Part shown: in pieces, positions 1 through 62,516 of the stretch
Layout: every line of letters starts with the position of its first letter
How positions within the stretch are numbered: the first letter of the stretch is position 1
Assembly: GCA_040005235.1 (NCBI GenBank)
Contig: JBDTZG010000030.1
Coordinates: forward strand, 1 to 62,516
Direction: 5' to 3'
Source: Acidobacteriota bacterium
Lineage (GTDB): Bacteria > Acidobacteriota > Thermoanaerobaculia > Multivoradales > UBA5704
DNA: 62,516 nucleotides
Program-made: the position numbers and the translations under genes
The notes under the pieces: generated by a model
The model's input: the letters and a program-made list of their open reading frames with translations, nothing else
Database searches by the model: none
Told to the model about the DNA's origin: nothing

Positions 1-202
1 GGGACAGATCGTGGATGCTGTACTTCGATTCGCGGATCAGTGAACAGATCTTGTCGATTCGGTTTTCCCCGGAATCGAACCGCTCGGAAGCGATCCGTGG
101 CGAATAACCGAGGAAAACGACAGTGAAGAGAAGCGGCCGAAGCAGCGGGAGATACGTCGCATCGAACGGGCAGTTGATGAAGACGTTGGACTCAAAGCTC
201 AC
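1..202 (-). CDS. Partial CDS running off the window edge; conserved hypothetical 'NVFINCPFD' protein (nucleoside deoxyribosyltransferase/TIR-like Rossmann fold suspected)
   Basis: Manual translation from GTG at 202: MSFESNVFINCPFDATYLPLLRPLLFTVVFLGYSPRIASERFDSGENRIDKICSLIRESKYSIHDLS; not in the ORF track because it is truncated. Confidence 0.75.
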   Translation of the reverse strand, partial: MSFESNVFINCPFDATYLPLLRPLLFTVVFLGYSPRIASERFDSGENRIDKICSLIRESKYSIHDLS

Positions 203-255
203 GCCCTGGCCGGCCTCTATCACCACTGCCGTGCCCGCCGTCGGGCCGGATCAGC

Positions 256-1437
256 CTACCGCCGGGCCGTCCCCTTCTGCACGCGCACCCGGCCGCCGCC
301 TTTGACGTCCACCGAGATCCCGCGCCAGGGGTCTTCGCCGGGGCTCTCGGAGTAGTAGCCGAGCACGTACTGGTTGCGCAGCTCGTCCAGGATGTGGCCG
401 AGCGCGCCGGCCACCTGGTCGATCGAGTCGATCACCTCGATCCGGCCGCCGCTGTCCGCGACCGCGCGTTCGAGCCCTTGCAGCTCCCAGGCGTGCCCTC
501 TGGCATCGCGCCAGATCGACCAGCGTTGGGTCGGACCGCGCTGCTCTTCCTCGCGCCGCAGGCGAACCCAGTAGAGCGCCATCGGCTCGGCTTCCAGCCG
601 CTTGCGGATCCAGGACATCGACAGCACGCTTTCGATCTCGCCGCCGTCGGAGAGCAGGATGATCACCCGCCGCCCCGCGCGGGGCGCGAGCCGGTCGACC
701 GCGAGGTAGAGCACGTCGTTGATCGCCGTGCCGCCGCCCGCATGCGCGCCGGATAGCGCGAGGTCGAGCACGCCGGGCACGCTGGTGAACGGGGTTTCAA
801 GCTGTAGCTGATCCGCGAACAACAAGAGCTTCGCCTCGTCGAGCGGGCGCATGGAGCGAAAAAAAGTGCGCGCGCCGTCCAGCGCCGACTTGAGCCTTTC
901 GCCGCTCATGCTGACGCTCGAATCGATCAGCAGGGCGGCGGTGAAGGGGATGTCGCCGCGCTCGAACGTGACGACTTTCGGCCGGGCGCCGCCGCGCTCG
1001 CGGAGGGTGAAATCTTCGCTCTTGAGGTGCTCTTTTCCGCCGTAGACCGTAACGTAAAGCTGGCGCAGCAGCACATCGATCGTCAGATCGGTCGCGATGC
1101 TCGGCGTGCGGATCGCCGTGCTCGCGATCGCGGAACCTCCCGGCCCGTACGCCACGGCTTCGAAACGGTGCCCGACGTTGTCCTGGCCGACGTCTATGAC
1201 GACGCGAAAAGGCGCCTTCTCCGCAGTGCCCGCGAGCTTGCCGTCGAGAAAGAACTCGACCCGCGAAATGGCGCTGCCGGGTGCGGTGGCGACCCGAACC
1301 TCGACCGGTCCGAACGCCGCCTGGTCCTCGGGCGGGCTGGCGAACGAGATCTCCGCGGCGTGCGCCGGCAGAACCGCTGCGAGGGCGATCCAGGCGAGCG
1401 CGCAGAAGGCTCGCTGGCCGATGCCGCGAAGATTCAT
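256..1437 (-). CDS. Secreted Ig-like + VWA domain protein (acidobacterial VWA type)
   Basis: ATG at 1437 overlaps the upstream stop (ATGA); signal peptide ending AHA; Ig-like RVEFFLDGK..PF; MIDAS DSSVS; LLSDG; ELRNQYVLGY. Confidence 0.85.
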   Translation of the reverse strand: MNLRGIGQRAFCALAWIALAAVLPAHAAEISFASPPEDQAAFGPVEVRVATAPGSAISRVEFFLDGKLAGTAEKAPFRVVIDVGQDNVGHRFEAVAYGPGGSAIASTAIRTPSIATDLTIDVLLRQLYVTVYGGKEHLKSEDFTLRERGGARPKVVTFERGDIPFTAALLIDSSVSMSGERLKSALDGARTFFRSMRPLDEAKLLLFADQLQLETPFTSVPGVLDLALSGAHAGGGTAINDVLYLAVDRLAPRAGRRVIILLSDGGEIESVLSMSWIRKRLEAEPMALYWVRLRREEEQRGPTQRWSIWRDARGHAWELQGLERAVADSGGRIEVIDSIDQVAGALGHILDELRNQYVLGYYSESPGEDPWRGISVDVKGGGRVRVQKGTARR

Positions 1438-3251
1438 GATGCCCCCTTGGCCTTTCCGTTGGGACCGAGCGCGGCGGCGAGTGCCGGAAGCCGGTCCTTC
1501 CCTGCACGCTCCAGCTCCTTCCAGAGCGCCTCGATCCGCTTTCGCGGCAGCTGGTCGTATCGCAGCCGAGGAGAGACCCCGGAACCTGCCTGCGGGTGCC
1601 ATTGAGCGAGCCTCTCTTTCGCCTTCGCGGCCTCGGTCCTATCCGTGCTCGGGAGGTCGGCGAGAGCGGCCGAGAGCAGGACGAGCTTCTCGTCGTCGGG
1701 AAAGCTCGCGAGCCCCAAGGCGAGCACCCGGCCGGCGGCGGGCCGGTCTTTGGCCGCGATTTCGAGCCGCGCAAGCTCTTGGGCCGCGAGCGCGAGCGGC
1801 CAGGCGTCGGCGTCCGGTTTCGGGCTGCCCTCGGGGCGTTCCCGGAGAGGGGCGACGATCATCAAAAAGATCTCGCGGGCGCGCTTCGTCCGGCCCAGTC
1901 GGGCGGTGTTGATCGCCAGGCGCACGAGGACCTCCGGATCGTGCGGGTTCTGGGCATCCAGCTTTTCGAGGCCGGCGACCGCTTCGGCGTAGTGTCCGTG
2001 GCGTTCGTCGTCCTGCGCGTGGCCGAGCAGGGCTTGCGGGTGCCCGGGATCGATTTCGAGCGCGCGCTTGAGCTCCGCCTCGACCATGGTGGAGAGCCCG
2101 CTGCGATCGAGGTTGGGGGTCAAACTGACCAGAAATCCGGCCGCCAACCGCCGCCCCTCGGGACCGGGGACCGCCCGGGCGTACAGCTCCACCAGGCTGC
2201 CGACCAGGATCGCGGCGTGCATCGCCGGCTGGCGCAGGCTGCGCAGCTGGTAGGTGCCATGAAGCGTTCGATAAGCCGCCATCACCGGCACCAGGCTCTC
2301 CGGATTGCGCCGCTCGAGCGAACGCAACACCTCCCCTTCGAGCGCGGTCAGCTCCTCGCGGGTGGCGGCTTTCGGGCCGGAGAGCAGCGGTACCTCGAAC
2401 GCCGCGATCTCGTCGAGCGCCTTGGGTTCGTCGCCCGCGCCCAAGCGGGCCAAGATCCGAGCATAGGTGGCGCGCAGGGCGGCCGCCTCCGAGCGGCGCC
2501 AATGGCCGGGCGCGTCGGCGTTTTTCTCATCGGCCGTCGCCACGCCGGCCAATGGCGCGGCGTCGCCGGCCAGGATCATCTTCTCGCGTTCGGCCGGATC
2601 GATCGCCAGACCGGGCGGGAGGCCGAGCGCCAGGGCGTCGAGCGAGTTGACGGTGAGCCAACCCTCGCCGCTCGCCGGGGTCTCGGGCAGAGGGGCGACC
2701 TCCGCCGCGGCGGGAACCGTGAGCGGTAGGGTGCGCAGACCGAACGTGCGCGAGCCGGAGTGGCCCACCAGGATGCGCAGGCTGTACGTGCCGGGCCGGA
2801 GCGCGAGCCCTGCGACGAAGCGGAGGCCGTGGGTGAGGAGGCTGTGGATCGGGTCTGGAATTTCGACTGTTTCGATCACCGAGCCCGCGAGAGCTCCGCG
2901 CTCGTCGAGCGCGTAGATTGCGACGTCCACGGGCAAGAAGGAAAGCTCGGTTTCGGCGTCTGCGGCGGCCGCGGCGGCCGTGGAGAGCGCGGTGCCGGCC
3001 GCTTCGATCACCACGGCGATTCTCACTTTGTCTTGGGCGGCGGGCCCGCGGCCCGGGAGTGGCAGGGCCATCGCGGCCATCGCCACCGGACCGCCCTGCT
3101 GGCCGCTCCAAAGAAGCGCCGCGGTCTCGACCCTGAGACCCCCGGTGCGCAGGACGCGAATCGCGGGGGGTGGTTGGGCCGAAGAGACCGTCGCGGCGAG
3201 CCCAAGTCCGGCGGCGAGCAGGAAAACGACGCGCGCGCGAATCGGGATCAG
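1434..3251 (-). CDS. Secreted TPR-containing protein (start uncertain)
   Basis: Signal-like VVFLLAAGLGLAATVSSA; C-terminal TPR helices (KRALEIDPGHPQAL, EKLDAQNPHDPEV); ORF track starts at 3365 but the likely start is near the upstream stop at about 3250. Confidence 0.75.
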   Translation of the reverse strand: MIPIRARVVFLLAAGLGLAATVSSAQPPPAIRVLRTGGLRVETAALLWSGQQGGPVAMAAMALPLPGRGPAAQDKVRIAVVIEAAGTALSTAAAAAADAETELSFLPVDVAIYALDERGALAGSVIETVEIPDPIHSLLTHGLRFVAGLALRPGTYSLRILVGHSGSRTFGLRTLPLTVPAAAEVAPLPETPASGEGWLTVNSLDALALGLPPGLAIDPAEREKMILAGDAAPLAGVATADEKNADAPGHWRRSEAAALRATYARILARLGAGDEPKALDEIAAFEVPLLSGPKAATREELTALEGEVLRSLERRNPESLVPVMAAYRTLHGTYQLRSLRQPAMHAAILVGSLVELYARAVPGPEGRRLAAGFLVSLTPNLDRSGLSTMVEAELKRALEIDPGHPQALLGHAQDDERHGHYAEAVAGLEKLDAQNPHDPEVLVRLAINTARLGRTKRAREIFLMIVAPLRERPEGSPKPDADAWPLALAAQELARLEIAAKDRPAAGRVLALGLASFPDDEKLVLLSAALADLPSTDRTEAAKAKERLAQWHPQAGSGVSPRLRYDQLPRKRIEALWKELERAGKDRLPALAAALGPNGKAKGAS

Positions 3252-5185
3252 TCTCCGAGGGGAGCGCCGGCCTTTGCCGCAGCGGTCGGAGCTGCAGATG
3301 CGGAAGCCGGAGCCGGGACGTACCGGGTGAGCACCACCGCCTCGGCGCGCCCCAGGTCGTCCCAAACGCCCGCGGCGATCCGGTGGAGGCCGGGCCGCAG
3401 GACGAGTGTCACGCGGACGCCGACGGTTTGGCCCAGGGCGGTGAGCAGGTTCTCATTCGGCACCCGGATCGGCGCATCGACGATCGTAATGGTGGAAAGC
3501 CGTTCCTTGGCGTCCTTGGCGCCGACGTAGATGCGAAGCTTCCCTTCGTGGACGTTCTCCTGGGGCAGTAGCACCAACTTCGCCATCGGTACCGTGACCA
3601 TCAGCGCCAGCTCGACCGTGTCCCCCTTGCCCGGCCGCTCGCCTTCGATCTCGATCGCCGCATCGAGCGGATTGGCTTCCGGACCGGCGTCGGACGGGGT
3701 GTTGAGCAGCAAGGCGGTCGCCGTCCGCTCCTTCATCCGCTCGTCCGTGGTCTGGTCGCGGTCCGCTTCGCGATGACGGATCTGGTAGCGCTTGTCGCGC
3801 ATCCGCACGTCGATCGCGTGGAACTTCTTGTCCGCCGGCCGCGTTGGCGAGTAGCTCAACAGATAGGAGCTGGTCATCTCGTTCTTGATCCGGTTCAAGA
3901 ACCGGCCGGGATCGGCGTTCGCCGCGGCGGCCAAACCGCCGGTGCCGGAGGCGGCGATCTGGATCCCCATCGTGCGCGCGAGCTCCTCGCTCCGTCCCAG
4001 GTCGGTCGGCAACAGGCTTTCGCCAGGGTTTTCGGCCGATACGCCCAGGCTGCCGTCGGGCAGGGCGAGGCCGTAGATCGTCACCCGCTGGGCGTTGGCG
4101 TGCTGGGTCAGCTCTTCGACCTTCGTGGTCGTGTCGTCCCGGAACCCCTCGATCGTGTTCATCATGTCCTGGTAAGGGGTGTGCTCGTACTTCCGTCGGA
4201 ACGTCTCGATCAGCATGTCGGCCGGGCGCAACGACAGGCCGCCGCCCACCCACAGCACCGCCCGCCGCCCGGGCAGGCCGGACATCGCGTCGATCACCGA
4301 AGAGATGGCCGCGATCGTTTGCCGGTCCTGGTTGTTTTGCTGCTGCACGTACAGGCGAATCCCCGACTCGACCGAGCTGGCCTCCATCTCCGAGCTGTCC
4401 GGCTGCGAGCCGCTCGGAGGGAGGCTCGCGCCCTGGATCTCTTCGAGCACCCGCCGCCGCGCTGCGGAGGCGTCCAACCCGCGCGCCGGACGGTCCATCT
4501 CGTCGCGCAACGCCTTGCGCAGAGCCTCGCTGTCGCCTGGCGGTATTTCGGACATCCGCAAACCGCCGTCGTACCCGGCGAGCAGGACATGGTCATTCCG
4601 CCCGCTCCGCGCATCGAAAAAGTTCTGTAGCGACTCGCCCAACCGCTTGCGCGCGAACGGCGGAAGGCTCAAGTGATCGACGAACACCGCGATCTGAAGG
4701 CGGCCCTCCGGCGTGTCGTCCAAGCTCCCGGTGCGTGGACCGGCCGTTTCTGCCGGAGCGGAGGAGGGAGCCGGAGCGTTCTCGGCGGCGGGCGCCTCAT
4801 CGGCCGGAGCCGGGCCGCCCGTCACCCCCGGGCCATAGAAATGGGTGATCTCGACCGGCTTGCCGTCCTCGAACAGCTCGAAGTCCGCCGCTCTTAGACC
4901 AGGAACCGGCTGCCCTTTCTTGTCGGTGACCACGGCTTCGACGTTCACCACCCGGACGTCGACCGAAGCGAAGAAGGTCGATTCCTCGGAGGAATCCTCC
5001 GCTTCGGCCGGGGGAACGGCTTTCTTGGCGGGGGCCTTCGCAGGCGGCGCCGCGGCAACCCTCCACGCGAAGCTCCCAAGAGCCAGGAAAAGAAGGAGCA
5101 GGACGCCCCGCCGAGCAGAACGGACAGTCGATGGCGGCACGGGGATGGAGCCTCCGGGTTGTGATTCGGACCCGGATCGTAACAT
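3248..5185 (-). CDS. VWA-related acidobacterial domain protein, secreted
   Basis: VDVRVVNVEAVVTDKKGQPVPGLRAADFELFEDGKPVEI signature; PGRRAVLWV; TGG; YLLSYSP; KFHAIDVR. Confidence 0.85.
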   Translation of the reverse strand: MLRSGSESQPGGSIPVPPSTVRSARRGVLLLLFLALGSFAWRVAAAPPAKAPAKKAVPPAEAEDSSEESTFFASVDVRVVNVEAVVTDKKGQPVPGLRAADFELFEDGKPVEITHFYGPGVTGGPAPADEAPAAENAPAPSSAPAETAGPRTGSLDDTPEGRLQIAVFVDHLSLPPFARKRLGESLQNFFDARSGRNDHVLLAGYDGGLRMSEIPPGDSEALRKALRDEMDRPARGLDASAARRRVLEEIQGASLPPSGSQPDSSEMEASSVESGIRLYVQQQNNQDRQTIAAISSVIDAMSGLPGRRAVLWVGGGLSLRPADMLIETFRRKYEHTPYQDMMNTIEGFRDDTTTKVEELTQHANAQRVTIYGLALPDGSLGVSAENPGESLLPTDLGRSEELARTMGIQIAASGTGGLAAAANADPGRFLNRIKNEMTSSYLLSYSPTRPADKKFHAIDVRMRDKRYQIRHREADRDQTTDERMKERTATALLLNTPSDAGPEANPLDAAIEIEGERPGKGDTVELALMVTVPMAKLVLLPQENVHEGKLRIYVGAKDAKERLSTITIVDAPIRVPNENLLTALGQTVGVRVTLVLRPGLHRIAAGVWDDLGRAEAVVLTRYVPAPASASAAPTAAAKAGAPLGD

Positions 5186-5312
5186 CCCCGGATGCCCACC
5201 GGCGTCCTCACCGGGCCGAGTGGCGGAGGGGGCCGTGGGTGGTGGAGTGTGAGAGGTAGGGCGATCCGGAGAAAGGTCCCTGGGACCGCCGGCGTCCTCG
5301 CCGGCGTTTTCG

Positions 5313-7046
5313 TTAGAACTTCCAGACCCCGCTCGAATACGGCGGCAGCTTGATCTTGCTTCCGGCCTTGCCTCCGGCCGGAGGGGGGACGCCGGGGGAG
5401 ACGTAGAGCGGATCGAAGCGGGCGCCGAGGTAGAACGGGCCGGCTTCTACCTCCAGGCCGCTCAGGTTGTGAACCACGAGCGAGTGGGCGCCTTCGTAGC
5501 GCAGGATGTAGCTCAAGACGGCGGCGGGTTGGCCGGGGGGCTTCACCTTTTCCATCGTTCCGTAGCGCAGGGAGTTCGAGCGGTGGCGGGCGCGGATCAG
5601 CAGGCGGTAGTTGGAGAGGAGCGAATTCGGATCGCCGGTTTCGACGGCGACATTCGCCATCTCGCGACCGGGGGCCGGGTCGTGCCAGGGCTTGGCCATG
5701 GTGAAGCCGCCACCAGGGGTGGCGTCCCAGGGCATGGGCGTTCGTTTCCATTCGTCCTGGCCGCCCGGACCGTTTTGCAGGCCCAGCTCTTCGCCGTAGT
5801 AGACGAACGGCGTGCCGGGCAGCGTCAACAGGATCGCCGCCGCGAGCTTCAAGCGGGCCGGATCGTTGGTCAGCTCGGTGGCAATCCGGATCATGTCGTG
5901 GTTGGTCAAGAAGGTCCCATCGAGCACGCCCTTCGGATAGACCTTCGTCTTCAAATCGAGCGCGGCGTTGATCGCCGAGGGTTCTCCCGCCTTGACCGAG
6001 GCGAGGATCGCCGTCGAGAGCGGAAAGTCGAAGTTCATCGGCAGCTCGTCGCCGCCGCCGAGCGCTGCAGTCGACCCGTAGTACTTGGCAATGTGCGCGG
6101 CGTCGGTCCAGTTTTCGCCGACCAATAAGGCCGCGGGGTTCGCCTTGCGCAGCGCGGCGGAGAGCTCTTTGAGGAAGGCGTGAGTCTCCGGCGTGTCCAC
6201 TTGATCGTCGCCGTCGCCGTTTTCTATTAGATGGCGCGCCGCGTCCAGCCGGAACCCGTCGACCCCCCGGTCGAGCCAAAACTTGGCGATCCGCGCGACC
6301 TCGGTGCGCACAGCGGGCGTGCGGAGATTGAGGTCGGGCATGCCGCCCAAGAAGACGCCGTAGTAGAAGCCGTGCTTGCCGGCATGCCAGGTCGGGTTGC
6401 CGTTGCCCCAGGGCGTGGTCCAGTGCGGGTCGTCGTTGCGCCAGACGTACCAGTCGCGTTTCGGCGAGGTCGTCGAGGCGTCCGATTCCTTGAACCAGGC
6501 GTTCGCGGTGCTCGTGTGGTTGATCGGCAGATCCAGGATCACTTTCATCCCGCGTTGATGCGCCGCGGCGATCAGCTTGGCGACGTCCTGCTCGGTGCCA
6601 TAGGCGGGCTGGATCTTCTCGTAATTGGTGACGTCGTAGCCGTGGTACGAGGGAGATTCGAAGATCGGCATCAGCCAGAGCGCATCTAGTCCCAAGTCGC
6701 CGAGGCTCTTCGGGTCGCCGTCGTTCAGGTAGTCGAGCTTCGCGGTTAAGCCGGCCAGGTCGCCCACCCCGTCGCCGTTCGAATCGGCGAAGCTGCGAAC
6801 GAAGATTTCATAGAGCACCGCGCCGCGCGCCCAGGTGAGCTGCCAGGCGTCCGCCGGAACCAGGTTCGGAATCTCGTCGGCACCGGTCGAAGCCGGGGCT
6901 GCCGCCACGGCGGCCGGTTTCTCCTTCGCTTCCGCAGGCGGGGTCGTCGCCGCCCCTTTGGGTTCCTCCTTCACCAAAGCCCCCAGCCATCCGCCCAACC
7001 CCGCCATCACCGCCGAAATCACCAGAGCCGCCGTCTTGGTTCGCAT
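5313..7046 (-). CDS. GH13 alpha-amylase family glycoside hydrolase with N-terminal anchor/signal
   Basis: YEIFVRSFADSNGDGVGD, SYHGYD, NHTS, GVDGFRLDAA, VGENW, FLTNHD, PFVYYGEELG conserved regions. Confidence 0.92.
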   Translation of the reverse strand: MRTKTAALVISAVMAGLGGWLGALVKEEPKGAATTPPAEAKEKPAAVAAAPASTGADEIPNLVPADAWQLTWARGAVLYEIFVRSFADSNGDGVGDLAGLTAKLDYLNDGDPKSLGDLGLDALWLMPIFESPSYHGYDVTNYEKIQPAYGTEQDVAKLIAAAHQRGMKVILDLPINHTSTANAWFKESDASTTSPKRDWYVWRNDDPHWTTPWGNGNPTWHAGKHGFYYGVFLGGMPDLNLRTPAVRTEVARIAKFWLDRGVDGFRLDAARHLIENGDGDDQVDTPETHAFLKELSAALRKANPAALLVGENWTDAAHIAKYYGSTAALGGGDELPMNFDFPLSTAILASVKAGEPSAINAALDLKTKVYPKGVLDGTFLTNHDMIRIATELTNDPARLKLAAAILLTLPGTPFVYYGEELGLQNGPGGQDEWKRTPMPWDATPGGGFTMAKPWHDPAPGREMANVAVETGDPNSLLSNYRLLIRARHRSNSLRYGTMEKVKPPGQPAAVLSYILRYEGAHSLVVHNLSGLEVEAGPFYLGARFDPLYVSPGVPPPAGGKAGSKIKLPPYSSGVWKF

Positions 7047-7263
7047 GGACCTATCTTACGGCGCTTCGACCCGGGCACAAGCCCCGGGAATCCAAACCTC
7101 TCGCCCCGAGCTCCGACACGAAATCGCCCCTCCTGGGGAGTGAATTTTGAGAACTGCAGAACGCTCAGAAGAAGCTGGAGAGAGTCGCGATCTTCACGGG
7201 CATTGTAAAGCGAGACCATCGGCCGTCATAGGCGGCATCCAGCTATGCGAACCGGTCGAACTG

Positions 7264-7272
7264 TGATATAAT
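7264..7272 (+). promoter_or_regulatory. Extended -10 promoter element (TGnTATAAT)
   Basis: TGATATAAT, a perfect match, about 135 bp upstream of the ORF at 7409. Confidence 0.55.
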
Positions 7273-7408
7273 TAGGAATAGGCCGATTGCTGGTAAGCGC
7301 CAGCCCCAGTGGAAGCTGGGTTTCGGCTGCGTCGCGTGAAGCGGCGAGCGCGAATTTTGAGCCTGTTCGGCTCGTTTACAGCCCCTGTCCGGGGAGAGGT
7401 GTATTACT

Positions 7409-7903
7409 ATGACTGCAAAAGCATGTATTTCGTCAGCTAGTCGGATCTCGACATCGATCAAAGAGTTAGGAGTTTCAGCGGAACGCTTAAACTCCGTTTC
7501 CGATGAACTCGCGAAGGCAATTCGTCCGATTGATGCCGCTCTAAAGAAATTGAATCTTGGTGTCGCTGCGTGGTATCAATATGCCCGTTCTAGTAATAGC
7601 GAGGATAGCGAATACTGGAGCCGCCACATTGGTTACGCCAAAGTGGGGCACAAATGGGGCCTAGCCCTTTCTATGGCTTCGGGCCCTGAAGGCCCTGAAG
7701 GCCCGGAAGAAGAGGAGTGGCTATTCAGCGACGCGCCGCGTTGGATGCGCGTTGAAGCTGTGGACCACATCCCGGATCTACTCGAGCACCTCGTAGAGCG
7801 GGCGAACGAAGTCGCAGAGAGCCTCCAGAAACAGACTGATCATGCGCGTGAGTTTGCGGGCCTTATCTCAGCGCTGACTGCCACTTCGGAAGGGAAGGGG
7901 TAG
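7409..7903 (+). CDS. Hypothetical protein (coiled-coil ends, Trp-rich core)
   Basis: 164 aa ORF, GAGAGGT RBS, lower GC than the flanks. Confidence 0.75.
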   Translation: MTAKACISSASRISTSIKELGVSAERLNSVSDELAKAIRPIDAALKKLNLGVAAWYQYARSSNSEDSEYWSRHIGYAKVGHKWGLALSMASGPEGPEGPEEEEWLFSDAPRWMRVEAVDHIPDLLEHLVERANEVAESLQKQTDHAREFAGLISALTATSEGKG

Positions 7904-7905
7904 TC

Positions 7906-8079
7906 ATGGATCCCCTTACAGCACTGCTCTTGGGAGCCGTGATCGTGCTCACCTTCAGCTTGGTTCTGGTTGCTCTTTATCGAAAGGGCGATTTGAAGGT
8001 TGGCGCCAAAGTGGGCTCGGGTTCGTTCTTCATGGAAGTACACGAGAAGGAGAACAGGTCTCGCGATTTGCCGAGTTAA
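7906..8079 (+). CDS. Small single-TM membrane protein, 57 aa
   Basis: MDPLTALLLGAVIVLTFSLVLVALYRKGDLKVGAKVGSGSFFMEVHEKENRSRDLPS; starts 2 nt after the 7903 stop with GGGAAGGGG RBS; below the ORF-track cutoff. Confidence 0.65.
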   Translation: MDPLTALLLGAVIVLTFSLVLVALYRKGDLKVGAKVGSGSFFMEVHEKENRSRDLPS

Positions 8080-8083
8080 TGCG

Positions 8084-8356
8084 TCAACTGCAATCGCCGG
8101 CGTCGGGCTTTTTGGGTCTAGAAATACCTCCTGAGGCTGTTGGCCTACTTTGGAGACGTGATCGGACTTCCTCCCAAGGAATCGACGCACTGGGGTTGTC
8201 TTCCGTGTCATCGAGGCTCCGGTCGAGTTCGCGGCACTGAGCGTCGTTCAGAGGGAGATTCCCCGTAAGGGAAATCGAATCCCAGATCGCTTCGGCGAAC
8301 TCGATTCGCTTATCTACGGGGAGCCGGACCACTTCGGCAAGGAGCCTCTCGTGCAT
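8084..8356 (-). CDS. Putative addiction module component (TIGR02574-like antitoxin)
   Basis: LPVDKRIEFAEAIWDSI...ELDRSL...IPWEEVRSRL pattern. Confidence 0.75.
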   Translation of the reverse strand: MHERLLAEVVRLPVDKRIEFAEAIWDSISLTGNLPLNDAQCRELDRSLDDTEDNPSASIPWEEVRSRLQSRPTASGGISRPKKPDAGDCS

Positions 8357-8472
8357 TCGAGAATAATACTTCTAACCTCCGGACCAGAGCCTTCACCTCC
8401 GTGGCGGTAAGAGGATTGAGCCGAGGGAAGAGTCGGGCGCCGACCGTAGGCCGCCCGAGCGCTTTTCCGCCA

Positions 8473-8928
8473 CTATCCCCCGGGGCGTTCACTTCTGGGA
8501 TCGACCAGAGCCAGGCCGTCGAAGATTTTGAAATCGGAGGTATTGCAGGTGATCAGCTCGTGGACCCCATGACCGAGGAGCGAGGCGGCGAACTGGGTGT
8601 CCGCAATCCGCTTCCTTCCGAGTTGGTGCCGCTCCATGAGTTCGAATGCTACGGCTGCCCCTTGCGCGTCTATGCTGACGCACTCCACCTTGGGGTGTTC
8701 AAGATACACACGAGCCACGGTGAGGGCTTCGGCCATGGCCACCGGCGGGTCGAAGCGTCGGCCGTCGGTCACGACATGGAGGAACTCGTGGAGGACGGCG
8801 GGTGTGATGACAAGGGTTACTTCGTCGCGGGCCAGTTGATCACGGAGAAAGCCTCGCACCGCGACATGGTGCGGTAGCTCTGGCATGTGGGCGTAGATCA
8901 GGACGTTGGTATCGACTCCTCGTCTCAT
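8473..8928 (-). CDS. vapC: PIN-domain toxin (VapC family)
   Basis: VDTNVLIYA, acidic PIN residues (VLHEF, IADT, TCNTSDF). Confidence 0.88.
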   Translation of the reverse strand: MRRGVDTNVLIYAHMPELPHHVAVRGFLRDQLARDEVTLVITPAVLHEFLHVVTDGRRFDPPVAMAEALTVARVYLEHPKVECVSIDAQGAAVAFELMERHQLGRKRIADTQFAASLLGHGVHELITCNTSDFKIFDGLALVDPRSERPGG

Positions 8929-9179
8929 GACGATGAGTCCGAATCCTCGGGTGAGAACATTTCCTCGTAGAGATCGGCCCGCGAGGGAAGATCAGAGATC
9001 GCGCGGTGCCCCGGAAGTAAAGGCAGATCCTTGAGGATCTTCCCCTTTGCGACCGTGCCTCTTTGGATTGAGGCCATGGTCTCTCGGATCAACTGTTCGA
9101 CAGACCGTTCCCGCGCCTCAGCAACTTTTTGGAGGTCCTGGTATTCGGAGTCCGACACGGTGAGTCGAAGAGTTTTCAT
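8925..9179 (-). CDS. RHH/CopG-like antitoxin (VapB-like)
   Basis: MKTLRLTVSDSEYQDLQKVAEARERSVEQLIRE; ATGA overlap with the PIN gene. Confidence 0.75.
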   Translation of the reverse strand: MKTLRLTVSDSEYQDLQKVAEARERSVEQLIRETMASIQRGTVAKGKILKDLPLLPGHRAISDLPSRADLYEEMFSPEDSDSSS

Positions 9180-9240
9180 GAAGGAAGTATAAGCGAGGAG
9201 TTCATCCTTTTCGCTCACCCCCAGGATGAGGCCAACGGGA

Positions 9241-9377
9241 CGCTCGCTAAGATTACGTCGTCCCGACGGGACGAGATGCTGGGTTCCGTGAGGTCGTACC
9301 GGCAACGCGCGAGCGTTGCGACCTAGGAACGTCCCGCTAGGGACGTCGTAACGTAGCGAGCGATTTCAATCGCTCGC
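9241..9377. repeat. Inverted pair of REP-like palindromes
   Basis: CGCTCGCTA..CGTCCCgacGGGACG and the inverted CGTCCCgctaGGGACG..TAGCGAGCGATTTCAATCGCTCGC. Confidence 0.5.
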
Positions 9378-9413
9378 GGACTCCCGGCGGTTTGCCTTAA
9401 ACGCCGTCCCCCC

Positions 9414-10286
9414 CTACCGCTCCTTCTGATACGGCAACCCGAGCGCCTTCGGCGGGCGCGAGCGGCCGATGAAGCCGGCGAGCACCACCAGGGTGAGCAC
9501 GTAAGGAACGATCTGGATGAATTGGACGGGAATCTCGGTCACCCCCTGCATCTGGATCGAGATCGCTTCGGCGAGGCCGAAGAGCAGGCAGGCGAACATC
9601 GTGGGGACCGGTTTCCACTTGCCCATGATCAGGGCGGCGAGCGCGATGAATCCGCGGCCGGCGGTCATGTTGCGGGTGAAGAGGGACGACTGGCCGATCG
9701 ACAGGTAGGCCCCGCCGATCGCCGCGAGCGCTCCCGAAAGGACCACCGCGAGGGTGCGAATGCGCGCGACCGAAACGCCCGCTGCATCCGCCGCCGCGGG
9801 GTTTTCGCCCACGGCGCGGAGGCGCAGGCCGAAGCGGGTGCGGGCGAGCACCAGCTCCAGAATCGGCACCAGGGCGAACGCCAACACGATCGGCGCGATC
9901 GGCAGCAGGTTGGCCTGAGGAATCTGCGGTGTCGCGCCGGTCGAAGCGAACATCGCTCCAGAAAGGAGCGCGGGCACGCCGAGGAACAGGATGTTGATCG
10001 CCGTGCCGCTCACCACCTGGTCGGCGCCATAGCGGATGCAGGCGACGGCGTGGATGTAGGCGACGGCTCCCCCCGCGCAGATACCCGCGAGCAGGCCGAG
10101 CCAGGGATTGCCCGAGAAATGGGTGACCACCGCGGCGGTGAACGAGCCGGCGAGCATCAACCCTTCGAGCGCGATGTTGATCACGCCCGAGCGTTCCGAC
10201 AGCAGGCCGCCGAGCGCGGCGAGCAGCAGCGGGGTGGCGAGCCGGATCGCCGACAGGACCAGGCCGATCTGGAACATCTCTCTCAT
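9414..10286 (-). CDS. ABC transporter permease (nucleoside/sugar, CUT2 type)
   Basis: SERSGVINIALEG, GENPAAA, AGRGFIALAALIMGKW, PKALG. Confidence 0.92.
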   Translation of the reverse strand: MREMFQIGLVLSAIRLATPLLLAALGGLLSERSGVINIALEGLMLAGSFTAAVVTHFSGNPWLGLLAGICAGGAVAYIHAVACIRYGADQVVSGTAINILFLGVPALLSGAMFASTGATPQIPQANLLPIAPIVLAFALVPILELVLARTRFGLRLRAVGENPAAADAAGVSVARIRTLAVVLSGALAAIGGAYLSIGQSSLFTRNMTAGRGFIALAALIMGKWKPVPTMFACLLFGLAEAISIQMQGVTEIPVQFIQIVPYVLTLVVLAGFIGRSRPPKALGLPYQKER

Positions 10287-11362
10287 CAGCGCCGGCCCCC
10301 CGCGGTCGTGCGGTCGCGCGCGCCGATCGCTACGAACAGGATGATCAGCGCCTGGAGCACGAAGATCAGGTCTTTGGAGACCTTTTCGGTGAAGATGTCG
10401 ACGAACAGGCCGCCGCGCAGGAGCGCACCGAACAGCAGCGCCGCGAGCAGCACGCCGAGCGGCCGGTTCCTGCCGAGCAGGGCGACCGCGATACCGGTAA
10501 AGCCGTAGCCGGCCGAAAAGCCGTCGTAGTAGCGGTAGCGATAGCCAAGCACCTCGGACACCGCGACCAGCCCGGCCAAGCCGCCCGAGAGCGCCATCGC
10601 GAGCACGATCTGGCGCGGGGTGGAGATGCCGCCGTACTCCGCGGCGTCGGGGTTGGCGCCCGTCGCGCGGATCTCATATCCCCAGCGGGTGCGCTTCAAG
10701 AAGATCGCGACCGCAACGCACATCGCCAGAGCGAGCAGGAACGCGACGGAGAGCGGAATGCGCTCGGGAAAGCCCGGGATGAACCGGCCGAAGCGCGGAA
10801 TCTGCGCGGCGGGGGCGATCGGCACGGTCTGGAGCAGCGCGTCGCCCGGCTTCTTGAAATGATATTCGGTGAAGTAGCTGGCGATCGCGGCGGCGACGAA
10901 GTTGAGCATGATCGTGGTGATCACTTCGTGCGCGCCGAACCGGGCTTTGAGCACTCCCGGCACCGCGCCCCAGAACGCGCCGGCCAGGACCGCGGCGACG
11001 ATGCAGATGGGAATCAGCAGAAACGCGGGCGCGCCGGAGAACGTGATCCCCGCCCAGGCGGCGGCGAACGCCGCGAGGGTGAGCTGCCCCTCGGCGCCGA
11101 TGTTGAGCAGGCCGGCGCGCATCGCGAGCGCCACGGCGAGCCCGGTGAAGATCAGCGGCGTCGCATAGAACAGCGTGTAGCCGATGCCGTCCGGCCAGGT
11201 GAGAGCGCTGCCGATCAGCAGAGTGAAGGTCTGGACGGGGGAGTCGCCCACCAGGGCGACGATCACGCCGCCGACCGCGAAGGCGGCGAGCACGGCGAGG
11301 ATCGGTGGCGCCCAGCCGGGAAGGCTCGCCAGACGCTGAGTCAGCCGGTTCGGTCCGCTCAT
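10286..11362 (-). CDS. ABC transporter permease (nucleoside/sugar, CUT2 type)
   Basis: [34 protein letters not shown]. Confidence 0.92.
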
Positions 11363-12960
11363 GCCGTTTCTCCCACCCTTTCCGCCACCGCTGCCACCAC
11401 CGGCGCGCGCGGGGCGCCGCCGGTCATCAAAAGCCCGATCTCGGCCGCCGTGGCGGTCGCGGGATCGACCTCGGCGGCGATCTTGCCCGAGTGGAGCACG
11501 AGCAGGCGGTCGGACAGAGCGGTCACCTCTTCCAGCTCGGCCGAGACCAGCAGGATCGCCACCCCCCGATCGCGTAGCGCCAGGAGCTGGCGATGGATGA
11601 ACTCGATCGCGCCGATGTCGACGCCGCGGGTCGGTTGGGAGACCAGCAGCAGTTTCGGCCGTTGGCCCATCTCGCGGCCGACCACCAGTTTCTGCTGGTT
11701 GCCGCCCGAGAGAGCGCGCGCGGGAAGGTCGGGATTCGCCGGCCGGACGTCGAATTCGGCGAGCAGGTTTTCGGTCGCGGTGCGGATCGCCGCCAGGTCC
11801 ATCCAGGTCGCCCCCACCCGCGAGACCGCGGGCGGCCTGTCCTGGACGCCGAGGATGGCGTTTTCCGCCAGGTCGAAATCGAGTACCAGGCCGCGACGGT
11901 GGCGATCCTCGGGGATATGCGCGAGGCCGAGCGCGCGCCGCGCGTAGGCTGAAAGCGAAGTCAGATCCTCGCCGTCGAGATCGATCGATCCGCCGACCAG
12001 GCCCGGCGCGGTCAAACCGGCCAGCGCTTCGATCAGCTCGGTCTGGCCGTTGCCTTCAACCCCGGCGACGCCGAGGATCTCGCCCGCGTGAACTTCGAAC
12101 GAGACGCCGGAGAGCCGCTCGGCCGAGCGCTCCGCAGCCGGCCGGCGGACCACCAGGTTGCGCACGGCAAGCACCGGGGCCTTCGAATCCTGGACCGCGC
12201 GCGCGCCTTTTTCTACCCGCAGCAACACGTCGCGGCCGACCATCATGCGCGCGAGCTCGGGCGCGGAGGTTTCGGCCGTCTTCACCTGGCCGACCACGCG
12301 GCCGTCGCGCATCACGGTCACCTCGTCCGAGATCTCCAACACCTCGGCGAGCTTGTGGGTGATCAGGACGACGGTCTTGCCCTGCTCGCGCATGCGGGAA
12401 AGGGTGCGAAACAGCTCCGCCGTGTCCTGAGGCGCGAGCACCGCGGTCGGCTCGTCGAGGATCAGCAGGCGCGCCTTCCGGTAGAGCGCCTTGAGCAACT
12501 CCACCCGCTGCTGCTCGCCGACCGAGAGGTCCGCGATCTTCGCCCGCGGATTTACGTGCAAACCGACCTCCGCGGCGAGGCGCTCGATCTCGGCTTCCGC
12601 CCGCCGCCAGTCGAGGCCCAATCCGAGCCCGCCACCGAAACCGGACGAGAGAGGCTCAGCGCCGAGGGCGACGTTTTCCGCCACGGTCATCGGCTCGACC
12701 AGCATGAAGTGCTGGTGCACCATGCCGACGCCGAGCGCGATCGCATCCTTCGGGCTTGCGAGCTTCCGCGACGTGCCGTCGATCAAGATCTCGCCGCCGT
12801 CCGGTTGATAGAAGCCGTAGGCGATGCGCATGGCGGTCGACTTGCCCGCACCGTTTTCGCCCACCACGGCGTGGATCGTCCCCGGGCGGACGACGATCGA
12901 AACCTCGTCGTTCGCGGTCACCCGACCGAATCGCTTGGTGATCTTGCGCAGCTCGAGCAC
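11359..12960 (-). CDS. ABC transporter ATP-binding protein (double ABC domain)
   Basis: [31 protein letters not shown]. Confidence 0.95.
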
Positions 12961-12995
12961 GGGTCGCGGTTTCTCGTCGCTAAAGTCAGGTAGGT

Positions 12996-14003
12996 CTAGT
13001 TCGCCATCGCGTCGGTGACTTTGATCTCGCCGTGGATGATCTTCGCCTTCGCGGCTTCGACCTCGGCGATCACCGAGGCGGGGATCAGCCCGGCGTTGTA
13101 CTGGTCCATCGCGTAACCGATGCCGCCATTGTCCAGTCCGTAGACGTGGATGCCCGCTTTGAATTTTCCCTGGACCCGATCCTGGATGATCTGGTAGACC
13201 GCGTTGTCGATGCGCTTCACCATGCTGGTGAGGACGTGGCCGGGCTTCACCCAGTTCTGGTTCGAATCGACGCCGATGATGAACTTTTCGCGCTGCTCGA
13301 CCGCGTCGAACACGCCGAGGCCCGAGTTGCCGGCGGCGGCGAAGATCACGTCCGCCCCCTTGCCGATCTGCGCCTCGGCCAGCTCCTTGCCTTTGCCGGG
13401 ATTGTTCCAGGCCGATTCGGTGACGCCCACGTAGTTGGGGATCACTCGAACGTCCGGCCGCACCGAGCGCGCACCTTCTTCATACCCCGTGGCGAAGCGG
13501 TGGATGAGCGGGATGTCCATGCCGCCGACAAAGCCGAGCACGCCGGTCTGGCTCTTGCGCGCCGCGATCATGCCGACCAGGTACGAGCCTTCGTGCTCTT
13601 TAAAGACCAACGACGCGACGTTCGGCAGCTCGAGCACGCCGTCGACGATCGCGAACTGGAGCTTCGGATAGTCCCGGGCGACCGCGTCGACGATCGGCAT
13701 CTGGGCGAAGCCGATGCCGATGATCAAGTCATAGTTGCGCTCGGCAAACGCGCGCATCGCCGGTTCGAGCGAAGTCGGGTCGCCCGGCTCGGCGTCGCGC
13801 AGGACGATCGGAAAGTCCTTCGCCGCCCGCTGGACCCCCTGCCAGGCCGCGGCGTTGAACGATCGATCGTCCTTGCCGCCGCTGTCGAACACGATGCCCA
13901 CGTGAACCTTGCCCGCCTCGGCCGGAGGCGCCCCGGCCAAGCGGCAGCCCGCGAGCAAAAGGCCCGCCGCCACGATCGCCGTCCCCACAGACAGGTTCCG
14001 CAT
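12996..14003 (-). CDS. BMP/PnrA family ABC substrate-binding lipoprotein
   Basis: Lipobox LAGC; [33 protein letters not shown]. Confidence 0.93.
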
Positions 14004-14040
14004 GTTTCGAACCGGCAGGCTAGCGCGAGCGGCCGGGCGA

Positions 14041-14167
14041 GGGCAAGGGCCAATGGCCTGGGCTTTTGGGGGGACGCGACCCTTCGGGCTCCCAGGCCGT
14101 GCCTCTTGGGGAATTGCTTTTAGGCCTGAAAGGGCCCTCTCCGTCAGCCCGGGTCATCGGCCCGGGG
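14041..14167. repeat. Inverted pair of REP-like palindromes, same family as the copies at 62.3 kb
   Basis: GGGCcaatGGCCTGGGCT..CCCTTCGGG and the inverted GGCCTGAAAGGGCC..AGCCCGGGTCATCGGCCCGGGG. Confidence 0.5.
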
Positions 14168-14392
14168 AGTGACATCGCCGCCGTGGCATGGACTTCGCCC
14201 CACCGCCCATCGCACGGCGATCGCGGCCGCGATGCGCGCATCCGTGATCCTTCTAAGACGACCTTAAAGGACTCACGTGATGTCATCACATAGGCAACCG
14301 ACGAGCCGTGATTTTGTTCTTCAACTTTCGGTAGGAGCTGGCGTGCTTACGTTCGGTGGCAACCGGCTTCTCTCGCGGACGATTTCCGCGAC

Positions 14393-14426
14393 GATCGTAG
14401 GGGTGCACGGCCGCGCCCCTAGGATC
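14393..14426. repeat. GTAG-type REP-like hairpin / possible terminator of the peptide gene
   Basis: GATCGTAGGGGTGCACGGCCGCGCCCCTAGGATC. Confidence 0.45.
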
Positions 14427-14469
14427 GCTCTGGTCCCTCGGACGAATCTGGGAATCTATAGATGGAGCT

Positions 14470-14622
14470 CTACTCGGCGCAGCACACGTAGACAGAGTTG
14501 CCGGTACAGTAGGAGGTGCCTTCAAGCACGGCTCCCTCCACCACCCGAGCTTGCTTGGTGGTGAGCTGGAGAAGAGTGTCTCGGGAGAGCGTCAACTTCT
14601 TCAAGTCGCCTTTCTTTCTCAT
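14470..14622 (-). CDS. RiPP (lanthipeptide-like) precursor peptide, 50 aa
   Basis: MRKKGDLKKLTLSRDTLLQLTTKQARVVEGA-VLEGTSYCTGNSVYVCCAE; RBS GGAAAGGA 7 nt upstream; basic KKLxLxR[DE]TL leader, GA site, Ser/Thr/Cys-rich core; not in the ORF track. Confidence 0.8.
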   Translation of the reverse strand: MRKKGDLKKLTLSRDTLLQLTTKQARVVEGAVLEGTSYCTGNSVYVCCAE

Positions 14623-15041
14623 GGGATATTCCTTTCCAAGTCAAGAGTTCTCATACCTTTTACCATAGATCCCTCAAGTCGCAGTCCAATCGCCCGCTAC
14701 AGACTCGGCTAATTTGCCGGCCGCCGCGTCGGCGTCGGCGGTAACTCCCGAGGCGCCGGGCCGAACCACCGTTCCAGATCGGCGATCCGCCCCCGGCTCA
14801 GGGGACGCGTCGCTCGGCTTCGCCTCTAATTTTCTTGTCACGATTAGGAGAGTATCGATATTCTGGGGGACGTTTGAAGCGCCAGAGAGCGGTCGGAAGG
14901 CCGGTCTCACTCCCCCGACCGCTTGGGTTCGGGTACCTTGAGGCGCAACGTCTCACCGGCTGCAAGGGCTCCCCGACGCGGGGATCCAGCCGGCCCGCGG
15001 CTTCGTCAACCCCGGCCGATGGCTTGCCCTCAGTTCGGCCC

Positions 15042-15233
15042 TCAGTTCGCCGGCCGCCGTGCGGCGTCTGCGGGCAGCTCCGGCGGCGCCGGACCGAGCC
15101 GTCGTTCCAGGTCGGCGATCTTTTCGCAGGCGTTCTGAAGCTGTCGGCGTAGCCCGGGCCCGGTGAAGTGGACCAGGACCGATTCGCGAAACGGCGCCAT
15201 CTCCGCCCAGCGGCGTTTGAAGGTTTTGATCAT
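15042..15233 (-). CDS. Small hypothetical protein, 63 aa
   Basis: ATG 19 nt downstream of the 15253 stop, GGGAG upstream, short coiled coil LQNACEKIADLERRL. Confidence 0.4.
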   Translation of the reverse strand: MIKTFKRRWAEMAPFRESVLVHFTGPGLRRQLQNACEKIADLERRLGPAPPELPADAARRPAN

Positions 15234-15252
15234 TGCGCGGGCTCCCGTCGCC

Positions 15253-15630
15253 TCAACTTTCCTGAGTCCATCGGTGGCGGAAGAGTCGTCGCTCTTGGAC
15301 CAGGCCGAGAAACGCCTCTCGATTTTCGTTGCCCTTCGCGATCAGCGCCGCGAAGACCCGCAGGTTCAGGAGGGCGCCTTCGGGGAGCGGTTTGATCTGC
15401 AGCAGCCCGAGCATCCGGGTGGCCAGCTCCGGAAGGATTCGTCCTCGGCCTTGGCGCAGTAAGACGGCTCCCAGCTCGATGTAGGCATCCGCGGCTTCCA
15501 GCACCTCGCCGGTCGTTCGCCAAGTTCCCGCGGCCCGGCCGAACAGCCTTGCGGCATCCTCGAGGTTCCCCTGGTCGCGCGCATTTTCAGCGCGGGCGAA
15601 CATCTCCGCGGCGGCTGACCGAAGTTCCAT
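15253..15630 (-). CDS. Stand-alone TPR-like protein resembling the C-terminal part of the neighbouring receptors
   Basis: GEVLEAADAYIELGAVLLRQGR aligns by eye with GLPIEAAVVSLDLAMLWLQQGR (24796) and GMTYDSALAALNLSECYLTAGR (15823). Confidence 0.7.
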   Translation of the reverse strand: MELRSAAAEMFARAENARDQGNLEDAARLFGRAAGTWRTTGEVLEAADAYIELGAVLLRQGRGRILPELATRMLGLLQIKPLPEGALLNLRVFAALIAKGNENREAFLGLVQERRLFRHRWTQES

Positions 15631-15704
15631 GGGCAGCAGCGTAGGGCACACTTTTCATTCCTGGCGCAAGCCTTACCGAACGCACTCGTTTTGTCGCACC
15701 AGGT

Positions 15705-15716
15705 CCGTGTAAACGG
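15705..15716. promoter_or_regulatory. Palindromic operator-like site, copy 1
   Basis: CCGTGTAAACGG, 1 mismatch to the perfect palindrome core at 17717-17728. Confidence 0.55.
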
Positions 15717-15822
15717 GCATTTTTGCTCGAAACCGGGGTGGCGGGCCTTATCGTTTCTCGGTTGTCACGATTGAACTATGCTAAACACCCTTGCTTAGAG
15801 AACCTCTATAGGAGATGCCCCG

Positions 15823-17310
15823 ATGCCGAAGTCGATCGTTTGGCTGACCAATGCTGCGCTTCGACTGATCCGGGAAGCGCTCGGCTGGGAACAGCGGCGG
15901 CTGGCGGCGGCGGCGGGGGTGTCCCCGGCCACGATCAGCGACTATGAAACGGGCCGGCTCCGCGAGCCTCTGGCGCGCGAACGGCTCGACGAGCTTACGG
16001 CGTTGATGGGCGCTCCCAAAGCGGCGGTCGAGATCGCCCTCGCCGCGCTGGAGGTGATCCGTTCGCTCGCCGTTGCGGGCGCGCGGGACGCCGTCTTTGA
16101 GCTGCCGCGGGAGCTGCGCGAGGTGCTGGAGCTGGCGGCGGCCAAGATCTGGCGCCTGGTGCGGCAGGATTTCTCCGCGGGCGGCCGGGACCTTCTGCTC
16201 GAAGCGGCACGCGCGCAGGCGGCGGTGGTCTGGGAGGCTCTGCGGCATCTGTCGCACGACGGTCGCCGCGCATTGCTCGACCGCTCGCCTGCCCTGGCGA
16301 CCTGGGCCACGGTCGAGCTTCTGGCGCACGAAAGCGAGCGGGCGGCGGTCCGCGACCTGACAGATGCGCTGGCGCTGGGCGAACTCGCCGTCCGGGCGGC
16401 GGGTCTCACCCCCGACCCTTTGCCGCTCCGAGCGGCGGCGAAAGAGTATGCCTGGATCTATTGGGGGAACGCCCGCAGGGTGAAGGGGTGGCTCGCCAAG
16501 GCGGACGCCGCCTTCGCTCGCGCGAAGAGGGAGGCTGAGAGCGCGAGCCCGCTCGCGATGTCGCCGTTTTCCCGGGCGCGGATGTTGGATCGAGAGGCGT
16601 CGTTGCGGCGCGATCAGCGCCGGTTCGAGGAGGCGTTGGAACTTTCGGATCGCGCGTTCGCGGTCGCCCTCCCTTCGGAGTTCGGCATGTTGTGGCACAA
16701 CCGGGCTGCGCTGCTCGAACAGAGTGGTGACGCCGAAGCGGCCTTCTCGGCGCTACGGGAAGCGCTGGCCAACCTTGATGAGACGAGCGAACCTCGGCAC
16801 CTGTGGGGCGCGCAGTTCAATCTGGCCGCGAGCTTGGTCGATCTCGGGCGTGCGGCGGAAGCGGCGCCTCTGTTGCCCGGAGTGCGGGAACAGGCCGAGA
16901 AGCAGCGGGACACGATCGACCTGATCCGCGTCAACTGGCTGGAAGGGCGTGCCGCCTTTGCACTCGGAGATACGCGTGTTGCCACGGCGGCTCTGGAACA
17001 GGTCTGGCTACAGTTCACAGCCCAGGGGATGACTTACGATTCTGCGCTGGCGGCGCTCAACCTCTCCGAGTGCTATCTGACCGCCGGCCGGCATGCGGAA
17101 ACGCGCGTGTTGGCCCGCAAGGCCGCGAAGGTCTTCCGGGACCTCGGGATCGAGAAGGAAGAGCTGGCCGCGGTGCGCCTGTTCCTCGGCGCGGCCGAGC
17201 TCGAACGGGCGACCGCCGAGCAGGCGGGGCTGGCCTACCGGGCCCTTGCCACATATCGGGCGCCGCGAGGATCATTCCCCGCTGCGCCGGATCTGGAGGC
17301 AGGTCAGTGA
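15823..17310 (+). CDS. XRE-family HTH + TPR regulator (putative peptide receptor)
   Basis: N-terminal LRLIREALGWEQRRLAAAAGVSPATISDYETG; helical TPR repeats (WGNARRVKG, WLEGRAA); RBS AGGAG. Confidence 0.88.
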   Translation: MPKSIVWLTNAALRLIREALGWEQRRLAAAAGVSPATISDYETGRLREPLARERLDELTALMGAPKAAVEIALAALEVIRSLAVAGARDAVFELPRELREVLELAAAKIWRLVRQDFSAGGRDLLLEAARAQAAVVWEALRHLSHDGRRALLDRSPALATWATVELLAHESERAAVRDLTDALALGELAVRAAGLTPDPLPLRAAAKEYAWIYWGNARRVKGWLAKADAAFARAKREAESASPLAMSPFSRARMLDREASLRRDQRRFEEALELSDRAFAVALPSEFGMLWHNRAALLEQSGDAEAAFSALREALANLDETSEPRHLWGAQFNLAASLVDLGRAAEAAPLLPGVREQAEKQRDTIDLIRVNWLEGRAAFALGDTRVATAALEQVWLQFTAQGMTYDSALAALNLSECYLTAGRHAETRVLARKAAKVFRDLGIEKEELAAVRLFLGAAELERATAEQAGLAYRALATYRAPRGSFPAAPDLEAGQ

Positions 17311-17314
17311 GCCC

Positions 17315-17686
17315 TCACTGCGCGCAATTCCCGCCGGTGTCGATCACGCACCCTGCGTCCCTTTGCGGGAGGACGCTGTCGTGGCATCGGCCACCTGGGT
17401 CGAAGATGCATCCTGCCGGAGCCCAAATCGGTGCCGGCGAGCACTTGCCACCGGAGTCAATCCCGCACCCTTCGTCGCGTGGCGGGGTGCTATCGCCGTC
17501 GCGGCAACCGCCGTGGGGATCGAAGATGCAGCCTGCGGGCGCCCAGAGCCGGGTCAACGCCTCCAGCCAGTCGGCGAATCTAAAGGCGCTTTCCCCCGAA
17601 GCGGCGCGAGCGGCCGGGTTGGCGACGAGCAGGAACAGCAGGACGAGGGCGACGGGGACGGCGAAACGACGGAGCGTTCGGGGCAT
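17315..17686 (-). CDS. Secreted multi-core pro-peptide, 123 aa (4 x GCxxDxxGxC)
   Basis: AAGGAG RBS; Sec signal MPRTLRRFAVPVALVLLFLLVANPAARA; repeats GCIFDPHGGC, GCGIDSGGKC, GCIFDPGGRC, GCVIDTGGNC. Confidence 0.85.
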   Translation of the reverse strand: MPRTLRRFAVPVALVLLFLLVANPAARAASGESAFRFADWLEALTRLWAPAGCIFDPHGGCRDGDSTPPRDEGCGIDSGGKCSPAPIWAPAGCIFDPGGRCHDSVLPQRDAGCVIDTGGNCAQ

Positions 17687-17714
17687 GGCGAGTCTCCTTG
17701 GGTTGGGGGACGTC

Positions 17715-17730
17715 ACCCGTTTAAACGGGT
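17715..17730. promoter_or_regulatory. Perfect 16-bp palindrome, operator-like, copy 2
   Basis: ACCCGTTTAAACGGGT in the 85-bp divergent gap between the peptide gene and the HTH gene. Confidence 0.65.
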
Positions 17731-17771
17731 AAAGAGACTATGCCGCACATCGTTTCCAGGAGGAGGGTCCT

Positions 17772-18140
17772 ATGAAGAGGACGGTCAAGCGACCGAAGAG
17801 TGCGCCGCTCGGACCGAAACCGCCGGTCGAGGTGACTCCCGGCCCGGACATCGGTCGATTGATTCGGATGTTTCGGGCTTCCAAAGGGATGACCCAGAAG
17901 GAGCTGGAAAAAGCCACCGGCGTACACCGGTCGAGCCTCTCCGCCTACGAAACCGGCTGGCGCCGTCCACGGCCGGCGACCTTTGCGCGGATCATGACGG
18001 TGGTGGGATCATCCCGGCCGCCGATGTCTCCCGGAGCGGCGGCGGCAGTGGAGTCGCTCGCCGAGCGGGTGTGGGCGTTGGCTGGAGCGGCGTTCGCGGA
18101 GGTCGCAGCGCGGCTGGCGGCCGGCTTACCACCGTTTTGA
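17772..18140 (+). CDS. Stand-alone XRE-family HTH protein
   Basis: IRMFRASKGMTQKELEKATGVHRSSLSAYETGWRRP; RBS AGGAGG. Confidence 0.85.
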   Translation: MKRTVKRPKSAPLGPKPPVEVTPGPDIGRLIRMFRASKGMTQKELEKATGVHRSSLSAYETGWRRPRPATFARIMTVVGSSRPPMSPGAAAAVESLAERVWALAGAAFAEVAARLAAGLPPF

Positions 18141-18268
18141 GATCCGCAAGGATTGCGACGACCGCCGCATGAGGTGAGCCGGAAGAGATAAGAAGTGTTT
18201 CGATGCGGAAAACCGGTGCGCCCGTTCGGCGAAGAGGTGTGCGGGTCGGCGACACCGGCAAGCTGGCC

Positions 18269-18604
18269 TGTACTACCGGTGGTTCGGCCGAGCGCAGAGG
18301 TGATCCGGTCCGTACCACCGGTGCCCTGGCCCAGCGCAGTGGTGTTTCGGTCCGTTCCACCGGTGCTCTGGCCGAGCGCAGTGGTGTTCCGGTCCGTACC
18401 ACCAGTGCCCTGGCCCAGCGCAGTGGTGTTCCGGTCCGTACCACCAGTGCCCTGGCCCAGCGCACCAGTGATCTGGGTCGTCTCACCAGTGCCCTGGCTC
18501 AGCGCAGTGATGTTCTGGGTCGTATCACCAGTGCCCCGGCCCAGCGCACCGGTGATCTGGGTCGTACCAACCGTGTCCTGGCTCGGCGCACCGGTGGTGG
18601 CGGG
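18269..18604. repeat. Tandem array, 8 x 42 bp with 21-bp sub-period
   Basis: Consensus CGTACCACCAGTGCCCTGGCCCAGCGCAGTGGTGTTCCGGTC; units at 18269, 18311, 18353, 18395, 18437, 18479, 18521, 18563. Confidence 0.9.
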
Positions 18605-19159
18605 CTAGTCCTCGGGTAGGCGGTCCAGCTCGGTGGTCTCGGTCAGCCGATCGAGCTCGCTCGTCTCCGAGAGCCGATCGATTTCGCCGGTCTCGCCGCG
18701 GCGGCGGCGCGAGCCTCCCGTGTGCTGGATGCGTTCGAGCGCGGTCTGGCCGCCGTATTTGGCGACGATCCGGTCGTCGTAGTCGTCGGCGACGTTGGCG
18801 ACCGCGGTGATCGCGCGCAGGAGGTCGCGCGGTTCGAGGTCGCGGCCGAACAGCGTGTGGGAGAAGTAGACGTCGTCGTCGACCAGCGAGAAGTGGCCGA
18901 GCGCCAGGTTGTGGTTGAGCTCCAACAGGCCGAGCAGCAGGTCCTCGGCGGTGTCCACCCCCTGGACGCAGTAGGACATGATCCGCACCACCACCTCGTC
19001 CGAGCCGTAGGGCTCGACGGAGATTTCGAGCACGGTCGTGCCGTAGCGGACGTAGAAGTGCCCCTCTTCGGGGTCGCAATAGGGATCGTCGAAAAACTCC
19101 GATAGATATTCGCGGACCTGACGAAAGGTCTCCTCTTGGATCTCGTGCTTTGCGGCCAT
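18605..19159 (-). CDS. YbjN/T3SS-chaperone-like domain protein
   Basis: FYVRYGTTVLEISV, LLELNHNLALGHFSL, VANVADDYDDRIVAKYGG; C-terminal 3 x ETxE[IL]DRL. Confidence 0.8.
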   Translation of the reverse strand: MAAKHEIQEETFRQVREYLSEFFDDPYCDPEEGHFYVRYGTTVLEISVEPYGSDEVVVRIMSYCVQGVDTAEDLLLGLLELNHNLALGHFSLVDDDVYFSHTLFGRDLEPRDLLRAITAVANVADDYDDRIVAKYGGQTALERIQHTGGSRRRRGETGEIDRLSETSELDRLTETTELDRLPED

Positions 19160-19160
19160 A

Positions 19161-19186
19161 AGACTCCCCTCTCTGGAGGGGAGTCT
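19161..19186 (-). promoter_or_regulatory. 11-bp hairpin occluding the Shine-Dalgarno of the YbjN-like gene
   Basis: mRNA AGACUCCCCUC-CAGA-GAGGGGAGUCU-U-AUG. Confidence 0.5.
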
Positions 19187-19383
19187 ACCTGCGAGGGCGC
19201 CCGGCTGCGAGGGGTTGATGAGGTGCCCAGAAACGCCGTTGACACCTCTAGGACCGTGGGCTAACGTTGCGGCATAGCTCTGCCCAGGCGCGCACAAATC
19301 TTTGAACGAACAGGTCTTGTTTCGATTGAACGATTGAAGGATCTACCATTCAAGCTCAAACACCGGCAGCTTCTGCCAGGAGG

Positions 19384-20694
19384 ATGACAGGCATGCGCAG
19401 GCGAGGAATCTCTATCTACGGCGTCGCCGTGGGGGCTTTGGCCCTCTTGGCGGTGGCCGTCCCGACGTACGCGGCGGGATTCGGCATTTTCGAGCAGGGC
19501 AGCAAGGCGATGGGTATGGCGGGTGCGTTTACCGCCCAAGCGGATGACGGATCGGCCATGTTCCACAACGCGGGCGGCTTGGCGTTCCTCACCGAGCGCG
19601 AAATCTCCGGCGGCTTGGTCCTCTTCCACACCACCAAGGCCGAGTTCGACGGCGCGTCGCCGTTTCCGGGACCGAATTCGCACGCGAAACAAAAGACGCT
19701 GTCCCAGCTTCTGCCGCACGCCTATTACGTGCAGCCGATCAACCAGACCTGGAAGTTTGGAGTCGGTTTGGAAGCGCCGTTCGGCCTGACCACGGAGTGG
19801 AATCCGAACACCTTCTCCGGCCGCTACATCAGCACCAAGGCGGCGGTTCGGGCGGTCGACCTCAATCCGACGATCGCCTGGCAGGTCAACCCGAGCTTCG
19901 GCATCGGCTTCGGCGCGATCGCGCGCTTCTCGGACATCGTGCTCGAGCGCCGCGCTCCGGCGGTCAATCCGTTCACGCAGCAGGTGGTGGACGTTGCAGG
20001 GGTCAAGCTCGAATCCGATCTGGAAAATGGCTACGGCTGGAACGTCGGCATCCTGAACAAGGTCAACAACAGCTTCTCGTGGGGCCTCTCCTACCGCAGC
20101 AAGGTGAAGGTCGATTACAAGGGCGACGGCCGCTTGACCCAGATCTCGACCGGCAACCCGCAGCTCGACGCGGTGCTGCGCACCCGTCTGCCGTACGACC
20201 GCGATCTGCCGATCGCGACCTCGATCGAATATCCGGACATGGCGAGCCTGGGCTTTGCGTTCTCGCTTAGCCCAAGCCTGCTGCTCGAAACCGACGTCAA
20301 CTGGACCGGTTGGAGCTCGTTCGACAAGACGACGATCAAGTTCACCAACAACGACCTGCCCAGCTCGACGATCCGTTCGGAGTGGAAGGACGTCGAGAAC
20401 TACCGCGCCGGCCTGCGCTGGACCACCAGCGCCACCACCGAGTGGCGTTTCGGCTACGTCTACGACGAGTCTCCGCAGCCGGAAGAGGCGGTGACCCCGC
20501 TGCTGCCGGACGCGGATCGCAACGGCGTCACCATCGGCTATGGGCACAAGGGCAACTCGTGCAAGGCCGATTTCGCCCTCATGTACCTCGATTTCAAAGA
20601 CCGCACCCGGAAGAAGACCTTCTCCGGCGAGAGCCCGTTCCTCGGCACCTACCAGACCAAGGCGCTGCTCGTCAGCGCGACCATCAGCTTCTAG
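19384..20694 (+). CDS. OmpP1/FadL family outer-membrane transporter
   Basis: AGFGIFEQGSKAMGMAGA..ADDGSAMFHNAGGL plug; PFGL; LPDADR; terminal Phe. Confidence 0.92.
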   Translation: MTGMRRRGISIYGVAVGALALLAVAVPTYAAGFGIFEQGSKAMGMAGAFTAQADDGSAMFHNAGGLAFLTEREISGGLVLFHTTKAEFDGASPFPGPNSHAKQKTLSQLLPHAYYVQPINQTWKFGVGLEAPFGLTTEWNPNTFSGRYISTKAAVRAVDLNPTIAWQVNPSFGIGFGAIARFSDIVLERRAPAVNPFTQQVVDVAGVKLESDLENGYGWNVGILNKVNNSFSWGLSYRSKVKVDYKGDGRLTQISTGNPQLDAVLRTRLPYDRDLPIATSIEYPDMASLGFAFSLSPSLLLETDVNWTGWSSFDKTTIKFTNNDLPSSTIRSEWKDVENYRAGLRWTTSATTEWRFGYVYDESPQPEEAVTPLLPDADRNGVTIGYGHKGNSCKADFALMYLDFKDRTRKKTFSGESPFLGTYQTKALLVSATISF

Positions 20695-20706
20695 AGCTCG
20701 GAGAAC

Positions 20707-22116
20707 ATGGCAATGCGTAGGTATTCGATCGTCCTTCTTTCGTTGCTCGCCCTGGCGCTGCCCGCGCTCGGGCAAGCCGACTTCACCCGTTACGTCTCGC
20801 TCGGCGACAGCTTGACCGCCGGCTACCAGAGCGGCGGCCTCGCCGGCTCCATCTCGCGCAACAGCTATCCCGCCTTGATCAGCCGGCAGGCGCGGCCCGG
20901 TGCCGCGTTCGACCAGCCGCTGATCAGCTCCCCGGGGATTCCGGCGGTGCTCGAGCTGCGCAGCCTCGTCGGCCCGACCATCGTGCCGAAGACCGGCGGA
21001 CCGGCCACGTTGACGAACCCCATCGGCACCCGGCCGTACAACAACCTGGGCGTCCCGGGCGCGAACGTCCGCGACACCGTGGCGACGGTGACCGGCGGCC
21101 TGCACGACGTGGTGCTGCAGTCGTTCAGCCCTTTGCTGCGCGGCAAGAGTGCGCTCGCCCAGGCGGTTCTGCAGAACCCGACGTTCGTGACCATCTGGAT
21201 CGGCAACAACGACGTCCTCGGGGCCGCGACCTCAGGTGTGGTGATCGAGGGCGTGACGATCACCCCGGTGGCCCGCTTCGAGGCCGATCTGCGCGCCATC
21301 GCTTCGGCGATCGCCGCGACCGGCGCGAAGATGGCGTTCGGCAACATTCCGGACGTCACCACCATTCCGTTCGTCACCACGGTGCCGCGATTCGTCGTCA
21401 ATCCCGCCACCAGCCAGCCGGTCCTGATCGGTGGCCAGCCGGTTCCCCTGATCGGCCCCAACGGTCCGCTCGTAGCCGGCGACCGGGTGCTGCTGACCGC
21501 GACCACCGAGCTGCGCGCCGGCAAGGGAATTCCCACCGCCCTCGGCGGAACCGGCCTGCCCTTGTCCAACACCTCGGTGCTCAACGTGGCCGAGATCGCG
21601 ACGATTTCGGCGCGCGTGGCCGCGTACAACAACGTCATCGCGACGGTGGCCAACGAGCGTGGCGCGGCGCTGGTCGACGTGAACGGGGTCCTCTCCCGCG
21701 CGGCGATCTCGGGCATTCCGATCGGTGGCGTCACGTACACCCCGGCGTTCCTCACCGGCGGCATCTTCTCCTACGACGGCGTACACCCGACCTCGTTCGG
21801 CTACGCCTACATCGCGAACGTCTGGATCCAGGCGATCAACGCCAAGTTCGGCAGCACGATTCCGCTGGTCGATCTTGGTCCGTTCGTCTTCGGCGGCGCT
21901 TCGGAGGCGGTCGGCGGGGTGCTCGTGGGCGATTCGGAAGCGGCCCCGGCTCCGGGCGTGCTCGTGGGCGACGACACCGAAGGCGCGGCCTATTTCTCTA
22001 TTCTGTTCAGCGACGAGGCGAAGCACAGCCTGTTCTCCAGCTTGAACATCCCGGAGAACCCGCAGCCCCCGCCCTCGGGTGGCCGCGGCGGTCGCGGCGG
22101 ACACCGTCGGCATTAG
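20707..22116 (+). CDS. Secreted SGNH/GDSL hydrolase
   Basis: GDSLTAG, NLGVPG, WIGNNDVL, DGVHP. Confidence 0.9.
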   Translation: MAMRRYSIVLLSLLALALPALGQADFTRYVSLGDSLTAGYQSGGLAGSISRNSYPALISRQARPGAAFDQPLISSPGIPAVLELRSLVGPTIVPKTGGPATLTNPIGTRPYNNLGVPGANVRDTVATVTGGLHDVVLQSFSPLLRGKSALAQAVLQNPTFVTIWIGNNDVLGAATSGVVIEGVTITPVARFEADLRAIASAIAATGAKMAFGNIPDVTTIPFVTTVPRFVVNPATSQPVLIGGQPVPLIGPNGPLVAGDRVLLTATTELRAGKGIPTALGGTGLPLSNTSVLNVAEIATISARVAAYNNVIATVANERGAALVDVNGVLSRAAISGIPIGGVTYTPAFLTGGIFSYDGVHPTSFGYAYIANVWIQAINAKFGSTIPLVDLGPFVFGGASEAVGGVLVGDSEAAPAPGVLVGDDTEGAAYFSILFSDEAKHSLFSSLNIPENPQPPPSGGRGGRGGHRRH

Positions 22117-22139
22117 ATCGAACGGCAGGTGGTAGAACG

Positions 22140-22169
22140 AAAAGGGGCGGAGCGATCCGCCCCTTTTTT
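22140..22169. terminator. Bidirectional rho-independent terminator
   Basis: AAAAGGGGCGGA-GCGA-TCCGCCCCTTTTTT between convergent genes. Confidence 0.85.
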
Positions 22170-22274
22170 GGTGGGAGGAGAGCGTCGGCGAGGTTACCTG
22201 AGGACGGGGCGAAACTGTTTGAGCCCGCAGGGCGAGTTTTGAGCCCCGCCCGCAAGGCAACCCCGCCGACGCTC

Positions 22275-23465
22275 TTAGTAGTCGATGTACCCGTCGCGGG
22301 TGCGGACGCGGACGCCGGAGGCCTTCACCCGCACGTCCACCTTGTGCCAGCGGCCGTCGTTCTTGTTCGAGGTCGAGTAATAGGAGAGCGCGTACTGTTC
22401 GCGCAGCTCTTGAAGGATGCCGGCGAAGGCGGTCGTCAGGTCTTCGTTCTTGGCGATCCGCACGATCCGGCCGCCGCTTTCGTCGACCGCTTTTTCCAGC
22501 TGATTGAACTCGCGGTCGTTCGACTGCCAGTTGCGCCAGGCGGAGGTGAAGGACTTGTGCTTGCCGCCGTCGTCGAGGGCGATCCAGTAGATCAGCGCCT
22601 GGCTCACCCGCGCCTCGCGCAGGACTTCCGACATCGGCAGCACGCTGTGAATGTCGGCGCCGTCGGAGAGCAGAACCACGACCCGGCGGCCCTGGTGCGA
22701 CTCCAACAGCTTGAGCCCGGCGAAAAGATAATCGTTGACCGCCGAGCCCCCGGCCGCGTCGACTTTGGTGAGCACCTGGTTCAGGGCGGCGTGGTCGCTG
22801 GTGATCGGAGTGCTCGCCATCAGGCGATCCGAAAACAGCAGCACGCTCGCCTGGTCTTCTGGGCGCATACCGGCGACGAAGGCGCGCGCGCCTTTCAATG
22901 CCTCGTCGATCCTTTCGCCGCGCATGCTCTCGCTGCTGTCGAGCAGAAGGATCGCCGAAAGCGGCAGCTCGCCGCGGTCGAAGGCGACCAACTCCTGCTC
23001 CTGGCCGTTGTCGAACACCCGGAAATCGGTCGGATTCAAGTTCAACACCCGTTGCCGGTCGCGCAGGACCGTGGCGTAGAGCTGCTGCAGCTCCAGATCC
23101 AGGCGCTCGTCGATCTGCACCGCCGCGGTGGTCATCGCGTCCGAGGCGCTCGAACCGGTGGCGCCGTAGGCGACGACGCGAAACTCGCGGACGACGTTCT
23201 GGTCTCCGGCGTTCCAGGTCAATTTGTAGGGCGGTGCGGTGACCGAACCGACCGACTTGCCGCCGACGAAGAATTCCACCCGGGCGACGGCCTCGTTGCC
23301 GGCGACCTGCGCCGCCAGCTCGGTCGATCCGAACACCGGTTGGCCCGGCTCCGGGCTGGTGATCCTGACCTGAATGGTCGCGTGAAGGGCGGTGGCGCTG
23401 AGACCGCCCCATCCGAACAGCCCGAACAGGCCAAGCAGGAGGACTAGTGCGGGACGACGGCTCAT
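22275..23465 (-). CDS. Secreted Ig-like + VWA domain protein (paralog of 256..1437)
   Basis: RVEFFVGGK..PY; DSSES; LLSDG; ELREQYALSY. Confidence 0.88.
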   Translation of the reverse strand: MSRRPALVLLLGLFGLFGWGGLSATALHATIQVRITSPEPGQPVFGSTELAAQVAGNEAVARVEFFVGGKSVGSVTAPPYKLTWNAGDQNVVREFRVVAYGATGSSASDAMTTAAVQIDERLDLELQQLYATVLRDRQRVLNLNPTDFRVFDNGQEQELVAFDRGELPLSAILLLDSSESMRGERIDEALKGARAFVAGMRPEDQASVLLFSDRLMASTPITSDHAALNQVLTKVDAAGGSAVNDYLFAGLKLLESHQGRRVVVLLSDGADIHSVLPMSEVLREARVSQALIYWIALDDGGKHKSFTSAWRNWQSNDREFNQLEKAVDESGGRIVRIAKNEDLTTAFAGILQELREQYALSYYSTSNKNDGRWHKVDVRVKASGVRVRTRDGYIDY

Positions 23466-24583
23466 CGTGCGACTCCATCGGCGGGAGCGGTCGTGACGCC
23501 GGACGAGAGCGAGGTGGCGAGCAGCGCCAGACGCCTTTTCCCGGCCGGCTCGACCACCCGATCCGCATCGTCGAACAGCTCTTGGGAGAAGCGGTTGTAG
23601 CGGTAGCGCGAATCGTCGCTCGCGTCGGATCCGATTTCGGCGATTCCGTCGAGCACAGTGCGCGCCTCTTGCTGCGCACCCTTGGCGTCCAGCGCCGAGG
23701 CCAGCTGAAGAGTCAGCCGGACAGAGCCCGGGTAGTGGACGAGGGCTGCGCGGAGCACCTTTTCGGCACGTTCAGGATGGCGTGCCTCCTGGTGGATGCG
23801 GGCGAGCTCTTGCGCGGCGAGCATTCCGATCCAGGGCACCGGCGGCGTCTGGGCGAGCGGGGTGAGCAGCTCAATCGCCCGGTCGGTCTTTTCGAGACGC
23901 GCGAGGCAGAGGGCGAGCCGCAGGGTGGACTCCGGGTATTTCGCCGGGCTCGCCGCATCGGCCGCGCGCATCTTTTCGAGCGCGGCCACCGCGTCGACGT
24001 AGTTGCCGCTCTTTTCGAACACCGTGGCGAGCCCGAGCAGCGGCACGCCGTTGGTCGGATCGGCCTCCGAGGCGAGCTCGAACAGTTTGGCGGCCTGGAA
24101 CGAATCGGTCGAAACGCTCGCCAGCCGGGCGATCAAACGGCTCGCGAGAGCCGACGCCTCGGGCGTCCCGACGTGTTTCTTGTAGAGCAGAGCCAGGTCG
24201 AGGGCCAGAGTCCGGTCGTGGGTCGCGACCTGCGCCGCGCCGATACCGCCGTGGTTCGTGTAGTGACGGTAGGCTTCCTGGTGGAGGATCGAGAGCGGTA
24301 CCAGGACTTCGAGGTCGAGTCCCGCGGCCTCGGAGATCACGTGCTGCTCGGCCTTGTGCAGGCTCTCCCGGGTTTGAGGATCGGTGTCCGAGATGATCGA
24401 CGACTCGAACTTGACCAGCTCGGGGACGGCGCGGGGATCACCCTGTGCCCACAAGCCGAGGACCGCGCGGTAACCCCCTTCGAGCAGGGCGGGATCGAGA
24501 TCGGCGGCGCGGGCCGAGGGCTGAAAAAACGTAAAAAGAGCGAGCAGCGGCACCCAAGATGTGCGCGAGCGGTTAACGACCAT
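23462..24583 (-). CDS. Secreted TPR protein (paralog of the C-terminal half of 1434..3251)
   Basis: Signal MVVNRSRTSWVPLLALFTFFQPSARA; LAAQELARI versus LAAQELARL; RYRYN versus RLRYD. Confidence 0.8.
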   Translation of the reverse strand: MVVNRSRTSWVPLLALFTFFQPSARAADLDPALLEGGYRAVLGLWAQGDPRAVPELVKFESSIISDTDPQTRESLHKAEQHVISEAAGLDLEVLVPLSILHQEAYRHYTNHGGIGAAQVATHDRTLALDLALLYKKHVGTPEASALASRLIARLASVSTDSFQAAKLFELASEADPTNGVPLLGLATVFEKSGNYVDAVAALEKMRAADAASPAKYPESTLRLALCLARLEKTDRAIELLTPLAQTPPVPWIGMLAAQELARIHQEARHPERAEKVLRAALVHYPGSVRLTLQLASALDAKGAQQEARTVLDGIAEIGSDASDDSRYRYNRFSQELFDDADRVVEPAGKRRLALLATSLSSGVTTAPADGVAR

Positions 24584-24740
24584 GATGGATTTCCCCCGTT
24601 GCAAGACGGGGAGAGAATCTCCCAAACCGGGGCCGATCGCAACCGTATGGGGACCGGCACGGCATTCGCTGCCGCCAAACCGCAACCCCGAGGGATGGTT
24701 CGCCGGAGAGCTTCGAGGAGAAGCGCGAGAGGTGTTGGGA

Positions 24741-24782
24741 GGTCGTCGGCCGGAGCTCGTGTATCCGCTCCGGCCGACGACC
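24741..24782. terminator. 16-bp perfect stem-loop downstream of the TPR gene
   Basis: GGTCGTCGGCCGGAGC-N10-GCTCCGGCCGACGACC; no U tract. Confidence 0.45.
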
Positions 24783-24795
24783 CCGCCGTAAACTT

Positions 24796-26103
24796 CTAGA
24801 TCGTTAGGCTTTCCTGGCGCTTCAACCGGCCCGAAACCCGGCGGAGCAGCCGGGCCAACTCGGTCGTCGCCCGCTCGTGGTCGATCGCACGGCGCAGGAC
24901 CAACAGGGCGGCCACCGCCTCGCGACGGATGCCGAGCGCCCGGAACGTCTCGAGGATCTCTTCGACGCTTTCGAGAATTTCGGCCGTGCGGCCCTGCTGG
25001 AGCCAGAGCATCGCGAGATCGAGAGAGACGACGGCCGCCTCGATTGGCAGGCCGCGGCTTTCGAACTCGTCGTGGACTTCCCAGAGGCCCAGCTCGGCGG
25101 CTTCGAGATCGCCGCGTCCGGCTTCGATGCGTCCTTCGAGCCAACGCAACTTCAGCTGGTCGATCGCCGAGCCGCGCTGATCGTAAAGGGAGCGGCTCGC
25201 GCCGATCCAGCGGGCGGCCTGCTCATACGCTCCTGCCTCGACCGCGCCGATCACCAGGTTATGGACGGCGGACAGGGCGAGTGCCGGCTCGCGGCTCGGA
25301 TCGATCTGTCCCAGGCCATGGGCGATGTAGCGGCACGCCTCTTCGAATTCGTTCTCATAGAGCAGCGCGATGCCGCGCTTGATCAGCGCGCGCCCGGCGA
25401 GGTGGCGCTCACCGGCAGCCCGATGCAGCTCGAAGATCCCTTCGAGCAGGCGGCAGGCTTCGCGGAAGCGCCGCTGCGAGATGCGCAGCGAGGCGGTCAG
25501 GTCGAAGATGCGGGCGAACAGCTGCCGGTCGCCGGTGCCGCGCTCGGCGCGCAACAGCGCCTCGGCGAACGCGCTCTCCGATCCGGGCACGTCGGCCGCG
25601 ATGCGCAGGGCGTTGCCCAGCTCCGACCAGGCGCGCGCCTGGAAGTCGGCGCGCTCGGCGGTGCTGCCGTCTTCCGGGCCGAGCGAATCGGCGAGCTGCG
25701 CCGCGAGCCGGGCGAGCGTGACCATGCCGGCCGGGTCGCTGGTGCGCAATGCCCAGCTTTCGACCAGCAGTGTCGCGCAACGTTCGCGCCCTGCGGCGAG
25801 CGGCGAGGAGAGCCGCGCCTGCTCGGCCAGCTCGATTTCGCGGCTGCGTTCCGCGATTTCGCGCCGGGCGGAGGCGACGGCGCGGTCGATCGGCGGATCG
25901 TAGGCCGACAGGTCGAACGTCGGCTGTTCACGCAACGGGTGAAAGACCGAACGGACCATCGGCGCCAGCAGCTCCGCGCAATGCGCGCAGCCCCGGAGCA
26001 GGTGGGCGATGATCGGCTTGCCCTCTCGCGGAGTGAGCTCGGCGCGAAGAAATGCCCACAGCCGTTCAGGCTCCGGGTGCGATGAAGTTTGATCGAGGTT
26101 CAT
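24796..26103 (-). CDS. Zinc-finger (anti-sigma-like) + TPR protein, paralog of 15823 (putative peptide receptor)
   Basis: HPEPERLWAF..HLLRGCAHC; AWSELGNALR; LRWLEGRI; FRALGIRREA. Confidence 0.85.
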   Translation of the reverse strand: MNLDQTSSHPEPERLWAFLRAELTPREGKPIIAHLLRGCAHCAELLAPMVRSVFHPLREQPTFDLSAYDPPIDRAVASARREIAERSREIELAEQARLSSPLAAGRERCATLLVESWALRTSDPAGMVTLARLAAQLADSLGPEDGSTAERADFQARAWSELGNALRIAADVPGSESAFAEALLRAERGTGDRQLFARIFDLTASLRISQRRFREACRLLEGIFELHRAAGERHLAGRALIKRGIALLYENEFEEACRYIAHGLGQIDPSREPALALSAVHNLVIGAVEAGAYEQAARWIGASRSLYDQRGSAIDQLKLRWLEGRIEAGRGDLEAAELGLWEVHDEFESRGLPIEAAVVSLDLAMLWLQQGRTAEILESVEEILETFRALGIRREAVAALLVLRRAIDHERATTELARLLRRVSGRLKRQESLTI

Positions 26104-26186
26104 CGGAATCGCTCCAATTATGTCGGCTGCCAGCGATTGAAGGATCTCACGAAAGTCCCGTTCGAGTCACCAGGTCAAAGGGCGGC

Positions 26187-26483
26187 TCAATGAACGGTCG
26201 TATTCGTCGAGTTGGCCGCGCCGGAAGCGTGAGAGGGATCGGCCGGGACGCCATCCGGATCGATGGCTATGCCGTACTCTCCCCAAATTGCCGTTGCCGT
26301 CGAATGGCCCACCTGCAAAAACGAGTCCAGCCAGCTGGAAATCGCGTCGGAAAATGCCGAGATCGCCGAAGAATCGGCAAATTCGGGCCGACCTCCCAAC
26401 GAGGCCGCCCACGACGGAGCCGAACCAAGGAACAACAACATCATCATCGCGAGAACCAGGGATCCCTTCGACTTGCTCGACAT
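26187..26483 (-). CDS. Secreted pro-peptide, 98 aa, single WGEYGIAIDPDG core
   Basis: GGAGGAG RBS; signal MSSKSKGSLVLAMMMLLFLGSAPSWA; motif encoded at 26250-26285. Confidence 0.8.
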   Translation of the reverse strand: MSSKSKGSLVLAMMMLLFLGSAPSWAASLGGRPEFADSSAISAFSDAISSWLDSFLQVGHSTATAIWGEYGIAIDPDGVPADPSHASGAANSTNTTVH

Positions 26484-26662
26484 CGCGTAACTCCTCCCGC
26501 GAACCGGCCGGTGAAGACCCCCGACGCCCCGCGGAAAAATTCTTCGTTCAAGAGATGGGGTGCGCCTGCAAGCGATTCCGTGACAAGCAAATCGACGCAA
26601 CTTCAAGCGCTTAGGGAGACAGGGCAGAACTCCCCGAAGCAGGGAATTTTGTCCTGCCCCAT

Positions 26663-27331
26663 TCAGGTCGTTTTGGTCGCCATCGGGTGGCGGACGTCGC
26701 GCCCCTCGACGAAGTAGACGACGTCTTCGCCGATGTTGGTCGCGTGATCGGCGATCCGCTCCAGGTTGCGCGCGATGAGCAGCAGGTGGAGCGCCCGGCT
26801 GACCGTCTTCGGGTCCTCGATCATGAAGGTCAGCAGCTCGCGGAAGATCTGCTTGTAGAGGGCGTCAACCTCGTCGTCGCGCCGGCAGACCGCCTGGGCC
26901 AGCACGGCGTCCCGGCGCACCAGGGCGTCCAGGCTCTCGCGGACCATTTCTTGGACGAGGCGAGACAGGTGGGGCAGGTCGATGTACGGCTTGAGCGGCG
27001 GCTGGTCGACCAGCTGCTCGACCGACTGGGCGATATTGACCGCCGAGTCGCCGATCCGTTCGAGGTCGCTGTTGATCTTCATCACCGCGACCAGGAAACG
27101 CAGATCCACCGCGATCGGCTGTCGCAGACTCAAGACGGCGTGACACAGCTCGTCGATCTCGATCTCCATCAGATCGACCTCCTGGTCGCTCGCGATCACC
27201 TGGCGACAGAGCTCGCGATCGCGTTCGAGCAGTGCCCGGGTTGCCCGCGCCACCATCTCCTCGACCATGCCTCCCATGCGCAGCAGGCTCTGGCGAATCC
27301 GGTCGAGATCTTGATCCAATCGGCGTTCCAT
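26663..27331 (-). CDS. phoU: Phosphate signalling protein PhoU
   Basis: QPIAVDLR, DLERIGD, NLERIADHATNIGE. Confidence 0.95.
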   Translation of the reverse strand: MERRLDQDLDRIRQSLLRMGGMVEEMVARATRALLERDRELCRQVIASDQEVDLMEIEIDELCHAVLSLRQPIAVDLRFLVAVMKINSDLERIGDSAVNIAQSVEQLVDQPPLKPYIDLPHLSRLVQEMVRESLDALVRRDAVLAQAVCRRDDEVDALYKQIFRELLTFMIEDPKTVSRALHLLLIARNLERIADHATNIGEDVVYFVEGRDVRHPMATKTT

Positions 27332-27410
27332 CACGTCTCCCGGGCTTCCAAACATGCCCAAACGAACGCTTATGGTACCTCTGGTTCGAACCCGGGAGAG
27401 CCGCCGGGGG

Positions 27411-27439
27411 GTGAATCTCGCGTGAATCCCGTGTGACAG
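27411..27439 (-). promoter_or_regulatory. Pho box upstream of phoU
   Basis: CTGTCAC-ACGG-GATTCAC-GCGA-GATTCAC, exact 11-bp period. Confidence 0.75.
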
Positions 27440-27509
27440 CCCAAGCGATGCGGCGGCGAGTTTTTCCTCGGATCGCCGGGCTCCAGCCCGTTCTTTACCG
27501 AGCCGATCC

Positions 27510-29351
27510 TCAACCCGGAAGCCGGACCCGGAACGTCGAGCCCTGGCCCGGGCGGCTTTGGACCTCGACCTGGCCGCCGTGAGTCTGGGCGACGTGCTTG
27601 ACGATCGACAGGCCGAGGCCGGTCCCCCCTTCGTCGCGCGAACGCCCTTTGTCCACCCGGTAGAAGCGCTCGAACAGGCGGGGGAGCGCTTCGGCCGGAA
27701 TGCCGATGCCGGTGTCCTCGACTTCGATCAGGTATCCCCCGACTCCGGCCGGGGTGGGCTGGCGGCTGAGCCGGAGCCGGACCGCGCCGTCGGGCCGGTT
27801 GTACTTGATCGCGTTGGCGAGCAGGTTGGTGAGCATCCGTTCGAGGCCGTCGGCGTCGCCAACCAGGACCCACGGGGCTCCTTCGGGGAGCGGCGGTTCG
27901 AGCGTCAGCTCGACGTGGCGCTCCTCGGCCGCAGGGGCCACCCCTTCGATCGCGCGCCGGGCGATCGCGAGCAGGTCGACCGGCGCGCGCCCGGCCCGCT
28001 CGCCGACGCTCTCCAGACGGCCGAGGGTCAACAGGTCGTCGAGCAGCGCCTGGAGGCGGCGGCAGTGCTCAAGGATGCGGCCGGTGAAGCGGGCCGCGGT
28101 CTCGGGCTCGGCGAGCGCGCCGTCGCGGAGAGTCTCGGCGAAACCGCGGATCGCCGAGAGGGGAGTCTTGAGCTCGTGCGAGACGTTGGCGACGAAATCG
28201 CGGCGCATCTCGTCCAGTCGCTTGACCGCCGTGGTGTCGCGGGCGACCAGCACGGCGCCCGCCAAGCGGGCCTCGTCAAACAGCACGTCGCTCTTGACTT
28301 CGATCGTCCGCCGGTCCGCTCCATCCCCTTCGATTTCGATCTCCAGCCCCAGCTCGTGAGAGCCGGCGGCGGCGGCGGTGGTGGCACCGCCCGGCAGGCC
28401 GCCGCGCTCCGCGCTCTTGAGCGTCGCCTCGACCAGTCTTTCTACCTCCGGCCGGCGCAGGACTTCGAGCACGGAGCGGCCGACGATGTCGCCCGACAGG
28501 CCGAACAGGCGCTGAAATGCCGGGTTGGTGAGCTGGGCGCGCCGGTCGGCGCCGACCACCAGCACCCCTTCGGACATGCTGGCGAGGATCGCGCGCAGGT
28601 GGTCGCGCTCCTGCTCGATCACCGCGAGCTGGCGCTCGATCGCCGCGCCGAGCCGGTTGAGCGCGAGGCCGAGGGCCGACAGCTCGTCGTCGTCCGGGAT
28701 CTCCACCCGGTGCTGGTAATGACCGTTGGCCAGCTCGCCCGCACCCGCCGCCAGGGTCGAGAGCGGCCGGAACAGCCGCCGGTCATTCCACCAGCCGAGC
28801 CCCACGCCGACGCCGAGCGCCGCCGCGAGTGCCAAGGCGAGCGCCGCGGCCAGATGGCCGGAGAGCGCTTTCAAGGCATCGAGCGGCTGCGCCAGACGCA
28901 GCACGATCAGCCGTCCGTCCTTGCCCGGCAGGGTGTGCGCGGCGTAGACGTACGGATCGCCGGTGGTGGCGCTCTTCCTCTCCGCCCACCCTTCGCCGCG
29001 GGCGAGCGCTGCCGCGACCTCTGGCCGGTCGGCGTGGTTCGACAGGGTGCCCAGGGTGGCGAGGGTGCGGGTGCTCTCCGCGATCACCCTGCCGTCTTCG
29101 GCGATCACCGTGACCCGCAGGTTGCCGCGCCCCGCCGCCTGCTCGACCCAAGTCTGGAGCGCCTCGGGCGACGCCTTGGCCGCCGCCGCGGCTTCCGGGG
29201 CGATCAAGCGCAGGGTCTGGAACAGGTCGTGGGCGGAGGCTTCCTGGAGCAAGCCGGGCAGCAGCCTCCAGAGGAGCAGCGCCGCGACCGCGAGCGCGGC
29301 GACGGCAGGGGCGAGCGGTGCGAGACGGAGCCGCCGCGAGCGGCGGATCAA
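27510..29351 (-). CDS. phoR: Sensor histidine kinase PhoR (HAMP, PAS, HisKA, HATPase)
   Basis: RRDFVANVSHELKTPL, NAIKYN, FERFYRVDKGRSR, GGTGLGL. Confidence 0.92.
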   Translation of the reverse strand: MIRRSRRLRLAPLAPAVAALAVAALLLWRLLPGLLQEASAHDLFQTLRLIAPEAAAAAKASPEALQTWVEQAAGRGNLRVTVIAEDGRVIAESTRTLATLGTLSNHADRPEVAAALARGEGWAERKSATTGDPYVYAAHTLPGKDGRLIVLRLAQPLDALKALSGHLAAALALALAAALGVGVGLGWWNDRRLFRPLSTLAAGAGELANGHYQHRVEIPDDDELSALGLALNRLGAAIERQLAVIEQERDHLRAILASMSEGVLVVGADRRAQLTNPAFQRLFGLSGDIVGRSVLEVLRRPEVERLVEATLKSAERGGLPGGATTAAAAGSHELGLEIEIEGDGADRRTIEVKSDVLFDEARLAGAVLVARDTTAVKRLDEMRRDFVANVSHELKTPLSAIRGFAETLRDGALAEPETAARFTGRILEHCRRLQALLDDLLTLGRLESVGERAGRAPVDLLAIARRAIEGVAPAAEERHVELTLEPPLPEGAPWVLVGDADGLERMLTNLLANAIKYNRPDGAVRLRLSRQPTPAGVGGYLIEVEDTGIGIPAEALPRLFERFYRVDKGRSRDEGGTGLGLSIVKHVAQTHGGQVEVQSRPGQGSTFRVRLPG

Positions 29352-30082
29352 GCGGGCCTCGGGCCGGAGCCGGGGATCGTCTCGGCATCCTCGGGCCGCA
29401 GCCGATAGCCAACCCCGATCACCGTCTCGATCCGCTCCGCTTCGGAGCCGAGCTTCCTCCGGAGGCGCCGGATGTGGGTGTCCACGGTGCGGCTGTCGAT
29501 GTCTTCGGCGTATCCCCAGACGTCGGAGAGCAGCTGGCCGCGGGTCTGGACCCGGCCGCCGCGCTCGATCAACAGGCGCAGCAGGCGGAACTCGGTCGCC
29601 GTGAGCGGCACCTCTTCTCCTTCCACCCAGAGCCGGTGCCCCGCGATGTCGAGCAGGATTTCGCCCACTTCCAGCCGTTCGCCGGCCGGGACTTCGACCT
29701 CGGGCTCGCGGCGGCGCAGGACGGCCTTGACCCGTAGCACCACCTCGCGGGGAGAAAACGGCTTGCTCACGTAGTCGTCGGCGCCCAATTCCAGGCCGAC
29801 GATCCGGTCGACCTCTTCGCCGCGGGCGGTGATCATCACGATCGGCACCCGCGCGGTGGTCGTCTCCCGCTTCAAGGCGCGCATTACTTCCAAGCCGTCC
29901 ATGCCCGGCAGCATCAGATCGAGCAGGATCAGGTCGGGGATCGGCTCGTGCCGGGCGGAGTCGAGACCGGTCTCGCCGCGCCCCGCGACCTCGACCCGGA
30001 ACCCCTCTTTTTCCAGGTTGTACCGGAGAACTTCAGCGATGTCCGGCTCGTCCTCGACGATCAGAATTCGTTCTCTGGTCAC
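29348..30082 (-). CDS. phoB: OmpR/PhoB-family response regulator
   Basis: GTG start; ILIVEDE, LLDLMLP, GADDYVSKPFS, SRTVDTHIRRLRRKL; lies next to phoR and phoU. Confidence 0.9.
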   Translation of the reverse strand: MTRERILIVEDEPDIAEVLRYNLEKEGFRVEVAGRGETGLDSARHEPIPDLILLDLMLPGMDGLEVMRALKRETTTARVPIVMITARGEEVDRIVGLELGADDYVSKPFSPREVVLRVKAVLRRREPEVEVPAGERLEVGEILLDIAGHRLWVEGEEVPLTATEFRLLRLLIERGGRVQTRGQLLSDVWGYAEDIDSRTVDTHIRRLRRKLGSEAERIETVIGVGYRLRPEDAETIPGSGPRPA

Positions 30083-30118
30083 GGTTTGCGAGCCTAGCAC
30101 GCGAGAATCCGCAGAACT

Positions 30119-30302
30119 TGTGGAAAACTTTGTTGAAAACCCGCGGTTCGAGGCGCTCTGGAGCGGCCTGGAAAGGGGATTTTGCACGTTTTGAACAGAG
30201 TCCTGTGCATTTCCCGCAAGTCTTTTGTTTTCAATCATGTCGATTTCTCCGCCGCGAAGCTGGGGGTGGCTTCGTCACCGCCCTCGACGGCAGATTTCCA
30301 CA
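30119..30302. promoter_or_regulatory. Cluster of DnaA-box-like 9-mers in an AT-rich gap
   Basis: One perfect TTTTCCACA (30119-27, minus) plus four 1-mismatch copies at 30131, 30180, 30189, 30294. Confidence 0.4.
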
Positions 30303-30320
30303 GAGTCGCGCGACCGGCCG

Positions 30321-30349
30321 GTGAACGAGGTGTTAACTCTTTGTGACAG
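30321..30349 (-). promoter_or_regulatory. Pho box upstream of phoB
   Basis: CTGTCAC-AAAG-AGTTAAC-ACCT-CGTTCAC, exact 11-bp period. Confidence 0.75.
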
Positions 30350-30456
30350 TGCCATTTACATCGTGCATCCGGGCATTCTGTCCGGGGTGCGGACCGCCGA
30401 TCGAGGAGGAACGGTGGGGGCTGGGGGCGCATCAGAGGTGCGCACTGGAGCGCGCT

Positions 30457-32151
30457 TCAGGAGGAGGCCGCCTCCAGCCCCTGGCGGACCGAGAGCCGCC
30501 TTTGGAACACCTTCTCGAACAGCCGGCCATGCTCGATCGCCGCGTCCAGCTCCAGATCGACCGCCCAGGGGGAGATCACCTCGAGCTTCACCCGCTTCGG
30601 CCGGATCGAGCAGTAGAGCTGCTCCACTCTGGAGGCGTGGGTGCGGTCGAGCGCGTCGGCCACCCGCAGGAGCGCCGCGAGCGTGCGGATCGTCTGCTGC
30701 TGCCAGGGCTTCGAGCCGGCGAGCACGGGGTGACCGGGCTTGGGGGAGGCGCCGCGGTGGAAAAGTGCCACCCGGGCGACGATCTCCACCTCGCTCGGAT
30801 CGAAGGCGTCGAGCGCCGCGTTCTGGATCAGATAGAAACTGTGCTCGTGGTGCTTCTGGTAGTGGATCGAGTAGCCGATGTCGTGGAGCAGCGCGGCGTA
30901 TTCGAGCCACTCGCGCTCGCGCCGGCCGAGGCCGTGGAGCGACGCGGTGAGGTCGAACAGCCGCACCGCCAGGCGCGCCGTCTGCAGGCCGTGCGGATGC
31001 ACGCTCTCGGCGCGCTCCGCCAGCCGCAGCACCTGGCGGCGGCGCAGGTCGTCCGGATCGGCGCCGCGCGGGATCGGCTGGCCGAGTGCCGCGAGCACCA
31101 GCCCCTCGCGCAGCGCCCGGTCCGAGACCAGGAAGCGCGCGACGCCCGCATGGCGCACCAGCTGCTCGATCAGGATCGCCCCGGCGAGCAGCGACTCGGC
31201 GCGCGGCGGCCCGACCGAAGGAAGGGCGGCGATCTCGGCGCGCGGCATCCGCGTGAGCCGCAAGACCAAGGCGGACAGATCGCGCAGCTTGACCTCACGC
31301 AGGCCCGATTTCGCCGTCCGCGCGGGAGGGGCCGCGGGCGCTCCGGACCGGGTGGCCGAGCGGCCGGCGGCTTTTTCTTCCGCGAGGAAGTGAGCGACCA
31401 GGTCGGCGCAGCAGACCGCGGTGCCCGAGGTGGCGACCAGCCGCGAGATCTTCCTTTTCGGCACCTCGGCCTTCAGGCGCTCGCGGATCGTGCGACGCAG
31501 GCGGTCGATCGTCCGCGCGCCCGGCGGATCGCCGGAGAGCGACCCGGAGCAGCGCAGCGACCCGAGCGCGAGGCTCACGACCGAGCCCAGCTCCCCTTGG
31601 TGGGTCGTCACCCATTCGGTGCTGCCGCCGCCTACGTCGATGATTCCCGCGTCGCCCGACCCCAAATCCACCACCTCGCGTACCGCGCGGTAGATCAGCG
31701 CCCCTTCGTCCTCGCCGGACAGGCGCTGCACCTCGACGCCGGTCTGCGCCCGTACTCGGGCGAGAAACTCCTCGCCGTTGCCGGCTTCGCGCACCGCGCT
31801 GGTCGCCACCGCGACGATCCGCCCCGCGCCGCGCAGCGAGGCCAAAGTGATCATCTTGACCAGCGCGAGCAGGCCGTCCTCCATCGCCTTTTCCGACAGA
31901 TCGCCCCCGGCGCCGACCAGGCCGAACGCGGAGCGGCCCAGGCGCACCATTTCGCGCTCGCGGCCGAGCACCCGGTAGGCGCCGTTCGCCTCGGGCGCCA
32001 CGACGATCATGTGGATCGAGTTCGAGCCGACGTCGATGGCGGCGATCGGAGCGAGCGGCGGGAGCGGCGCGAGCGCAGGAGCCGCGGAGCCTCCGGTCGC
32101 GGCATTGGCGTGGCCGAGGCGCTGCACGAACAGATCGACGGGAAAGGACAC
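30457..32151 (-). CDS. ppx: Ppx/GppA exopolyphosphatase with HD domain
   Basis: IDVGSNS, ATSAVRE, DVGGGSTE, ALREG, LLHDIG. Confidence 0.92.
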   Translation of the reverse strand: MSFPVDLFVQRLGHANAATGGSAAPALAPLPPLAPIAAIDVGSNSIHMIVVAPEANGAYRVLGREREMVRLGRSAFGLVGAGGDLSEKAMEDGLLALVKMITLASLRGAGRIVAVATSAVREAGNGEEFLARVRAQTGVEVQRLSGEDEGALIYRAVREVVDLGSGDAGIIDVGGGSTEWVTTHQGELGSVVSLALGSLRCSGSLSGDPPGARTIDRLRRTIRERLKAEVPKRKISRLVATSGTAVCCADLVAHFLAEEKAAGRSATRSGAPAAPPARTAKSGLREVKLRDLSALVLRLTRMPRAEIAALPSVGPPRAESLLAGAILIEQLVRHAGVARFLVSDRALREGLVLAALGQPIPRGADPDDLRRRQVLRLAERAESVHPHGLQTARLAVRLFDLTASLHGLGRREREWLEYAALLHDIGYSIHYQKHHEHSFYLIQNAALDAFDPSEVEIVARVALFHRGASPKPGHPVLAGSKPWQQQTIRTLAALLRVADALDRTHASRVEQLYCSIRPKRVKLEVISPWAVDLELDAAIEHGRLFEKVFQRRLSVRQGLEAASS

Positions 32152-32248
32152 GCCCCGGATGGTAACAGGCGGCCTACCGCCGCGAACGCGGGATTTGGTG
32201 ACAGATCCTCGACGGACTTATCGTCACAGCAAAGATCCGGAGACCCTG

Positions 32249-33163
32249 ATGACCGAGCCCGCACCGTTTCTGCGTTTCGACCGATTCACCTTCCACCCCG
32301 CCTCGGGCGAGCTTCGAAGCGACTCCGAGGGTCTCGTGCGCCTGGAGCCGCAGCCGGCCAAAGTGCTGGCTCTGCTCGCCGGCCGCGCCGGACAGCTGGT
32401 GACGCGCGAAGAATTGCAGCGCGAAGTCTGGCCGGACGGCACGTTCGTCGATTTCGAACGCGGCCTCAACTACTGCATCGCGAAGATCCGCGCCGCACTC
32501 GGCGACTCGGCGGCCGAGCCGCGGTTCGTGGAGACCCTGCCGCGGCGCGGATATCGGTTCTTGGCGGTGATGGAGGGGGACGGAGCGGACGAAAAGGACG
32601 ATCCCGAGGACGGCAAGGACGGCAAGGACGGGAAAACGCAGGAAGTGGGGAGGGCGGTTGCGGGGCCGATCGCGATGCCTGGGACGGTGGTCCTCGCGAT
32701 CGCGGTGGAGTTGCTCACGGTGTTCGGGGTGATGGCCTGGCAGGCCCGGCACCGGACCCCGGAAAGTCCCACGATCGCGGTCGCCCGGTTCGACAACGAA
32801 ACCGGCCGAGGAGATCTCGATCGTGAGGCCCAGATGCTCACCGACTCGATCGTCGAGGCGCTCACCCATCCTCCCGGCCGGTGGAGCGTGATCGGCAATG
32901 CCGCGATCCTGCGCACGCCGCGGACGTTTCGCGACCTCGCGGCAATCCGGAGCGCCCTCGATGCCGACCTGATCGTCCTCGGCCAGTTGCAAGAGAGCGA
33001 CGGCCAGTTTCGCGTATTGGTCCACCTGATCCGGGCGAAGGATCAAAAGCACCTCTGGGCGAATCGATTCCCGCTGGACGGCACGGGATGGCGGGGGATC
33101 GAAGCCGAGGTCGTGAGGACCTTGCGCGCGGCGGTCGCGGAGAAGGGGAACGGCGGAAACTAA
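32249..33163 (+). CDS. CadC/ToxR-type winged-helix regulator with TM segment and TolB-like domain
   Basis: VRLEPQPAKVL..VTREEL..VW..LGDSAAEPRFVETLPRRGYRF; TM segment; IAVARFDN. Confidence 0.85.
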   Translation: MTEPAPFLRFDRFTFHPASGELRSDSEGLVRLEPQPAKVLALLAGRAGQLVTREELQREVWPDGTFVDFERGLNYCIAKIRAALGDSAAEPRFVETLPRRGYRFLAVMEGDGADEKDDPEDGKDGKDGKTQEVGRAVAGPIAMPGTVVLAIAVELLTVFGVMAWQARHRTPESPTIAVARFDNETGRGDLDREAQMLTDSIVEALTHPPGRWSVIGNAAILRTPRTFRDLAAIRSALDADLIVLGQLQESDGQFRVLVHLIRAKDQKHLWANRFPLDGTGWRGIEAEVVRTLRAAVAEKGNGGN

Positions 33164-33194
33164 AACCGCCCGCTCGGCTACACTACCGGCCGCC

Positions 33195-33929
33195 ATGGCC
33201 GACCCTATCCCTTCCGCCCCGCCGCTCGCGGTTCCGTTGGACAAATCCGGCCGTGCCGTGCGCGACATGTTCGCGGGCGTCGCCCCGCGCTACGACCTGC
33301 TGAATCACCTGCTGTCGGGCGCCCTGGACCTGGTCTGGCGCTGGAAATCCGCCCGGGCGCTCTCCGACGTCTCCGGCGCCCCCGTGTTGGACCTCTGCTG
33401 CGGCACAGGGGACCAAGCGCTCGCGGACGCCAAACGCGGCGCCAAAGTCGCCGCAGGCGATTTCTGCGTGCCGATGCTTGCCCTGGCGCAAAAGAAGAAA
33501 ACCCCAGGGAAGGCGATCCGCCCCGCGTGGCTCGCGGCGGATGCGCTGGCGCTGCCCTTTCCTTCCGCGCATTTCGTCGCCGCGACCGTCTCGTTCGGTC
33601 TCCGCAACGTCGCCGATCTGGACCAGGCTCTGCGCGAGCTTTCTCGCGTGCTGCGCCCGGGCGGACGGCTCGCGGTGCTCGAATTCGCGCTGCCCGAAAA
33701 TCGCCTGATCAAAAGCCTCTACCTGTTCTATTTCTTGAACATCCTGCCGACCATCGGCAAGCTCGTCTCGCCGCGCGGCTCGGCCTACAACTACCTGCCC
33801 AACTCGGTCCTTCCCTTTCCGCAGCGGCGCGAATTCACCGACCGGATGAACGCCGCCGGATTCGTCGATGCCGCTTGGAAGAACCTGTCGTTCGGCACCG
33901 TCTGTCTCTACACCGGGAGGGTTCGATGA
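33195..33929 (+). CDS. menG: UbiE/MenG methyltransferase
   Basis: MFAGVAPRYDLLNHLLS, LDLCCGTGD, FGLRNV, RVLRPGG. Confidence 0.9.
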   Translation: MADPIPSAPPLAVPLDKSGRAVRDMFAGVAPRYDLLNHLLSGALDLVWRWKSARALSDVSGAPVLDLCCGTGDQALADAKRGAKVAAGDFCVPMLALAQKKKTPGKAIRPAWLAADALALPFPSAHFVAATVSFGLRNVADLDQALRELSRVLRPGGRLAVLEFALPENRLIKSLYLFYFLNILPTIGKLVSPRGSAYNYLPNSVLPFPQRREFTDRMNAAGFVDAAWKNLSFGTVCLYTGRVR

Positions 33930-34861
33930 GCGCAAAAGTTCTCGACGGTCGCGTGCTCGCGGCGAAGATCCGCCTTGAGGTCGCCGCCGGAGTGGCCGAG
34001 CTGGTCGCCAAGGGGGGCCGCAAGCCCGGCCTCGCGGTGATCCTCGCGGGCGAAGATCCGGCCTCGCAGGTGTACGTCGGGAGCAAGGTGAAAGCCTGCG
34101 CCGAGGTCGGCATGGTGGGGAAGAAAATCACCCTGCCGGCGACCCTCTCCGCCGCCGAGCTGCATGCCGCGATCGAGCAGCTGAACCAGGATTCGGAGAT
34201 CGACGGCTTCCTGGTCCAATTGCCGCTGCCGAACGGCCTGTCGGAGCGCGACGCGCTGATTGCGATCGATCCGGATAAGGACGTCGACGGTTTTCATCCT
34301 ACGAACGTCGGCCGCCTTTGGGTCGACGAGCCGGGCTTCACCCCGGCCACTCCCACCGGCATCATCCGCATGCTGCGCGAGCACTACGCGGAGGTCGGCG
34401 GCTCGCTCTCGGGCAAAGAGGTGGTCATCGTCGGCCGCAGCGCGATCGTCGGCAAGCCCATGGCCGGGCTGCTCCTGCGCGAGCACTGCACCGTAACGAT
34501 CGCCCACTCGCGGACGAAAGACCTGGCCGCGGTCTGCCGTCGCGCGGACATCGTGATCGCCGCGGTCGGCCGCCCCGGTCTGATCGGCCCGGACCACATC
34601 CGAGAAGGGGCGGTGGTGGTGGACGTGGGGATCAACCGCGTGAGTGACGCCGATACCGTCGCGCGCATGTTCCCGGGCGACGCCAAGAAGGCCGCGCAGC
34701 TCGCCGAGAAGGGGTCGATCCTGACCGGAGACGTCGATTACGTGGCGGTCTTGGAAAAGGCCGGCGCGGTCTCCCCGGTTCCCGGCGGCGTCGGCCCGCT
34801 CACCGTGGCGATGCTGGTCGCGAGCACCTTGGCCTCCGCGCGGAGACGGCAGGGGTTCTGA
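33926..34861 (+). CDS. folD: Methylenetetrahydrofolate dehydrogenase/cyclohydrolase
   Basis: DPASQVYV, VQLPLP, KDVDGFH, GRSAIVGKP, PVPGGVGP. Confidence 0.95.
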   Translation: MSAKVLDGRVLAAKIRLEVAAGVAELVAKGGRKPGLAVILAGEDPASQVYVGSKVKACAEVGMVGKKITLPATLSAAELHAAIEQLNQDSEIDGFLVQLPLPNGLSERDALIAIDPDKDVDGFHPTNVGRLWVDEPGFTPATPTGIIRMLREHYAEVGGSLSGKEVVIVGRSAIVGKPMAGLLLREHCTVTIAHSRTKDLAAVCRRADIVIAAVGRPGLIGPDHIREGAVVVDVGINRVSDADTVARMFPGDAKKAAQLAEKGSILTGDVDYVAVLEKAGAVSPVPGGVGPLTVAMLVASTLASARRRQGF

Positions 34862-34864
34862 TCG

Positions 34865-35485
34865 ATGCCCGCCCTCAAAGTAGGACTCACCGGCGGTCTC
34901 GCGAGCGGCAAATCGACCGTCGCGCAGCTTCTCGCCGAGGGGGGATGCACGGTGGCCGACGCCGACGAGCTGGTCGCCGACCTCTACCGGCCGGGCGAGC
35001 CGGGGGCGCTCGCGGTTGCCGCCCTCTTCGGCCCGTCGGCGCTCAGCGAAGAAGGTGCAGTCGATCACCGCGCGGTGGGAGCGAAGGTGTTCGCGGACCC
35101 GGAAGCGCGAAAGGCGCTCGAAGCGGCGATCCACCCGCTCGTCCGGAACCGATTCCAGGAGATCGCGACGGGGCTTGCCGACGACGCGATCGGGGTGCTC
35201 GAAGCTACGCTCCTGGTCGAGGCGGGATACGGCCCGGATTTCGATCTGATCGTCTCGATCGAGGCCCCCGCGGAATTGCGCCATGCCCGCGCCGTCGCCC
35301 GGGGCCTGAACGAGGAAGATGCCCGCGCCCGCCTCGCGGCGCAGGGCGACGGCCTCCGCAGGCGCCAGGGTTCCCATCGGGAGATCGACAATTCCCGCGG
35401 TCCTGAGGATCTGGCCGAACAGACGGCCCTGTTGCTCGCCGATCTGCGCGCTCTCGCCGGCCGCAGGACCGAAGCTGACCGATGA
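34865..35485 (+). CDS. coaE: Dephospho-CoA kinase
   Basis: VGLTGGLASGKSTV, DAD, LEAAIHPLV. Confidence 0.92.
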   Translation: MPALKVGLTGGLASGKSTVAQLLAEGGCTVADADELVADLYRPGEPGALAVAALFGPSALSEEGAVDHRAVGAKVFADPEARKALEAAIHPLVRNRFQEIATGLADDAIGVLEATLLVEAGYGPDFDLIVSIEAPAELRHARAVARGLNEEDARARLAAQGDGLRRRQGSHREIDNSRGPEDLAEQTALLLADLRALAGRRTEADR

Positions 35486-36033
35486 GCCGCTCGATCCCGT
35501 CGTTCGTCCTGGTCACCGGCAACCCGGGCAAGCTCGCCGAGGCGCGTCGCCTCGCCGGTTTTGATTTCGAATCGGTGAGCGTCGACCTGCCCGAGATCCA
35601 GTCGCTCTCCTACGAAGAGATCGTGCGGGAAAAAGCCGCCGAAGCCTGGCGCCTCCTGGGAGCGCCGCTGGTGGTCGAAGAGGCAGGCCTCGGCCTTTCG
35701 GCGCTCGGCGGTTTTCCCGGCCCGCTGGTCAAATGGATGCTCGAAGCGGCGGGAGCCGAAGGGATCGCGCGCACGGCCCAAGCCCTCGGCGACCCGCGTG
35801 CCACCGCCACCTGCCTGCTGCTCTACAAAGACGCCGAGCGCGAAATCTTGGCGGAGGGCATAACCCACGGTACCCTGATCTTCCCCGGCCGCGGCGCGAA
35901 CGGCTTCGGTTTCGATCCCGTGTTCGTGCCCGACCGAGCGGGTCTCACCTACGGCGAGCTGGACGGTGCGGAAAAAGACGCCACCAGCCACCGCGGCAAG
36001 GCTTGGCGGGAGCTGTTGCGGCGGCTGGGGTAG
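35482..36033 (+). CDS. rdgB: Non-canonical purine NTP pyrophosphatase (RdgB/Ham1 family)
   Basis: TGNPGK, GFPGP, GFGFDPVF, SHRGKA. Confidence 0.88.
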   Translation: MSRSIPSFVLVTGNPGKLAEARRLAGFDFESVSVDLPEIQSLSYEEIVREKAAEAWRLLGAPLVVEEAGLGLSALGGFPGPLVKWMLEAAGAEGIARTAQALGDPRATATCLLLYKDAEREILAEGITHGTLIFPGRGANGFGFDPVFVPDRAGLTYGELDGAEKDATSHRGKAWRELLRRLG

Positions 36034-36095
36034 GAGTAGAGCTCGAAGGCGTAGAAAAGGGCGGGGAGACCCCGCCCCTACAACCGCTTCAGATC

Positions 36096-37730
36096 TTACG
36101 CCCCCATCCCCAGCACGGCCGGGTTGAAGATGAACATCCGGTCGCGGATCTTCTGCGGCGCTTCGGTAAGGCCCCAGCCGATCGTCTTTGCAAGCTTTTC
36201 CGGCAGGAAGTCGAGATGGATGTCCTCCGCGTCGCCCCAGCGGCGGACCGGCATCATGCATTTCGCCGCGTCGAGCGAAGCGAGGATCGCCTTGGCTCCC
36301 GTCTCGGCGTCCAGCTCGCCGGATTCGTAACGGGCGCAGATGTCCTCGGCGAAGTTGACCAGGTCGGTGACCTCGTCCTCTCCGGGCGGGCTCATGCCGA
36401 TCAGGGGGTCTTTCTCCAACTGATCGAACAGCGTCTTGTCCTGCGTTTCCAAGTACTTGACACAGATGCTGAACAGTCGCAGGTCGCCGTAGATCTCGGC
36501 GATCAGCCAGACCCGCAGCCAGGCGTTGAACAGCGGGAAGCTGGGGAAGGAGCGGTAGGAGTTGTTCACCACCCGGTCGCTCTGGCGGAGCATGGCGTTC
36601 TGCAGATTCTCGGCGTACTCGAAGCGCGAGCGCGAGAATTTGTCCTCGTCGAGCGCGGCAAGCAGCGGTCCGGCGAGAGCGGAGAGCACCTCGAACGTCG
36701 TGATCATTCCGCGCGAGTAGAGCGCATCGATGAAGCCGTGAGCGTGCGCCATCAGGAAGTAGCGATCGCCGGCCCCGCCGGTCGCCGAATACTGCAAGCG
36801 GCCGGTCTTCACCCAATCGCGGACGACGGTCGCCCCTTCGAACTGCTGGGCGATGCTCGGGAAGCGGTTCACGTGGTGGAAGAACTCCTCTTCCGCCCCC
36901 ATTCCGGTGTCGGGGTAACGCTTCATGTTGAGCGTCAGGCCGACGCTGCACAGCGGGTTTTCCGAGTAGGGGACGTTGTTGAACGGAATGATCCAGAACC
37001 AACCCCCCTCGAACACGTGATGGAGGGTCCCTTCGTACCATTTTGCCGAAAGCCCGGGCGCCTCTTCCGCCGTCAGGCAGTCGTCGTAGAACTTCATATT
37101 CGTCACGTGGGTGAAGATCGAGCGCGACTCGGTTCCCAACGGGCAGGGCTTCTCGCGCAGGTTGAAGCGCTCGGCCAGCGGCGAGCGAAAACCCGCGCCG
37201 TCAACCAGGAAGCGCGCGGAGAATTCTTCGCCCTTGTTGGTGGTCAGGCGGACGCCGTCGTCGTCGATCTCGAACTCGCGAACGTCCACGTGATCTCTGT
37301 AGGTGGTGCCGTAGCCGATCGCCACGTTCAGCAGATAGAGGTCGATGTCCTGCCGGAACAGGTGGCTCTCGGTGGTGAGCGGTGTCGACGGCGCGATCAA
37401 CAGGCTAGACTGCCGGGGATCCTGGCGCTTGCCGTCCTCGTGCCAGACGAAGCCGAGCGCGCGCTTGATCCCGCAGGTCGGCCCGACGTGCTTGGAGATC
37501 GAATCCAACCGGGTCAAATGCTGAATCTCCGGCACGTCGAAGCGATGGGCCAGAATCCACATCCATAACGTGCTTTGCGGCAACAGCGCCTCGCCGACCG
37601 CGAAGCGCGGATGACTTCCCTTTTCCAGCAGCAACACCTTCTTTCCATGCCGCGCCAGAATCGCCGCCAGCATGGTCCCGCCGATACCCGCTCCCAAGAT
37701 TGCCACGTCGAATTTTTCATTCTGCTGCAT
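36096..37730 (-). CDS. Flavin-dependent halogenase, PrnC-like
   Basis: GAGIGG, HPRFAVGE, GIKR (putative catalytic Lys), WFWIIP, GFIDALYSRG. Confidence 0.85.
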   Translation of the reverse strand: MQQNEKFDVAILGAGIGGTMLAAILARHGKKVLLLEKGSHPRFAVGEALLPQSTLWMWILAHRFDVPEIQHLTRLDSISKHVGPTCGIKRALGFVWHEDGKRQDPRQSSLLIAPSTPLTTESHLFRQDIDLYLLNVAIGYGTTYRDHVDVREFEIDDDGVRLTTNKGEEFSARFLVDGAGFRSPLAERFNLREKPCPLGTESRSIFTHVTNMKFYDDCLTAEEAPGLSAKWYEGTLHHVFEGGWFWIIPFNNVPYSENPLCSVGLTLNMKRYPDTGMGAEEEFFHHVNRFPSIAQQFEGATVVRDWVKTGRLQYSATGGAGDRYFLMAHAHGFIDALYSRGMITTFEVLSALAGPLLAALDEDKFSRSRFEYAENLQNAMLRQSDRVVNNSYRSFPSFPLFNAWLRVWLIAEIYGDLRLFSICVKYLETQDKTLFDQLEKDPLIGMSPPGEDEVTDLVNFAEDICARYESGELDAETGAKAILASLDAAKCMMPVRRWGDAEDIHLDFLPEKLAKTIGWGLTEAPQKIRDRMFIFNPAVLGMGA

Positions 37731-37900
37731 GACCGGTTCTCCCTTGTGAGCCTTCAGGAGAACTGGTGCGCGAGACGGCAACAAGCGATCCACAGCTCGA
37801 CCCGCGGAGGCTTCGGTTCAAACCAGAGAGGGCTAGACGGAAGCTTGAGGGTGACTCTATCCCGCACCTCCGGCCCCTGCTCGCCAACGACCGAGCGGCC

Positions 37901-38266
37901 TTAACGCCTCCGCCGGCCAGCCCGTCGACCCAGGAACCAGCCGATCGCCAGGCCGATTCCCACGGCAGCCAGACTACGCCGGGGGTCGGTCACTGGAACG
38001 AAACGGGTCCCCTCGGGCGAAACCTCGATCGCCCCGATCGGCCAAGCCGCAATCGCACCTCCCCCACCCCCGCCGCCCCGCGCCGGAGCCAAGCCCTCGG
38101 CCGCCCCGGCGAGCCCGCCCGAGCCGCCACCGAAGAAGCTTGCCACCCGGGCGACCGGGATCACAGTGCGCTCGCCTTGCGTCACCGGTTCCCCAAAGGC
38201 GGCATGCGCCCCACCGGTAGAAGTCAGCTGTTCGCCGAGACTTTGAATCAGGGCTTCGGGTCGCAT
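37901..38266 (-). CDS. GerW/YtfJ family protein
   Basis: [26 protein letters not shown]. Confidence 0.8.
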   Translation of the reverse strand: MRPEALIQSLGEQLTSTGGAHAAFGEPVTQGERTVIPVARVASFFGGGSGGLAGAAEGLAPARGGGGGGGAIAAWPIGAIEVSPEGTRFVPVTDPRRSLAAVGIGLAIGWFLGRRAGRRRR

Positions 38267-38473
38267 GGATGTCTCCTCTCAACGGCGCGGGCGCCTCCAA
38301 GGCTCGGGCGCCGGATCGACCCAACTCTACTGAATGTCAGCGCAGTGTAGAGATGCATAGTGCCTGTACCCACAACCACCGACCGGCAGGCATGGCAAAC
38401 CCGGAGAGCTACATGGCGAGGGTCAACCCGCTTTAGCCTTGTACCCTGCGCAGGATCCACATAAACTCCCCAC

Positions 38474-38710
38474 ATGAAAGCCGTACAGGTGATGTTCGAT
38501 GAAGATCTCCTCGCCGAGTTGGACGAGACCTCGGTCGTACGCGAAAAAGGGCGATCCGCAGTGCTGCGGGAGCTGACCAGCGATTTCCTTCGCCAGCGTC
38601 GCGAGCAGGAGATCGACGCACAATACGAGCGGGCCTACGCCAATGTCGATCGGCCGCTCGGCAAGGAATTCGAAGGGTGGGAAACCGAGGGCGTATGGCC
38701 CCCCGAGTGA
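38474..38710 (+). CDS. RHH antitoxin (MazE/EndoAI-like)
   Basis: MKAVQVMFDEDLLAELD..GRSAVLRE; GTGA overlap with the toxin gene. Confidence 0.85.
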   Translation: MKAVQVMFDEDLLAELDETSVVREKGRSAVLRELTSDFLRQRREQEIDAQYERAYANVDRPLGKEFEGWETEGVWPPE

Positions 38711-39033
38711 ATCGGGGCGAGATCTGGCTCTACACCTTCGGCCCGCCCGACAAGCGCCGCCCGGTCTTGGTGCTCTCGAGGCAGAAGGCCATTTCCCTGC
38801 TCCGCACCGTTTTGGTCGCGCCGATCACTTCCTCCCAGCACAGTGCCCCCAGCGAAGTCCGGATTGGGATCGACGAGGGGCTCAAGCACGACTCGGTGAT
38901 CAATCTGGATCAGATTCAGACCGTGGATCAGCAAAGGCTTGGTCATTTCGTCGGCACGGTCGGCCCCGGGAAGATGCACGCGGTCTGTCGAGCTCTGCGA
39001 ATCGCCACCGGGTGTGACGACCGCGCTGCCTGA
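38707..39033 (+). CDS. mazF: PemK/MazF toxin
   Basis: VNRGEIW..KRRPVLVLS..VAPITS..DQIQTV. Confidence 0.9.
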   Translation: MNRGEIWLYTFGPPDKRRPVLVLSRQKAISLLRTVLVAPITSSQHSAPSEVRIGIDEGLKHDSVINLDQIQTVDQQRLGHFVGTVGPGKMHAVCRALRIATGCDDRAA

Positions 39034-39061
39034 TCTTCGGTTCGCGGCAGGCAAGGTTACC

Positions 39062-40537
39062 TCACTCCTCCGGCAGCGGCGGTGGCCCGTCCGGGATATA
39101 TCCCTTGTAGACCACGCCCTTCGTGTTCTCCTCGAACTCCTTCCGGATCTCGGCACGCTTTTCCGGGTGCTCGAATAGATCGACCATGGTGGCGGCGAGG
39201 GTTTTGGCGGCGAAGGTCATTCCTTTGTGGCCGATCGACATTCCGCCGCAGGCTGCGACAGGCCAGGCGTGCCAGGGGGCGTTGATCGGTGCCGTCGTGA
39301 CCGAGACGTGGAGGATCGGCACGTTCCAGCTCACGTCGGCGACGTCGGTCGAGCCTCCTTCGGGGTCGCCGGGGTGCTCGTCGAGCGGCTTGATCGAGCC
39401 GTCCAGGCCTTTCGTCTCGGTGTTGGTTTCGGCTTGGATCTTCTTGGCGAAATCCTGCTCTTGCTCGGTGTATTGGATAGGCCCCAGCCACTCCATGTTG
39501 GAATGGAGAAGCCGCTCGCCGGCTTGATTGACCAGCATCTCGTAATCGCCGGACTGGACGCGAAGAGTACTCTCGACGTCCGCCGCGAGAGCGGCGCCCT
39601 GCGCCATCTTTCGCACCCGTACCATCAGCTCGGCCACCGAGGAGTGCTTGGTGTCGCGGACCCAGGCCCAAACCTTGGCGTGGTCGGGCACCACGTTCGG
39701 CACGTCGCCGCCATCGGTGATGACGTAGTGCATCCGGACGCTCGGCCGGACGTGCTCGCGCATCATGTTGAGGGCGTGGGTGAAGATCTCCAGACCGTCC
39801 AAGGCGCTGCGGCCGTTCCAGGGATCGAAGGCCGCGTGCGCCGCCTTGCCGTGAAATTCGACCACGAAGTCCACCAGCGCCTGCGTGCTCTTCGTGTCTG
39901 CCCGGGTCTCATCCGCCGGGTGCCAGGCGAGCGCCACGTCCACGTCCTTGAACAGGCCCTCCCTCACCATGTAGAGCTTGCCGCCGACGGCTTCTTCGGC
40001 GGGGGTGCCGTAGAAGCGGATCGTGCCGTGAAGTTTGCCGGCCGCGATCTGCTCCTTGATCGCGACGGCCGCTCCCAAGCTCGCCGCGCCGAACAGGTTG
40101 TGGCCGCAGCCATGGCCCGGAGCGCCCACGTTGAGCGGCTCTTTGGTGGGCTGCGCCTTCTGCGAGATCCCTGGCAGCGCGTCGTACTCGCCGAGGATGG
40201 CGATCACCGGCTTGCCCTGGCCATAGCTCGCGACGAAAGCCGTCGGCATTCCCGCGACGCCGCGCTCGACCTTGAAGCCCTGCGCCTCGGCGTAGTCGGC
40301 GAGAACTTTGGAGGACCGCTTCTCCTTGAGCGCCGTCTCGGCGAATGCCCAGACCTGGTTCGCCAGGTCGACCATTTCCGGACGATGGGAGTCCACTGCG
40401 GCGACCGCAGCCACTTTGCCAGGGCTCGGGCCGGGGCTCGTCGCCGCTTTGGGGGGCGCCGTCGGCTTGGCCGCGATCAGACCGGGAAGGCTCAAGAGCA
40501 GCACGGACAGCACGAACGCGGAGCGACGACGGATCAT
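39062..40537 (-). CDS. Secreted M20 amidohydrolase (AbgB-like)
   Basis: GEYDALPG, GHGCGHNL, GTPAEE, WHP, GSTDV. Confidence 0.9.
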   Translation of the reverse strand: MIRRRSAFVLSVLLLSLPGLIAAKPTAPPKAATSPGPSPGKVAAVAAVDSHRPEMVDLANQVWAFAETALKEKRSSKVLADYAEAQGFKVERGVAGMPTAFVASYGQGKPVIAILGEYDALPGISQKAQPTKEPLNVGAPGHGCGHNLFGAASLGAAVAIKEQIAAGKLHGTIRFYGTPAEEAVGGKLYMVREGLFKDVDVALAWHPADETRADTKSTQALVDFVVEFHGKAAHAAFDPWNGRSALDGLEIFTHALNMMREHVRPSVRMHYVITDGGDVPNVVPDHAKVWAWVRDTKHSSVAELMVRVRKMAQGAALAADVESTLRVQSGDYEMLVNQAGERLLHSNMEWLGPIQYTEQEQDFAKKIQAETNTETKGLDGSIKPLDEHPGDPEGGSTDVADVSWNVPILHVSVTTAPINAPWHAWPVAACGGMSIGHKGMTFAAKTLAATMVDLFEHPEKRAEIRKEFEENTKGVVYKGYIPDGPPPLPEE

Positions 40538-40695
40538 CGGATCTCTCCCCCTGGGTAATGTGCCGAGACCTGCGAATGGAAGCTCGGGTGGACGATATCA
40601 GTTGAAGTTGCGCTCAGACGGGGGCGAGCCCTACACCCGAAACCTACTGGATGGTCCGATCGCCGATCGCAAATCTCTTGAGGTAGAGTCGAATC

Positions 40696-40911
40696 ATGAG
40701 AATGACCACCGGCAGAGTTGTTCAAGGGAGAATCGAAGTTCCCGACGAGGCTTGGGCCGAGGGGACTGAGGTGACAATTCTGATCCCTGAAGAGGCCGAG
40801 ACGTTCACTCTGAACCACGAGGCCGAGGCGGCGCTGTTGGCCGCCATCGAAGATGTCGATCGGGGAGAGTTCTTCACCGAGGCTGAAATGCTTCACGCGC
40901 TTCGCAAGTGA
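40696..40911 (+). CDS. Putative antitoxin
   Basis: 71 aa, GRVVQGRIEVP..EGTEVTI..AIEDVDRGEF; directly upstream of the ParE-like gene. Confidence 0.75.
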   Translation: MRMTTGRVVQGRIEVPDEAWAEGTEVTILIPEEAETFTLNHEAEAALLAAIEDVDRGEFFTEAEMLHALRK

Positions 40912-40912
40912 C

Positions 40913-41218
40913 GTGCGGCTTTCGCTTCGCTTTTCTCCTCGGGCCAACCGCGAAATCCGCGCGGCTTCGCGATGGTGGGATGAGAATCGACCGGCTGCGC
41001 CAGAAGCTTTTCGAGAAGCGATCACCAAGGCGTTCGACGTCATCGCGAGCCGGCCCGAGAGCGGTGCGCTGGCCACGAACGTGCAGCTTCCTCGAGTTCG
41101 TCGTCTCCACATCCACCGCGTCCACTACTATCTCTATTATCGAATTAAGGCGAACCGTACCTTCGTCGAAATACTCTCGCTCTGGCATACCAGCCGCGAT
41201 ACCGACCTGAAACTCTAG
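40913..41218 (+). CDS. RelE/ParE family toxin
   Basis: FSPRANREI..RPESG..VRR..YYLYY..EILSLWHTSR. Confidence 0.85.
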   Translation: MRLSLRFSPRANREIRAASRWWDENRPAAPEAFREAITKAFDVIASRPESGALATNVQLPRVRRLHIHRVHYYLYYRIKANRTFVEILSLWHTSRDTDLKL

Positions 41219-41220
41219 CC

Positions 41221-41381
41221 ATGGCAAAAACACAAACTCGTCCGTGGGATGTCGTAGAGCACCTGGAAAGCGAAGAGGACATGGCCGCATACCTCGGGGC
41301 CGCCCTCGAAGAAGGCGATCCTGCACTCATCGCCGCTGCACGCGAGAACCTCTAGAAGGCATCTCCCTAGAAGGCAACCCT
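41221..41381 (+). pseudogene. Degraded HI1420-family addiction-module antidote
   Basis: MAKTQTRPWDVVEHLESEEDMAAYLGAALEEGDPALIAAA, then RENL*KA, then frameshifted SLEGNP. Confidence 0.7.
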
Positions 41382-41400
41382 GTGCTGAGGAGCGCACCCC

Positions 41401-42645
41401 ATGGACTTCGCCCCAACCCCTCGCGCACTCGACTATGCCGACCGCATCCGCGCCTTTATCGCGGAGCGGATTCTGCCCGTCGAGGAGGCGTTGTTCGATC
41501 CGGCGAATCCGCGGCCCTATGGGCAGCAGGGGGCCGATTGGACTCGGTGGACCGAGGCGCCCGAGGTCGGTACGCTGGCGCGGGAGGCGCGGACCGCGGG
41601 CTTGTGGAACCTGTTTCTGCCGGAACCGGAATACGGAGCCGGGCTCTCGACCGTCGAGTACGCGACGCTGGCCGAAGAGATGGGCAAGAGCGTGCTCGCT
41701 CCCGAGATCTTTAACTGCAACGCGCCCGATACCGGCAACATGGAAGTGCTGGCGAAATACGGCTCGCCGGAGCAAAAGGAGCGATGGCTCAAACCCCTGC
41801 TCGCGGGCGAGATTCGCTCCGTGTTCTGCATGACCGAGCCGGAGGTCGCGTCTTCGGACGCGACGAACCTTGCGGCTACGATCGAAGAGCGGGGGGATTC
41901 GCTGATCTTGAACGGCCGCAAGTGGTGGTCGACCGGACTCGGCCATCCCCGCTGCCGGCTGGCGCTGTTCCTCGGTCGCTCGAACCCGCAGGCGCCTCGG
42001 CATCACCAGCACAGCCTGGTGCTCGTGCCGCTCGATACTCCAGGTGTATCGATCCGCCGGATGTTGCCGGTGTACGGCGAGTACGCCCCGCCGTACGGTC
42101 ATGGCGAGGTCGATTTCGTCGCGGTCGAAGTACCGCGGGAAAACCTGGTTCTGGGGCTCGGACGCGGTTTCGAGATCGCGCAGGGCCGCCTCGGCCCGGG
42201 GCGCATTCACCATTGCATGCGCTGTTTGGGTGCCGCGGAGCGGGCTTTGGAGCTGCTGATCCGGCGCGGACTTTCCCGCGTCGCGTTCGGCAAGCCGCTG
42301 ATCGACCTCGGCGGCAATCGCGACCGGGTGGCCGATTTTCGTATCGCGATCGATCAGGCGCGGCTGCTCACGCTGCACGCTGCCTGGCGGATCGATCAGG
42401 TCGGTGCCCTCGCCGCGCTGACGGAGATCTCCGCGATCAAGGTCGTCGCGCCGAACGTGCTGCAACAGGTGGTCGATTCCGCGATCCAAATCTACGGCGG
42501 GGCGGGTCTGTCGCACGACACGCCGCTGGCTTCTCTGTTCGCCATCGCCCGCGTGCTTCGCCTCGCCGACGGGCCGGATGAGGTCCATCGGGCGTTGATC
42601 GCCAAGGCGGAGATCGCAAAGTACAAAGAGCACGGAGCGCGATGA
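41401..42645 (+). CDS. Acyl-CoA dehydrogenase (ACAD10/11-like)
   Basis: NCNAPDTGNMEVL, MTEPEVASSDATN, RLGPGRIHHCMR, DGPDEVH. Confidence 0.93.
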   Translation: MDFAPTPRALDYADRIRAFIAERILPVEEALFDPANPRPYGQQGADWTRWTEAPEVGTLAREARTAGLWNLFLPEPEYGAGLSTVEYATLAEEMGKSVLAPEIFNCNAPDTGNMEVLAKYGSPEQKERWLKPLLAGEIRSVFCMTEPEVASSDATNLAATIEERGDSLILNGRKWWSTGLGHPRCRLALFLGRSNPQAPRHHQHSLVLVPLDTPGVSIRRMLPVYGEYAPPYGHGEVDFVAVEVPRENLVLGLGRGFEIAQGRLGPGRIHHCMRCLGAAERALELLIRRGLSRVAFGKPLIDLGGNRDRVADFRIAIDQARLLTLHAAWRIDQVGALAALTEISAIKVVAPNVLQQVVDSAIQIYGGAGLSHDTPLASLFAIARVLRLADGPDEVHRALIAKAEIAKYKEHGAR

Positions 42646-43697
42646 GCGATCCCGCGGCGGACGCGGCGCGATCGGTGCGCTCCGGCGAGGAGCTCGACCT
42701 TCCCGCAGTAGACGCCTGGCTCAAACCGCGCGTTCCCGGCCTGTCCGGTTCTCCCGAGGTCAGCCAATACACGGGCGGCGCCTCCAACTGGACCTATCGG
42801 CTCCGGTACCCTGAGCACGACCTGATCCTCCGCCGGCCGCCCGCGGGAACGAAGGCAAAATCGGCGCACGACATGGGGCGGGAGTTTCGGGTGCAGAGCG
42901 CCCTTTCTCCGTTCTATCCGGTGCCCGAGATGATCGCGCTTTGCGAAGACCCTGCGGTGATCGGCGTGCCGTTCTACGTCATGCGCCGGATCGCCGGACG
43001 CATCCTGCGCGCCCGGCTACCGCAGGGGTTCTCGCTCGATGCGGCCACGGCCCGCGCGCTCTCCGAGAACGCGATCGATCAACTGGCGGTCCTCCATCAG
43101 GTGGACGTGCGCGCGGCGGGCCTCGAATCGCTGGGCAAGGGTGCCGGCTACTGCCGCCGGCAGATCGAAGGGTGGAGCGAGCGCTACCGAAAGGCGCGGA
43201 CTTGGAACGTGCCGCGGTTCGAGAAGGTGATCGCGTGGCTCGTCGCGAACACCCCCGACGACACTGCGACGTGCGTGATCCACAACGATTTTCGGCTCGA
43301 CAACCTGGTACTCGACGAGGACGACCCCTCGCGGATCGTCGGCGTGCTCGATTGGGAGATGGCGACGCTCGGCGATCCGCTGATGGACCTCGGCAACTCG
43401 CTCGCCTATTGGGTGGAAGCGGGTGACGGTCCGCTGTCGCGCGCGGTCCGCCGCCAGCCGACCCATCTTCCCGGCATGCTCACGAGGCGCGAGGTAGGGA
43501 CCCGCTACGCCGGGCGGACCGGGTTTGCCCCTCCGAGCTGGTCGTTCTACGAGGTCTACGGCGTCTTTCGGCTCGCCGGGATCGCCCAGCAGATCTACTA
43601 TCGTTACCATCACGGGGAGACCCGGAATCCGGCGTTCCGGCATTTCTGGCTCTACGTTCATCTTCTCCATCGGCGTTGCCGGAAGCTGATGCGCTGA
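42642..43697 (+). CDS. APH-family phosphotransferase (ACAD10/11 N-terminal-like)
   Basis: GGASNWTY, AHDMGRE, HNDFRLDN, LDWEMATLGDPL. Confidence 0.92.
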   Translation: MSDPAADAARSVRSGEELDLPAVDAWLKPRVPGLSGSPEVSQYTGGASNWTYRLRYPEHDLILRRPPAGTKAKSAHDMGREFRVQSALSPFYPVPEMIALCEDPAVIGVPFYVMRRIAGRILRARLPQGFSLDAATARALSENAIDQLAVLHQVDVRAAGLESLGKGAGYCRRQIEGWSERYRKARTWNVPRFEKVIAWLVANTPDDTATCVIHNDFRLDNLVLDEDDPSRIVGVLDWEMATLGDPLMDLGNSLAYWVEAGDGPLSRAVRRQPTHLPGMLTRREVGTRYAGRTGFAPPSWSFYEVYGVFRLAGIAQQIYYRYHHGETRNPAFRHFWLYVHLLHRRCRKLMR

Positions 43698-43719
43698 ATC
43701 TTCCAACGAGGACCCGCTC

Positions 43720-44298
43720 ATGGCGTTTTCGATCACCACCGACCGACTGTTGATCCGCCCCTGGGAGCTCCGCGACCGGCCCGCGTTCGCGGCGATGGCG
43801 ACCGACCCCGAGATGATGCGCTTCATGACCGGCGGCCGGCCGTGGAACGCTGAGGAGATCGACGGCTATTTCACCCGCCAGGCCGGAACGCTCGAAGCGA
43901 ACGGCTTCTGCCTCGGCGCGCTGGAGGAGCGCGCGACCGGGCGGACGATCGGCCTTGCCGGCCTGCAGCTGCTCGGCTCGACGGGTGAGCTGGAAACCGG
44001 CTACTGGATCGCCCGCGACCTTTGGGGCAAAGGGTACGCGAGCGAAGCCGCAAGCGGCGCGCTCCGCCACGCGTTCGAGGGGATCGGCGGTGCGCGTGTG
44101 ATGGCGATCACCGACCACGAGAACTGGGCCTCGCGCCGAGTGATGGAAAAGATCGGCATGACCTACCTGCGCGACACCAACGGCGTCGAGCTGGGCCACC
44201 GGACGCCGGAGATCGAGGTCGTCCTCTATTCGATTGAGCGCGACGTCTGGGCGGCTAGCCAATCTGGGACGATCCGCGCTTCTCCGATCTCGGCGTGA
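43720..44298 (+). CDS. GNAT acetyltransferase (RimJ/RimL type)
   Basis: TDRLLIRP, WGKGYASEAA, NWASRRVMEKIGM. Confidence 0.9.
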   Translation: MAFSITTDRLLIRPWELRDRPAFAAMATDPEMMRFMTGGRPWNAEEIDGYFTRQAGTLEANGFCLGALEERATGRTIGLAGLQLLGSTGELETGYWIARDLWGKGYASEAASGALRHAFEGIGGARVMAITDHENWASRRVMEKIGMTYLRDTNGVELGHRTPEIEVVLYSIERDVWAASQSGTIRASPISA

Positions 44299-44396
44299 CG
44301 CTCACGCCCGACGCCGTTCTATTAGGAATAGACTTCGGGAGGAGGTTCGGGATGCTCCGAACCGGAACCCCGTGGACGTAACCCAAGGAGATTTTC

Positions 44397-44873
44397 GTGA
44401 AAACCCAGAAGCAACTTCCGACGTTTGCCCGTTCGCTCGCCCTGGTGGGAGCGATGCTCGCCCTTGCCGCGGCGCCCGCGCTGGCCGCGCCGCGCGTCAT
44501 CAAGCTCACCGGCACCGATGCGATGAAGTACAACGTCGCCCAGATCAACGCCAAGCCCGGCGAAGAACTGACCATCCAGCTCTCCGGCGTGAGCACCCAG
44601 GACAAGGTCGTCATGGCCCACAACTTCGTGCTGGTCGCCCAAGGAACCGATGTCAACGCCTTCGTCGTCGCCGCCTCGGTCGCGCGCCCGACGCACATCC
44701 CGAAGCAGGAGAAGTGGAAAAAGGCGATCCTCGCCTCGACCGGCCTCGCCGGAGGCGGCGAAACGGTCACCGTGACCTTCAAAGCCCCGACCACGCCCGG
44801 CGCCTACACCTACGTTTGCACCTTCCCGGGCCACTACAACGGCGGCATGAAGGGTGTTTTGACCGTCAAGTAG
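44397..44873 (+). CDS. Azurin/auracyanin-like blue copper protein
   Basis: Signal peptide; MAHNFV; CTFPGHYNGGM copper ligands. Confidence 0.88.
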   Translation: MKTQKQLPTFARSLALVGAMLALAAAPALAAPRVIKLTGTDAMKYNVAQINAKPGEELTIQLSGVSTQDKVVMAHNFVLVAQGTDVNAFVVAASVARPTHIPKQEKWKKAILASTGLAGGGETVTVTFKAPTTPGAYTYVCTFPGHYNGGMKGVLTVK

Positions 44874-44900
44874 GGCGGGTGAATCCAAGAAGTCGAATTG

Positions 44901-44924
44901 CGGGCTCCCGGCGGGAGCCCGTTT
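44901..44924 (+). terminator. Rho-independent terminator-like hairpin
   Basis: CGGGCTCCC-GGC-GGGAGCCCG-TTT. Confidence 0.55.
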
Positions 44925-44979
44925 CCGTTGCGATGTAGAGCTGGGGTCCGGGCCTGGATTCCTCGGCAGCTCCCGCGGC

Positions 44980-45909
44980 CTAAATCTCCACCCCGCCCAT
45001 CAGCCAGAGCATGACCGCCTTCTGGGTGTGGAGGCGGTTTTCGGCCTGGTCGAAGATGCGGCTTTGGGGGCCGTCGCAGACCTCGGCCGAGACCTCTTCG
45101 CCGCGGTGGGCGGGGAGGCAGTGGAGGAAGACCGCTTCTTTCTTGGCGAGCGCCATCATCGAGGCGTCGACCTCGTAGCCTGCGAAAGCCTTCAGGCGGA
45201 TCTGCGCTTCGGCCTCCTGGCCCATTGAGGCCCAGACGTCGGTGGTGACGCAGTCGGCGTCTTTCACAGCCTGCCGAGGATCTTCGGTCAGCTCGATCGT
45301 GGTGCCCGCGGCGGCGGCGTCCTCGCGCGCCTGGGCGAGGTACTTTTCCTGCACCCTGTACCGTTGAGGCGAGGCGATCGCGATGTTCATGCCGCACTTG
45401 GCAGCGCCGAACATCAACGAGTGGGCCATGTTGTTGCCGTCGCCCACGTAGGCGATCTTCCGGCCCTTCAAGTCGCCGAAGATCTCCGAGAGGGTGAAGA
45501 AGTCGGTGAGCCCCTGGCAGGGGTGGAGGTCGTCGGTCAAGCCGTTGATCACCGGCACCGAGCCGTATTTCGCGAGGTCCGTCACCGTCTGGTGCGCGAA
45601 CGTGCGGGCCATGATTCCCGAGACGAAACGCGAGAGCACCTGGGCGGTGTCCGAGATCGGCTCGCCGCGGCCGAGCTGGATGTCGCGGCTGGAGAGAAAT
45701 AGCGCGTGGCCGCCCATCTGGAACGTTCCGACCTCGAACGAGACGCGGGTGCGGGTGGAGGATTTCTCGAAAATCATGCCCAGCGTTTTGCCGGCGAGCG
45801 CGGTCGCGTACTTGGCCGGGTTTTTCTTCACGTCAGCCGCGAGCTGGAATAGGCCGGCAACCTGGGAAGTCGAGAGATCGTGGATCGAGATCAGGTGGCG
45901 CAGGGACAT
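44980..45909 (-). CDS. argF: Ornithine carbamoyltransferase (in arc operon)
   Basis: KSSTRTR, HPCQ, SMG, HCLP. Confidence 0.93.
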   Translation of the reverse strand: MSLRHLISIHDLSTSQVAGLFQLAADVKKNPAKYATALAGKTLGMIFEKSSTRTRVSFEVGTFQMGGHALFLSSRDIQLGRGEPISDTAQVLSRFVSGIMARTFAHQTVTDLAKYGSVPVINGLTDDLHPCQGLTDFFTLSEIFGDLKGRKIAYVGDGNNMAHSLMFGAAKCGMNIAIASPQRYRVQEKYLAQAREDAAAAGTTIELTEDPRQAVKDADCVTTDVWASMGQEAEAQIRLKAFAGYEVDASMMALAKKEAVFLHCLPAHRGEEVSAEVCDGPQSRIFDQAENRLHTQKAVMLWLMGGVEI

Positions 45910-45991
45910 ATGAGCTTGCTCCTAAGAGTGCAGGCGCGTCTCGTAAAAGGCGCGCCGAAAGGTTTTCGGTTCGGGTGTTGACCGCGAAACG

Positions 45992-47077
45992 TCAAGGCAC
46001 GATGCGAGTGCCGCTCTCCCCTTCGAGCGCGGCTTCGAGGTGTTCGATGTTGGTGATCAGTGCGGGGCGGCCGGTGGCAGAGACGAAATCGATCGCCGAT
46101 TCGATCTTCGGCCCCATGCTGCCGGCCGGAAACTGTCCTTTGTCGAGCAGGCGGCGCGCCTCGGAAAGCGGCAGGATCAACAGCGGTTCCTGATCCTTAC
46201 GGCCGAAGTTCTTGACCACCTGGGGCACTCCCGTGAGCAGGATGAACAGATCGGCCTTCAAGTCACGCGCGAGCAGGGCCGAAGTGCGGTCCTTGTCGAT
46301 CACCGCTTCGACTCCCACCAGCCGGCCACTTCCCTTGCGCACGACGGGGATGCCTCCTCCTCCGCCCGCGATTACCAGATGGCCGTGTTCGAGCAGGCTG
46401 CGCACCGCGCTGATGTTGACGATCTCCAACGGGCGCGGGCTGGGCACGACCTTCCTCCAGCCTCGGCCGGAATCTTCGACCATCTTCCAGCGCAGGCGCC
46501 GCTGCAGTTCGAGCGCGCGGTGGCGGGCGAAGAACGGGCCGATCGGCTTGCTCGGCGCGCGAAACGCCGGATCGTCGCGGTTCACGGTCACGAGGGTCAA
46601 GACAGTCGCGAGCTGGCGCTTGATGTGCTGCGAGGCGAGCCGGTTGCGGATCGCCAGCTCTAGCAGATAGCCCATGCCGCCTTCGGTCTCGGCGACCGCG
46701 AAATCGACCGTGCCGGGCGGCACTTTGGCAGCGGCCTCTTCCATCTGGATCAGCACCTGGCCGACCTGCGGGCCGTTGCCGTGGACGCAGACCAAGTCGT
46801 AGCCGCGACGGGCGAAATCGGCGAGCCAGACGGCGGCGCCCTCGGAGCGGCGCAATTGCTCGGCGACCGTGCCGTCGTCCTCGGGACGAAGGAGCGCATT
46901 GCCGCCGAACGCGACCACGGCGAGCGGGCGGTGGGTCTTCTGCGTCGCGACCGGCGCCAGGTTCTCGTCGTTGGCGGCCGCCGCGGGAGCTTCCTTTTTG
47001 GCGGCGCCTGCCGTGGCTGCTTTCTTCGTCGGGCGCGCGGGCGCCTTCTTTGCGGGATTCTTGACGGTCGCGGTCAC
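45992..47077 (-). CDS. arcC: Carbamate kinase
   Basis: FGGNAL, HGNGPQVG, KPIG, EAVIDKD, GSMGPK; GTGA overlap with arcA. Confidence 0.93.
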   Translation of the reverse strand: MTATVKNPAKKAPARPTKKAATAGAAKKEAPAAAANDENLAPVATQKTHRPLAVVAFGGNALLRPEDDGTVAEQLRRSEGAAVWLADFARRGYDLVCVHGNGPQVGQVLIQMEEAAAKVPPGTVDFAVAETEGGMGYLLELAIRNRLASQHIKRQLATVLTLVTVNRDDPAFRAPSKPIGPFFARHRALELQRRLRWKMVEDSGRGWRKVVPSPRPLEIVNISAVRSLLEHGHLVIAGGGGGIPVVRKGSGRLVGVEAVIDKDRTSALLARDLKADLFILLTGVPQVVKNFGRKDQEPLLILPLSEARRLLDKGQFPAGSMGPKIESAIDFVSATGRPALITNIEHLEAALEGESGTRIVP

Positions 47078-48342
47078 AGCGGATCCCTTTCGATCGGCAT
47101 GGTCATGCAGCGCGGGCCGCCGCGGGCACGCGACAGCTCGTTGTCGAGCAGGCTGATCACCGTCGGCCCCTGACCGAATACTTCGGTTCGCCCGGCGAGG
47201 AGATCCTCGGCCTCGATGATCCGCCAACCGCGGCGGGACAGCTCGTCGAACGTCCGCCGGTTGCGGTGGTAGAGCAGGATCACGCCGGGGGCCAAGGCGA
47301 ACGCGTTCGCGCCGTCGGTCCACTGCTCGCGCTCCTGGTCGAGCCGATCGGTGCCGCCGCAAGGGACGACTTCAAGGTCGAGCCCGAGATCCGCAAGCGC
47401 GGTGAGCAGCGACGGCCGCACAGCGAACGTCAGCTCCTTGGCGTAGAGGTCGACGTAGTAGATGTGCGCCGACTCGGCGCGGCCGGGCTCGATCACCGGC
47501 AGGTGGGCGAGGCACGCGCCGTGGTCGATCTGGGTGAAGACCGTGTCGAGGTGCATGTAGGAACGCGAGCGCGGCAGCTCGACCAAAATCAGATGGCGGA
47601 ACGAGGTTTCCTCAAGCCGCAGGTACTCGGCGAGCACCTCGACGCCGCGCCGGTTGGTCCGCTCGGAGACGCCGACGCAGACGATCTCCGGGCTCATCAC
47701 CAGGACGTCGCCCCCTTCGAGCGTGGGGTAGGGGTAGGACGGATCGTGATGCCGCGCGCCCGAGGGGGGCACCTCGATCTCGAACGTCGCGGCGAGCCCC
47801 GCGAATTGCGGATGATGGCGGACCACCATGCCGGAAAGCAGCGGCTCGCGCTCGCGCGCCTCGGTCGCCATCGAAGAGATCACCGCGCGGTTGCCCAGGA
47901 CCACCATCGGATCGCGCTGGAAGAAGTAGTTCGGCAGGGGGGTGAGGTCAAAGATCTTTCGCCGGCCGAGGTCGGGCGAGGCCGAGAGCATCCCTTCGAT
48001 CAGGGCCGAGGCGAGCGCGCCGGGCGCCAGATCGCCGAGCGCCGTGACGTCCTCCCGGGCGACCCCGTATTCGGTCTCCAGATCGAGCAGCAGCTGAGCG
48101 TGCGGTTCTTCGTTCGCGAATACCTCGGCGAGCAGGTCGCGCGGGTCGAGAACCGAAACGCCCGCGCTTGCCAGCACGCCGCGAAACGAGTCGTGCTCCT
48201 CGCGCGCGCCGTCGCCGAACAGGATGTCGTCGAACAGCAGGGTTTCCATCATGGACGGGACCATCCGGTCGATCTCCCGGCCGGGGCGATGCACCAGGAC
48301 GCGCCGCAGGCGTCCGATTTCCGAATCGACGTGAATCGACAT
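47074..48342 (-). CDS. arcA: Arginine deiminase
   Basis: VDSEIGRL, PNYFFQRD, EGGD, MHLDT, RGGPRCMT. Confidence 0.93.
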   Translation of the reverse strand: MSIHVDSEIGRLRRVLVHRPGREIDRMVPSMMETLLFDDILFGDGAREEHDSFRGVLASAGVSVLDPRDLLAEVFANEEPHAQLLLDLETEYGVAREDVTALGDLAPGALASALIEGMLSASPDLGRRKIFDLTPLPNYFFQRDPMVVLGNRAVISSMATEAREREPLLSGMVVRHHPQFAGLAATFEIEVPPSGARHHDPSYPYPTLEGGDVLVMSPEIVCVGVSERTNRRGVEVLAEYLRLEETSFRHLILVELPRSRSYMHLDTVFTQIDHGACLAHLPVIEPGRAESAHIYYVDLYAKELTFAVRPSLLTALADLGLDLEVVPCGGTDRLDQEREQWTDGANAFALAPGVILLYHRNRRTFDELSRRGWRIIEAEDLLAGRTEVFGQGPTVISLLDNELSRARGGPRCMTMPIERDPL

Positions 48343-48463
48343 AAGGGGACTCTGAATTCCGAAGTACGTCAGGTGAAACGAGGGGAAACGGGAGCAGCCC
48401 GTCACCGGACCGAGAGGGAATTGTACCAGACGGGGTTTTGAAACCCGATAAACTCAGGAGGCC

Positions 48464-49909
48464 ATGACTCCATCTCTCGACGATTCCCCTCAGAATCCCC
48501 TGTACGAACGCTATGCCTCGCGCGAGATGATGCGGATCTTCTCGGCGCGCAACCGCTACGGCACCTGGCGGACACTCTGGATCGCCCTGGCCGAAAGTCA
48601 GCGCGAGCTGGGCCTGCCGATCTCCGAGGCGCAGATCGCGGCGCTCAAGAAAACCGCGGGCGACCTCGATCTCTCCCGCGTCGCCGAGCTCGAACGGCGC
48701 ACGCGCCACGACGTCGTCGCCCACCTGCGCCACTATGCCGAGCAGGCCGATGCGGTGGAACCGGGAGCCGGGGGAATTCTCCACCTCGGCGCCACGTCCG
48801 CCTTCCTGACCGACAACACGGACGTGCTTTTGATGCGCGAGGGGCTGCACCTGCTGCGCCGTCGGCTCGGCGCGGCGGCCCGTGCGTTGGCCGATTTCGC
48901 CCGCCGGACGCGGGCGATTCCCACCCTCGCCTACACGCATCTTCAGCCGGCGCAGCTCACCACCGTGGGCAAGCGCGCGAGCCTTTGGCTTCAGGACCTA
49001 CTCGAAGACCTTGCGGAGCTGGACCACCGCCTCGCACGCCTGCGCTGCCGCGGGGCCAAAGGAACCACCGGCACGCAAGCGAGCTTCCTCACTTTATTCG
49101 GCGGCGATCACGAGAAGGTCCGCGCGCTCGATTCGCGGCTCGCCGCACGGCTCGGTTTCGCCGAGAGCTTCGCCCTCACCGGCCAGACCTACACGCGGAA
49201 GCAGGACAGCCAAGTCCTGCAAACCCTGGCCGGCATCGGAGAGAGTTGCCACAAGCTGGGCACCGATCTGCGCCTGCTGCAAGGGCTGGGGGAGCTGTCC
49301 GAGCCGTTCGACGCCGAGCAGGTCGGCTCTTCCGCGATGGCCTACAAGCGGAACCCGATCCGCGCCGAGCGGATGTGCGGCCTCGCCCGGCGCCTGCTGA
49401 CGGACGCTCTCAACGGGCCGCTCAACACGGCGACCCAGTGGCTCGAACGGAGCCTCGACGATTCGGCGAATCGGCGCCTGGTTATTACCGACATGTTTTT
49501 GACCGCCGACGCGGTGATCGGCCTCGCCGCGCATATCGCTGGCGGGCTCGTGGTGCGCGAGGCGTCGATCGCCGCGCGCATCGCCAAAGAGCTGCCGTTC
49601 ATGGCGACCGAGACGCTGCTGATGGAATCCGCACTGCGCGGCGGCGACCGGCAGGAATTGCACGAACGAATTCGCCGGTACAGCCTGGAGACGCAAGGTG
49701 AATTGGAACAAGGCGGAGAGAACCGATTGATCGATCGCATCGCGGCCGACGCCGATTTTCGGCTGAGCCGCGAAGAGATCGAACCTTGGCTCGATCCGCA
49801 ATCCTTCACCGGCCGCGCGGCCCAACAGGTCGATGATTTTCTGGCGGAGATCGCGGGACCCGCATTGGCGGCCATTGCCGAGGAGGAGGTGGAAGCGCCA
49901 CGGGTGTAG
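48464..49909 (+). CDS. purB: Adenylosuccinate lyase
   Basis: RHDV, HLGATS, THLQPAQ, GSSAMAYKRNP. Confidence 0.95.
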   Translation: MTPSLDDSPQNPLYERYASREMMRIFSARNRYGTWRTLWIALAESQRELGLPISEAQIAALKKTAGDLDLSRVAELERRTRHDVVAHLRHYAEQADAVEPGAGGILHLGATSAFLTDNTDVLLMREGLHLLRRRLGAAARALADFARRTRAIPTLAYTHLQPAQLTTVGKRASLWLQDLLEDLAELDHRLARLRCRGAKGTTGTQASFLTLFGGDHEKVRALDSRLAARLGFAESFALTGQTYTRKQDSQVLQTLAGIGESCHKLGTDLRLLQGLGELSEPFDAEQVGSSAMAYKRNPIRAERMCGLARRLLTDALNGPLNTATQWLERSLDDSANRRLVITDMFLTADAVIGLAAHIAGGLVVREASIAARIAKELPFMATETLLMESALRGGDRQELHERIRRYSLETQGELEQGGENRLIDRIAADADFRLSREEIEPWLDPQSFTGRAAQQVDDFLAEIAGPALAAIAEEEVEAPRV

Positions 49910-50108
49910 CCCCAAAAACGTCTGTGTTACAATCCAGCCGCTCGCCGTAGTTGTACGTTCGCACTACGCTGCACACGCTGTCCGACGGAGACCCTCCGGA
50001 CGAACGAGCGCGAAGAGCTTGCCTCTCGACCAGAACTTTGGACCCGACCGCGTGGCGCAGTCGTTCTCGAATGCCGCGGCCGCTTCTCTTCGAGGGCGAT
50101 GTCGGCGC

Positions 50109-50732
50109 ATGCTCCGGTGCGGTGTTTTTATCCTCCTGCCGTTCTTGCTCTTTGGTTGCTCGACCCTCCGCAAACCCATAGCTGCAAAGTCCACGCCGTC
50201 AATCGGCCCTTTCTATTCCAAAGGCGTCGCGTCCTGGTATGGCGGCGAGTTCCACGGCCGGCGCACCGCGAGCGGTGAGCGTTACGATCAATACGGCTTT
50301 ACCGCCGCGCATCGCACGCTGCCGTTCGGTACCAGGCTCACGGTGACCAATCTTGCGAACGGTTTGAGCACCTTGGTCAAAGTCAACGACCGCGGGCCTT
50401 TCGCCAAGGATCGGATCCTCGATCTGTCGTATGGCGCGGCGAAGGCGATCGGCCTGGTCGGGCCCGGCACCGGCACCGTGCAGTTGGAGCTGGTCGACGG
50501 TCCCGGACCGCCGCCGCGCTTCACCGTGCAGATCGGCGCGTTCTCGGCGCCCGAGCGCGCCAACGAGCTGCACGATCGGCTGCAAGGCACGTTCCCCGAG
50601 GTGTACGTGCAGACCGACGGCACCTGGTATCGCGTCCAGGTGGGCGCTTTCGGCGAGCGGGATCAGGCCGAAGGCATGCGCCGCGAGCTGGCCGCGCTCG
50701 GCATGTCGGCGTTCGTGATCGCCGCCCAGTAG
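50109..50732 (+). CDS. rlpA: Septal ring lytic transglycosylase RlpA (DPBB + SPOR) lipoprotein
   Basis: Lipobox LFGC; ASWYG, TAAHRTLPFG, VNDRGP; VQIGAF. Confidence 0.9.
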   Translation: MLRCGVFILLPFLLFGCSTLRKPIAAKSTPSIGPFYSKGVASWYGGEFHGRRTASGERYDQYGFTAAHRTLPFGTRLTVTNLANGLSTLVKVNDRGPFAKDRILDLSYGAAKAIGLVGPGTGTVQLELVDGPGPPPRFTVQIGAFSAPERANELHDRLQGTFPEVYVQTDGTWYRVQVGAFGERDQAEGMRRELAALGMSAFVIAAQ

Positions 50733-50802
50733 CGCCGCTCCACAACGGCGCTCCACGGCGCTCCAAACGAAGCGGCCGAAAAATCGGCACTCTCAAAAAG
50801 CG

Positions 50803-50831
50803 AAAAGCCCCGCGGCGGCTGCCGCGAGGCT
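50803..50831 (-). terminator. Terminator downstream of HU
   Basis: Minus strand AGCCTCGCGGC-AGCC-GCCGCGGGGCT-TTT. Confidence 0.6.
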
Positions 50832-50858
50832 CGGAGGTTTCGACTCGTGAAGAGGCGC

Positions 50859-51158
50859 CTACCGCTTGCGGCTCTTCTTGTTGACGGCCTCTTTGAGCTC
50901 CTTGCCCGCCTTGAAACGGACGCTCTTGCTGGCCTTGATCGTGATGGTGGCACCGGTGGCGGGATTGCGCCCCTTGCGCGCCGCGCGCTCGGAAATCGAG
51001 AAACTCCCGAGCCCTGTCACTTTCACAGTGCCGTCGCTGTGCAGATGCTTGCGCACCGATGCGACGACCGCTTCGAACGCCTCGGCTGCTTGACGCTTGG
51101 TCAAACCTTCGACGGCACCCGCGATATCTTCTACGATTTGCGCCTTACCAGCGGCCAT
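50859..51158 (-). CDS. hup: HU family DNA-binding protein
   Basis: GLGSFS..RAARKGRNPATG..FKAGKELK; AAGGAGG RBS. Confidence 0.93.
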   Translation of the reverse strand: MAAGKAQIVEDIAGAVEGLTKRQAAEAFEAVVASVRKHLHSDGTVKVTGLGSFSISERAARKGRNPATGATITIKASKSVRFKAGKELKEAVNKKSRKR

Positions 51159-51228
51159 ACTCTGTCTCCTCCTTGAATGTCGCTCAGGTGAAACGGTGTC
51201 ACAACATAAGTCAACACCTTGCGACCTG

Positions 51229-52677
51229 TCAAGGCACGTCGGCGGCACGAAAACCAGCATCTTGCTGGGTTTTTTCGAGTACATGGACGGAAAAGCCGTC
51301 GTGCTCGTCCGCCGTGGGCAGGCGCCAGAAACCGGGCGACTGGATACCGCGGACGATCTGCGGCGGCAGCCGGGAGGCGAGGTCGAGCGGTGCAAACTCA
51401 GGCCGCCCGGCCAAGAACCGGGCGATCACGTGCTCGTTCTCTTCCTCTTCGAGCGAACAGGTGATCGCGACCAACAAACCGCCCGGGGCGACCAGCGGCG
51501 CGCTCCCTTCGAGCAGGCGCAACGCCTGATCCGCGAGGCGCCCGATCTCCGATTCGCTGATCCGCCACTTGAGCTCCGGGTTCTTGCGCAGGGTGCCGGT
51601 GCCGGTGCAGGGCAGGTCGAGCACCACGCGATCGAACGAGCCCGGCGCGAACGGCGGCGCGCCCGCGTCGGCGATCAGACCGGCCAAGTTGCGGTCCATT
51701 CGACGCAGATTCGCGGCGAGAATCGAGTATCGACCAGGAGAGATGTCGGCGAGCGTCAAACGCACCGACGGGTCCCAGGCGAGCAGCGAAAAGCTCTTGC
51801 CGCCCGGGGCCGCGGCGGCGTCGAGGATGCGTTCGCCTGGGCGCGGCGGCGGGATCAGCGCGGAGGCCTGGCTCGCCTCGTCCTGGACGTAGAAATCGCC
51901 GCGGCGAAAGGCTTCGGTCGCGATCGGCTGGCCGCTGCGCACCGTGAGTCCCAGCGCCGAAAGCGGCGTCGGCTCGACCTCCAGCCCTTCGTCGATCAAC
52001 TGCTCGGCGAGCAGCTCCCGGCCGCCGCGATCGCGAAACGCGAGCAGCTGGAGCGGCCGTTGGCGATTGTTCGCGGCGAGCAGTGCGCGCGTGTCCGCCT
52101 CGCCGAAGCGCGCGAGCCAGCGGCGGACGAGAAAATCCGGATGGGAAAGCTCGATCCCCAGCCGGCGCACCGGGTCGGCCTCTTCGATCGGCCACTCTTC
52201 GAGCCGTGGCGCGCGCGCGATCCGGCGCAGCACCGCGTTGACGAAACCCGCGGCGCCGCGATGGGCGAGATTGTGGACCTGCTCGACCGCCTCGTGGACC
52301 GCGGCATGGGCGGGGACCCGATCGAGGAACAGCAGCTGATAGGCCGCGATGCGCAACGGCGAGCGCAAGGTCGGCTCGATCTCCTCCAACTGCCGATTGG
52401 CCGCCCGCGCGATGACGTGATCGAGCAATCGCAGCCAGCGCAGGCTGCCGAGCGCCAGCTCGGTGAGGAGCCCTTGGTCCCGTTCGTCGAAGCGGGCAAG
52501 GGCGCTGCCGAGAAAGCTGTCGATCGGCGCGTGCGAAGCGAGGACGCGATCGAGCACCCAGGCCGCCGCAATGCGCACGTTGTCCTGCTGCGTCCGCCGC
52601 GGCGTCAACCGACGGCTGGGCGGCGGCCCGGCGCTCGAAGCGCGGGGGGACGGCGCGGAGGGGCGATGTTTGCTCAA
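51229..52677 (-). CDS. rsmB: 16S rRNA m5C967 methyltransferase RsmB (NusB-like + Sun)
   Basis: FVNAVLR, YVQDEAS, DAAAAPGGK, DLPCTGTG, TCSL. Confidence 0.9.
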   Translation of the reverse strand: MSKHRPSAPSPRASSAGPPPSRRLTPRRTQQDNVRIAAAWVLDRVLASHAPIDSFLGSALARFDERDQGLLTELALGSLRWLRLLDHVIARAANRQLEEIEPTLRSPLRIAAYQLLFLDRVPAHAAVHEAVEQVHNLAHRGAAGFVNAVLRRIARAPRLEEWPIEEADPVRRLGIELSHPDFLVRRWLARFGEADTRALLAANNRQRPLQLLAFRDRGGRELLAEQLIDEGLEVEPTPLSALGLTVRSGQPIATEAFRRGDFYVQDEASQASALIPPPRPGERILDAAAAPGGKSFSLLAWDPSVRLTLADISPGRYSILAANLRRMDRNLAGLIADAGAPPFAPGSFDRVVLDLPCTGTGTLRKNPELKWRISESEIGRLADQALRLLEGSAPLVAPGGLLVAITCSLEEEENEHVIARFLAGRPEFAPLDLASRLPPQIVRGIQSPGFWRLPTADEHDGFSVHVLEKTQQDAGFRAADVP

Positions 52678-52709
52678 AGCGGCTCTCGGGTTCTCAAGCC
52701 AGGTGAAAA

Positions 52710-53660
52710 TCAGGAAAAGCGCGCGCCGACGGCGAGGCGCTCGCCGTTGGCGAAATCGGCGGCGAGGAGCGGGCGCCGGCCCGGGCGTTGCAGCTCGAGG
52801 AGCGCGAGCGCGCCGTCGCCGCAGGCGACTTGAAGCGCACCGTCAGAGATTGCAACGACGGTGCCGGGAGCGGAAGAAGCGAGAGGGATGGGATCCTCGG
52901 CGGGCCGCGCGCGAACGATCTTGATCGGCGTGCCGGAAAGCTCGGCGGAGAGTCCCGGCCAGGGGGTAAACGCCCGCAGCCGGTCGGCGAGCGTCCGCGC
53001 GGGCAGCGACCAGTCGACCCGGCCGGCGCCCTTGGCGATCCGCGGCGCGTAGCTCGCCCGAGCGTCCTCTTGGGCGACCGAGGCGAGGTCGCCGGCCTCC
53101 AGCCGGTCGAGCGTTTCGAGGATCAACCGCGCGCCGACCGCCGCGAGGCGCGTCGACAGGTCCCCGCTGGTCTCCGCCGGGCCGATCGCCACGTTTTCTT
53201 GCAGCAGGATCGGCCCGGTGTCGAGCCCCTGTTCCATGCGCATGGTGGTCACTCCGGTCGTCGTCTCGCCCGCGGCAATCGCTCCTTGGATCGGCGCCGC
53301 ACCGCGATAGGCCGGCAGCAGCGACGCATGCAGGTTGATGCAGCCGAGCCGCGGCGCCGCGAGCAGGCGAGCGGGAAAGATCTGGCCGAACGCGACGACG
53401 ATCGCGACGTCCAAATCGAGCGCTTCGAGCCGTGCCAGAAATTCCGGTTCACGGACCCTCTCGGGCTGAGCGAGCGGCAAACTTTCCCTTTGCGCATAGC
53501 CGGCGACCGGCGGTTGCTGCAGCCGTCCGCCGCGGCCGGCGGGCCGGTCGGGTTGGGCGACCACGAGCAACGGTGCCCGCCCAGCGCGCACCAGCGCATC
53601 CAGGGTGGGAACCGCAAAGTCGGGGGTACCGAAGAAAGCGAGGCGAGAGATCAGCGGCAT
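52710..53660 (-). CDS. fmt: Methionyl-tRNA formyltransferase
   Basis: FFGTPDFA, NLHASLLPAYRGAAPI, GLDTG. Confidence 0.95.
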   Translation of the reverse strand: MPLISRLAFFGTPDFAVPTLDALVRAGRAPLLVVAQPDRPAGRGGRLQQPPVAGYAQRESLPLAQPERVREPEFLARLEALDLDVAIVVAFGQIFPARLLAAPRLGCINLHASLLPAYRGAAPIQGAIAAGETTTGVTTMRMEQGLDTGPILLQENVAIGPAETSGDLSTRLAAVGARLILETLDRLEAGDLASVAQEDARASYAPRIAKGAGRVDWSLPARTLADRLRAFTPWPGLSAELSGTPIKIVRARPAEDPIPLASSAPGTVVAISDGALQVACGDGALALLELQRPGRRPLLAADFANGERLAVGARFS

Positions 53661-53695
53661 TCACGACGGATCGTACCACCCCGGCCCTAAACGAA

Positions 53696-53721
53696 GCGCG
53701 CCCCGCCGGGGCGGGGCGCGC
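53696..53721 (-). terminator. GC-rich hairpin terminator
   Basis: GCGCGCCCCGCC-N2-GGCGGGGCGCGC followed by TTCGTTT on the minus strand. Confidence 0.5.
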
Positions 53722-53798
53722 AAACCAGATCGAATTGTAAAGACGCCCCAGTACCCCACCACGACAGAACCGGGTGCTGGCCGTCGGGGCGTCTCACA

Positions 53799-55019
53799 TT
53801 ACAGCGGGTTGCCGATCTGGATGTCGCGCTCGCCGATCAAGGTGGTCACGCCGAAATCGTCAACCACGACCACGTTGATCGAATGGCGGCCGTTCGAGAA
53901 ACGCGTGGTGTCGAGCGAAAACGTCCAGTTGGCGATCGTGCTCTCGGGGTAGCCCGGATACTGAGTATTCACCCCCGGGCTCGCGATGCCGGTCGTGGCG
54001 AGACCCTGAAACGCGCCGTCGACGAAGACCTGCACGCTAGAGATCCCCTCCCAATCGAGCGCCCAGCCGCGCGCTTCGACCGTTCCGGCATAGGTGAGGG
54101 CTTTGGTGGGGTAGCCGATCAGTCCGAACGAGTTTTCGTTGCCGAGGTCTTCGTCGCAGCTGAAATTGACCGGCATCTCGGCGATGTTGACCACCTGGCC
54201 GAACAGGTCGCCGGAGCGGATCGTGATCGTGTGCGCGCCGGGTCCGTAACCGAACGCCATCAGTTGGCCGATGTCGAGCACGAAGCGCCAGCCGGCGTGG
54301 GGGCTGTTCGGCAGGCCGGGGAACTGATGCTCGATGTCGAGCCGCCGCAGGCCGTAGCACTCGGTCAGGCCGCCGGTCAGCGTCGAATAGAAGCAGTCGG
54401 ACTGGGTGTTGGCAAAGACCGCGCGATCGATCAACAGCTCGACGTAGCCGACGCCCGTGTCGTCCGTCTGCACGCCGGAATCGAGCGCCCAGCCGGTAAC
54501 CGCGTAGAGCCGGCGGTGGCCGTCGGAAAGATCGCAGCGACCGCGCATTTCGGCGTTCTGGTTGGGGAACTCGATCCGGCCGAACGGGGTGAGGTTGTGG
54601 GTGACGTTGTTGAACTCGAACACCCGGCTGTTGAGAAGTGTCACCTCGCCGCTCTTCGACAGGACCCGCGGCTGCACGCGATGCTGGCCGTTCAAGAACC
54701 GGGTGGTGTCGAGCTGGTAGGCGAAGCCGGGCAGGTTCGTATCCGGGTAGCCCGGAAACTGCCGCGTCACCTGCGGCCGGCTGCGGCCGAAGGTCGAGCG
54801 GCCGACGAGAATGCCGTCGACCATGATGTCGACCGCCGCGATGCCGTTGTCGTCGAGGGCCCAGCCGAAGATCGGCATCTGCGCCGAACCGGCGTTGCCG
54901 CCGCCCACTTTGCCCCCGAAAGATCCGAACGGAGCCGCGGCCCGTGCCGGGGCGCCCGCAAGTGCGACGAGGGCGATCGAGGCAAACGCCGCCCCGGTCA
55001 GAATTCGATTGCGCTTCAT
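53799..55019 (-). CDS. Secreted protein with three Ig-like 'GWALD' repeats
   Basis: GGAGG RBS; signal ending ARA; three GWALD...[FY]PG[YL]P...LD repeats. Confidence 0.8.
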   Translation of the reverse strand: MKRNRILTGAAFASIALVALAGAPARAAAPFGSFGGKVGGGNAGSAQMPIFGWALDDNGIAAVDIMVDGILVGRSTFGRSRPQVTRQFPGYPDTNLPGFAYQLDTTRFLNGQHRVQPRVLSKSGEVTLLNSRVFEFNNVTHNLTPFGRIEFPNQNAEMRGRCDLSDGHRRLYAVTGWALDSGVQTDDTGVGYVELLIDRAVFANTQSDCFYSTLTGGLTECYGLRRLDIEHQFPGLPNSPHAGWRFVLDIGQLMAFGYGPGAHTITIRSGDLFGQVVNIAEMPVNFSCDEDLGNENSFGLIGYPTKALTYAGTVEARGWALDWEGISSVQVFVDGAFQGLATTGIASPGVNTQYPGYPESTIANWTFSLDTTRFSNGRHSINVVVVDDFGVTTLIGERDIQIGNPL

Positions 55020-55079
55020 CGCTCTACCTCCAAAACCGCGAGCTTTTGCCAACATCGTACGGCAGCTATATAAAAAAAG

Positions 55080-56045
55080 TCAATTTGGATCGGGACTTAA
55101 GAGGCCGCCCAGGAAACCGTCCACCAATAGGGGCAGATTCGCGAGATCGTAACCCCCTTCGAGGACCGCGAGGAGCCGGCCGCCCGCGACCTCGTCGGCG
55201 AGCGCGGCAAGCTGGCGGCCCCAAGTGGCGAAGCCCTGCTCGGTGACCGCCATGCCGCCCAGCGGGTCGCCGCGCCAGGCGTCGAAACCGGCCGAGAGGA
55301 GCAACACGTCGGGCCGGAAGCGGGCGAGCGCCGGCAGGATCCGCTCGGCGAACACCTCCGCGTATCCCTCGTCGCCGGTGCCCGCCGGGAGCGGCACGTT
55401 GAGCGTCGCGGCGAGCCCCGGCCCGCGGCCGGCCTCTCCCGCCGCTCCGGTGCCCGGATAGAACGGAAACTGGTGGGTGCTGGCGTAGAAGACGTCGGCG
55501 CGCTCTTCGAACAGGTGTTGGGTGCCGTTGCCGTGGTGGACGTCGAAATCGAAGATCGCCACCCGCTCGGCGCCTCGGTCGCATAAGTGCTGGGCGGCGA
55601 CCGCCACGTTGTTGAAGAAGCAGAAGCCCATGGCGAGCGCCTTTTCGGCATGGTGTCCTGGGGGGCGGACCGCGGCGAAGGCATAGGCCCCGCCCTCGTT
55701 CGTCGCATGCTCCGCCGCCGCGAGAGTCGCCGAGACGGCGGCCCAGGCGGCCTCCCAGGTCCCCGCCGAAAGGGGATTGTCGGCCGAGTCGAGGAGGGCG
55801 TCGCCCCGTGCCGCGGCGCGGCGGAAGCGTTCGACGTAGGCGGGATCGTGGACCGCGGAAACCGCCGCTTCGGCCACCTCGCGAGCGACTCCTTCCGAGG
55901 TGATCGGCCAGCCGCGTGTCGAAAGATGAGACATCACGCCGGCCAGCCGGTCGGGAACCTCCGGGTAGCCGCGCGGCGCCCGGTGTTCGAGGCAGCGGGG
56001 CTCGGTGAAGACGCGCACGGCGCGGATTTTTCCGTCTTCGTTCAT
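55080..56045 (-). CDS. Histone deacetylase family protein
   Basis: RPPGHHA, GFCFFNN, DFDVHHGNGTQ, SAGFD, LEGGY. Confidence 0.93.
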   Translation of the reverse strand: MNEDGKIRAVRVFTEPRCLEHRAPRGYPEVPDRLAGVMSHLSTRGWPITSEGVAREVAEAAVSAVHDPAYVERFRRAAARGDALLDSADNPLSAGTWEAAWAAVSATLAAAEHATNEGGAYAFAAVRPPGHHAEKALAMGFCFFNNVAVAAQHLCDRGAERVAIFDFDVHHGNGTQHLFEERADVFYASTHQFPFYPGTGAAGEAGRGPGLAATLNVPLPAGTGDEGYAEVFAERILPALARFRPDVLLLSAGFDAWRGDPLGGMAVTEQGFATWGRQLAALADEVAGGRLLAVLEGGYDLANLPLLVDGFLGGLLSPDPN

Positions 56046-56084
56046 GTTTCTTCCTCGCTCCAAGGGAGGCGCCTTCGGCGCGAA

Positions 56085-56753
56085 TCATAGCGGAGCCTCG
56101 GCTCCCGTCCGGTCGGCCAGCCGGATGGCCCGCGTTCCCCGGACGCCGCGAAAGCGCGCCGGCAGAGCGACGCCCCCCTCAGCCAGGCGCAGCCTCGTGC
56201 GGCCGACGATCGAGTCGATCGTGTTCGGTTGAAGGCGCCCTGAGCAGGCGACCGAGATCTGCGTGCTGCTCCAGCCGGCAAGCCCCAGGCTCACGATCAC
56301 CACGTCCCGCCCGGGGGTCCGGCCGCCGACGATCTGGCGCCAATGAAGGACGGTCTGGCGCAATCTTTCGAGCGCGAGCAGCGAACGCTCGGGCGACGGG
56401 GAGCGGTCGACGCAGCAGGCCGCCAACCGGTCCGGGCCGATGTCGGCCAGGCCGCGCAGCTTGCCGAAGCCGCGCTTCGCCGTTCGTTCGCTACGGACGC
56501 GGTCGAAAGCCACCCTCTCGCCCACCCGCGCGATGAACGCCGAAAGCCCCTTCTCTTCCCCCTGGTCCGGCGCGAGCCGGCCCGAGGACAACAGGCGGCA
56601 GTAGCTCTCTTGGACCAGCTCCTCGACGTCTTCGATCTGCGGTTCGACTCCGGCGCGCCGCAGCGCGCCGCGGATCGAGGCGCAAAGGCGCGGCGAATGA
56701 CGCGCGACCAGCGCGCGCCAGCGCTCCTCCTCGACTAATTTCTTGGGCTTCAT
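56085..56753 (-). CDS. ECF-like sigma-70 factor
   Basis: Region 2 DVEELVQESYCRL..VAFDRVR..KRG; region 4 GWSSTQIS..NTIDSIVGRTRLRL. Confidence 0.75.
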   Translation of the reverse strand: MKPKKLVEEERWRALVARHSPRLCASIRGALRRAGVEPQIEDVEELVQESYCRLLSSGRLAPDQGEEKGLSAFIARVGERVAFDRVRSERTAKRGFGKLRGLADIGPDRLAACCVDRSPSPERSLLALERLRQTVLHWRQIVGGRTPGRDVVIVSLGLAGWSSTQISVACSGRLQPNTIDSIVGRTRLRLAEGGVALPARFRGVRGTRAIRLADRTGAEAPL

Positions 56754-57022
56754 TTTCCGCTCCTGGGCAGGGGAGCGGAGGTGGAGCGGCGCTGCGTGGA
56801 AACAAAAAAGCCCTACGGCCCCTGCGGCGATCCGATTCCGGATCGAGCCGCAAGGGGCGAAGGGCAGGAGAAATGATACTCGAAAACTAGGGGCTGGTAA
56901 AGGAAGGGCTGTTTCTTCGCCGCTTTCTTGGGTCTCTCGCTGGCCGGTGCCCGCAGGGAGTGACCAGCCAATCGACCCACGACTCGGAATCGACCGGCCT
57001 TCCGTGGGAAACTAGAGTTCCT

Positions 57023-57727
57023 ATGACTCGGCTCTCGGTCGTCATCCCCGCGTACAACGAACACGCCACGATTCATAACCTGCTCCAGCGGGTGGCCGCG
57101 GCACCCCTTCCGCCCGGGGTGACCCTGGAAATCGTAGTGGTGGACGACGGTTCGAAAGACGGCACGCGCGATCTCCTGCGCGAGATCGCGGTGCAAGCCA
57201 ATCCGGAGATCCTGCTGATCGAGCAGCCGGAGAATCGGGGCAAAGGCGCCGCCATCCGCACCGGGTTCGCCGCCGCGACCGGCGACGTCCTGCTGATCCA
57301 GGACGCCGACCTCGAATACGACCCGCGCGACTATCCGGTGCTGCTCCAGCCGATCCTCGACGACGAGGCGGACGTGGTGTTCGGCTCGCGCTTCCTGGGG
57401 GGGCCGCACCGGGTGCTGTTCTACTGGCACTCGGTGGGGAACAAATTCCTGACCATGCTGTCTAACATGATGACCGACCTCAACCTGTCGGACATGGAGA
57501 CCTGCTACAAGGTATTCCGCCGCGAGGTGCTCGACGGGATCGTCCTGCGCTCGAACCGCTTCGGCATCGAGCCCGAGCTGACCGCCAAAGTGGCGAAACG
57601 CGGTGCGCGAGTGTACGAAGTGCCGATCCACTACCACGGGCGCACCTACGCGGAAGGCAAGAAGATCGGGTGGAAAGATGGGGTCTCCGCGATCTGGTCG
57701 ATCCTCCGCTACAATTTCACCGACTAG
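57023..57727 (+). CDS. GT2 glycosyltransferase (DPM1-like)
   Basis: [31 protein letters not shown]. Confidence 0.92.
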
Positions 57728-57814
57728 TAGGTCCGCAACCTCGAACCAACCTTTCTCCAGCTCCTGGAATCCGAGCAAGACGATTCGGCCCGCGGGCTCG
57801 TACCAAGAGGGCGC

Positions 57815-58828
<1,014 letters not shown>

Positions 58829-58834
58829 GGGACC

Positions 58835-59836
58835 ATGCCCCGCCGCGAAACCCCCGAAGGAATTCGAATCACCAAGGTCGGGGTCTGGTTCGTCCTGTTC
58901 ACCCTGGTGGTGGCGGTCGCGGCGACCAATACGGGCAACAATGCGCTCTACATCACGCTCGCGGCGATGTTCGGGGCGCTCACGATCTCCGGCATCGCCT
59001 CGCGGCAGAACATCAGCGCACTGATCGTCGCCCTCGATCTGCCGGGGGAGGTCTTCGCGAACCAGATGTTCTCCGCGGCGTTCACGCTCACCAGCCGACG
59101 CCGGTTCCTGCCGCGCTGGTTCTTGCTCTTTTCGCTCGACGGCGCCGGCCGGCCTCTGCTCGTGCCCTATCTACCGCGGCGAGGAAAGAGCCGCGGCCGC
59201 ATCGATCTTCTTTTAGGGAAGCGCGGCCGGCATCGCGTTCCCGACGCCCATGTGTCGAGCCTGTTTCCCTTCGGGTTCTTCTCTAAAGGGTCGCGCTACC
59301 GGTTGGATGCGGAGGTCCTGGTCTTCCCCGAGCTGTTCCCGTCGGATGGCATTCACCTCGCGGAGGCCGAGCCGATGGGGGACGATCCCTCCCGTCGGAT
59401 CGGTTGGGGGCACGATCTCCATTCGCTGCGCGCCTTCCGGCGCGGCGACGATCCGCGGAGCATCCATTGGAAGCAGACCGCGCGCACCGGCAACATGGTC
59501 TACATGGAGCGCGAGAGCGAGCGCAACCGCCGCCTGTCGATCCTGTTCGACAACGGAGTCGGGCCGTTGGTCGATCCGCTGGCCGCCCAACGGTTCGAAC
59601 GGTTGGTGAGCGAAGCGGCGACCGCCGCGGTCGAGCACCTGGCCCGCGGCTACGAGATCGAGCTGGTGGCGCGCGACGGGCGCTGGCCCTATGCGACCGG
59701 TGCGCGCCAACGCCGCGCGATTCTCGAAGCGCTGGCCTTGATCCAACCCGTCGCCCCGGCGGCGGAGCCCCTGCTCGCGAGCGACCCGCGCGCACCCTTC
59801 CTGGCGCTGCGGCTTGAAGTGGAGCGTGCGGCATGA
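58835..59836 (+). CDS. DUF58 domain protein
   Basis: NTGNN, FPFG, LRAFRRGDDPRSIHWKQTAR. Confidence 0.9.
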   Translation: MPRRETPEGIRITKVGVWFVLFTLVVAVAATNTGNNALYITLAAMFGALTISGIASRQNISALIVALDLPGEVFANQMFSAAFTLTSRRRFLPRWFLLFSLDGAGRPLLVPYLPRRGKSRGRIDLLLGKRGRHRVPDAHVSSLFPFGFFSKGSRYRLDAEVLVFPELFPSDGIHLAEAEPMGDDPSRRIGWGHDLHSLRAFRRGDDPRSIHWKQTARTGNMVYMERESERNRRLSILFDNGVGPLVDPLAAQRFERLVSEAATAAVEHLARGYEIELVARDGRWPYATGARQRRAILEALALIQPVAPAAEPLLASDPRAPFLALRLEVERAA

Positions 59837-61926
59837 AGTTCGCCCGCGGCAAGCGCATCGCGCTCGGCTGGCTGGCGCTCTTGGCGCCTCTGCCCCTGCC
59901 GTGGAACGACGTGCTCGAGTGGCCGGTGTTCATCGTCTACTCCACCCTGGTGGTGCTCTTCCTGCGCCGCGCCGCCCGCGATCCCGAGCGCTGGCTGCCG
60001 ACGTGGGCGATGAACGTGATCGGCCTCGCCTACCTGCCGCTGTTCTACGTCGATTTGACGATGCTCGGCGGCGGCAGGCTGGTCGGCCCGGTGTTGCATC
60101 TGGGCCTGTTCGCCCTGGTGGTCAAGCTGTTTGCGTTGAGAAAAGAGCCGGACAAATGGCAGGCCGTGATCGGCATCTTCTTTCTCTTCCTGGCCGCGAT
60201 GGGCACCAGCGTCCACCCCTCGATCGTGCTCTACCTCGCGGGCTTCGTCGCGGTGTCACTCGCCCTGTTGGCGCGCTTCGCCTGGTTTCACGTCCTAGGG
60301 CAGTACGGCCACGACGAGACGGGTTTCGGCAGAGTGCCGCTCGGCGGATTCCTCACCCTGGCGACCGTCGGCTCGCTGCTGCTCGCCGTACCGTTCTTCG
60401 CGCTGCTGCCGCGCGTCCGCACGCCCTACATCGTCGGCCGCGGTGCGAGTATGGGCGCCGAGCTCGAAGCGGCCGGCTTCACCGACGACGTGACGCTCGA
60501 CTCGATCGGTCAGATCCGCAACAGCCGCGACGTCGCGCTGCGCCTTCAGTGGCAGCAAGGCTCGGCGCCGGAAGATCCGGAAAACATGCGGTGGAAGGCC
60601 GCGACCTACGATCTGTTCGGCGGTGTCACGTGGCGGCGGTCGCCGCCGGGAGGGTCGCTTCCACGCGGCCGGGGCCTTCGCTACACGCTGCGCGCCGATC
60701 CGCCCATCCGCTGGGCGACCCTCTGGCTGCGCCCTCTGCACAGCACCAGCCTGCCGCTGCCGGTCGAGACCGCGATCGTCGAGCCCGGCGTCCTCTCTCT
60801 CTCGGTCGACCAGGGGGGGGCGGTCCTCTTACCCCACACGATTCTCGACACGCTCCAATATCGCGTGGGTCTGGCCCGGCAGCCGGTCCTGCTCGGCGAA
60901 CCGCCCCCGCCGCAAGGCGGCCCGACCCTCAACACGGAAGGCGTCACCCCCCGTATGCGCAAGCTCGCAACGGAAGTGATGGGCCAGGGCACGGTGGCGG
61001 AGCGCGTCTCTCGCCTGGAAAACCATCTGGTCCAGAAGTTCGACTACTCGACCACCCTGCTCGGCGCCGGGCCGAACGGCAACCCGCTCGACACCTTCCT
61101 GTTCGAAACCCGCCGCGGCCACTGCGAGCTGTTCGCCTCGTCAATGGTCCTGCTGCTCCGCACCCAGGGGATTCCCGCCCGACTGGTCACGGGCTTCCTG
61201 GGCGGCGAATACAACCCGTTCGAAGGGTACGTGATCGTCCGCGACAGCAACGCTCACGCCTGGGTGGAGGCCTACGTCGGCCCTGGCCCGAACGAGGGTT
61301 GGAGGATCTACGATCCCACCCCGCCCGCCGGCCGGCCGAGCACGGACGACGGCGGCGTCTGGCGCCTCGGCCAGCAGGCCTACGACTTCATGCTCTTCCG
61401 CTGGGATCGCTACGTCCTCACCTTCGGAGTGGGCGACCAGGCCGAAATCCTCCGCCGGCTCTACTCCGCCTGGACGAGCCTGCGCAACCTGTTTGCGGGC
61501 CCGAAGAAGGGCGATTCCAACGCGTCGGACGAACCGGTGGCCATCCCCGCGCCGCAACAAAACCCGGCCGCCCCCACCACCGCCTCGCCCGTAGCGATCG
61601 CAGGAGCCGTGGTCTTCCTCCTCGCAACGCTGGCCTTCATTCTCTGGCTCGTCCTGCGGCGTAAACCCCTGACCCCGGCCGCCGCCTACCAACGACTCCG
61701 CCAACGAATGGCCCGAGGAGGAGTCCCCCTCCCCGGCTCGCTTCCGCCGCTGGCCGTCCGCCAGCTCGCGAAAGACAAATACCCCGACGCCGCAGCCCCG
61801 GCCGCCCGAATCATCGACTTCTACGTCCGCGAAACCTACGCCGGAAAGCCGCTCCAAGAAACCGAACAAGAAGACCTGCGAACGGCGCTCAAAGAAGCCG
61901 AAGCCGGTCTCCGCAAAGCGGGGTGA
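59833..61926 (+). CDS. Membrane transglutaminase-domain protein (TgpA/DUF3488-like)
   Basis: N-terminal TM segments; triad GHCELFA, AHAWVE, YDPTP. Confidence 0.9.
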   Translation: MKFARGKRIALGWLALLAPLPLPWNDVLEWPVFIVYSTLVVLFLRRAARDPERWLPTWAMNVIGLAYLPLFYVDLTMLGGGRLVGPVLHLGLFALVVKLFALRKEPDKWQAVIGIFFLFLAAMGTSVHPSIVLYLAGFVAVSLALLARFAWFHVLGQYGHDETGFGRVPLGGFLTLATVGSLLLAVPFFALLPRVRTPYIVGRGASMGAELEAAGFTDDVTLDSIGQIRNSRDVALRLQWQQGSAPEDPENMRWKAATYDLFGGVTWRRSPPGGSLPRGRGLRYTLRADPPIRWATLWLRPLHSTSLPLPVETAIVEPGVLSLSVDQGGAVLLPHTILDTLQYRVGLARQPVLLGEPPPPQGGPTLNTEGVTPRMRKLATEVMGQGTVAERVSRLENHLVQKFDYSTTLLGAGPNGNPLDTFLFETRRGHCELFASSMVLLLRTQGIPARLVTGFLGGEYNPFEGYVIVRDSNAHAWVEAYVGPGPNEGWRIYDPTPPAGRPSTDDGGVWRLGQQAYDFMLFRWDRYVLTFGVGDQAEILRRLYSAWTSLRNLFAGPKKGDSNASDEPVAIPAPQQNPAAPTTASPVAIAGAVVFLLATLAFILWLVLRRKPLTPAAAYQRLRQRMARGGVPLPGSLPPLAVRQLAKDKYPDAAAPAARIIDFYVRETYAGKPLQETEQEDLRTALKEAEAGLRKAG

Positions 61927-61931
61927 ACCCC

Positions 61932-62300
61932 ATGAAGCTAACCCTCTACGAAAGCCGCTTCGCCATCTGCCGCCTGGAACCCCAAGATCCCATCCCCGAC
62001 TGGGTGGACGGCGCCCTGCTGTCGATCACCCGAACGCCAAGGGAGCTGTCCATCCTCTGCGCCGAAAGCGCCGTGCCGGAAGGGGTGCGCGCCGAAATTG
62101 GATTTCGGGCTCTGGAAGTCTTGGGGCCGCTAGATTTCTCCGCCGTGGGAATCTTGGCGAGCCTGGCCACACCGCTGGCCGAAGCCGGGATTTCGATTTT
62201 GGCGGTGGCTACGTTCGATACGGATGTGGTGTTGGTGCGGGAGGGGGATTTGGAAAAGGCGGTGGAGGCGCTCCGCGGGGCGGGGTTCGAGGTGGGGTAG
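61932..62300 (+). CDS. ACT domain protein
   Basis: SITRTPRELS, GPLDFSAVGILA, LAEAGISI, TFDTD. Confidence 0.88.
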   Translation: MKLTLYESRFAICRLEPQDPIPDWVDGALLSITRTPRELSILCAESAVPEGVRAEIGFRALEVLGPLDFSAVGILASLATPLAEAGISILAVATFDTDVVLVREGDLEKAVEALRGAGFEVG

Positions 62301-62516
62301 AGGGCGTTGCCCCGGTTTTTCCCAACCCAGGGCGTTGCCCCGGGCTACCTTGGGCTGCCCCTTCGGGGCGGGCGACAGAGGTCGATGTTGCGATGATGCC
62401 CGCCCCAACGGGGCGGATTACGTTAGCCCAGGGCAACGCCCTGGGTTGGGAAAAACCGGGGCAACACCCCTACCCTACCTCGAACCCCGCCCCGCGAAGC
62501 GCCGACACCGCCTTCT
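62254..62516. repeat. About 93-bp inverted repeat (62254-62347 / 62424-62516) containing REP-like CCCAGGGCGTTGCCCYGGGCTA units
   Basis: Direct comparison of the two arms shows near identity. Confidence 0.85.
62470..62516 (-). CDS. 3' end of a second, convergent ACT-like gene (partial)
   Basis: Minus strand reads KAVSALRGAGFEVG* versus KAVEALRGAGFEVG* in the plus-strand gene. Confidence 0.5.
   Translation of the reverse strand, partial: KAVSALRGAGFEVG

Follow-up and report, generated by a model that had tools for sequence, protein, structure and literature searches.

Is the small exported peptide encoded at this locus the signal of the soluble TPR protein encoded beside it, and could that protein act on an ECF sigma factor? 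The question is raised by the second of two peptide/receptor gene pairs in the window, the 62,516-nt stretch of acidobacterial DNA analysed here, for which the sequence-only reading had proposed one peptide-sensing module wired to two different outputs, DNA binding in the first pair and sigma sequestration in the second. Every element described for the second pair was found in place, which confirms the observation on which that proposal was built.

P2 and R2 form a conserved two-gene cassette

The second pair comprises P2, a 98-aa pro-peptide gene with a predicted exported product (26187..26483, minus strand; an ORF with an internal ATG), and R2, whose 435-aa soluble product joins a zinc-motif head to a TPR body (24796..26103, minus strand). 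The two genes are co-oriented, with P2 upstream and a gap of 83 bp from its end to the start of R2. In the first pair, R1 (15823..17310, plus strand) is an HTH_3/HTH_31 plus TPR paralog, and P1 (17315..17686, minus strand) is a Cys-rich repeat peptide of the same family as P2; unlike the co-oriented P2 and R2, P1 and R1 are convergent. The features that had been read in P2, a signal together with AISSWLDSFL and WGEYGIAIDPDG, are present, and the match of peptide cores proposed between the two pairs was borne out, as WAPAGCIFDPHG is located in P1, adjoining the HTH-TPR protein R1, and a jackhmmer search from P2 reached P1 (E 6e-11). Non-homology of the two TPR regions had been named beforehand as the result that would overturn the reading; R2 and R1 aligned with 32% identity over 226 residues (E 8e-22), and because the TPR regions are homologous, the reading is not refuted on this count.

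P2 possesses a Sec signal, a Trp-helix and the core IWGEYGIAIDPDG. The predicted signal peptide (residues 1-26; 26406..26483, minus strand), recognized from sequence and hydropathy, is a hydrophobic N-terminus terminating in SWA|AS, with a best 19-residue hydropathy window of 1.81 at residues 9-27 and a cleavage site after SWA predicted by the AxA rule. The conserved core occupies residues 66-78 (26250..26288, minus strand), in which YGIAIDP is unchanged in 7/7 genus orthologs, while among 13 orthologs and relatives D75 and P76 do not vary at all and G71 and G78 hardly do. Purifying selection acts on this core, with dN/dS values of 0-0.13 at residues 65-80, compared with 0.25-1.0 in the tail and 0.23-0.41 for the whole gene; the corresponding value for R2 overall was 0.06-0.09. 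Three more distant relatives terminate at, or within 2 residues of, IDP(D/N)G. A Shine-Dalgarno sequence, GGGAGGAG (26491..26498, minus strand), precedes the ATG of P2 by 8 nt and reads GGGAGGA in 6/7 orthologs and GGGGGGA in the remaining one. A P2 ortholog stands upstream of an R2 ortholog in all seven other genomes of the genus; P2 and R2 are a two-gene cassette in which both genes are real and are kept together as a pair. The codon usage of P2 is atypical (GC3 0.70, native codon score -9.2), the only point against its being a gene.

Alignment of the seven orthologous upstream regions defined the conserved blocks TTGTCACGGAAT ... GCACCCC ... GAACGAAGAATTTTTCCGCG (26531..26590, minus strand) upstream of P2, a candidate promoter or operator; the long ones occur nowhere else in the genome and are specific to this locus. 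The 83-bp spacer between the two genes (26104..26186, minus strand) holds one conserved block, TTCGTGAGATCC (26142-26153), together with the GGAG site of R2; it showed no significant RNA fold (z -0.18), and the consensus scan found no terminator-like site in it. Rfam gave no match within the window, and the consensus scans returned no sigma-70-type promoter there and terminator-like sites at chance level.

The R2 head is derived from an anti-sigma domain

The N-terminus of R2 had been described as H-x4-C-x2-C rather than HTH, and this proved correct: HLLRGCAHC lies at residues 34-42, and no HTH family of Pfam matched R2. The anti-sigma-like domain, delimited by structure models and profile, spans residues 1-100 (25804..26103, minus strand), with modelled helices at residues 12-19, 25-37, 40-54 and 70-98. 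Its motif, H34-x4-C39-x2-C42 (25978..26004, minus strand), is invariant in 66/66 closest homologs, and the nearly invariant H9 (26077..26079, minus strand) is a candidate fourth zinc ligand, the matching upstream position being His in 62 and Cys in one of the 66. H9 aligns with the second His of the N-terminal HH of ChrR, which is a zinc ligand in that protein. The N-terminal 60 residues gave dN/dS values of 0.08-0.18, indicating purifying selection on the head.

Among solved proteins, the R2-head profile best matched the anti-sigma domains of ChrR (E 3.7e-4) and RslA (E 8.3e-3), and all nine Foldseek matches of the N-terminal model were anti-sigma domains, each of them weak (E 0.54-7). Because the profile finds ChrR and RslA and every Foldseek match is of the anti-sigma type, the zinc-motif head is derived from an anti-sigma domain. 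VIA placed RsiW on top (Z 5.2, rmsd 3.9, 70 residues), tied with single long helices. Against zf-HC2 (PF13490), R2 scored 11.2 bits, under the gathering threshold of 22.2; 19/66 homologs touched this family at E<=0.1, and one paralog, C100, cleared the cut-off with 24.7 bits. An ESM Atlas search with residues 1-105 returned a best score of 0.81, within the range that shuffled proteins reach, and zf-HC2 in 13% of the members of the top clusters, a lead at most. The classification of the head as a ZAS HxxxCxxC domain therefore stood in its anti-sigma kinship, as the profile matches show, and failed in its letter: the motif is not the canonical H-x3-C-x2-C, alignment with ChrR requires a one-residue gap, and the zf-HC2 score stays below threshold. 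Across the 20 zinc-motif paralogs of the genome, the x4 spacing is found in 18 and x3 in two.

The R2 body resembles peptide-receptor TPR folds

The TPR superhelix of R2 (residues 106-435; 24796..25788, minus strand) was modelled with about 14 helices and a pLDDT mostly >90, and R2 lacks a signal peptide or membrane segment (best 19-residue hydropathy window 1.45). VIA matched the body to LGN (Z 25.9), NprR-NprX (Z 22.2), RapI (Z 22.1), phage Rap (Z ~21) and RapH (Z 20.7); Rap and NprR are thus its top bacterial fold matches, and the earlier comparison with Rap was apt. The NprR-NprX alignment covered 295 residues at ~9% sequence identity. As the top matches overall are eukaryotic LGN/Pins proteins, the R2 TPR has a general peptide-binding shape and not a specific RRNPP one; as modelled, the body has a peptide-receptor-type TPR fold, a resemblance of fold alone. 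The full-length R2 profile found generic TPR proteins alone (kinesin light chain) among PDB sequences, the Pfam matches of R2 were generic TPR families only, and NCBIfam held no family for it. A weak sequence match joined the R2 TPR to the TPR region of AfsR, and 2/66 homologs touched Rgg_C (E ~0.01). A complex prediction of R2 with P2 residues 27-98, run without controls, gave a median of 0.30 against a mark of 0.32 and carries no weight on binding either way.

Peptide and receptor families are paired across the genome

Approximately 35 peptide/receptor cassettes are carried by this soil acidobacterium of the Thermoanaerobaculia. The genome encodes 20 zinc-motif TPR paralogs, ~19 full-length HTH-TPR paralogs and 31 family peptides, the latter collected by jackhmmer from P2 over all six-frame genome ORFs at E<0.01. 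Nearly all of these peptides (29/31) have a receptor ORF no more than 400 bp away, whereas 1000 trials of random placement gave 0.6 such peptides on average and never more than 5. A same-strand family peptide gene lies upstream within 400 bp of 13/20 zinc-motif paralogs, and a peptide was found at 18/20 relatives' loci. R2 homologs carry the names Thermoanaerobaculia or Acidobacteriota, and many zinc-head copies were present in every genome of the family searched.

In an unrooted tree of the 39 TPR domains of the genome, which makes no claim on which head is ancestral, the HTH and zinc-motif types were split by a single change (SH-aLRT 99), which indicates that one sensor module bears two alternative N-terminal heads. 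The shared sensor that had been proposed is thus upheld by TPR homology and by the two heads; its different outputs gain support from the anti-sigma-derived zinc head and from two sigma-coupled paralogs, described below, and stand in part.

Peptide cores vary between paralogs and are fixed within orthologs, the pattern expected of cognate pairs. This pattern, together with the near one-to-one relation of peptide and receptor families in ~29 cassettes of two gene orders, argues against an alternative that we consider unlikely, in which R2 is an anti-sigma-type regulator whose TPR domain senses another protein or a small molecule, and P2 is a secreted product co-expressed with it (a bacteriocin-like peptide, say, or one for adhesion or the envelope) rather than its ligand. 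The alternative draws on the many kinds of partner that TPR domains bind, on the LGN/Pins folds and the AfsR match noted above, and on several family peptides whose length, richness in Cys and 3-4 repeats set them apart from the 5-10-residue signals of RRNPP systems. The cassettes as a group suggest an undescribed peptide signalling system outside Gram-positive bacteria.

Zinc-head genes are linked to one ECF sigma clade

No sigma gene adjoins R2, as had been noted: the nearest Sigma70_r2 match in the window (56484-56711) is weak, at 22.4 bits below the cut-off, and lies ~30 kb away. The missing neighbour is the rule for zinc-motif TPR proteins and not peculiar to R2. Two of the 20 paralogs, C103a and C103b, are translationally coupled to ECF sigma genes, whose stop codons they overlap, and one more is divergent to a sigma gene within 0.8 kb. 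The coupled sigmas belong to one conserved clade with 8 members in the genome, three on contig C103 and the others on C116, C25, C17, C12 and C124, and in other genomes too zinc-head genes directly follow sigma genes. One of these factors, sigma-A, is 79-96% identical across 14/14 genomes of the family, and in 6/12 related genomes it is preceded by a family peptide gene, which ends 120-170 nt before it; all six such peptides terminate at or near D-P-x-G, five of them as IDPNG or IDPNGG. The family is thus genomically linked both to one ECF sigma clade and to a peptide family.

Upstream of the sigma-A orthologs we found a common TGGACA-N17-TAGCCT with a TG just before it, which looks like a housekeeping-type promoter and not a classic ECF one. 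A promoter shared by cassettes and sigma genes was considered and set aside: the blocks upstream of P2 are locus-specific, the resemblance was too weak to use, and no promoter motif common to P2 and the sigma genes was found.

Every genome searched contained more zinc-head matches (16-44) than clade sigmas (3-15), so that most copies would share partners or act otherwise. The latter case underlies a second alternative, as improbable in our view as the regulator with a secreted product: the TPR body would bind the peptide, and the zinc domain of sigma-less copies such as R2 would no longer hold a sigma, having been repurposed for what may be another partner, oligomerisation, or redox or zinc sensing. 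Such a change would suit the 18/20 paralogs that lack sigma coupling, the excess of copies over clade sigmas, and the fixation of the one-residue insertion in the zinc motif of all 66 close homologs. It is opposed by the purifying selection on the R2 head and by the sigma-coupled C103a and C103b, whose H-x4-C form and conserved hydrophobic positions are identical to those of R2.

A proposed peptide-gated anti-sigma factor

We prefer, at a confidence evenly divided between acceptance and doubt, to regard P2/R2 as a peptide-gated soluble anti-sigma acting in trans. P2 would be made as a pre-pro-peptide, exported through Sec with removal of the signal peptide, and probably trimmed further to a short piece bearing the I-W-x-E-Y-G-I-A-I-D-P-D/N-G core. 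R2 would remain cytoplasmic, and its N-terminal four-helix zinc-holding domain, putatively descended from class I (ZAS, ChrR-like) anti-sigma domains, would hold an ECF sigma of the one conserved clade encoded elsewhere (contig C103 and others), with the TPR superhelix as the sensor. Once enough processed peptide had returned to the cell, it would bind the TPR groove, and the head would change its place relative to the TPR body and let go of the sigma factor, in parallel with the freeing of Rap targets by Phr peptides. Export, processing and re-import of P2, and the binding of peptide, sigma and zinc by R2, are what we infer from these data.

A FadL-type porin gene in the window shows that the cell has an outer membrane, and it counts against the proposal that the P2 signal would need to cross two membranes and then return. 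The genome encodes one OppA-type binding protein and two permease genes as a candidate import route, and the cassette itself has no dedicated importer or protease gene. This absence, and the origin of receptor and pre-peptide from one cassette in one compartment, would favour a feedback in which R2 binds unexported pre-peptide and reports secretion capacity rather than cell density; we hold it to be very improbable, as the C-terminal core, and not the signal or pro-region, is the most conserved part of P2, and an Opp-type importer is available. That P2 is no gene and its pairing an accident of a GC-rich open frame is scarcely credible, for the negative codon score and GC3 are contradicted by a strong RBS, a signal peptide, a 31-member family, conservation in 7/7 genus genomes and the low dN/dS of the core.

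Extending the peptide-gated anti-sigma to the whole genome is a more tentative step, which we rate as somewhat less probable than not: each cell would possess dozens of private secreted-peptide channels, about half ending in HTH repressors or activators and the rest in soluble, sigma-less anti-sigma receptors competing for a few conserved ECF sigmas. If true, the availability of sigma factors would be the point at which many peptide signals are integrated; peptide quorum sensing would then operate in a phylum that bears an outer membrane, and the anti-sigma factor would be the first known to be gated by a peptide. Signalling by encoded peptides through cytoplasmic TPR receptors is regarded as a hallmark of Bacillota, and the known controls of ECF sigmas are membrane anti-sigmas, proteolysis, partner switching, phosphorylation and sigma extensions; the two would meet in a soluble anti-sigma that responds to a secreted peptide of its own. 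With ~35 cassettes here and many copies family-wide, such switches likely shape the behaviour of these abundant soil bacteria. The small size of the cassettes, the short conserved candidate ligand core and the two clear output domains make the proposal directly testable, and the cassettes could yield orthogonal peptide-switch parts. We found no description of such a system in the literature, where the ECF tables (PMC7826278) might list an Acidobacteriota group of soluble TPR anti-sigmas.

Comparison with known systems

Two features of RRNPP(A) systems were found in R2/P2, a TPR-type cytoplasmic receptor, by fold resemblance alone, and an adjacent predicted exported pro-peptide gene; sequence membership in a known receptor family and a Bacillota or mobile-element host were not. 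The RRNPP survey treats these systems as belonging to Firmicutes.

Rap-Phr of Bacillus and its phages likewise joins a small exported pro-peptide gene to a cytoplasmic receptor gene, and Rap combines an N-terminal helical bundle for a protein target with a peptide-binding TPR body, as proposed for R2. However, the head of Rap, with Spo0F or ComA as its target, is a 3-helix bundle and lacks the zinc motif present in R2, no Rap-type sequence family was detected in R2 or its 66 homologs, and the host phylum differs from the diderm host of R2. The phr gene is located downstream of rap, whereas P2 lies upstream of R2, and peptides of the P2 family carry D-P-x-G repeat cores, unlike Phr. NprR-NprX and PlcR-PapR have the architecture of the HTH-TPR sister clade, R1/P1, and no bacterial structure matches the fold of the R2 body better than the NprR-NprX complex. 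The PapR and NprX pro-peptides carry the active core at or close to their C-terminus, and relatives of P2 have their core in the same place. NprR and PlcR, however, have an HTH and Bacillota hosts, while R2 lacks an HTH and is remote from NprR in sequence.

The best matches of the R2 head, ChrR-sigmaE (Rhodobacter/Cereibacter), RslA and RsiW, align with it at the upstream His and the H...C..C positions. ChrR, too, is soluble and has its sensor at the C-terminus, but this is a cupin where R2 has a TPR superhelix, and the spacing in ChrR is H-x3-C rather than H-x4-C. The sigma/anti-sigma operon form of ChrR-sigmaE recurs in C103a and C103b, whereas most zinc-head copies differ from the ChrR type in having no neighbouring sigma and an attached peptide gene. 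TPR domains are also coupled to ECF control in ECF42-type sigmas, described as carrying a C-terminal TPR extension fused to the sigma (PMC7826278). There the TPR is on the sigma itself, with no anti-sigma involved, whereas in the R2 family it is on the anti-sigma-like protein.

The P2/R2 pair and its conservation

The gene P2 (26187-26483, minus strand) encodes a predicted exported pro-peptide of 98 residues, read from an ATG at 26483 that lies internal to an open reading frame ending at 26187, with the ribosome site GGGAGGAG 8 nt 5′ of that ATG. The P2 N-terminus has a basic stretch, a hydrophobic core (top 19-residue hydropathy window 1.81) and then SWA/AS. R2 (24796-26103, minus strand) is an open reading frame with a 435-aa product, in which residues 34-42 are HLLRGCAHC; it has no membrane-type segment, the top hydropathy window (1.45) falling within a TPR helix. 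Pfam searches of R2 returned weak TPR families, zf-HC2 below threshold (11.2 bits vs a cut-off of 22.2) and no HTH. The sequence-only reading had described a secreted peptide gene preceding a TPR protein with H-x4-C-x2-C in place of an HTH and no sigma gene adjacent; its coordinates, signal, motif and lack of an HTH were confirmed in the ORF and Pfam data, and no sigma gene was found near R2.

The genes 5′ of P2 encode PhoU, a histidine kinase, a response regulator and Ppx/GppA, and those 3′ of R2 a secreted TPR protein and a VWA protein. The envelope is diderm, as shown by a gene for a FadL-type outer-membrane protein at 19384-20694 in the window. The genome carries one OppA-type binding-protein gene and two permease genes: at C8:64196-67907 the sole OppA-type (SBP_bac_5) gene is followed by two permease-like genes, approximately 3.4 kb from an HTH-TPR/peptide/HTH cassette (C8:57982-60791).

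An R2 ortholog (63–98% identity) is present in all seven other genomes of the genus, each with a P2 ortholog directly 5′ of it. When six orthologs were compared with the window copy, the seventh (63%) being omitted as too divergent, the receptor was 88–98% identical vs merely 46–79% for the peptide, and dN/dS was 0.06–0.09 for whole R2, 0.23–0.41 for whole P2, 0–0.13 for the P2 core (residues 65-80, 16 codons only) and 0.25–1.0 for the P2 C-terminal tail. Judged from these sequences, P2 is a real, conserved gene, with the caveat that its codon usage is atypical (GC3 0.70, native codon score −9.2). Because the core is conserved, with YGIAIDP unchanged in 7/7 P2 orthologs, and the peptide ORF of three remoter relatives stops no more than two residues from ..IDP[DN]G, P2 is shaped like a pro-peptide whose predicted active core is short and conserved.

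A family of peptide/receptor cassettes

The P2/R2 pair is one of many in the genome. With R2 as query, 45 places were found in the 6.2-Mb genome, and 47 frames matched R2 or R1, the HTH-TPR protein of the first pair in the window (phmmer over every open frame of ≥250 aa). H-x3/4-C-x2-C lies near the N-terminus in 20 of the 47 (18 with x4 and two with x3 spacing); the other 27 lack the zinc motif, approximately 19 of these being full-length HTH-type copies. A jackhmmer search from P2 over six-frame ORFs of 40–450 aa recovered 31 small ORFs at E<0.01, all but two with a signal peptide; in most there is a ribosome site of the AGGAG type, and between one and four repeats of the D-P-x-G type accompany a W..L..LW helix. 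A receptor ORF stands within 400 bp of 29/31 family peptides, compared with 0.6 on average, and at most 5, in 1000 trials of random placement.

Gene order is set by receptor type. Among the 20 zinc-motif copies, the peptide lies upstream on the same strand in 13, downstream on the same strand in one and 1.75 kb upstream in one, and five have no peptide of their own; HTH copies have their peptide gene on the other strand, and in most cases the two are convergent. Peptides with Cys-rich loops mainly accompany HTH copies; those free of Cys, P2 among them, mainly accompany zinc-motif copies. R1 (15823-17310, plus strand; HTH_3/HTH_31 plus TPR) is paired in the window with the convergent Cys-rich repeat peptide P1 (17315-17686, minus strand). 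R2 had been taken for a TPR paralog of R1, and the homology holds: R2 and R1 are 32% identical over the C-terminal 226 residues of both (E 8e-22). An unrooted TPR-domain tree was built from 20 zinc-motif and 19 HTH paralogs (39 in all), omitting eight frames that were short or partial. The HTH copies cluster together in it (SH-aLRT 99), and a single head-type change suffices. The tree argues for one sensor module with two head types.

Across P1 from R1 lies a short 122-aa HTH_31/HTH_3 protein (17772-18140, plus strand), a regulator-peptide-regulator layout that recurs at several other HTH cassettes. Open frames at 18195-18619 (plus) and 17992-18486 (minus) contain a periodic repeat of ~13 residues, e.g. 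SAVVFRSVPPVPWP, and therefore a tandem DNA repeat of ~39 bp by the first cassette. A 230-aa protein (18605-19297, minus strand) matches peptide-binding chaperones of the TY-Chap1/YbjN families (E 3.8e-24), and its C-terminal repeat (..ETGEIDRLSETSELDRLTETTELDRL..) falls inside that repeat region.

A 26-nt element, GCGTTGCCCCCGCGGGCGCGGGGGCC, occurs in exactly five identical copies in the 6.2-Mb genome (C20:15313-15338, C52:6493-6518, C81:20623-20648, C126:66790-66815 and C139:21688-21713), each 14–70 nt 5′ of the peptide gene of a zinc-TPR cassette, and is not present upstream of P2. CAACGC before it pairs with GCGTTG, an 8-bp inverted repeat lies inside it, and the fold of one copy gave z −1.37. 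A role as leader RNA or as operator, in a subset of cassettes, is possible.

An anti-sigma-like head

Among 66 close homologs of R2, H34, C39 and C42 are invariant, the x4 spacing is found in all 66, and H9, P10, L15, F18, L19 and L35 are nearly invariant, the upstream His being present in 62. A profile of the first ~67 residues, built from 24 sequences (paralogs and relatives together) and compared with PDB sequences, best matched ChrR (2z2s_B, E 3.7e-4) and then RslA (3hug_B, E 8.3e-3). The upstream His and H...C..C align in this comparison, with a one-residue gap needed; the aligned ChrR residues bind zinc. AlphaFold models residues 1-110 (pLDDT 81) with helices at 12-19, 25-36, 40-54 and 65-99. 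All nine Foldseek matches to it were anti-sigma domains (MucA, RsiW, RslA and RseA) at weak E-values of 0.54–7, and a second structural search put RsiW first (Z 5.2 over 70 aligned residues), level with single long helices. Because of the conserved ligand positions, the ChrR/RslA profile matches and the anti-sigma-only Foldseek matches, we call the R2 head putatively anti-sigma-derived. Filing it under canonical ZAS was rejected on account of its motif spacing and sub-threshold Pfam score.

A link to an ECF sigma clade

On contig C103 the order is sigma-A/zinc-TPR, sigma-B, family peptide and sigma-C/zinc-TPR, and the starts of both zinc-TPR genes overlap the stop of the preceding sigma gene (sigma-A and sigma-C). 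These sigmas pass Sigma70_r2 and the ECF superfamily model; their clade has eight members in the genome, at least two of them without an adjacent partner. Across 14 other genomes of the taxonomic family, sigma-A is present in all (79–96% identical), clade sigmas number 3–15 per genome and head-profile matches 16–44 (E≤1e-4, which may include some classical anti-sigmas); among the 150 such matches listed (245 further ones exist), a clade sigma gene directly precedes 16. A family peptide gene ends 120–170 nt 5′ of sigma-A in 6/12 related genomes examined; the C-terminus of five of these peptides is ..IDPNG or ..IDPNGG, and the sixth ends in a DPWG motif flanked by Cys. Since the peptide gene sits upstream of sigma-A and the zinc-TPR gene follows the sigma, the three form a three-gene unit in these relatives, and P2/R2 looks like such a unit minus the sigma.

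Sigma-A orthologs in 13 genomes, including the copy on C103 (11700-11796), share a conserved promoter-like motif 5′ of the gene, TGGACA-N17-TAGCCT, in which TG immediately precedes the second hexamer; in this genus the motif reads TAGACA ... TACCCT. At C12:32063-33770 the stop of a clade sigma gene overlaps the start of the next gene, whose 346-aa product lacks the zinc motif, matches the first half of the R2 TPR and may be an anti-sigma relative with its ligands lost.

The sequence-only reading proposed one peptide-sensing module wired either to DNA binding or to ECF sigma sequestration. Its architecture is supported; the peptide sensing and sigma sequestration ascribed to that architecture are putative. 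As the most likely mechanism, to which we give about an even chance, we propose that R2 would be a soluble anti-sigma that is gated by a peptide and acts in trans on the conserved ECF sigma clade.

Distribution and relation to known systems

Homologs with a taxon name belong to Thermoanaerobaculia or Acidobacteriota; their annotation is that of hypothetical or TPR proteins. R2 matches at E≤1e-60 were found in 12/12 other genomes of the taxonomic family and in 0/8 from other families of the same order, and 1/60 other genomes sampled phylum-wide matched at E≤1e-20 in the TPR part only; since these sets are samples, the receptor family counts as not seen in the genomes searched, and not as absent. 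Literature searches found none joining RRNPP systems with Acidobacteria, none on Thermoanaerobaculia peptide quorum sensing by title or abstract, an unrelated match only for anti-sigma factor, TPR domain and Acidobacteria together, and nothing relevant among the matches listed for peptide pheromones tied to ECF/anti-sigma control. The available text of the ECF reclassification (PMC7826278) has soluble anti-sigmas in 10 groups and names TPR solely in the extension of ECF42 or on a FecR-like protein, and that of an RRNPP survey frames RRNPP systems as Firmicutes systems.

The full R2 model is a superhelix of ~14 helices (pLDDT 85, mostly >90 in the TPR). Its closest folds are LGN/Pins (Z 25–26), followed by NprR-NprX (Z 22.2), RapI (Z 22.1), phage Rap (Z ~21) and RapH (Z 20.7). 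LGN/Pins, NprR and the Rap proteins bind extended peptides in a groove, and the R2 body resembles them in fold, which is a likeness and not membership.
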